This document shows positions 1 through 23,515 of a DNA stretch of 23,515 bases, in pieces. Both the position numbers and the translations under genes were made by a program. Source of the stretch: an uncultured archaeon (lineage in GTDB: Archaea > Asgardarchaeota > Heimdallarchaeia > Heimdallarchaeales > Heimdallarchaeaceae); assembly GCA_964534625.1 (NCBI GenBank), contig CAZHRF010000016.1, positions 1 to 23,515 on the forward strand, written 5' to 3'. Within the stretch, counting starts at the first letter, position 1. Each line of letters opens with the position of its first letter. Under the pieces are notes generated by a model. That model was not told the origin of the DNA, ran no database searches, and was given only the letters and a program-made list of their open reading frames with translations.

Positions 1-268
1 ACCCTGGGACTCATGGGTGGCCCCAATGGAATCTCAAAGTTCCTCGTTTGTCCCTTAGCTCTTGTGAGTGTTACATGATTTACCACCTCCTTTCGTAATA
101 GGTTCTTTAGAGCCTTTTTCCATGTTTTCGTGCAAACTCACAACGATCGGAATCATATTTGTCCATAAAATCCCAAGGGGTCCGATTTGTGGAAAATACA
201 AGTTTTCACAAGTTCATAGGGATGCGGAACATAAAAGCTAATAAATAAAAAAGAGCATTCAAACATAG

Positions 269-1831
269 ATGTCTAGGAAAGAACTAAGAGTAATTCACTT
301 CTCAGATACCCATATTACTCCTCGTCAACAATTTATGCGAGACTCTTTTCATGCAGGGATGAATATTATTAACTCTTTAGAACACGATTTTGCTATTTTT
401 ACTGGAGATTTGACACAAGCTGGTTTAGCTCAAGATTATCAATTGGCAATTGATCTGAAACAAAAATTTAAATCAGATCCAATTTATTGGATTATTGGTA
501 ATCATGATTCAAAAAATGGGGGATTTGAGGTTTGGGAACAATTAGTTGGTCCCAGACAGTTCTATAAATTAACAGATGATTATTTGTTCATTGGTCTAGA
601 TTCTTGCGTTCCTGATAAGGATGAGGGTAGATTTGGGCGAGAGGCGCTTGATTATACCAAAATTTTACTTTCTAAATATGGAGAGGATAGAACAAAAATA
701 GTTAGCTGTCACCATCATCTTCTACCCATTCCAAAAACAGGCCGAGAGAGATCCAATGCAATAGATGCAGGAGATATGTTAGCAGTATTACTTGACTATG
801 GGGTCGACGCATTATTTACGGGACATAAACATCATCCAAACGTGTATAAAGTTGAAGATTTAATTCTTATTTCAGCAGGTACATTATCAAGCTATAAAAC
901 AAGAAGTGGAGGTCCCCGTGTTTTTAACTATGTAAAAATTGTTCCAAATAAAGAAATAAAAGTAAAAACAATTGATGTAGATGGTCATGTTGTACTAAAA
1001 GATGTAAAGGGTATATCAAAACGATTTAGAATGGTCAATGCATCAGGTGGAAAATGGATCCGTATTGTTCAAGTTGCAGGAACAGAATTTGGAACAACTA
1101 AAGGTTTCTTGAAAGAAAAATTTAAGAGAGGAATGACTTTAATAGAACAAACAGAACCTGATCTTTTAATTCATTGTGGCAATTTGACTAAAAATGGCCG
1201 TATATTGGATTATGAGAGAGGTTTAGCAGCTTTATCAAAGTATTCGAACAGCTTTGTTTTTACTCCTGGACCAAGTGATATACAGGGGTATGGAGAGTCA
1301 ATACTAAACCAGTATTTTAATTTTGAGTCACAAATATCTATGGAAAATGTTTGTATATCCGTATTAAACACCTCATCACCGGAAACTGAATTGGGGGTTG
1401 TGGGCAGAACTAGTCGAAATAGATTAATAAGGCACATGTATTCAAATCATTCAAAAAAGAACTTATTTGATATCATATTGATGCATCATCATATTATTCC
1501 TATACCGGGAACAAGAGAAACTTCATCGTTAGAGGATTCAGGTGATGTTCTTAGAATGATAGTTGACTCTGAAGTAAATCTGGTTTTAACAGGACATTTG
1601 GGTAAATCATTTTGTACCCGAGTAGAAAAAACAGTGTTTGCTAATTGCAATAATATGGTGTCAGAAAAGAGAGCTTCAATGGAGAACAGTTTTAATATAA
1701 TAGATATTTCAAAAGAAGGTGCAATTGTAGTCTCGGAAGTTGAAATACCAAGTGCATTTAGAAAAATACTAGGGATTTTTCCGAGTAATAAAAAAATAAA
1801 TCTTCCTCAATTAACTCGCAAAACTATTTAA
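269..1831 (+). CDS. Tandem calcineurin-like metallophosphoesterase (CpdA/Icc-like); intact N-terminal domain, degenerate C-terminal domain
   Basis: Domain 1 has all five metal motifs: SDTH, TGD, GNHD, CHHH, TGHKH. Domain 2 is a clear repeat (HHHLLPIPKTGRE..DAGD vs HHHIIPIPGTRE..DSGD) with AGTE, CGN, GPSD and TGHLG at the motif positions. Confidence 0.88.
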   Translation: MSRKELRVIHFSDTHITPRQQFMRDSFHAGMNIINSLEHDFAIFTGDLTQAGLAQDYQLAIDLKQKFKSDPIYWIIGNHDSKNGGFEVWEQLVGPRQFYKLTDDYLFIGLDSCVPDKDEGRFGREALDYTKILLSKYGEDRTKIVSCHHHLLPIPKTGRERSNAIDAGDMLAVLLDYGVDALFTGHKHHPNVYKVEDLILISAGTLSSYKTRSGGPRVFNYVKIVPNKEIKVKTIDVDGHVVLKDVKGISKRFRMVNASGGKWIRIVQVAGTEFGTTKGFLKEKFKRGMTLIEQTEPDLLIHCGNLTKNGRILDYERGLAALSKYSNSFVFTPGPSDIQGYGESILNQYFNFESQISMENVCISVLNTSSPETELGVVGRTSRNRLIRHMYSNHSKKNLFDIILMHHHIIPIPGTRETSSLEDSGDVLRMIVDSEVNLVLTGHLGKSFCTRVEKTVFANCNNMVSEKRASMENSFNIIDISKEGAIVVSEVEIPSAFRKILGIFPSNKKINLPQLTRKTI

Positions 1832-1930
1832 TGTACAAGTAAGGCGAACCAGTATCCCTTTGGTGATAGAGATAGAAATTATTTAATCATTAGTTTTTTT
1901 TATGTGTAATAGTGAAATAATTAAAAGTCG

Positions 1931-2689
1931 ATGGGAATATATTCATTAGCGATGAATGAAAGAAAAGATTGGAGTAATTACGCTATTCTTAGTGATATGG
2001 ATGGCGTTATTATTAGTCTACAAGCAAGATGGATTGATCCATTTGAACAAGTCATTTCAAGTGTTAAACCCGATTATGATAAGCAAGCAATTATTGATAG
2101 TATATCTAGTTTATTAGTGGGTTATGCAGGAAAGAGTAAATTGATCATGCTTAAGGTTTTATATACTGCTTGTAGAATTGCTGGTTTATCTATCTGGCAA
2201 ACATTTCGTGTAACGGTAAAATTGAGTTTTATGCTTATTACGCGTAAAAAATTCAAAATAGTACCATTAGAGGGAGTCCTAGAAACATTAGACCAATTAA
2301 AGAATATGGGATTCAAGCTTGCATTAGTAACCACCGCATCGAGTTTTACAGTTAGAAGATTAAAACGTAAACACCCTGAAATATACTATTCATTCGATGC
2401 TGTTTTTAGTAGAAATGATGTAAAGTTGACCAAACCCTTTCCTGATCAACTATTACTGGCCTTAGACAAGTTAAATGTTCCTCCTAAAAATGCTGTAATG
2501 TGTGGTGATTTATTGACAGATATTCAAGCTGGAAAAAGTGCTGGGGTAAAGACAATAGCTGTATTAACAGAATTTCCAGAAATAGGTAAAATGTTACTTG
2601 AAGGCATTGAACCCGATTTTATAGTAGATAATTTTTCGGAGGTTCCTAAGCTTATTCCTGCTATTTTTACACATGAAGATATGTACTGA
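1931..2689 (+). CDS. HAD-superfamily hydrolase (phosphoglycolate phosphatase-like)
   Basis: Motif I SDMDGV, motif II LVTT, motif III KPFPD, motif IV CGDLLTDIQAG. The start could be the second Met at 1952. Confidence 0.88.
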   Translation: MGIYSLAMNERKDWSNYAILSDMDGVIISLQARWIDPFEQVISSVKPDYDKQAIIDSISSLLVGYAGKSKLIMLKVLYTACRIAGLSIWQTFRVTVKLSFMLITRKKFKIVPLEGVLETLDQLKNMGFKLALVTTASSFTVRRLKRKHPEIYYSFDAVFSRNDVKLTKPFPDQLLLALDKLNVPPKNAVMCGDLLTDIQAGKSAGVKTIAVLTEFPEIGKMLLEGIEPDFIVDNFSEVPKLIPAIFTHEDMY

Positions 2690-2763
2690 TAAATGTAATT
2701 GAATTAAATAAACAAAGTTCAAAAACTTCAAAAAGGTACAGTTAGGAACAGACAAGAAGAGTA

Positions 2764-3291
2764 ATGAGTGAGGATTTTAAGTTTCCAGAAGATTTATTGT
2801 ATCAGTCACCCGATGTTTGGGTTAAAAATCTAGGAAGGGGACAATATAAAATAGGCATAACTGACTATTGTCAATTTAAGATGGATGATATTGTTTCTAT
2901 AATATTACCAGAAGAAAATAAACCGGTTAAAAAGGGAGAGACAGTTATTGCAATAGATTCAATTGATACAAATTTTTCCTTTCCAATGCCAATAGGCGGG
3001 ATAGTCGTAGAAAGTAATCACCAGTTAAATCAAGATCCAGAATTATTAAATGAATCCCCTTATGTAGATGGGTGGATTTGCATAATCGAACTTGAAAAAA
3101 CCGATGAACTTGATGACTTATTGGATGTTAATGAGGTATATGATGAGTATCAAAAAGAAATGGTTGATGAAATAGAAGATGATGGTTTTGATAGTGATTA
3201 TGATGATTTAGAACCAAGTCTAGATGAACTAGACGCATTTTCAAACATAGAAATGGATGAAAATGAAGATGATGATTTTATCTCGTGGTAA
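2764..3291 (+). CDS. Glycine cleavage H protein-like (GcvH fold) lacking the lipoyl lysine, with acidic C-terminal tail
   Basis: GITDYCQ, VKKGE, P.GG.V.E.N..L...PELLN.SPY..GW match GcvH. The ESxK lipoylation site reads DSID (D68). The last ~60 residues are D/E-rich. Confidence 0.85.
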   Translation: MSEDFKFPEDLLYQSPDVWVKNLGRGQYKIGITDYCQFKMDDIVSIILPEENKPVKKGETVIAIDSIDTNFSFPMPIGGIVVESNHQLNQDPELLNESPYVDGWICIIELEKTDELDDLLDVNEVYDEYQKEMVDEIEDDGFDSDYDDLEPSLDELDAFSNIEMDENEDDDFISW

Positions 3292-3382
3292 GATCAGATT
3301 AGTACTGATACCCTCCTTCTTTATTTATTCATTTGAATTATCGATTCTAGAAATCCTTATATATAAATCTAAAAAAATCAAT

Positions 3383-3466
3383 ATGACTAATAGCTGAAGG
3401 TAGATTACTTGGAATTTCGTTGACTTTTAATTCAAATTTTGTTTTGCCTTTGTTGTTACTAGTCAT
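3383..3466 (+). promoter_or_regulatory. Long imperfect RNA hairpin in the pheST leader (cis-regulatory leader or small RNA)
   Basis: 3383-3394 pairs with 3455-3466, 3396-3404 with 3443-3451, and 3412-3416 with 3429-3433. Four G-U pairs work only on the + strand. TATA-like TTATATATAAA at 3357-3367 lies just upstream. Confidence 0.45.
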
Positions 3467-3498
3467 TAAATTTTTAACTAAAGTTGTAGGAGAATGCT

Positions 3499-4989
3499 AT
3501 GATGAATAGTGGACAGAAGATATACTTACCTCCAGAAGCTATCGAATTATTGTTATTAATTGAAGAAAATGAAGAACTTACTATTAAACAATTAGAAGAC
3601 AAAAGTGGTAAGAGTAGAGGAAAATTAGAGTATTATTTGCCTTTATTGATAGAAAATGAACTCATTGAAAGAATAGAACTGGAAGAGCAATATCCAATTC
3701 TAACTGAAGAAGGTAAAAAAGCTACAGAGAATGAGTTAGTTGAGAGGCGAATAATCAGTATATTAGAACAAAAGAAAAAACTAAGTTTTCAAGAATTGGC
3801 ATCATATTTTGAGAAAGAAAAAAAATCAATGAATGCTGGAATAGGTTTGTTGAAAAAACAAGGTATTATAAGTATTAAACAGGGAAAAATTTGTTTGGAC
3901 AAGGTAAATACTAACTTTAATATGGATTTACAGAACACATTACGTGCATTATCTGAAGGTATTAATATTGAAGAAACGATAACAATTCAAGAGTTAGAAA
4001 AGAGAAATCTCGTTGATATTAGAGTAGAAAAAGTATCACGTCTTAAACTCTCATCTAAGTATAGAACATTAAAAAATCGAATAATAGAAAAAAAAGAAGT
4101 GAGTAGATTAACCCCCGAGATGATACGTGATAGTTCTTGGAAAAGGCTTAATTTTAAATCATATAATTTGAATGTAAATCCTCCTTCCATTTCAATAGGA
4201 AGAAAACAACCCTATGCGCGTTTTATTGATGAAGTAAAACAAAAGCTAATCGGATTGGGTTTCCAAGAAATGCGTGGAAGCGTTGTTGAGCTTGAATTTT
4301 GGAATTTTGATACATTGTTTCAAGCGCAAGATCATCCCGCTCGGGAATGGAGCGATGTTTACAGGGTAAGTAAACCTAAACATGGTGAATTACCAAAAGA
4401 GAAATACATTAATATTGTTAAACAAGTTCATCAAGATGGTTATGATACTGGTAGCAAAGGATGGAGATATACATGGGATCCTAAAAAAGCTGCAAGGCTT
4501 GTGCTTAGAGCTCAAGGAACTTCAGTAAGTGCGCGAACGCTTGTAAATCCGCCAATTCCATCCAGATATTTTAGTATTTCTCGGTGCTTTAGACCAGATC
4601 CTGTCGATGCTACCCATTTATCTGAGTTTAATCAAGTTGAAGGGATAATTGTCGCACCTAAAATAACCTTTAGGGATTTATTGGGTGTTCTAGAAACATT
4701 TGCTCTTGATGTGGCTGGATCTGATCATTGTATCTTTAAACCTGATTATTACCCTTTTACAGAACCATCGATTGAATTAAGTGTTAAAGACCCAAATCTC
4801 GGTTCAGTAGAATTTGGTGGCGCTGGATTATTTAGACCAGAAGTACTTAGACCTTTTGGAATAAATGTACCCGTAGTTGCATGGGGACTTGGAATAGATC
4901 GGTTGTTTATGGTAAAACATGGAATAACAGATATAAGAGAGCTATTTAGTCATAAATTATCATGGCTTAGAAATACTAAAATGACATAG
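3499..4989 (+). CDS. pheS: Phenylalanine--tRNA ligase alpha subunit (archaeal/eukaryotic type with N-terminal winged-helix extension)
   Basis: FWNFDTLFQAQDHPARE, motif 2 FRPDPVDATHLSEFNQ, YYPFTEPS, motif 3 WGLGIDRL; GGAG SD upstream. Confidence 0.97.
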   Translation: MMNSGQKIYLPPEAIELLLLIEENEELTIKQLEDKSGKSRGKLEYYLPLLIENELIERIELEEQYPILTEEGKKATENELVERRIISILEQKKKLSFQELASYFEKEKKSMNAGIGLLKKQGIISIKQGKICLDKVNTNFNMDLQNTLRALSEGINIEETITIQELEKRNLVDIRVEKVSRLKLSSKYRTLKNRIIEKKEVSRLTPEMIRDSSWKRLNFKSYNLNVNPPSISIGRKQPYARFIDEVKQKLIGLGFQEMRGSVVELEFWNFDTLFQAQDHPAREWSDVYRVSKPKHGELPKEKYINIVKQVHQDGYDTGSKGWRYTWDPKKAARLVLRAQGTSVSARTLVNPPIPSRYFSISRCFRPDPVDATHLSEFNQVEGIIVAPKITFRDLLGVLETFALDVAGSDHCIFKPDYYPFTEPSIELSVKDPNLGSVEFGGAGLFRPEVLRPFGINVPVVAWGLGIDRLFMVKHGITDIRELFSHKLSWLRNTKMT

Positions 4990-4998
4990 GTGGTAATA

Positions 4999-6693
4999 AT
5001 GGTTACAATTAGAACTAGTTATGAAGATTTCAAACAATTGCTTGGTAAAGATGTTTCTGTTGAAGAGATTGATGATTTAATAGCCTTTGCTAAGTCAGAA
5101 GTTGATGCATATAATGAGTATGAAGACGAATTAGAGATAGACTGTAAGACTTCAAATAGACCAGACCTGTGGTGTGCAGAAGGGTTAATACGTGAAGTAA
5201 ATGGTATTTTAGAAAAACAAAAAGGGATCCCTAAAATAGAATTGAAACCAAGCGGAATTGAAGTTCAAGTAGATCAGAAGTTAAAGAAAAGCAGACCATA
5301 CATTTCTTGTGCAGTAATAAAGGATCTTGAACTTTCTGATCATATCATAAAACAACTTATGCAACTATCGGAAAAAATAGACCTTTCCTATGGAAGAAGA
5401 AGAAAACGAACATCAATAGGTATGTATAATCTATCAATGATACAATCACCTGTTCATTATTCCATTGTAAATAAAGACTATAAATTTGTACCTTTAGGTT
5501 TTACTGAAGCCTTAACTGTAGAAAAGATTATGGATGCACATCCAAAGGGTCAAGAATATGGAACTATCATAAAGGAATATGCTCATTATCCAATCTTAAA
5601 GTCTGATGATGGAGTAACACTATCGATGCCACCCATTATTAATAGCAATGATGTGGGAAGAGTTACTGAAAGTACTAGAGACTGTTTACTCGAAGTAACA
5701 GGTACAAATTATGACTCAGTCAATGTAGTGTTAAATGTGTTATGTCAAACATTAGCTGATCGAGGAGCAAAAATATACAGTGTAGAAATTAAGTATCCAA
5801 AAGAGATTAGAGAAGAAATTGATATAACTCCAAATTTGAAAGCAGAAGAGATTACGGTAAAATTAGATGATATTAACTCATATCTTGGTTTAAATTTGAA
5901 TACAAAAAAACTGGTAGATCTAATGGAAAAAAGAAGATTTAATGCAAAAGGGATAAATCAATCTGCTGCACTTATTTTTATTCCTCCATATAGAGATGAT
6001 ATATTACACTGGGTTGACATTTCAGAAGAGATAGCCATTGCTCTTGATTATAATAAAATAGGGACAACAAAATGGGGTGGTTCAACAATAGGCGGGTTGA
6101 TGACAGTTACAGAGGCGGAAGATGTTGTAAGAGAGATAATGGTCGGTGCTGGTGCTACAGAAGTATTAACAAACATACTGACTGATCCAGATATCCTGAC
6201 TGAAAATGTAAATATTGATGTCAATGACTTTGTTGAAATTGAAAATCCCGTTGTGACCACTTATAGTGTTATTAGAGACAAAATTTTCCCATCACTCATT
6301 AATCTATTATCGAAAAATACTCATGAAGAGTATCCTCAATCAATATTTGAAGTTGGAGAAGTAGTAAAAATGATTGATGAAAGATTGGCAACTCAAACTA
6401 ATGTTGCATATTTGTATGCGGATGCAGAAGCAAGTTTTGAAAGTGCTCACAAGCTTATTCATCATTTGTTTAAATTATTAAATGTAGATTATCAATTAGA
6501 AACTTCAACTCATCCATCATTTATTGAAGGACGATGTGGAAGAATACTAGTGAATGGAAAAGAATGTGGAATAATAGGTGAGATACATCCCATAGTTCTA
6601 GAAAAAAATGCAATATGGGTACCTATTGCAGGATTTGAAATTGATCTCTCAGAAATCCCAAAACTGGATTGTAGAAGAAGATTTACTTATTAA
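4999..6693 (+). CDS. pheT: Phenylalanine--tRNA ligase beta subunit (archaeal type)
   Basis: NRPDLWCAEG, GRRRKRTSIG, SMPPIINS, PPYRDDILHWVDISEEIAIA, IFEVGEV, GEIHP. ATG at 4999 follows an AGGTGG SD overlapping the pheS stop; the ORF track starts at GTG 4990. Confidence 0.96.
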   Translation: MVTIRTSYEDFKQLLGKDVSVEEIDDLIAFAKSEVDAYNEYEDELEIDCKTSNRPDLWCAEGLIREVNGILEKQKGIPKIELKPSGIEVQVDQKLKKSRPYISCAVIKDLELSDHIIKQLMQLSEKIDLSYGRRRKRTSIGMYNLSMIQSPVHYSIVNKDYKFVPLGFTEALTVEKIMDAHPKGQEYGTIIKEYAHYPILKSDDGVTLSMPPIINSNDVGRVTESTRDCLLEVTGTNYDSVNVVLNVLCQTLADRGAKIYSVEIKYPKEIREEIDITPNLKAEEITVKLDDINSYLGLNLNTKKLVDLMEKRRFNAKGINQSAALIFIPPYRDDILHWVDISEEIAIALDYNKIGTTKWGGSTIGGLMTVTEAEDVVREIMVGAGATEVLTNILTDPDILTENVNIDVNDFVEIENPVVTTYSVIRDKIFPSLINLLSKNTHEEYPQSIFEVGEVVKMIDERLATQTNVAYLYADAEASFESAHKLIHHLFKLLNVDYQLETSTHPSFIEGRCGRILVNGKECGIIGEIHPIVLEKNAIWVPIAGFEIDLSEIPKLDCRRRFTY

Positions 6694-6705
6694 TTTCTTC
6701 TATTC

Positions 6706-7656
6706 TCATTTTTTGTCTTTTACAAGAGAAAAAATACGATCCCAAACTAATTCTGTAGTTTTATCGATTGTTTGCCTAAAGTTATTTGTTTCAATAGTGG
6801 GAATATCATACTTGACAGCCTCTTCTAATAGAAAAGATTGAATAGTACGAATATCTTCAAAAGATTCAGTATATCTTTCAGCTTGTCTATTTTTTACTGA
6901 CGCACCGCGTTTATGAAACCTTTTCATGTGTTCATCTTTATCTTCCAAATATAAGAATATCATTAATACGTGAGGATTAGAAATAATGGAAGGGTCAAGT
7001 ATGTTTGGCGATAAGTGCACTCCTTCAATTATGGAATTATCTCTGGAATTTAACGCTACTTGAATGACAGCTTCTACTCCAACAGTAATGTGCCTACTCT
7101 GTTCTTCATAGCCAACAATAGATTTGCGTAAAATAGGTGAGATTTGTGGCTTAAGATACTTATAAGCTTCATAACTGGAACAATGAAGTTCAGGTACGAG
7201 CTTGAAAGATATAGTTTGACGTAATATCTCTCTAATCATGTCAGTACCTATGATGTTTGATATTTCCAGTTTTACACAAAGATCTGTTGCAATTGTACTT
7301 TTACCTATACCAGGAACACCAGCTAGAAGAATTATTATTGGTTTATACACTTCTTCTCGAATGGAAATGCGATATCTTTCAGCAATTTTGCTATCAACTT
7401 TAGATACCTTATTGAGAGTAAGTTGAACAAGATCATTTTTGGAAATAGATTGATTTAACTCGAATATTTCATCCTCAATCTCTTTTGCTATATCATAAGC
7501 TTTTTTGTCGTCTAATCCAAGTGCATATAGAGAAGTAGCCAATATTCCCCGGGAAAAATACTTTGTACGTCCTAGGTTATCTTTGATTTTGGTAAGTTTA
7601 TCGATTATTTCAAGCTCTCTATCGCTATCCATAAGTGTAAATGATTCAATAGCCAT
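6706..7656 (-). CDS. pgk2: 2-phosphoglycerate kinase family protein (ATP-cone plus P-loop kinase)
   Basis: FSRGILATSL ATP-cone, Walker A GVPGIGKST, IGTDMIREILR, PELHCSSYEA, IIEGVHL, EHMKRFHKR. Confidence 0.8.
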   Translation of the reverse strand: MAIESFTLMDSDRELEIIDKLTKIKDNLGRTKYFSRGILATSLYALGLDDKKAYDIAKEIEDEIFELNQSISKNDLVQLTLNKVSKVDSKIAERYRISIREEVYKPIIILLAGVPGIGKSTIATDLCVKLEISNIIGTDMIREILRQTISFKLVPELHCSSYEAYKYLKPQISPILRKSIVGYEEQSRHITVGVEAVIQVALNSRDNSIIEGVHLSPNILDPSIISNPHVLMIFLYLEDKDEHMKRFHKRGASVKNRQAERYTESFEDIRTIQSFLLEEAVKYDIPTIETNNFRQTIDKTTELVWDRIFSLVKDKK

Positions 7657-7715
7657 AAAAAGATTTACGTAACTTTTATGAACAATAAAATGTAAGATAA
7701 ATTTACTGAAAAAAG

Positions 7716-8600
7716 ATGGAAGTCGAAAAAAAAATTATTATAGAAGGAAAAACTGATCGTTTATTCTCAAGGGGAATATTGGCCACAAAGTTAGAGTTCA
7801 TTGGATTTTCTTTCACTAATGCATACGAATTTTCAATAAGAGTAAGAAATGAACTACTTAAACTAGATACTTCCATCATAAAAAAGGAACAACTAGATTC
7901 TATAGTACATAGATTGTTATTGGATGAATATTCAAAGGAACTTGCAGAAACATATATTCTAATGGAAAGGTGGAGAAAAAAGCGTACTCCTATACATATA
8001 TTAATAGCTGGAGCCATAGGTGTGGGAAAAAGTACTCTGGCAAGAAAAGTGGCAGGAGAGTTGGGAATACAACATATAATTGGAACCGATATAATTAGAG
8101 GAGTGTTGAAACAGACTCTATCCCCTGAAATAAGACCAGAATTGCATTCAAAGTCATATTTTGCGTATAAATATTTAAGAGAAATTTATAGCACTAGGTA
8201 TGATGATACAATAATCGGATTTGAAAATCATGCAAAATATGTCAATGTTGGAGTAGATGCAGTTTTATCTAGATCTGAAACAGAATCTATATCAATTGTG
8301 ATATTTGGAGAACATTTGTTACCTTCCTTCTTTGATAGTAGGGCGGGTCAAAAGGGCACTCTTGTTTATGTCACACTAAAACTAGCTAACGAAGAAATAC
8401 ACAAGGAAAATCTTTATTCTCAATACTCAAGAGATCGAGCTATTCTTATGAAAAATTTTGCTAGAATAAGAACAATTCATGATTATTTAATGAATGAAAC
8501 CGCCAAAAGAAGAATGAATATCATAGAAGCTGATCCCCAAGAAAAACCAATTAAAAGGTTACGGGAAATCATTGTAAAACATATTAAAACCAATTACTGA
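7716..8600 (+). CDS. Second, divergent 2-phosphoglycerate kinase-like paralogue
   Basis: FSRGILATKL, Walker A GAIGVGKST, IGTDIIRGVL, PELHSKSYFAY. IEGVH is replaced by IFGEH, and the H..RF..R segment by IHKENLYSQ. Confidence 0.8.
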   Translation: MEVEKKIIIEGKTDRLFSRGILATKLEFIGFSFTNAYEFSIRVRNELLKLDTSIIKKEQLDSIVHRLLLDEYSKELAETYILMERWRKKRTPIHILIAGAIGVGKSTLARKVAGELGIQHIIGTDIIRGVLKQTLSPEIRPELHSKSYFAYKYLREIYSTRYDDTIIGFENHAKYVNVGVDAVLSRSETESISIVIFGEHLLPSFFDSRAGQKGTLVYVTLKLANEEIHKENLYSQYSRDRAILMKNFARIRTIHDYLMNETAKRRMNIIEADPQEKPIKRLREIIVKHIKTNY

Positions 8601-8689
8601 ACTAGCAAAGATTGATGATATTGAATAATTTGGTATCTCATTTTGCTGTTAAAACATAATTCTTTAAAAGATATGGAGGAAAATAAATA

Positions 8690-8756
8690 TGGCTAGGATG
8701 ATGTTGCAACGAGCTGATTTTGGTTCAACAATGATGACAGCGACTTATCTGAGCCA
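8690..8756 (+). ncRNA. Box C/D 2'-O-methylation guide sRNA
   Basis: Terminal stem TGGC 8690-8693 / GCCA 8753-8756; box C ATGATGT 8698-8704; D' CTGA 8714-8717; C' ATGATGA 8731-8737; D CTGA 8749-8752; guides of ~9-11 nt; TATA-like CTTTAAAA 8662-8669; T7 run 8758-8764; intergenic position. Confidence 0.8.
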
Positions 8757-8757
8757 C

Positions 8758-8764
8758 TTTTTTT
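8758..8764 (+). terminator. Oligo-T archaeal terminator after the C/D sRNA
   Basis: Seven consecutive T just after the sRNA terminal stem. Confidence 0.45.
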
Positions 8765-8783
8765 ACTCTTTAATGTGATCCCG

Positions 8784-9062
8784 ATGACAACTAAAAATAA
8801 TTTAGAAACTAACAAAAAAGAAAAATCACTCATCAAATGTGAAAATTGTGGAAAAGAATTAACTGAGGAAAGTGCAAATGAGTACTGGCAGATAAACAAA
8901 ATATCCTCAATGTTTGGTGCAAAAGAACTTCAAGAAAGGAAAATACAACTGTGCAATGAGTGCCTTAAGTATGAGAAAAGAAAAAATACTTGCATCAGTT
9001 TTGGTTTACTCATATTGTTTTTACTTGTAATAATTGGCAGTATACTAGTGGCCATAGGTTAG
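8784..9062 (+). CDS. Small zinc-finger protein with C-terminal transmembrane anchor
   Basis: CENC...CNEC pair followed by hydrophobic ISFGLLILFLLVIIGSILVAIG at the C-terminus. ATG 8784 preferred over GTG 8775. Confidence 0.7.
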   Translation: MTTKNNLETNKKEKSLIKCENCGKELTEESANEYWQINKISSMFGAKELQERKIQLCNECLKYEKRKNTCISFGLLILFLLVIIGSILVAIG

Positions 9063-9113
9063 AAATTTTAAGAATATTGGTAGTAATTAGACTTCTTTCT
9101 AAATTTTCTTCTT

Positions 9114-9995
9114 TCATAACTCTTCTTCTTCATTTATTTTATTGTTTTGCTTTGATCCCTCTGATTTTTTACTTATTTTTTCTAATTCTTCTTCCACATC
9201 TGTTCTGCATATTGGACATATATTTTTCTTAATTGAAATTATGGATCCACATGAAGGGCAAACCCTAGGTTCATCTTGCTCCTCATTCCAATCATAGGCT
9301 CCTTCAAAACTACCCATCCAACTTTGTTCTTTCCATTTTGAATATATTATTTCTCCATCTTCATCAAACAATTCAGAGAGGTCTATGCTTTCTTTTGCAG
9401 TAAGTTTTCGGTCTACAATTTTGTGATATAATAACATTATAAAGGGAAAAGTTATGATATGACCGATAAATAGAATTAATAGGAGATTGGATACCCAGAG
9501 TGATGAAGATAAAAACACACCAGATAGAATCATTAAAAAGAACATGCTAAAAGTCAAGGTAAAAATTTCAGCTGGGATGAATACTATTATACTATATAAA
9601 ACTAGTTTGAAAAAATCATTACTCAGAAAGTGTATTTTTTGCCAATTTGTAAAAGGTTTAATGTCTAACCAAAGTTCTCTGATTAATTCTTTAAATTCTT
9701 TAAAACTAATATTAGCAATAAATAATGAGAGAAATATGTTTATACTGGACAATAGAAGAAATAAAAGTAAACCAAACCAAGGATGTGAAGTGACGTATTC
9801 AAGTAGTGCAATAAAAAAGTTTTTTTCCACTTTAGAGTATAGGTCTTCTAATGATTTGGCTGTCATAAGTAGAATAATACTAAAAATTTCTTGAGTTAAG
9901 AATAGAACAAGAAAGTTCCCTAAAGCATAATTCCTTTTTTTAGTTGCCTTCTCAAATTTATCCCAAAAATATATGGTTTGTAAAATATTAATCAT
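9114..9995 (-). CDS. Membrane protein (about 4 TM) with C-terminal zinc ribbon
   Basis: Four hydrophobic segments, then CPSCG-x8-CPIC and a charged tail. Confidence 0.75.
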   Translation of the reverse strand: MINILQTIYFWDKFEKATKKRNYALGNFLVLFLTQEIFSIILLMTAKSLEDLYSKVEKNFFIALLEYVTSHPWFGLLLFLLLSSINIFLSLFIANISFKEFKELIRELWLDIKPFTNWQKIHFLSNDFFKLVLYSIIVFIPAEIFTLTFSMFFLMILSGVFLSSSLWVSNLLLILFIGHIITFPFIMLLYHKIVDRKLTAKESIDLSELFDEDGEIIYSKWKEQSWMGSFEGAYDWNEEQDEPRVCPSCGSIISIKKNICPICRTDVEEELEKISKKSEGSKQNNKINEEEEL

Positions 9996-10086
9996 TTAAG
10001 CACATTTCTTCTCTTGCAATATTAACCTTGTCTTATTTTTAAATAAAAATAGCTTTTTAAAAGCCTTTGATGATGGGTGACTAAGT

Positions 10087-11085
10087 ATGTTATCATTAGG
10101 AATAGAATGTTCAGCTGATAAACTCGGTATTGGAATAATTAATGAAAATGGACATATTCTTGCTAACACTAGACGCACTTACAAACCACCAACGGGCAGT
10201 GGTATTCACCCAAGAGAAGCTTCAGAGTTTCATGCATCAAATATGTCAAACACAATTCAAGCTTGTTTTGATGAAGGAAATGTTACACCAGATAATTTAG
10301 ACCTAGTCTCTTTTACAAAAGGTCCTGGTCTGGGTCCTTGTTTGAGAGTGGGTGCTGTAACAGCAAGAACTTTGGCTTTAAAGTTTAACATACCTCTTAT
10401 TGGTGTCAACCATCCAATAGCACATGTAGAAATAGGGCGTCTTGTGGGTAATCTTGATGATCCTGTTGTTTTATATGTATCTGGTGGAAATACACAAATT
10501 ATTGCATTCTCTAATGGGCGATATCGTGTTTTTGGAGAAACTTTGGACATACCTGTAGGAAACTGTTTGGATGTTTTTGGGAGGAATGCTGGTTTAAGTG
10601 ATAAAAACATGCCAATGGGTAGAGTAATTGAGCTAAAAGCACTAAAAGGCAATCAATATGTTCCTATTCCCTATGTGATTAAAGGGATGGATGTCTCTTT
10701 TTCAGGTATCCTTACACATGTTACTCGTCTATTGGAACAAGAAAAAAACACGATTTACGATCTAGCTTTTAGTCTACAAGAAACGGCATTCTCTATGCTA
10801 GTAGAAGTCACAGAACGAGCTTTAGCCCACACAAAAAAAGAGGAAATTTTAGTATGTGGAGGTGTCGCAGCAAATGTAAGATTGAAAGAAATGTTGAATA
10901 TAATGGCTGAGTCTCACAATGCTGTTTTTAGGGGGTTAAAAAGCGATTTAGCTATTGATAACGGGGTTATGATAGCTTGGTTGGGTTTGCAAATGTTTAA
11001 TTCTGGAACTAGAATGGATATACAAGATACAATAGTAGACCAACATTTTCGTCCAGAAGATGTTGAGGTTACATGGAGAACATAG
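10087..11085 (+). CDS. kae1: tRNA N6-adenosine threonylcarbamoyltransferase Kae1 (KEOPS)
   Basis: LGIECSA, GIHPREA, GPGLGPCL, NHPIAHVEIG, LYVSGGNTQ, FGETLDI, GMDVSFSG, LQETAFSMLVEVTERA, GGVAAN, DNGVMIA. Confidence 0.96.
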   Translation: MLSLGIECSADKLGIGIINENGHILANTRRTYKPPTGSGIHPREASEFHASNMSNTIQACFDEGNVTPDNLDLVSFTKGPGLGPCLRVGAVTARTLALKFNIPLIGVNHPIAHVEIGRLVGNLDDPVVLYVSGGNTQIIAFSNGRYRVFGETLDIPVGNCLDVFGRNAGLSDKNMPMGRVIELKALKGNQYVPIPYVIKGMDVSFSGILTHVTRLLEQEKNTIYDLAFSLQETAFSMLVEVTERALAHTKKEEILVCGGVAANVRLKEMLNIMAESHNAVFRGLKSDLAIDNGVMIAWLGLQMFNSGTRMDIQDTIVDQHFRPEDVEVTWRT

Positions 11086-11087
11086 TA

Positions 11088-12389
11088 ATGGTTGACAAAA
11101 AGAGAGCAGTTATCTTTGAATGTAACAAAAATAATTTTTATAGTTTCGCATCAATAATTGCCATAGTAGATAAGGATCCAAATTTGGAACCTTTAGATAA
11201 GAAAATTATAGATCAGGTTACTATATCTAAACTTAGGCGGAATCTGAAAAAATATTCAAAAATTATTGTTGCCTCTTCATTTCGAACTGCGCAAATAGGT
11301 GATGTCTACACTAATATGTCTAAATTTTATAATACCTTGTCCAAAGACGAATTAAAACGCGTACTATTCGTTGCTGGAGGAAGCCATGCTACTGGAGACC
11401 CAGAAAGTACACTAAAATTAGGATATGATTATGCATTTATTGGAGAGGGAGAATATGCTTTTCCCGTATTTTTAAGAAATTTTCTGGAAGGATATGATAT
11501 AAAAAGCACTCCTAATGTGGCATTTCTTGAGCAAAACAATGTAGTTCGTAAACCTTTGGCACCATTAATTGATCTTGATAGTTATCCCATTATTTCAAAG
11601 ACAAGAAAACTTTTTCCCCCTTTAGAAATAACAAGAGGCTGCGTATTTGGATGCAAATTCTGTCAAGTTCCAAGCATGTTTAATAAAAAGATAAGACATA
11701 GAAGTCCTGAAATTATTTTTGAAATAATTAAGTGGATGGCAAAAAACAACCTATATGATATACGATTTATTACTCCAAATTCGTTTGGTTACCTCTCTGA
11801 TCATCCTACTAAAGTTAATATTGACGCAATAGAATATCTATTGAAAACGATAAAGCAAACTGCCGGTATAAGGGATGTTTATTATGGGACGTTTCCTGGT
11901 GAGGTCAGACCTGAAACAGTATCTGAAGAATTATTAAAAAGAGTTAAACCATACATAGCCAATAGACGAATAGCAATTGGTCTACAGACAGGAAGCGAAA
12001 AAGTACTTAAAGACATTGCTAGAGGTCACACGCTAAAGGAAGGGATTAAAGCTATTACCAGTTTAAGAGAAAATGGCTTTCGACCAGTTGTTGATTTCAT
12101 ATTTGGATTACCTACTGCTACAATTGAGGATGAAATGCAATCAATAGATGTAATAAAGCAGTTAGTTAAAAAAGGAGATAAGGTAAGGTTACATACCTTT
12201 ATGCCTTTACCAGGTACCATATATAAAAACGAAAAATATTGTACAGTTCCAAGAAAAATAAGACAAGAATTAGGACATATTGCTAATTCTGGTAAACTAG
12301 AAGGTGGTTGGACACATCAAATAACTTATGCAGAAAAAACTTGGAAGCTAATACGTAAAATTAAATCCTCTCCTGTTATTACTCGATAA
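11088..12389 (+). CDS. B12-binding domain / radical SAM protein (resembles TIGR04013, MJ1487 family)
   Basis: N-terminal cobalamin-binding signature VAGGSHATGDPE...DYAFIGEGE; EITRGCVFGCKFCQ (CxxxCxxC); IRFITPNSFGY, YGTFPGEVRPE, VDFIFGLP, HTFMPLPGT. ATG 11088 lies 2 nt after the kae1 stop; the track start is 11073. Confidence 0.88.
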   Translation: MVDKKRAVIFECNKNNFYSFASIIAIVDKDPNLEPLDKKIIDQVTISKLRRNLKKYSKIIVASSFRTAQIGDVYTNMSKFYNTLSKDELKRVLFVAGGSHATGDPESTLKLGYDYAFIGEGEYAFPVFLRNFLEGYDIKSTPNVAFLEQNNVVRKPLAPLIDLDSYPIISKTRKLFPPLEITRGCVFGCKFCQVPSMFNKKIRHRSPEIIFEIIKWMAKNNLYDIRFITPNSFGYLSDHPTKVNIDAIEYLLKTIKQTAGIRDVYYGTFPGEVRPETVSEELLKRVKPYIANRRIAIGLQTGSEKVLKDIARGHTLKEGIKAITSLRENGFRPVVDFIFGLPTATIEDEMQSIDVIKQLVKKGDKVRLHTFMPLPGTIYKNEKYCTVPRKIRQELGHIANSGKLEGGWTHQITYAEKTWKLIRKIKSSPVITR

Positions 12390-13053
12390 AATATTTTTGT
12401 TTAATCTCTTCTTTTGAAAGATGCCTTGCTCTTGCTTCTACTGTAATTGCACGTTTAAATATCGTCTTGGCTTTAGGATTAAGTGCTTGATATCCTTGCT
12501 GAAAGGACCTAAAATAGTCATTGGCATGACTTGTATGTGTGCTTACTAGACATTTTTTCATAAGTAAAAGATCTACTGCTTTATCTTCGATTGCTCGTGA
12601 TATTTTACCTAATCCAAAATCAATAAAATATAAGTTGTCTTTTTGTAAAATAATGTTACTTGTGGTAAGATCACCGTGAATAACATTGTTTTTATGGAGA
12701 ATACCTATATTTTCGCCAATTCTCTTCATAGTAAGATTTTTTTTGGTGCTGTTTTCAGTTGATTCCAGATATGATTTAATAGTCTTGCCTGTAATTTCTT
12801 CCATAACTATTGTAGTATTTTCTAAATCTATTACAAAAACAATTGGTGTTTTAACACCTGCTTTTTTGGCATCTATCAATAATTTTGCTTCTACAGCTGT
12901 TCGTGATTTTCTCAATTTTTCATCAATTTCTGGAATTCTATAATCCTTTTTTACTCTAATTTTTTTTAGTACATTAAATCCGAAAAAAACATCTTTTATT
13001 AATATGGCTTCTGCACCCCATTTTTTTGCTTTAGATACTTGCTTGGAATTCAT
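12379..13053 (-). CDS. bud32: KEOPS kinase/ATPase Bud32
   Basis: GAEA, KIRVKKDYR...D..LR..RT..EA, IHGDLTTSN, IDFGL, EDKAVDL. Its 3' end overlaps the radical SAM gene by 11 bp. Confidence 0.95.
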   Translation of the reverse strand: MNSKQVSKAKKWGAEAILIKDVFFGFNVLKKIRVKKDYRIPEIDEKLRKSRTAVEAKLLIDAKKAGVKTPIVFVIDLENTTIVMEEITGKTIKSYLESTENSTKKNLTMKRIGENIGILHKNNVIHGDLTTSNIILQKDNLYFIDFGLGKISRAIEDKAVDLLLMKKCLVSTHTSHANDYFRSFQQGYQALNPKAKTIFKRAITVEARARHLSKEEIKQKYFIE

Positions 13054-13057
13054 GTTA

Positions 13058-14098
13058 TCACTTGGTCTTTTTCTTAAGATTTTTTAATGCCGGAATAATA
13101 TCATCTCCCTTTGGTTCATCCAACTTATTACCTTTGTTATCTCTTAGGATGCCTTGTTCTTCAGTTACCTCTCCAATTATAGTATTGGGTATTTGACACG
13201 AATCGAGATATTTCTTTATACTTTCAACCTTATCTGATTTTGTTGAGACAATTAATGCACCTGATGAAATTAGGTAATAAGGATTGAAATCAAGCCATTT
13301 AGCTAGTTTTTTAGTCAAATCCAATACAGGCGGTTCATTGTAGAGTTTTATACCATATTTTGTATATTTTATCAGTTCATATAATCCTCCATAAAGACCA
13401 CCTTCTGTGACATCATGAAAGAGGGCGGGTTTAAACTTTTTATTTAAATCTAATACTATTTCCATAACACTAATTTTTGATCCTATCTCTTTGGCTTGTT
13501 TGATCTCTTTTTTATCAAGAATGTCATTAATGATTTCTTTTGAAGAATCAACAATTATCCCAATTCCTTCACTTCCTATGTTTCCAATTACTAATATCTT
13601 ATGTCCTAACTGAAGCATATTCGGGACTAAGTATTGTTCGGGTACAAAACCAATCATATGACCAGAAACGATGGGGGTATTAACAACAGAAGAAATCTCT
13701 GTGTGCCCTCCTAATACGGAAATTCCGAATTCTTGACATTTCTCGCTTATTTGTTTTTGTATTTCTACTATATCAGAATATTGGTAATTAGGTGGTACGA
13801 TAATTGTAGCTAAAAACCCATAAGGAACACCGCCTGTACATACTATGTCATTTGAATTTACAATAACAGCATATGTACCTGGTTCCGCTGTGGGAAAAGT
13901 AATGGGGTCTGATTTTTCAACAAGATGAATATTGTCTTGTGCATTATATACATTCTTAACTACTTTAATTGCTTCTTTTATGTTAATCACTGCAGCATCA
14001 GATCCCACTGACCCATTCTTAATTATTCCTGGATTGTCGGATCCCTTTAATTTTAATAAGGCTTTTAGTTGTTTAAGTGGTAATTTGCCCTCTTGCAT
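13058..14098 (-). CDS. AIR synthase-related (PurM/HypE/ThiL-fold) ATP-utilising protein
   Basis: GKLP, GSDAAV, SDPITF, NSNDI, GGHTE, HDVTEGGL, ISSGAL; ends 4 nt upstream of bud32 on the same strand. Confidence 0.85.
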   Translation of the reverse strand: MQEGKLPLKQLKALLKLKGSDNPGIIKNGSVGSDAAVINIKEAIKVVKNVYNAQDNIHLVEKSDPITFPTAEPGTYAVIVNSNDIVCTGGVPYGFLATIIVPPNYQYSDIVEIQKQISEKCQEFGISVLGGHTEISSVVNTPIVSGHMIGFVPEQYLVPNMLQLGHKILVIGNIGSEGIGIIVDSSKEIINDILDKKEIKQAKEIGSKISVMEIVLDLNKKFKPALFHDVTEGGLYGGLYELIKYTKYGIKLYNEPPVLDLTKKLAKWLDFNPYYLISSGALIVSTKSDKVESIKKYLDSCQIPNTIIGEVTEEQGILRDNKGNKLDEPKGDDIIPALKNLKKKTK

Positions 14099-14326
14099 TA
14101 ATTGGGTGATTGAATAAATATAAAAAAAGGTTGTTATTTACCATTCTTGAATTATATGTAAAAAACAAAAAGTAGTTATCCATTTGTGGTATTTTCCCAA
14201 ATCTATTTACTAGTACTAAAAAAGGTAATACAATAAATGCAATCTTTGTATAATTTTTTTGAAAATATATATATAACTGTGTTTACAATTGTAATACAAG
14301 ATATTAACTTAAAGGAGACGATATGT

Positions 14327-15088
14327 GTGCCTAGACCAGCTTCATTTATTGGTGGTGCTTTAACTGCCATAGGAATTTTTGGTATTATAGTAGATATAAT
14401 TCAACTTACAGATAATTATTGGTGGCTTTTATTCTATCTTGGGATAGGTTTGTTAGGAGGCCTTGCTACAGGTTCAGTCACAGCAACACATAAAACTGAA
14501 GAACAAAATGCTTATTTGACAACATCAGGTTTTATGGTAGCTAGTTTGATATTTTTAACCGTTTTTTTGATAATCTGGGAAAAAGATTTTTATGCTATTA
14601 ATGCAGTTATCGACGGTCTTTTAGTGATTATAATTGCTGCTTTATCTTCCTTTTTAACATTTATTGGTACTGTTATGATGTCAATACCTGAACAAAGTAG
14701 AAGAAATAAATCGAATGTTCAACCAGCATCATTTATCGGAAGTTTCTTCACAGCAGGAGGTCTTTTTACTATATCATTAATTACTGTACGTTATACTGAT
14801 GGCTATTGGTGGTTTCTCTTTTTTATAGCGATAGGAATAATTGGCGGATTTTCTGCAGGTTCTGTTAGCGCTGTATTCCGAGAGGAACAAAAAAATGCTT
14901 ACTTAACCTTTACTGGGTTTATGTTAGCTGCCCTTATACTTCTTACATTATTTTTAGCTATATGGGCTAATGATGGTCCACTCACAGTAGTTTTTGATAG
15001 TAAAAGTGTTCCTGTATTGATCGCAGGAGGATCGGGACTAGCTATCTTCATAGGAACAGCTATGATGACAATAAGAAAAGGGAGATAG
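14327..15088 (+). CDS. Internally duplicated multi-pass membrane protein (2 x ~4 TM)
   Basis: Two ~125-aa repeats (PASFIG...TD.YWW.LF...IG..GG...GSV.A....E..NAYLT..GFM.A.LI.LT.FL.IW..D) offset by 129 codons. GTG 14327 follows an AAGGAG SD at 14312-14317; the track start is 14237. Confidence 0.8.
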   Translation: MPRPASFIGGALTAIGIFGIIVDIIQLTDNYWWLLFYLGIGLLGGLATGSVTATHKTEEQNAYLTTSGFMVASLIFLTVFLIIWEKDFYAINAVIDGLLVIIIAALSSFLTFIGTVMMSIPEQSRRNKSNVQPASFIGSFFTAGGLFTISLITVRYTDGYWWFLFFIAIGIIGGFSAGSVSAVFREEQKNAYLTFTGFMLAALILLTLFLAIWANDGPLTVVFDSKSVPVLIAGGSGLAIFIGTAMMTIRKGR

Positions 15089-15238
15089 ATATTAAATATT
15101 ATTTTAATATCCCTTTTAGCATTTTTTTTATTTTCATCATCAATTATATTTATCTCCAGAGAGAGCAAAAAGTTTTTTTATCTTCTAATCTTTTTTCACT
15201 AGGTAAAAGTTATAAAAGTGAAAAAAGGATAGGTAATT

Positions 15239-16411
15239 ATGAGTGAAAAAAGATACTTTCATCCAGGTCAATTTTTTAAATTAGAGTCTTTGATTTCCAC
15301 AGTTCTCGGATTAGGGGTAATCTTTGTTACAGAATATCTCTTGCCTTCTATGGATATTAATACTACATTATATGATTTTATTCCAGAATTAATAACACCA
15401 ACATTATTTACTCTAACATTAACTGTTATTCTTCTGGCTTCAACCAATGCAAAAAATATTATCGCATCGCTTCTGCTTGGAATTAGTGCAAGTCTTATGT
15501 TCTATAATCCAAGTTATATGATAGACGAGTTAACATCTTTAGATGTTGGCTGGGGTGCAGTTCTAATAATGTATGTTACATTTGCTGTTTTTGCTGGTTT
15601 CTTTGCATGCCAAAAAATGACAGGAAAAAACGGATTAAGAACCATTGGTGTTGTTTTTGGTGCTCAAGGTCTTATAGGTGCAGGAGCGGGTTTATTCCTG
15701 TTCTTAAATGAATCCTATAGACCCATATGGAATAATACTGATATTGACATAGCCATCGGTGATTTAACATTTGCTGAACTTACAGGTACATTTCCATTAA
15801 TGAGTACAATAATGTTGTCAATCTCTCTCATCTATTTACTGGTTTTTGTATTTGTACTGGCACGGATAAATTATACAATATCTACTGATAGCAAAAAATT
15901 TGAAATAATAGGACAAATCATCATATTTTTAGGATTAGCTGGTGGATTAATTGCATGTATATTCCTAGGCAAAGCAATAAACCAAGATACAGTTCAAGAT
16001 ACCATAGGTGCTAGAGATTTGGCATTTTTAAATAATGTATTCACAAAATCATATGAGGGTAACTTAAGGTTATTAGAACTATTCAGTGTTTTTTATATAC
16101 TCCCAATTGTTGGGTTCATCGTTGGGGTGGGTCTCTTTTTAATCATCCTACAGCGTGCAGAAGGAACCACAGAAGACTTTAGTTTTAATCAAGAAGGCGG
16201 ATTTCTAATCACAACCGCTCCTGCTATAATGATAACATTTGCATTTAGCTATACATGGTATGTTATGGGAGCATTTGATTTTTACCTGAAAATGGAAACA
16301 TGGTATTTCTTATTTACTGAATATACGATATTAGTACTAGGAAACTTTATCCTTGCTTTCTTGTTATTTAAAATAGTCAGCTTGATAAAATCAATAGTTA
16401 AGAAAGAGTAA
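15239..16411 (+). CDS. Hypothetical multi-pass membrane protein (~10 TM)
   Basis: 390-aa ORF of alternating hydrophobic segments; AGGT SD-like sequence upstream; no family recognised. Confidence 0.75.
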   Translation: MSEKRYFHPGQFFKLESLISTVLGLGVIFVTEYLLPSMDINTTLYDFIPELITPTLFTLTLTVILLASTNAKNIIASLLLGISASLMFYNPSYMIDELTSLDVGWGAVLIMYVTFAVFAGFFACQKMTGKNGLRTIGVVFGAQGLIGAGAGLFLFLNESYRPIWNNTDIDIAIGDLTFAELTGTFPLMSTIMLSISLIYLLVFVFVLARINYTISTDSKKFEIIGQIIIFLGLAGGLIACIFLGKAINQDTVQDTIGARDLAFLNNVFTKSYEGNLRLLELFSVFYILPIVGFIVGVGLFLIILQRAEGTTEDFSFNQEGGFLITTAPAIMITFAFSYTWYVMGAFDFYLKMETWYFLFTEYTILVLGNFILAFLLFKIVSLIKSIVKKE

Positions 16412-16478
16412 AAATAGGCTCCTTATTTCCCTTTTTTTTATTTTTGTTACTAAACTTAATAGTTACTGTGGTATTTTT

Positions 16479-17702
16479 TTATCCTTCTATTTTAACATTC
16501 TCTACTTCTTTACTGAGCTGATTCAATAATTTTTCTTTCAATTTAGAATTTAATCCAAACAAATGAGCTCGCCCTTTTTTCCCCTTAATCACTACAACGT
16601 TTTTATCTCTCAATCTTTTCAAAAAACTTTTAGTTCCCATATATTTGCTTCTATATTCTGCAGTGGATAGTTCTCCATAAAGATAATGAGTAATTTCTTT
16701 AGCTGTTGCATCGCCGTGTAATAAAAATTCAGCTACTTGTCTCTCTCTATTGGGAAAGTTATTTAATGCTTGTTGAATAAGAAATCTATCATAGTCCTCT
16801 CTTCCTGCTGTACTGGAAGATCTTGAGAACATTTCGTTTACAATCATTATCTCTTTTTGTTCTATGTTTTTTACATCTTGATTTTGTATATAGGAATGTG
16901 CATCAGCTAAAATAGATATTAACACCCATGGATTACCATTTGAGAAAATCCAAGCCGTTTCTATTGCTTTTTTTGATATAAATTTCGATACATCAAAATT
17001 TGTCATGTTCATTCCATAACTCAATCTTTTTTTGATTATTGTAAATGCGTCATTCAAAGATAACTCTGGTATTCTGAAATAATAACTAAAATTGTTATAA
17101 CCACCCTCATTAATCGCCTCAAAACAGCCATTTAACTGATGAGATTTGCAACTTACAACCACAGATAAATGTTTTTTCAATAATTTTAATAGCTTTGTTG
17201 AATCCACGACAATTTTTTGGAGGGATTCATTAAAGTTATCTATAAATATTACGATTAAGGAATTCGTATCTTCAACATAATTCTTTAATTCAACAATTAT
17301 TTGCTCTTTGGATGTATAATGTTTTCCAAGTACATCTTCAGAAATCTTTTGCATGTAGTTAGTTAAACTGTAATGATCAAACATATTGGGCGAAAAATAC
17401 AAGACAAAGATTTTTTTGTACCCTCCACCATATTTCCATAATACCTCTTCTATACCCTCTCTTAAGATATTAATAAGGAAGGATTTTCCGGATTTAAAAT
17501 CACCTAGTATGGCAGATATTGTCTTTCCTTCACTTAAGACATCGATTAATCTTGCAATTTTTTCATGTATCCCTTCTGGTGGTACATATAAATCTGGAAT
17601 GTAATCCATCATCCACGGGTCTCTTAAAAATTCTCTACTTTTAATATCTGTTTTAATATCGATATATTCTGAGATATTGAAAATTTTTTCCATTAAGCCC
17701 AT
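16479..17702 (-). CDS. P-loop AAA+/STAND-like ATPase with C-terminal winged HTH (Cdc6/Orc1- or ExeA-like architecture)
   Basis: Walker A GDFKSGKS, Walker B-like IVIFIDN, helical lid with SNGNP, C-terminal HTH-like region (NRERQVAEFL...ATAKEI...FLKRLRDKNVV...GRAHLFGL). Confidence 0.7.
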   Translation of the reverse strand: MGLMEKIFNISEYIDIKTDIKSREFLRDPWMMDYIPDLYVPPEGIHEKIARLIDVLSEGKTISAILGDFKSGKSFLINILREGIEEVLWKYGGGYKKIFVLYFSPNMFDHYSLTNYMQKISEDVLGKHYTSKEQIIVELKNYVEDTNSLIVIFIDNFNESLQKIVVDSTKLLKLLKKHLSVVVSCKSHQLNGCFEAINEGGYNNFSYYFRIPELSLNDAFTIIKKRLSYGMNMTNFDVSKFISKKAIETAWIFSNGNPWVLISILADAHSYIQNQDVKNIEQKEIMIVNEMFSRSSSTAGREDYDRFLIQQALNNFPNRERQVAEFLLHGDATAKEITHYLYGELSTAEYRSKYMGTKSFLKRLRDKNVVVIKGKKGRAHLFGLNSKLKEKLLNQLSKEVENVKIEG

Positions 17703-17881
17703 GAAACATCATCTGATTAAATTGTTTTCCTCTCTTGTCTATGCTTTGTAGTGTATCTGTTGTTTATATAGTTTTTCTATTTTGTTGGGCACGTTTAGAA
17801 AAACAGATTCATTTTTTGTTATATATTTAGTCTGCCAATCTTTTTCAGAAATTATTTTAAAAGGTTAAAAAAAGCGTTCTT

Positions 17882-18955
17882 ATGTATGAATCATCTGCAC
17901 CTGCAAGACTTTGTTTATATGGGGAGCATCAAGATTATTTGGGTTTAAATGTTATCCCTTGTGCAATTGATTTGCGGCTTTTCATTCAAGCGTCTGAGAA
18001 GCAGTTTGTAAACAATTTAATAACAGTAAAGAGTTTAGAGTTTCAAAAATCCGTTTCTATACCAGTTAATATAAAAAAACCTTCTTCGACAAAAAATTCA
18101 TTTAAAACATATTTAGAAGCAGGGATGTTGGCAATTAAACAACACCTTGATTTAGATATTATACCTTCTTTTGATGCAATAATTAAAAGTGAAGTGCCTA
18201 TTGAAAGCGGATTATCGAGTTCAGCTGCTTTACTAGTAGCTTGGATTAATTTGTTAAAAAAAATAGTTGGAATTCCTTTAACGCGCAAAGAGATAGCAGA
18301 AATGGCATATGTTGCAGAACATGATATAATGGGAATCCCTTGTGGGCGTATGGACCAATATGCTACTGCTATTGGGGGTGTAATCAAGCTTAATCCAACT
18401 GATCAAGTTGAATATACTAAATTAAAATCTATTCCAGCTAAATTAGTTGTTGTAAATAGTAATATTCCAAAACTTACTAGCTCAGTTCATGGAAAGATAG
18501 TTTCTCAAGTTAAGGAAGCTGTTGATGCCTTTGAAAAATTATTTGGTAAATCAATTTTAAAATCAGAGATTAATGATTTAAAAGAGTCTAAAAAAGAATT
18601 TTCCCCCGAATTATTTTCAAAGATAAAAGCTATTATTTCAATTAAGGAAGCCACGGAAAAGGCTGAAGTAGAGTTGAAAAGAGATACTCCCAATTTAACT
18701 TTGCTAGGTGAATTATTAACTTCACAACAAAAGCATCTCCGAGATGGTATAAAAGTTTCTCTTCCTATCTTGGATAAAATTGTAGAACAAGGGGAATCCA
18801 ATGGAGCATATGGGGGTAAGCTAACTGGTGCAGGATTAGGGGGTTGTGTTGTTCTATTATGTCCTGATGATATCGAGTCTATCTTAAATGCTATAGAAGA
18901 AAAACTGGGATTGCCTTATTGGGTAGTACAAGTTGACAATGAAGGCGTTTTATGA
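17882..18955 (+). CDS. GHMP kinase, galactokinase-like
   Basis: APARLCLYGEHQDY, PIESGLSSSAA, CGRMDQ, GKLTGAGLGG. Confidence 0.85.
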   Translation: MYESSAPARLCLYGEHQDYLGLNVIPCAIDLRLFIQASEKQFVNNLITVKSLEFQKSVSIPVNIKKPSSTKNSFKTYLEAGMLAIKQHLDLDIIPSFDAIIKSEVPIESGLSSSAALLVAWINLLKKIVGIPLTRKEIAEMAYVAEHDIMGIPCGRMDQYATAIGGVIKLNPTDQVEYTKLKSIPAKLVVVNSNIPKLTSSVHGKIVSQVKEAVDAFEKLFGKSILKSEINDLKESKKEFSPELFSKIKAIISIKEATEKAEVELKRDTPNLTLLGELLTSQQKHLRDGIKVSLPILDKIVEQGESNGAYGGKLTGAGLGGCVVLLCPDDIESILNAIEEKLGLPYWVVQVDNEGVL

Positions 18956-19033
18956 ATAATTTTTTAGGATTGTTTTTTATACGTAGAATGCTTAATAGAA
19001 GTCTTTTTCAATATTGAAAAAAAGCTAATCATC

Positions 19034-19843
19034 ATGGAATCTATCACTATAATACCAATTAAATCAAAAAAAATAATTGAACCAACAGACGATTTAGTTA
19101 ATGTTTTATTAGACTCAATTAATGAGTGTGGTTTCACTTTGCAAAATAACGACATAATGGTAATAGCTAGCAAAGTTGTGTCTGTGGTTGAAGGACAAAT
19201 AGTTCGTTTTTCTGATGTTGTTCCATCACCCCTCGCAAAACAGCTCGCCAAAAAAGCTAAAATTCCTCCTGAATTTGCTCAAGTTATTTTGGAAGAATGT
19301 GAGGGTAGATATATTGGTGTTGTACCTGGCGCAATTACAACTATAACAGAACAAGGTCTATTAGCTAATGCTGGGGCAGATCAATCTAACGTTAAAGATA
19401 ATCAAATTATTATCTTACCTAGAGACAGTAAAAAATCTGCTAAATCCATCCATGAGCAAATTCTCCAAAAAACTAACCAATATACTGGAGTGATTATTGC
19501 TGATTCACGAACAATGCCCATGCATTTGGGAACAGTAGGATATGCGTTAGGCACCCATGGGTTTGAACCAGTTTTGGATGTAAGAGGTAAAAAGGATTTG
19601 TTTGGACGATCTATGCACATAACTACACGGGCAATAGCTGATCAACTTGCTACTTCAGCTGAATTGTTGATGGGTGAATCAAACGAGCAAATTCCTTTTG
19701 TTATAATTAGAAATTATCCTATTAAAATAATAGATGATAGTGAAGAGGTAGATATTAATTCTTTAATTCCTTCAGAAAGATGTATGTTTATTGGTCCTCT
19801 ACTGCCATGCATCGCTAATATAAGAGGTGAGGAGGTAATATAA
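19034..19843 (+). CDS. cofE: CofE-family gamma-glutamyl ligase (F420-0:glutamate ligase or FolC2-like folate glutamylase)
   Basis: DIMVIASKVVSVVEG, ANAGADQSN, GVIIADS, DLFGRSMHITTRAIADQLA..AELLMGE; TAATG overlap with folP. Confidence 0.85.
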   Translation: MESITIIPIKSKKIIEPTDDLVNVLLDSINECGFTLQNNDIMVIASKVVSVVEGQIVRFSDVVPSPLAKQLAKKAKIPPEFAQVILEECEGRYIGVVPGAITTITEQGLLANAGADQSNVKDNQIIILPRDSKKSAKSIHEQILQKTNQYTGVIIADSRTMPMHLGTVGYALGTHGFEPVLDVRGKKDLFGRSMHITTRAIADQLATSAELLMGESNEQIPFVIIRNYPIKIIDDSEEVDINSLIPSERCMFIGPLLPCIANIRGEEVI

Positions 19844-20742
19844 TGATTAACGGAAAACTAGGGGCTCTTTCTATTGGAGATAATTATCAATGTTTGATTG
19901 TTGGTGTAGTAAACATTTCTGATGCTTCTTTTTATAGTGGTTCAATTGCTTCTACCAAAAAAGAGATTGAAGAACAAACGCGTAAAATGATTGAGCAAGG
20001 GGCTAAATGTATAGATATTGGTGCTCAATCAACACGACCGATTCAAATATATGGGGGAGAAGGAAGAGTGGATGAACCAACTGAAGAGGAAATGATTAAG
20101 TCCGCATTAGATGTGGTTTTAGATATAACTAGTAGTTATCCTGAAGTAGAAGTTTCTATCGATACAATGCGTTCTAATGTAGCAAGAGTATCATTAAATA
20201 GAGGTATTAAAATAATTAATGATATCTCTGGATTAAAAAAAGATCCATTAATGGCTGATTGTATTGGTGATTTTGGTGCTTCAGTTGTACTTATGGCTGC
20301 TAAAAAAGAACCTGGTGATGTCTATAGATTAAGAGATATAACGACGGAGCTTCAAAAAAGTGTCAATATGGCTGAAAAAGCTTCTATAGCCCCAGAAAAA
20401 ATTACAATTGATCCGGGTATCGGTAGTTGGGAAGCTAGGGATTATTGCCATGATTATAATATAATTAAACACCTTAAGCATTTTAGAATACTAGAAAAAC
20501 CAGTTTATGTGGGAATAAGCAGAAAGACATCTATTGGTAAAATATTAAATGATGCACCCCCTGCTGAAAGATTGTATGGAAGTATTGGAGCTACCATTGT
20601 CAGTGTAATGAATGGTGTTCATGTTGTAAGAACACATGATGTTAAACCAACCCTAGATGCAGTTAGGGTGGCTGAAACTATAATTAACTGGGATAATGAA
20701 GGAGACTTAACTAAAAAAGTGAATGATAAACCACGAAATTAA
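19843..20742 (+). CDS. folP: Dihydropteroate synthase
   Basis: GVVN..SF, DIGAQSTRP, SIDT, INDISG, DPGIG, GISRK, RTHDV; GGAGGT SD at 19831-19836. Confidence 0.9.
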   Translation: MINGKLGALSIGDNYQCLIVGVVNISDASFYSGSIASTKKEIEEQTRKMIEQGAKCIDIGAQSTRPIQIYGGEGRVDEPTEEEMIKSALDVVLDITSSYPEVEVSIDTMRSNVARVSLNRGIKIINDISGLKKDPLMADCIGDFGASVVLMAAKKEPGDVYRLRDITTELQKSVNMAEKASIAPEKITIDPGIGSWEARDYCHDYNIIKHLKHFRILEKPVYVGISRKTSIGKILNDAPPAERLYGSIGATIVSVMNGVHVVRTHDVKPTLDAVRVAETIINWDNEGDLTKKVNDKPRN

Positions 20743-21576
20743 GATGATTACAACAGATAGAATATTTAATATGCTGTATAAAAGCGCTGTTTCTTTGTCA
20801 TATACTATTTTAATTTTATCTAAAATATTTTCTAATTTATTATCGATTGAAACTAAAAATTCTTTTTCTTCGTTTGTTTCAATGGTTTTTTCTTGTGATT
20901 GTTGTAATACGTCAATAAAGCCATGTAGAAGATTTTCATCTGATTCATCTATCTTCTGATGACTGAAACCTTGTAATTTTTTATGTAATATTGCCACTTG
21001 TTCGTTTGACAACTGTGGGATATTCCATCTGATTGTTTTATTAGATCCCATAAATGAAGATATGAAAGTGCTTTGATCATCAATAAAAACATCAAAGTCT
21101 ACAGCTTGATAGTCAATATCATTTATCATTCTAAAAAATTGTAATTCTAAATCATTTTTGTCCATAGTGGTATAATATCTTGAAGGATCAACAACAAGGG
21201 CAACTGCTTTTTGATAAAGATTTTGATAAACCCGTTGTGTTCCTTTATCAGTGCCACTAAGAAAACACCCATAACCAGGATGGCTATGTATCCACCCTAC
21301 AATGGTTTCATTGTCTCTCCCCCTCTTTTGAAGATCCTCAACAATTTGTATAAGCGCATTATCATCCATTACAACAAAGGTCGTAGTTTGTTTTTGTTTT
21401 CCTGTATCAAAATCGGTAATGATAAGTCTCTCTAAATCATCTTCATAGCCAATTAATACTCCTGCTGATTCTGTTGTTCTATCCACTTGATCAACAGCTA
21501 AGAACTTTGCTAAAGCAGTTGTGGATATCATAACCTCTCTTGTTTTTTTCATATCTATAGAATCATTGATGCTCAT
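20707..21576 (-). CDS. MPN+/JAMM metalloprotease (Rpn11-like) with helical linker and C-terminal transmembrane anchor
   Basis: E36 (ESAGVLIG) and GWIHSHPGYGCFLSGTD (H97, H99, S107, D110), ALVVDP; hydrophobic end ALLYSILNILSVVIILISWFIIHFFS. Overlaps the folP 3' end by 36 bp. Confidence 0.88.
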   Translation of the reverse strand: MSINDSIDMKKTREVMISTTALAKFLAVDQVDRTTESAGVLIGYEDDLERLIITDFDTGKQKQTTTFVVMDDNALIQIVEDLQKRGRDNETIVGWIHSHPGYGCFLSGTDKGTQRVYQNLYQKAVALVVDPSRYYTTMDKNDLELQFFRMINDIDYQAVDFDVFIDDQSTFISSFMGSNKTIRWNIPQLSNEQVAILHKKLQGFSHQKIDESDENLLHGFIDVLQQSQEKTIETNEEKEFLVSIDNKLENILDKIKIVYDKETALLYSILNILSVVIILISWFIIHFFS

Positions 21577-21594
21577 TTTATAAATGCATTTCTA

Positions 21595-22800
21595 TTAAGA
21601 TTCATTCATTAACTCAGTAAAAAAAGGTTTTTCGATTAGAAATTTATATGTTAATTCTCTTAATAATACTAAATCAGGATGTTTTGGAGAAACATTCAAG
21701 TTTGTAATCTTGTCGAGATAATCCATCATTCCCCATAAGCCAAAATAATAGTCAATAGGAAAACCTTTGGGATACAATTCATCCAATGGAGGACAATTTA
21801 TCTCCCGTAAGTGGACATTATAGCCATTTAAAAATTGTTGTACGTCGCTAATAGTGTTAAGAAGTGATCTGTTCATTCTATATTCAAGAAAGACCTGTCT
21901 CCCAAAGAAAGTAGCAATATCTTCAAATCTGTCGTAACTACCTTCTAACCAAAAAGTGGGGTCAATTAGGGCTATGGTGATTATTTCATTGTTAGGTGTC
22001 ACACGGAGCATTAAATTACTCTGATGATAATCACCAAAACTATCGCATCCTCCTTGTGAAACTACTGACATGTCTTGTAGAACCTTTACAGATTCCATGA
22101 TAGGCTTTTCTTCTTTAGTACCACCAAAAACTGCAAGAACTAAACGCCTAAACATTTCTTCATAAACTTCTGTCATAACATTCCGTGGTCTCCCTCCATG
22201 AATAATAGCTAAAATGTAACCCGCCCAAAAACTTTTATTTTCTACAGTATTATTATCTTCATAATTTTGACCTGTTATGCCTTCATAGATAATATATGGT
22301 TGTTTATTTTGTGCTATTTTCTCATTTTTTAGATTAACATAAACATATCTTGGTATTTGAACTATTGACCTTGATGCAAATTTTTTTTCAAGCAGTGCTG
22401 TATTCTTTATCTCTGTTACAATATCCTCTCTATCTTGAACATATTTAATTGCTACTTTGCTTATATGCTCGTCATATTCGGATGAGTAAAATATATCAGT
22501 AACATATACTTCTCCAAATCTTCCTGTCCTTTTAACGTAAGAAATATCATTTATTGTAATATCTTGTACATCTTTACCTGTTTTTTTTCTTGCCTCATCC
22601 ACTAAATAATATTTAATAGATGAAGTTATTTCAAACATTGTATTTTTGTTAATAGCACTCATTACAGATAGTACTTCTTTTTTATTATTAAATTTTAAGT
22701 TAGTAAAACAACTCTCTAACCCAATCGTCCCTCTGGTATGGGTTAGACGTTGTATAATTGTGTTTAAAGGACTTTTTTTAAGAATTTCAACTAATCGCAA
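21595..22800 (-). CDS. Protein kinase-like fold phosphotransferase (APH/choline kinase-like)
   Basis: GRFGEVY Gly loop, VAIK, helix-C Glu (TEIKN), YEGITG, LAIIH, catalytic loop FGDYHQSN, ALIDP, EDIA. Start uncertain (TTG 22800 or a later Met). Confidence 0.72.
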   Translation of the reverse strand: MRLVEILKKSPLNTIIQRLTHTRGTIGLESCFTNLKFNNKKEVLSVMSAINKNTMFEITSSIKYYLVDEARKKTGKDVQDITINDISYVKRTGRFGEVYVTDIFYSSEYDEHISKVAIKYVQDREDIVTEIKNTALLEKKFASRSIVQIPRYVYVNLKNEKIAQNKQPYIIYEGITGQNYEDNNTVENKSFWAGYILAIIHGGRPRNVMTEVYEEMFRRLVLAVFGGTKEEKPIMESVKVLQDMSVVSQGGCDSFGDYHQSNLMLRVTPNNEIITIALIDPTFWLEGSYDRFEDIATFFGRQVFLEYRMNRSLLNTISDVQQFLNGYNVHLREINCPPLDELYPKGFPIDYYFGLWGMMDYLDKITNLNVSPKHPDLVLLRELTYKFLIEKPFFTELMNES

Positions 22801-22868
22801 AAACTTAATAAGCTTACGTAAATAGCAAAATAGAGAATCTTTGAATAACTATTTCACGTGTGCTTGCT

Positions 22869-23515
22869 ATGAATCAAAATGACAATCTTTCCAACAATTC
22901 AATAAGTGAGGAAATTAACAAAATAATTGAAATAAGAAATGACCTTCTAAACGACGGTAAGAAAGTACGCGATTTAGAGGATATAATAGATGATCTCGCA
23001 CAATTAAAATCTTTACCAGAATTCCATTTTGATAAAATCAACTTGAATCTACTTGTACAAAAATCATCAGACTTGGCTTCTCTGGAAGATGTTAATGATT
23101 CAAAGATGGATGTGAAAATACCTAAGATTAGTTGGTCTTCAGAAACTATAGCTAATGTATCCCAATTTATTTTTCATATTGCTACTTCAGAGAGTAAAAT
23201 TAGTCAAGATGAAAGATCTTCTGAAATGATGGGGACTAGAAACGAAATAGTAGGAGAACCTGTCGAAGAGCTAAGAAAAGAAATTACTGCTTTAGAAAAG
23301 CGAAAAATGTTCGAAGACAAAACTGTTGTTAAAAGGGAAGCAGAATTTGTGGATAGCGCTCTTGATATGGAAGAAAGGGAAATAATTAGAGATGTAGAAC
23401 CTGAAATAATATCTGAATTTATGCCAGAACTTTCATCCGAACCTGAAGTTACTCCCACACCCGAACCTGAAGTTACTCCCACACCCGAACCTGAAGTTAC
23501 TCCCACACCCGAACC
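22869..23515 (+). CDS. Acidic hypothetical protein with Pro/Glu/Thr tandem repeat, truncated at the window end
   Basis: Manual translation from ATG 22869 is open to the end: MNQNDNLSNNSISEEINKIIEIRNDLLNDG...EPEIISEFMPELSS(EPEVTPTP)x3EP. Absent from the ORF track, presumably because it has no stop codon in the window. Confidence 0.8.
   Translation, partial: MNQNDNLSNNSISEEINKIIEIRNDLLNDGKKVRDLEDIIDDLAQLKSLPEFHFDKINLNLLVQKSSDLASLEDVNDSKMDVKIPKISWSSETIANVSQFIFHIATSESKISQDERSSEMMGTRNEIVGEPVEELRKEITALEKRKMFEDKTVVKREAEFVDSALDMEEREIIRDVEPEIISEFMPELSSEPEVTPTPEPEVTPTPEPEVTPTPE
23437..23515 (+). repeat. Perfect 24-bp coding tandem repeat (CCGAACCTGAAGTTACTCCCACAC), at least 3.3 copies
   Basis: Units at 23437-23460, 23461-23484, 23485-23508 and partial 23509-23515; no spacers; encodes EPEVTPTP. 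Confidence 0.97.

Follow-up and report, generated by a model that had tools for sequence, protein, structure and literature searches.

The closest described systems to the protein analyzed here include cobalamin-dependent radical SAM methyltransferases and enzymes that act on adenosine 37 of tRNA. Among the former, MgmA (QCMT; TIGR04014, PDB 9CCB) is an sp3 C-methyltransferase of a macromolecule, built from a B12-binding domain and a radical SAM barrel and tied to MCR, while RlmX, which methylates C5' of the D2449 ribose in E. coli 23S rRNA, shows that a cobalamin radical SAM enzyme can methylate an sp3 carbon of RNA (PMC13602947). MtaB/e-MtaB and MiaB modify A37 derivatives further, with MtaB acting on both t6A and hn6A, and TrmO also makes t6A heavier by 14 Da on selected tRNAs, by N6 methylation and polar chemistry. 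For hn6A itself, which was reportedly first described in 1992, the prevailing view is that the t6A machinery takes free hydroxynorvaline from an unspecified source; neither an enzyme nor a source of hydroxynorvaline was found in the literature searched, including papers from 2020, 2023 and 2026. MJ1487 of M. jannaschii (Q58882) and TM0182 of T. maritima (N-domain, PDB 4Q37) belong to the TIGR04013 (B12_SAM_MJ_1487) family, a hypothetical equivalog in NCBIfam as of June 2026. The 4Q37 entry has been filed under 'other or unknown transformations' (PMC12931638), and our literature search returned no functional study of MJ1487 or TM0182 and no demonstrated substrate, in agreement with an initial sequence-only reading that had called the family uncharacterized.

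In the window, the whole 23,515-nucleotide stretch of DNA analyzed, which comes from an Asgard genome of the Heimdallarchaeia, a member of this family lies between the two catalytic KEOPS genes. Unfused kae1 (10087–11085, plus strand; 332 aa; TIGR03722, 447.6 bits versus a cut-off of 375; PF00814) encodes the catalytic KEOPS subunit (t6A transferase) and is present as one copy in the genome. Its TAG ends at 11085 and the ATG of the radical SAM gene (11088–12389, plus strand; 433 aa) stands at 11088, confirming the 2-nt gap noted previously; an alternative in-frame ATG at 11073 would make the radical SAM start overlap kae1 by 13 nt. The 3' end of the gene overlaps that of convergent bud32 (12379–13053, minus strand; KEOPS kinase/ATPase; TIGR03724, 212.6 bits) by 11 bp (12379–12389), again as first read. 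An AIR-synthase-related (PurM/HypE/ThiL-like) gene (13058–14098, minus strand; PF00586/PF02769, below every equivalog cut-off) lies 4 nt upstream of bud32 in a conserved block that is syntenic across the Heimdallarchaeia family. The block also includes a gene divergent from kae1 (9114–9995, minus strand), whose product is hydrophobic, carries CxxC...CxxC near its C terminus and has no match in Pfam or NCBIfam, and which keeps its position beside kae1 in relatives.

Across 30 loci of this family, the spacing from kae1 to the radical SAM gene ranges from about −4 to +13 nt, and co-transcription of the two genes in this archaeal family is probable. The radical SAM and bud32 genes of Ca. Heimdallarchaeum are convergent and separated by 5–8 nt, with no overlap. 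To describe the gene as 'locked' between KEOPS genes by the overlap is thus an overstatement, the overlap being dispensable. The kae1/radical SAM/bud32 sandwich is inherited synteny of one Heimdallarchaeia family and not a TIGR04013-wide rule. A sigma-70 promoter and terminator scan of the locus gave chance-level results with a model unsuited to archaea, and a plasmid search returned a single match, to a chromosome-sized record.

The radical SAM protein scores 406.8 bits against TIGR04013 (curated cut-off 251; model positions 1–382), bearing out the proposed MJ1487-like assignment, and a tree places it with every named family member, apart from MgmA (SH-aLRT 99); Methanococcus carries a separate subclade. 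The B12-binding domain inferred earlier is recovered as a Rossmann-type core (residues 66–127; 11283–11468, plus strand) by PF02310 at a marginal 32.6 bits versus a cut-off of 32.1 (E 7.8e-8), and this core matches 4Q37. PF04055 covers residues 180–352 and includes the CxxxCxxC cluster motif (C185, C189, C192; 11640–11663, plus strand), which is intact as claimed: its cysteines are invariant in both alignments and are the sole conserved cysteines among 71 aligned homologues. The predicted structure (pLDDT 95) has MgmA, a protein of comparable length, as its top fold match (9CCB; E 3.5e-22, TM 0.67–0.70), with further matches to CysS, TokK and TsrM. Domain layout, cluster motif and fold suggest a class B cobalamin-dependent radical SAM methyltransferase, for which cobalamin binding is predicted from the marginal Pfam score.

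The known enzymes can nevertheless be distinguished from this protein. Its score against TIGR04014 is 113.9 bits (cut-off 360), and TIGR04013 is frequent in organisms without MCR, unlike MCR-bound MgmA. The earlier exclusion of MtaB and MiaB also stands, as UPF0004 and TRAM are unmatched, the auxiliary-cluster cysteines of MtaB/MiaB/RimO are missing, methylthiotransferase models score far under cut-off (TIGR00089, 73 versus 251), and an e-MtaB distinct from this protein is encoded on contig C3 of the genome (TIGR01578, 373 bits versus 314.7). RlmX is set apart by family name and target, and its home organism, E. coli, lacks TIGR04013; TrmO is an unrelated protein. No RNA-binding domain (TRAM, THUMP, PUA) is recognizable in the radical SAM protein, and TIGR04013 homologues are on the basic side, with a median pI of 8.9, and share six arginines that are almost invariant. 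A weak search found no fusion partners or fused longer forms; a 1129-codon open frame in a myxobacterial genome proved to be a GC-rich open stretch ahead of a normal start.

The distribution of the family was then compared with that of hn6A. TIGR04013 exceeded its cut-off in 3 of 14 control genomes, those of T. maritima, M. jannaschii and M. acetivorans, each of which is hn6A-positive (PMC6313347, PMC10702137), and it also occurs in T. commune, T. kodakarensis (BAD85601), P. furiosus and M. maripaludis (CAF29603), likewise hn6A-positive (PMC6313347, PMC11323500, PMC7668247 supplement). In total, 7/7 organisms with literature-documented hn6A or ms2hn6A carry the family, a tally that leaves out M. 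kandleri, S. hydrogenophila and M. burtonii and is drawn from a small set of related positives, nearly all of them anaerobic, with few true negatives surveyed for hn6A. Members were also found in P. islandicum, M. vannielii and M. tindarius. These three are said to have been hn6A-positive in the work of Reddy in 1992 and, counted separately, add 3/3 carriers.

Conversely, TIGR04013 is absent from the 11 other control genomes, including Haloferax and Sulfolobus. S. acidocaldarius lacks the family and its published position-37 list has t6A only; the remaining controls we take to be hn6A-negative. The bacterial hn6A exceptions named in the literature are Thermotoga maritima and Thermodesulfobacterium commune, and the family is patchy within their respective groups (66/131 and 28/61). 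The complete genomes of Methanocaldococcus vulcanius, M. indicus and Methanofervidicoccus A16 lack it and represent natural losses. The TIGR04013 protein is the sole radical SAM protein with a PF02310 match in T. kodakarensis and P. islandicum, and the family is the only PF02310-bearing radical SAM family common to five positive genomes. It occurs as one copy over cut-off in this genome and in almost all positive genomes, in 143 of 201 Asgard genomes sampled, and also in Thermococcales, many methanogens, myxobacteria and some actinomycetes.

Gene neighbourhoods elsewhere contribute less. Proximity to t6A genes is not unique to this genome, yet at least 74 TIGR04013 gene contexts have, for the most part, unrelated neighbours. 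In Pseudothermotoga, tsaD lies at +2; in Thermoproteaceae, kae1 is 0.7–3.5 kb away and never directly adjacent; and in one further case bud32 is at 3.3 kb. The Pseudothermotoga and Thermoproteaceae links lie in housekeeping regions, and tsaE, found once at about 7 kb, was treated as a chance occurrence. Other neighbours include taw1 at +1 in Thorarchaeia, trmJ at −1/−2 in another Heimdallarchaeia family, ttuA at −1 in an Anaerolineae genome, MetRS and aRF1. Poisson estimates, using a neighbour panel chosen partly after the fact, gave p 0.04–0.08 for kae1/tsaD proximity and p 0.05–0.13 for neighbouring tRNA-modification genes, and enrichment outside the Heimdallarchaeia family is therefore borderline. 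No sua5 or threonine biosynthesis gene was linked in any locus tested; a PLP enzyme downstream in one Thermodesulfobacteriales genome, considered as a threonine synthase, resembles TrpB instead. A wyosine role, suggested by the taw1 neighbour, was rejected since family-bearing bacteria lack wyosine and the wyosine steps already have enzymes.

Together, these data make it reasonably likely that the TIGR04013 family synthesizes hn6A, at whichever substrate stage, a case that rests mainly on the phyletic profile and extends beyond one neighbourhood. The earlier proposal of this protein as the hn6A-forming methylase is supported in part, and the protein stands as a candidate: the profile favours it, but the sandwich is a single inherited arrangement and enrichment in other neighbourhoods is borderline. 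Every documented hn6A organism that was checked carries the family, KEOPS/TsaD linkage extends beyond this genome, and no unrelated substrate came to light in the literature searched, such that no refuting condition open to computation arose. Our main reading, to which we assign a probability of roughly 0.5 (0.52), is that the enzyme is a cobalamin radical SAM C-methyltransferase that turns t6A37 into hn6A37 on some of the ANN-decoding tRNAs. In class B enzymes such as Fom3, TokK, CysS and MgmA, a first SAM yields the 5'-deoxyadenosyl radical, which takes hydrogen from an unactivated carbon, and a second SAM recharges methylcobalamin, the methyl donor. In the proposed route, KEOPS would first form t6A, and the radical SAM enzyme would then act on the threonyl terminal methyl to give a 3-hydroxynorvaline group (+14 Da), after which e-MtaB could add ms2 to form ms2hn6A; more speculatively, a second round of methylation might produce methyl-hn6A. 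In a machine-read table for M. maripaludis, hn6A is on Ile, Met and Asn tRNAs and t6A on UUU/UCU tRNAs, which favours on-tRNA methylation over a free-threonine route.

The non-t6A RNA and translation neighbours (taw1, trmJ, ttuA, MetRS, aRF1), along with the action of RlmX on rRNA, would fit methylation of some other tRNA or rRNA nucleoside, leaving hn6A to another enzyme such as the orphan radical SAM-HhH (TM1601-like) family, which contains a motif for nucleic-acid binding and is found in seven genomes linked to hn6A. We consider this unlikely, as neither the complete T. commune genome (one protein query) nor this genome yielded an HhH family member, and no other nucleoside in want of an explanation is known to us to follow a TIGR04013-like distribution. 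About as doubtful is methylation of an RNA-unrelated protein or small metabolite, in the manner of MgmA on the MCR glutamine; MgmA is the closest relative by sequence and fold and the neighbours are mostly random housekeeping genes, but the weak search found no conserved partner gene, and the co-occurrence with hn6A would go unexplained.

It is rather improbable that the enzyme acts before tRNA, on threonine, a threonine precursor or TC-AMP, with Sua5/KEOPS or TsaC/TsaD installing the hydroxynorvalyl group. This route predicts an identical phyletic profile, close linkage to kae1 would be in keeping with the passing on of a short-lived intermediate, and the lack of a recognized RNA-binding domain also speaks for it. 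Against it, a shared pool poorly explains the sorting of hn6A and t6A among tRNA species within one cell, free hydroxynorvaline, a threonine analogue, would risk mistranslation, and the linkage to threonine biosynthesis or sua5 genes is missing. In favour of the route, TsaC/TsaC2 with TsaD yield hn6A in vitro when given hydroxynorvaline (PMC7430679), and ATP turnover by P. abyssi Sua5 is seen with hydroxynorvaline (PMC3561968); the approximately fourfold preference of T. maritima TsaC2 for threonine (PMC7430679) counts instead for methylation on the tRNA.

We give still less weight to methylation of a lipid or isoprenoid, with kae1 adjacency an accident of gene order. Ether lipids are made by archaea, Thermotoga, Thermodesulfobacterium and myxobacteria, in Methanosarcinales and some Methanomicrobiales the gene follows UbiD and AcnX of the archaeal mevalonate pathway, and the cobalamin radical SAM lipid methylases HpnP and HpnR are known (PMC12931638). 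However, only one lineage shows the mevalonate context, the groups make lipids with no chemical relation to one another, the protein itself is basic and soluble, and Haloferax and Sulfolobus lack the family. Finally, a BzaE-like role in completing 5,6-dimethylbenzimidazole for cobamides (the MjCyc assignment of MJ1487) is very improbable despite the 29% identity with BzaE given in PMC11742838 and one Thermodesulfovibrio locus with a convergent CobA/BtuR gene, because no locus examined has a bza cluster, that paper's sister assignment of MJ0865 as BzaD conflicts with NCBIfam (MCR glutamine C-methyltransferase), and the ThiC-family count, one each in T. kodakarensis, T. maritima, T. commune and P. 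islandicum and zero in this genome, leaves no spare BzaF/BzaAB.

As a single-copy family represented in three hn6A-positive archaea that are amenable to genetics, TIGR04013 is a directly testable candidate. If on-tRNA methylation of t6A is correct, hn6A would be a post-KEOPS hypermodification in which an amino-acid side chain is extended on the tRNA, possibly iteratively, and a function would be named for a family of thousands of members. Cobalamin radical chemistry would enter tRNA modification, tying B12 supply to decoding. By the same reasoning, hn6A would be predicted in most Asgard archaea, Thermococcales, Aeropyrum pernix, Pyrolobus fumarii and many methanogens and, unexpectedly, in myxobacteria, including Myxococcus, and some actinomycetes.

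The arrangement in the window was confirmed: kae1 (10087-11085, plus strand) is followed after 2 nt by a 433-aa radical SAM ORF (11088-12389, plus strand), which overlaps the convergent bud32 (12379-13053, minus strand) by 11 bp. The flanking genes passed the archaeal Kae1 and Bud32 models, and the MJ1487-like identity proposed by the sequence-only reading held in the HMM check (TIGR04013, 406.8 bits against a cut-off of 251), which by profile match assigns the gene to an already known, uncharacterised family. Both radical SAM and B12-binding domains were recovered, the latter as a marginal match. The gene is not a methylthiotransferase, as had been argued against MtaB/MiaB: its only conserved cysteines are the three cluster cysteines, TRAM is lacking, and a true e-MtaB is encoded on another contig of the genome. 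Its confident AlphaFold model (pLDDT 95) matched MgmA best, followed by CysS, MiaB, TokK and TsrM; the gene is not MgmA.

The nearest relatives, Ca. Heimdallarchaeum aukensis among them, carry the label Ca. Heimdallarchaeota. All fetched loci from the genome's own family keep the order kae1, radical SAM gene, bud32 (reverse) and AIR-synthase-like gene (reverse), with a kae1-to-radical SAM spacing of about -4 to +13 nt. At the other end the extent of overlap with bud32 is variable, and Ca. Heimdallarchaeum has a short gap instead. Because the gene lies elsewhere in other Asgard families, we counted this order as one event. The AIR-synthase-related gene (13058-14098), 4 nt from bud32 and conserved with the block, fell under every named cut-off, and a hydrophobic unannotated protein with a zinc-ribbon-like tail (9114-9995), divergent from kae1, is also kept across the family. 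The window further holds two divergent 2-phosphoglycerate-kinase-like paralogues (6706-8600; ATP cone plus kinase) whose head-to-head order is kept in relatives, a JAB/MPN-domain protein of the Rpn11-like deubiquitinase type, a eukaryotic-signature kind (20707-21576), convergent with a pterin-binding gene, and four ORFs of 283-407 aa (14237-17702 and 21595-22800) with no Pfam match except one weak AAA.

The proposal that this enzyme forms hn6A from t6A-tRNA or a threonine precursor was partly supported, and was strengthened mainly by the phyletic profile. We identified named orthologues in T. commune DSM 2178, P. furiosus, T. kodakarensis, M. tindarius, P. islandicum, M. vannielii, M. maripaludis and M. 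igneus; P. islandicum, M. vannielii and M. tindarius reportedly contain hn6A or ms2hn6A (Reddy, 1992). Either nucleoside is documented in T. commune (PMC6313347), T. kodakarensis (PMC11323500), P. furiosus and M. maripaludis (supplement, PMC7668247). Exactly 3 of 14 fixed control genomes scored above the cut-off, T. maritima, M. jannaschii and M. acetivorans, each with hn6A (PMC6313347, PMC10702137). The family was present in all documented positives examined, a sample of few, related and mostly anaerobic organisms that leaves out three reported positives. No member was found by the control-genome profile search in S. acidocaldarius, whose modification table lists t6A only, GGU tRNA included.

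Distribution inside the larger groups is patchy: members occur in 66/131 Thermotogota, 28/61 Thermodesulfobacteriales, 32/62 Thermoproteales, 23/40 Methanococci, 91/201 Halobacteriota and 87/91 Thermococcales, and the product of group shares is roughly 0.03 (by hand; incomplete genomes lower the figure). Only 1 of 61 genomes in a Thermoplasmatota order rich in radical SAM candidates carries the family, which therefore does not simply mark archaea with abundant radical SAM genes. It is also the sole PF02310-matching radical SAM common to five hn6A-positive genomes, although divergent cobalamin domains escape PF02310. Single-contig genomes of M. vulcanius M7 (G1053), M. indicus (G1039) and Methanofervidicoccus A16 (G1068) lack a member, and the members from Methanocaldococcus and from Methanococcus fall in separate subclades, which suggests that in the Methanococci the gene was lost and replaced through transfer. 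The gene is kept in 29/61 Myxococcia genomes and some actinomycetes, which are aerobes (L491-L510; Microbispora L097/L520); we know of no hn6A report from either group.

One competitor is an orphan radical SAM family that lacks an NCBIfam name and bears a helix-hairpin-helix motif at its C terminus (T. maritima, L480:1213-2868; also T. kodakarensis, P. islandicum, Methanococci and Methanosarcinales); identity across Thermotoga and many archaea is 39-46%. It is common to seven hn6A-linked genomes, but a single protein query did not recover it from T. commune, nor was it found in the window genome. It is itself a candidate for a separate nucleic-acid-modifying enzyme.

Most neighbours of TIGR04013 genes, in a set of 367 loci covering at least 74 contexts, are unrelated housekeeping genes. 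Pseudothermotoga and six further Thermotogota genomes carry radical SAM-clpX-tsaD on one strand; in Pyrobaculum, kae1 lies 0.7-1.1 kb downstream on the opposite strand, and a local inversion relates this layout to that of Thermoproteus-type genomes, where kae1 shares the gene's strand and lies about 3.3 kb upstream of it. Elsewhere, one Asgard genome has bud32 at 3.3 kb, and in Thorarchaeia taw1 directly follows the radical SAM gene. In another Heimdallarchaeia family trmJ sits one or two positions ahead of the gene, and in an Anaerolineae genome ttuA is 2 nt upstream of it; these branches lie apart on the family tree. Rough Poisson tails, for a panel partly picked after seeing matches, were 0.04-0.08 for kae1/tsaD and, counting tRNA-modification genes among about 61 same-strand neighbours, 0.05-0.13. 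These neighbourhoods give weak to moderate support to an RNA role. A rival role on lipid draws on the Methanosarcinales, where the gene follows mevalonate-pathway genes; a run of UbiD, AcnX large and small subunits, M50 peptidase and then the TIGR04013 gene is conserved there (L074, L087, L092).

3-Hydroxynorvaline is threonine with one carbon added on its terminal methyl, an unactivated carbon. Class B radical SAM enzymes methylate such carbons (PMC12931638), and the TIGR04013 enzyme would methylate the terminal methyl of the threonyl group, converting t6A to hn6A. The t6A machinery installs supplied hydroxynorvaline, whose origin is stated as unknown in the literature (PMC7430679, PMC3561968, PMC10702137). 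Action on tRNA is favoured because TsaC2 of T. maritima has an approximately fourfold preference for threonine (PMC7430679) and because M. maripaludis bears hn6A on Ile, Met and Asn tRNAs while t6A stays on UUU and UCU tRNAs (from a noisy, machine-read table in PMC7668247). RlmX provides a precedent for a cobalamin radical SAM enzyme working on RNA (PMC13602947). No RNA-binding domain was found in TIGR04013 proteins; they are basic, and R183, R203, R205, R226, R274 and R312 are near-invariant in the homologue alignment, features that are compatible with RNA binding without proving it. The only published assignment we found, MJ1487 as BzaE on similarity (MjCyc; PMC11742838), fits poorly, there being no spare ThiC-like genes.

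We infer the substrate, cobalamin binding and co-transcription with kae1, and put the probability that the TIGR04013 family makes hn6A at about 0.6; that it does so on tRNA is marginally better than an even bet, and on a precursor improbable. A literature search that covered few subscription journals returned no paper connecting TIGR04013 with hn6A, and earlier work is possible. How hn6A is formed, a question dating from 1992, could be tested by deleting a single gene in a genetically tractable archaeon.

Follow-up and report, generated by a model that had tools for sequence, protein, structure and literature searches.

Rpn11 (PSMD14) and CSN5 are soluble subunits of PCI complexes; they are held in them by C-terminal helical bundles, are paired with an inactive MPN- partner and need their partners for activity. 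AMSH (STAMBP) is a JAMM deubiquitinase of the endosomal membrane, where it acts in a ubiquitin-ESCRT setting, and it too is soluble, being recruited via MIT and ESCRT contacts. In haloarchaea, the desampylase JAMM1 is a stand-alone, soluble MPN+ isopeptidase that acts on SAMPs. To our knowledge, every characterised JAMM deubiquitinase is soluble. Direct anchoring is known from USP19, a tail-anchored deubiquitinase of the ER, and USP30, a membrane-anchored one of mitochondria, both of which have a cytosolic catalytic domain and one transmembrane (TM) helix. Asgard archaea, the closest known relatives of eukaryotes, possess ubiquitin-ESCRT genes, and reconstructions of the origins of eukaryotic membrane trafficking and protein quality control draw on their ubiquitin, RING and ESCRT genes. 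No description of an anchored JAMM was found in the searchable Asgard ubiquitin and ESCRT literature, and the public annotations of the anchored proteins discussed below read only "Mov34/MPN/PAD-1 family" or "hypothetical". The closest solved relative by sequence of the protein described here is CsRpn11 from Ca. Caldiarchaeum subterraneum (PDB 6fjv, 6fju, 6fnn), which has been experimentally shown to be a stand-alone ubiquitin-processing and deconjugating enzyme (PMC6043591). Its authors called it a "primordial soluble Rpn11", and its gene lies within a Ub-E2-E1-RING operon; the JAMM-1 cluster was placed far from Rpn11 (PMC6043591).

The window considered here, i.e., the whole stretch of 23,515 nucleotides that was analysed (G+C 32%), is contig C16 of a genome of 3.37 Mb that is 90% complete, and it contains a gene for an MPN+ protein with a predicted C-terminal membrane anchor (Table 1). 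This protein has a cluster mate with 91% identity and about 48 full-length orthologues of 277-294 aa (44-91% identical), and the close relatives among proteins carry the labels Candidatus Heimdallarchaeaceae, Heimdallarchaeota or Asgard group.

Table 1. Features of the MPN+ locus and its two neighbours, with positions in the window.
Feature	Position	Strand	Basis and remarks
Tail-anchored MPN+ gene (anchor predicted)	20707..21576	-	ORF list and translation; ATG start, 289 aa, stop codon 20707-20709
MPN/JAB catalytic domain, residues 12-152	21121..21543	-	Pfam, PDB alignment, Foldseek
Catalytic Glu E36	21469-21471	-	translation; invariant in alignments
JAMM zinc/catalytic motif H97-S-H99-x7-S107-x2-D110	21247..21288	-	translation; invariant in alignments
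Linker ("stalk"), residues 153-262	20791..21120	-	AF2 secondary structure; short helices, then start of long helix
Predicted C-terminal transmembrane anchor, residues 263-287, then 2 residues	20716..20790	-	hydropathy, orthologue conservation
APH-type kinase-fold gene, 355 aa	21598..22662	-	upstream, co-oriented, 18 nt from MPN start; likely ATG at 22662
folP (dihydropteroate synthase)	19843..20742	+	Pfam Pterin_bind 2.3e-51; convergent, covers last 36 nt of MPN gene

The catalytic domain is matched by the Pfam JAB profile (PF01398) on residues 12-121 with an E-value of 1.9e-13 and 50.7 bits (cut-off 22.5) and by the Prok-JAB profile with 30.5 bits, and the Pfam scan of the protein returned no domain beyond these two. 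All five residues of the JAMM set (E36, H97, H99, S107 and D110) are present in canonical x7 and x2 spacing, and they are invariant in 18 orthologues (alignment A1) as well as in 19 anchored homologues sampled phylum-wide (alignment A3). A phmmer search against all PDB chains ranked CsRpn11 first (6fjv, 2.7e-21; alignment over residues 12-150), followed by Rpn11 from yeast, human and plant (around 1e-16) and CSN5 (1e-15 to 1e-11), with AMSH and Sst2 far weaker (1e-6) and haloarchaeal JAMM1 absent among the matches at E<=0.01. An AF2 model built from the 18 orthologues has a mean pLDDT of 69, divided into 76-89 for the MPN core, 39-76 for the linker and about 80 for the tail. Compared by Foldseek, it matches the MPN domains of Rpn11 with TM scores by target of 0.81-0.87 (rmsd 2.3-2.8) and CsRpn11 with 0.77-0.84, the match probability being 1.00 in both cases, and among the cluster models of the ESM Atlas it is matched best by eukaryotic PSMD14/Rpn11, the alignment of 197 residues spanning positions 12-252 and including the helices that follow the MPN domain. 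Motif, profile and predicted fold all assign the protein to the JAMM/MPN+ family, with predicted catalysis, and by sequence similarity it is placed in the Rpn11/CSN5-like subgroup, a class name that implies no membership of the lid or the signalosome. An earlier note on this DNA had claimed a complete catalytic JAMM motif and a resemblance to Rpn11/Csn5; the former can be read directly from the translation, and the latter is borne out by the PDB ranking.

Compared with CsRpn11, with which it shares the MPN+ fold and about 36% identity in the Foldseek alignment, the window protein differs by a linker of 110 aa, by its predicted TM anchor and by its position outside any ubiquitin operon. Eukaryotic Rpn11 and CSN5 have the same catalytic motif and motif flanks, whereas in the window protein a predicted lipid anchor takes the place of incorporation into a complex; no MPN- partner was identified for it, and the JABs read in its own genome (contigs C16, C72 and C94) keep a JAMM-type motif. 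Apart from the much weaker similarity to AMSH, no MIT domain was detected by Pfam, and we do not class the protein as AMSH-type. The working principle that we propose for it is that of USP19 and USP30 and, at endosomes, of AMSH; the two USPs, however, are cysteine proteases of the USP fold that occur only in eukaryotes and are thus unrelated to it in sequence.

The earlier note had also claimed a single C-terminal TM helix, and this claim held when it was evaluated by Kyte-Doolittle (KD) hydropathy windows and by conservation, on which our TM assignment is based. The only hydrophobic stretch of the protein lies at residues 261-289, where the 19-aa mean reaches 2.51, and the only window above 1.2 is at residues 260-289; the stretch comprises a hydrophobic helix of 25 residues that stops two residues short of the C-terminus. 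In the AF2 model, residues 235-288 form one continuous helix. All of the approximately 48 full-length orthologues from Heimdallarchaeaceae have a terminal window of 2.47-3.0 that ends 0-3 aa from the C-terminus, so the tail is conserved in position. The hydropathy scan detected no second hydrophobic segment and hence no signal peptide, and the protein has the layout of a tail-anchored protein, i.e., one predicted TM helix that lies no more than about 30 residues from the C-terminus, with neither a further TM segment nor a signal peptide. From these observations we infer that it is inserted into the membrane by its C-terminus with the MPN domain in the cytoplasm. The 36-bp overlap with the convergent folP gene is real, and the earlier note had considered an artefactual tail caused by this overlap, or one that is not conserved in orthologues. 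Neither is the case, as the tail is found in every full-length orthologue and is kept where the downstream gene differs; in Ca. Heimdallarchaeum aukensis, for instance, an unrelated gene lies downstream, without any overlap. A secreted protein of the PGF-CTERM type was likewise considered and rejected, since the signal peptide is absent.

The segment between the catalytic domain and the anchor, which had been described as a helical stalk, is helical in the AF2 model, but this part is poorly modelled (pLDDT of about 50-55) and is unconserved outside Heimdallarchaeaceae. A profile of linker and tail (A2, residues 150-289) was run on 400 Asgard genomes and on 1.84 billion protein representatives. 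It detected a single copy in 28 of 30 Heimdallarchaeaceae genomes, two marginal partial matches (E of about 1e-4) in the remaining 369 Asgard genomes, and five of the protein representatives. As judged from this profile, the linker sequence is specific to Heimdallarchaeaceae. The same result had suggested that the anchored design as a whole was an invention restricted to this family, a view that was overturned by a phylum-wide search that started from a weak early match, P0052, a protein of 233 aa with 40% identity over the MPN domain and a hydrophobic tail at its end.

With P0052 as the query, the 400 Asgard genomes were searched, ORFs were extracted (starting at the first Met) and their hydropathy windows were calculated; the family codes used for Asgard genomes are anonymous, and the organism names are the submitters' labels. 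Anchored ORFs with an intact JAMM set were obtained from 14 Asgard family codes (f1-f4, f7, f11-f16, f26, f27 and f33), including Ca. Odinarchaeum yellowstonii (WEU40565.1), Ca. Freyarchaeum deiterrae (WXG41015.1), a Helarchaeota MAG and further MAGs labelled as Odin-, Hod- or Promethearchaeota. The combination of MPN domain and TM helix, for which the earlier note had suggested a survey, therefore recurs far beyond the lineage of the window. These ORFs encode 217-326 aa, with linkers of about 50 to 140 aa. Their alignment has 18 invariant columns within the MPN domain, all JAMM residues among them, and contains no conserved stretch of 7-10 columns. Such a tail is absent from all 22 further MPN relatives taken from the protein database, which comprise CSN5, short proteins of about 160 aa and others. 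Four other families were covered by five near-complete genomes, among them the closed genome of Ca. Lokiarchaeum ossiferum, and none of the JAB ORFs in these ends in a hydrophobic helix; the absences rest on these five genomes, and family f6 was sampled by best matches only.

The anchored tails of different families are unrelated in sequence and are conserved in position and hydrophobicity, with a best window of 2.0-3.25 that always ends 0-6 residues from the C-terminus. This pattern fits a lipid anchor rather than a specific protein interface. It also bears on the possibility that the tail is not an anchor at all and instead forms a buried oligomerisation or partner-binding helix in a soluble complex, or the C-terminal sorting signal of a secreted protein. 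Within Heimdallarchaeaceae, the polar residue N271 together with Y267 and W282 is invariant in the tail helix and could mark helix-helix packing. A specific interface would, however, be expected to be conserved between families, and the stretches of 19-25 uncharged residues at the extreme end of every protein, at such hydropathy values, argue for a membrane helix; for secretion, the N-terminal signal peptide and a PGF-type motif are missing, and the ubiquitin machinery is cytoplasmic. We consider a non-membrane role of the tail very improbable.

A maximum likelihood tree of 68 MPN domains (143 columns, LG+C20 PMSF, unrooted, with three very long branches left out) places all 44 anchored rows, together with two anchorless rows from family f17, on one side of a branch with UFBoot 94 / SH-aLRT 90, which falls slightly below the star of the tree tool. 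The phylogeny that had been called for in the earlier note thereby recovers the anchored forms as one group that also holds the two f17 rows, a pattern most simply explained by a single gain of the anchor and its secondary loss in f17. The anchored group, the eukaryotic set (two sequences, one of the Rpn11 type and one CSN5) and six short metagenomic JAMMs are separated with 99/97 support from 14 other soluble Asgard JABs, which include the JAB of the E2-JAB-RING cluster in the window's own genome. On this tree the anchored forms are close to eukaryotic Rpn11 and CSN5; because the tree lacks a root and includes so few eukaryotic sequences, no specific sister relation to Rpn11 is claimed. That the anchored proteins constitute a single, vertically inherited Asgard orthologue group is well supported by these sequence comparisons, and so is the view of the tail-anchored Rpn11-like JAMM architecture as an old and widely inherited Asgard design.

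A search of the window's genome for ubiquitin machinery, another check raised in the earlier note, was positive. This genome encodes a ubiquitin ORF whose last two residues are GG, a second ubiquitin-like protein (Ubl) that ends in AG, four E2-fold matches and at least ten zf-RING_2 ORFs, six of which have hydrophobic segments and three of which are multi-pass (5-8 segments). There are two further, soluble JAB genes, which are located in an E2-JAB-(multi-pass RING) cluster and an E1-JAB-Ubl-E2 cluster. An ORF of 339 aa encodes an ArsA/Get3-like ATPase; this family matches 14 of 14 control genomes and is thus non-discriminating. Likewise, ubiquitin is found in Asgard genomes with and without the anchored form, so that their co-occurrence does not discriminate either. 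A USP profile had no match in the genome, a result of little weight given that the control also matched nowhere.

Since membrane-seated writers in the form of multi-pass RINGs exist in this genome, a membrane-tethered eraser would be coherent with the remainder of the system. We contend that the window protein is probably a cytoplasm-facing, membrane-tethered MPN+ isopeptidase of the Rpn11/CSN5 type for ubiquitin or ubiquitin-like tags that acts at the membrane. In the proposed arrangement, a cytoplasmic MPN+ zinc metalloprotease would be followed by a flexible helical linker and a single C-terminal TM helix, with 0-6 residues outside. It would most likely cut, as CsRpn11 does, the (iso)peptide bond that follows the Gly-Gly end of ubiquitin or a Ubl, and the anchor would keep this protease activity at the inner face of the cell membrane, where tagging by membrane-embedded RING ligases could be reversed and free ubiquitin released. 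It is from homology and genomic context that we infer zinc protease activity, ubiquitin as the substrate and action on membrane-proximal conjugates, and the control of membrane proteins by a deubiquitinase, as the earlier note had proposed, would be a possible role.

For an action of the anchored clade on ubiquitin, the strongest indirect evidence comes from Odinarchaeia. In two genomes of this class (98% and 97% complete, one of them the closed genome of Ca. Odinarchaeum yellowstonii), the anchored protein is the sole match to either JAB-family profile, and the ubiquitin profile has matches in both. The ubiquitin ORF of Odin ends in GG-SVKY, and because a four-residue extension follows the GG, this ubiquitin must be trimmed before activation, for which the anchored enzyme is the only JAB-family candidate, other protease classes being possible as well. 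In Caldiarchaeum, both tasks are united in one enzyme, as CsRpn11 trims pro-ubiquitin and deconjugates ubiquitin (PMC6043591).

Given that the sole Odin JAMM enzyme meets an extended ubiquitin, the Odin case suggests a general ubiquitin protease role rather than one confined to membrane proteins, and the enzyme may be a general ubiquitin protease merely seated on the membrane. More broadly, the protein could be anchored and yet serve as the general maturation and recycling protease of the cell for ubiquitin and Ubls, the membrane being a scaffold or a limit on activity and not the site of the substrates. The double activity of CsRpn11 agrees with such a role, and linkage of the anchored gene to membrane RING genes was not observed. 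In the genome of the window, on the other hand, no trimming is needed, since GG already forms the end of ubiquitin and AG that of the Ubl, and the two soluble JABs in their clusters could cover the general work; moreover, the anchor has been kept in 14 families, which argues that location matters. On balance we regard the general role as unlikely and retain the membrane-tethered isopeptidase acting at the membrane as our preferred reading.

Because the anchored design has been inherited across many Asgard lineages, putative ubiquitin removal at membranes would be older than eukaryotes, and with enzyme activity predicted, our data suggest that it predates them. If this is true, the eraser side of the ubiquitin system was already spatially organised at the membrane in archaea without known endomembranes. 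It can be speculated, and we put this forward as a doubtful extension, that anchored ubiquitin removal is an ancestral Asgard trait and the only JAMM route in Odinarchaeia, a counterpart of the eukaryotic membrane-side erasers of the AMSH, Doa4 and USP19 type that works together with membrane RINGs and possibly ESCRT, and that soluble Rpn11 and CSN5 could stem from a relative that gave up its lipid anchor and became part of a complex instead. The question can be tested directly, as the cytoplasmic domain is small and close to a crystallised enzyme, and candidate natural substrates such as the Odin ubiquitin with its extended C-terminus are encoded in the same genomes.

In 24 of 24 neighbourhoods examined, no ubiquitin, E1, E2, RING or ESCRT gene lies beside the anchored gene. 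In Odin, Frey and three other families, the MPN gene is preceded by a pair of proteins, c1 and c2 (about 400 and 250 aa), which had no match in Pfam, in the PDB sequence search or in the Atlas; this pair is absent from the window's genome, where the APH-type kinase-fold gene (c3) is the upstream neighbour, and hhalign revealed no relation among c1, c2 and c3. Conserved neighbours that are not ubiquitin genes could mean that the anchored MPN+ protease serves a non-ubiquitin target, such as a SAMP/Urm1-type tag, the AG-ended Ubl or a peptide linked to the neighbouring genes (APH-type kinase or c1-c2), and JAMM enzymes are indeed also employed as desampylases and in cofactor pathways. The neighbours vary by lineage, however, while the enzyme itself is conserved, and the MPN domain groups with Rpn11, CSN5 and CsRpn11 and not with the other Asgard JABs, which makes a target of this kind decidedly unlikely in our view, more so than the general ubiquitin role.

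The kinase-fold gene is a possible operon partner of the MPN gene. Orthologues that are 54-56% identical to it adjoin the MPN gene in three further genomes of Heimdallarchaeaceae (L004, L006 and, with the order swapped, L009), and in family f4 one is located a single gene away. A profile of the protein had no match among PDB sequences, and the designation as APH-type is due to fold search only, in which its AF2 model (pLDDT 75) was matched by Foldseek to the folds of APH, MTR-kinase and FN3K (fructosamine-kinase). Its invariant residues are G47, G50, K73, E84, D211, H213, N216 and D234, which correspond to the G-loop, the Lys, the Glu, the D-x-H-x-x-N motif and the second Asp.

The anchored MPN gene, which codes for an Rpn11/CSN5-like JAMM (JAB) protein with a predicted C-terminal membrane helix, is directly preceded in the same orientation by a gene whose product is predicted to adopt a kinase fold with all kinase catalytic residues retained. 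A Pfam search with this protein returned no match. Its start is probably the ATG at 22662, rather than the TTG of the listed 401-aa ORF, and a paralogue is carried on another contig of the same genome (see table). The adjacency of the two genes is conserved within Heimdallarchaeaceae, with the order swapped in one genome, and in a sister family (f4) the kinase-fold gene is likewise located near the anchored MPN gene. A 515-aa PilB/T2SSE-type secretion ATPase is encoded between them in two f4 genomes. Within the window, the kinase-fold gene is divergent from an ORF cut by the window end, with a spacer of about 200 bp.

Freyarchaeum and Odinarchaeum, together with three further Asgard families, show a different arrangement, in which two conserved co-oriented genes precede the anchored MPN gene. 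Their proteins, roughly 400 and 250 aa long, have no match in Pfam, PDB sequences or Atlas, and the pair is absent from the window's genome. Together with the anchored MPN gene they form a candidate three-gene module of unassigned function.

Features and their locations (L, Asgard loci; C, contigs of the window's genome)
Feature	Location	Strand	Remarks
Kinase-fold gene, 355 aa, unannotated	window 21598-22662	-	APH, MTR-kinase or FN3K-type fold
Kinase-fold paralogue	C116, about 400-1300
PilB/T2SSE-type secretion ATPase, 515 aa (f4)	L085:7562-9106; also L086		between kinase-fold and anchored MPN genes
ORF cut by window end	window 22860-23513	+	terminal tandem PEPEVTPT repeats
Two-gene + MPN arrangement	L095:4873-7685; L100:6961-9416; L104:1425-4542; also L093, L094, L096, L099
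E2 - JAB (244 aa) - multi-pass membrane RING protein	L002 = C72:4132-7476		AG-ended Ubl close by
E1 - JAB (357 aa) - 87-aa Ubl - E2-like	L003 = C94:1-2591
Ubiquitin ORF, Ca. Odinarchaeum yellowstonii	within L133:206-700	-	C-terminus GG-SVKY

The window's genome contains two further JAB genes, both within ubiquitin-type clusters. Lineages without the anchored form, including the Lokiarchaeum ossiferum family, encode soluble JABs of about 270-300 aa (L106, L107, L108, L125) whose C-termini have a conserved acidic motif, ...LEYDE, in common, and one of these (L108) clusters in the tree with the JAB of the E2-JAB-RING cluster in the window's genome. Two JABs of family f17 (L080, L081; about 300 aa) are nested in the anchored clade and have no hydrophobic tail; their anchor appears to have been secondarily lost or replaced. 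No JAB gene is present in the 700-bp stretch read around the Odin ubiquitin ORF, which is adjoined by an 81-aa RING-finger protein with its own C-terminus ...KHGG.
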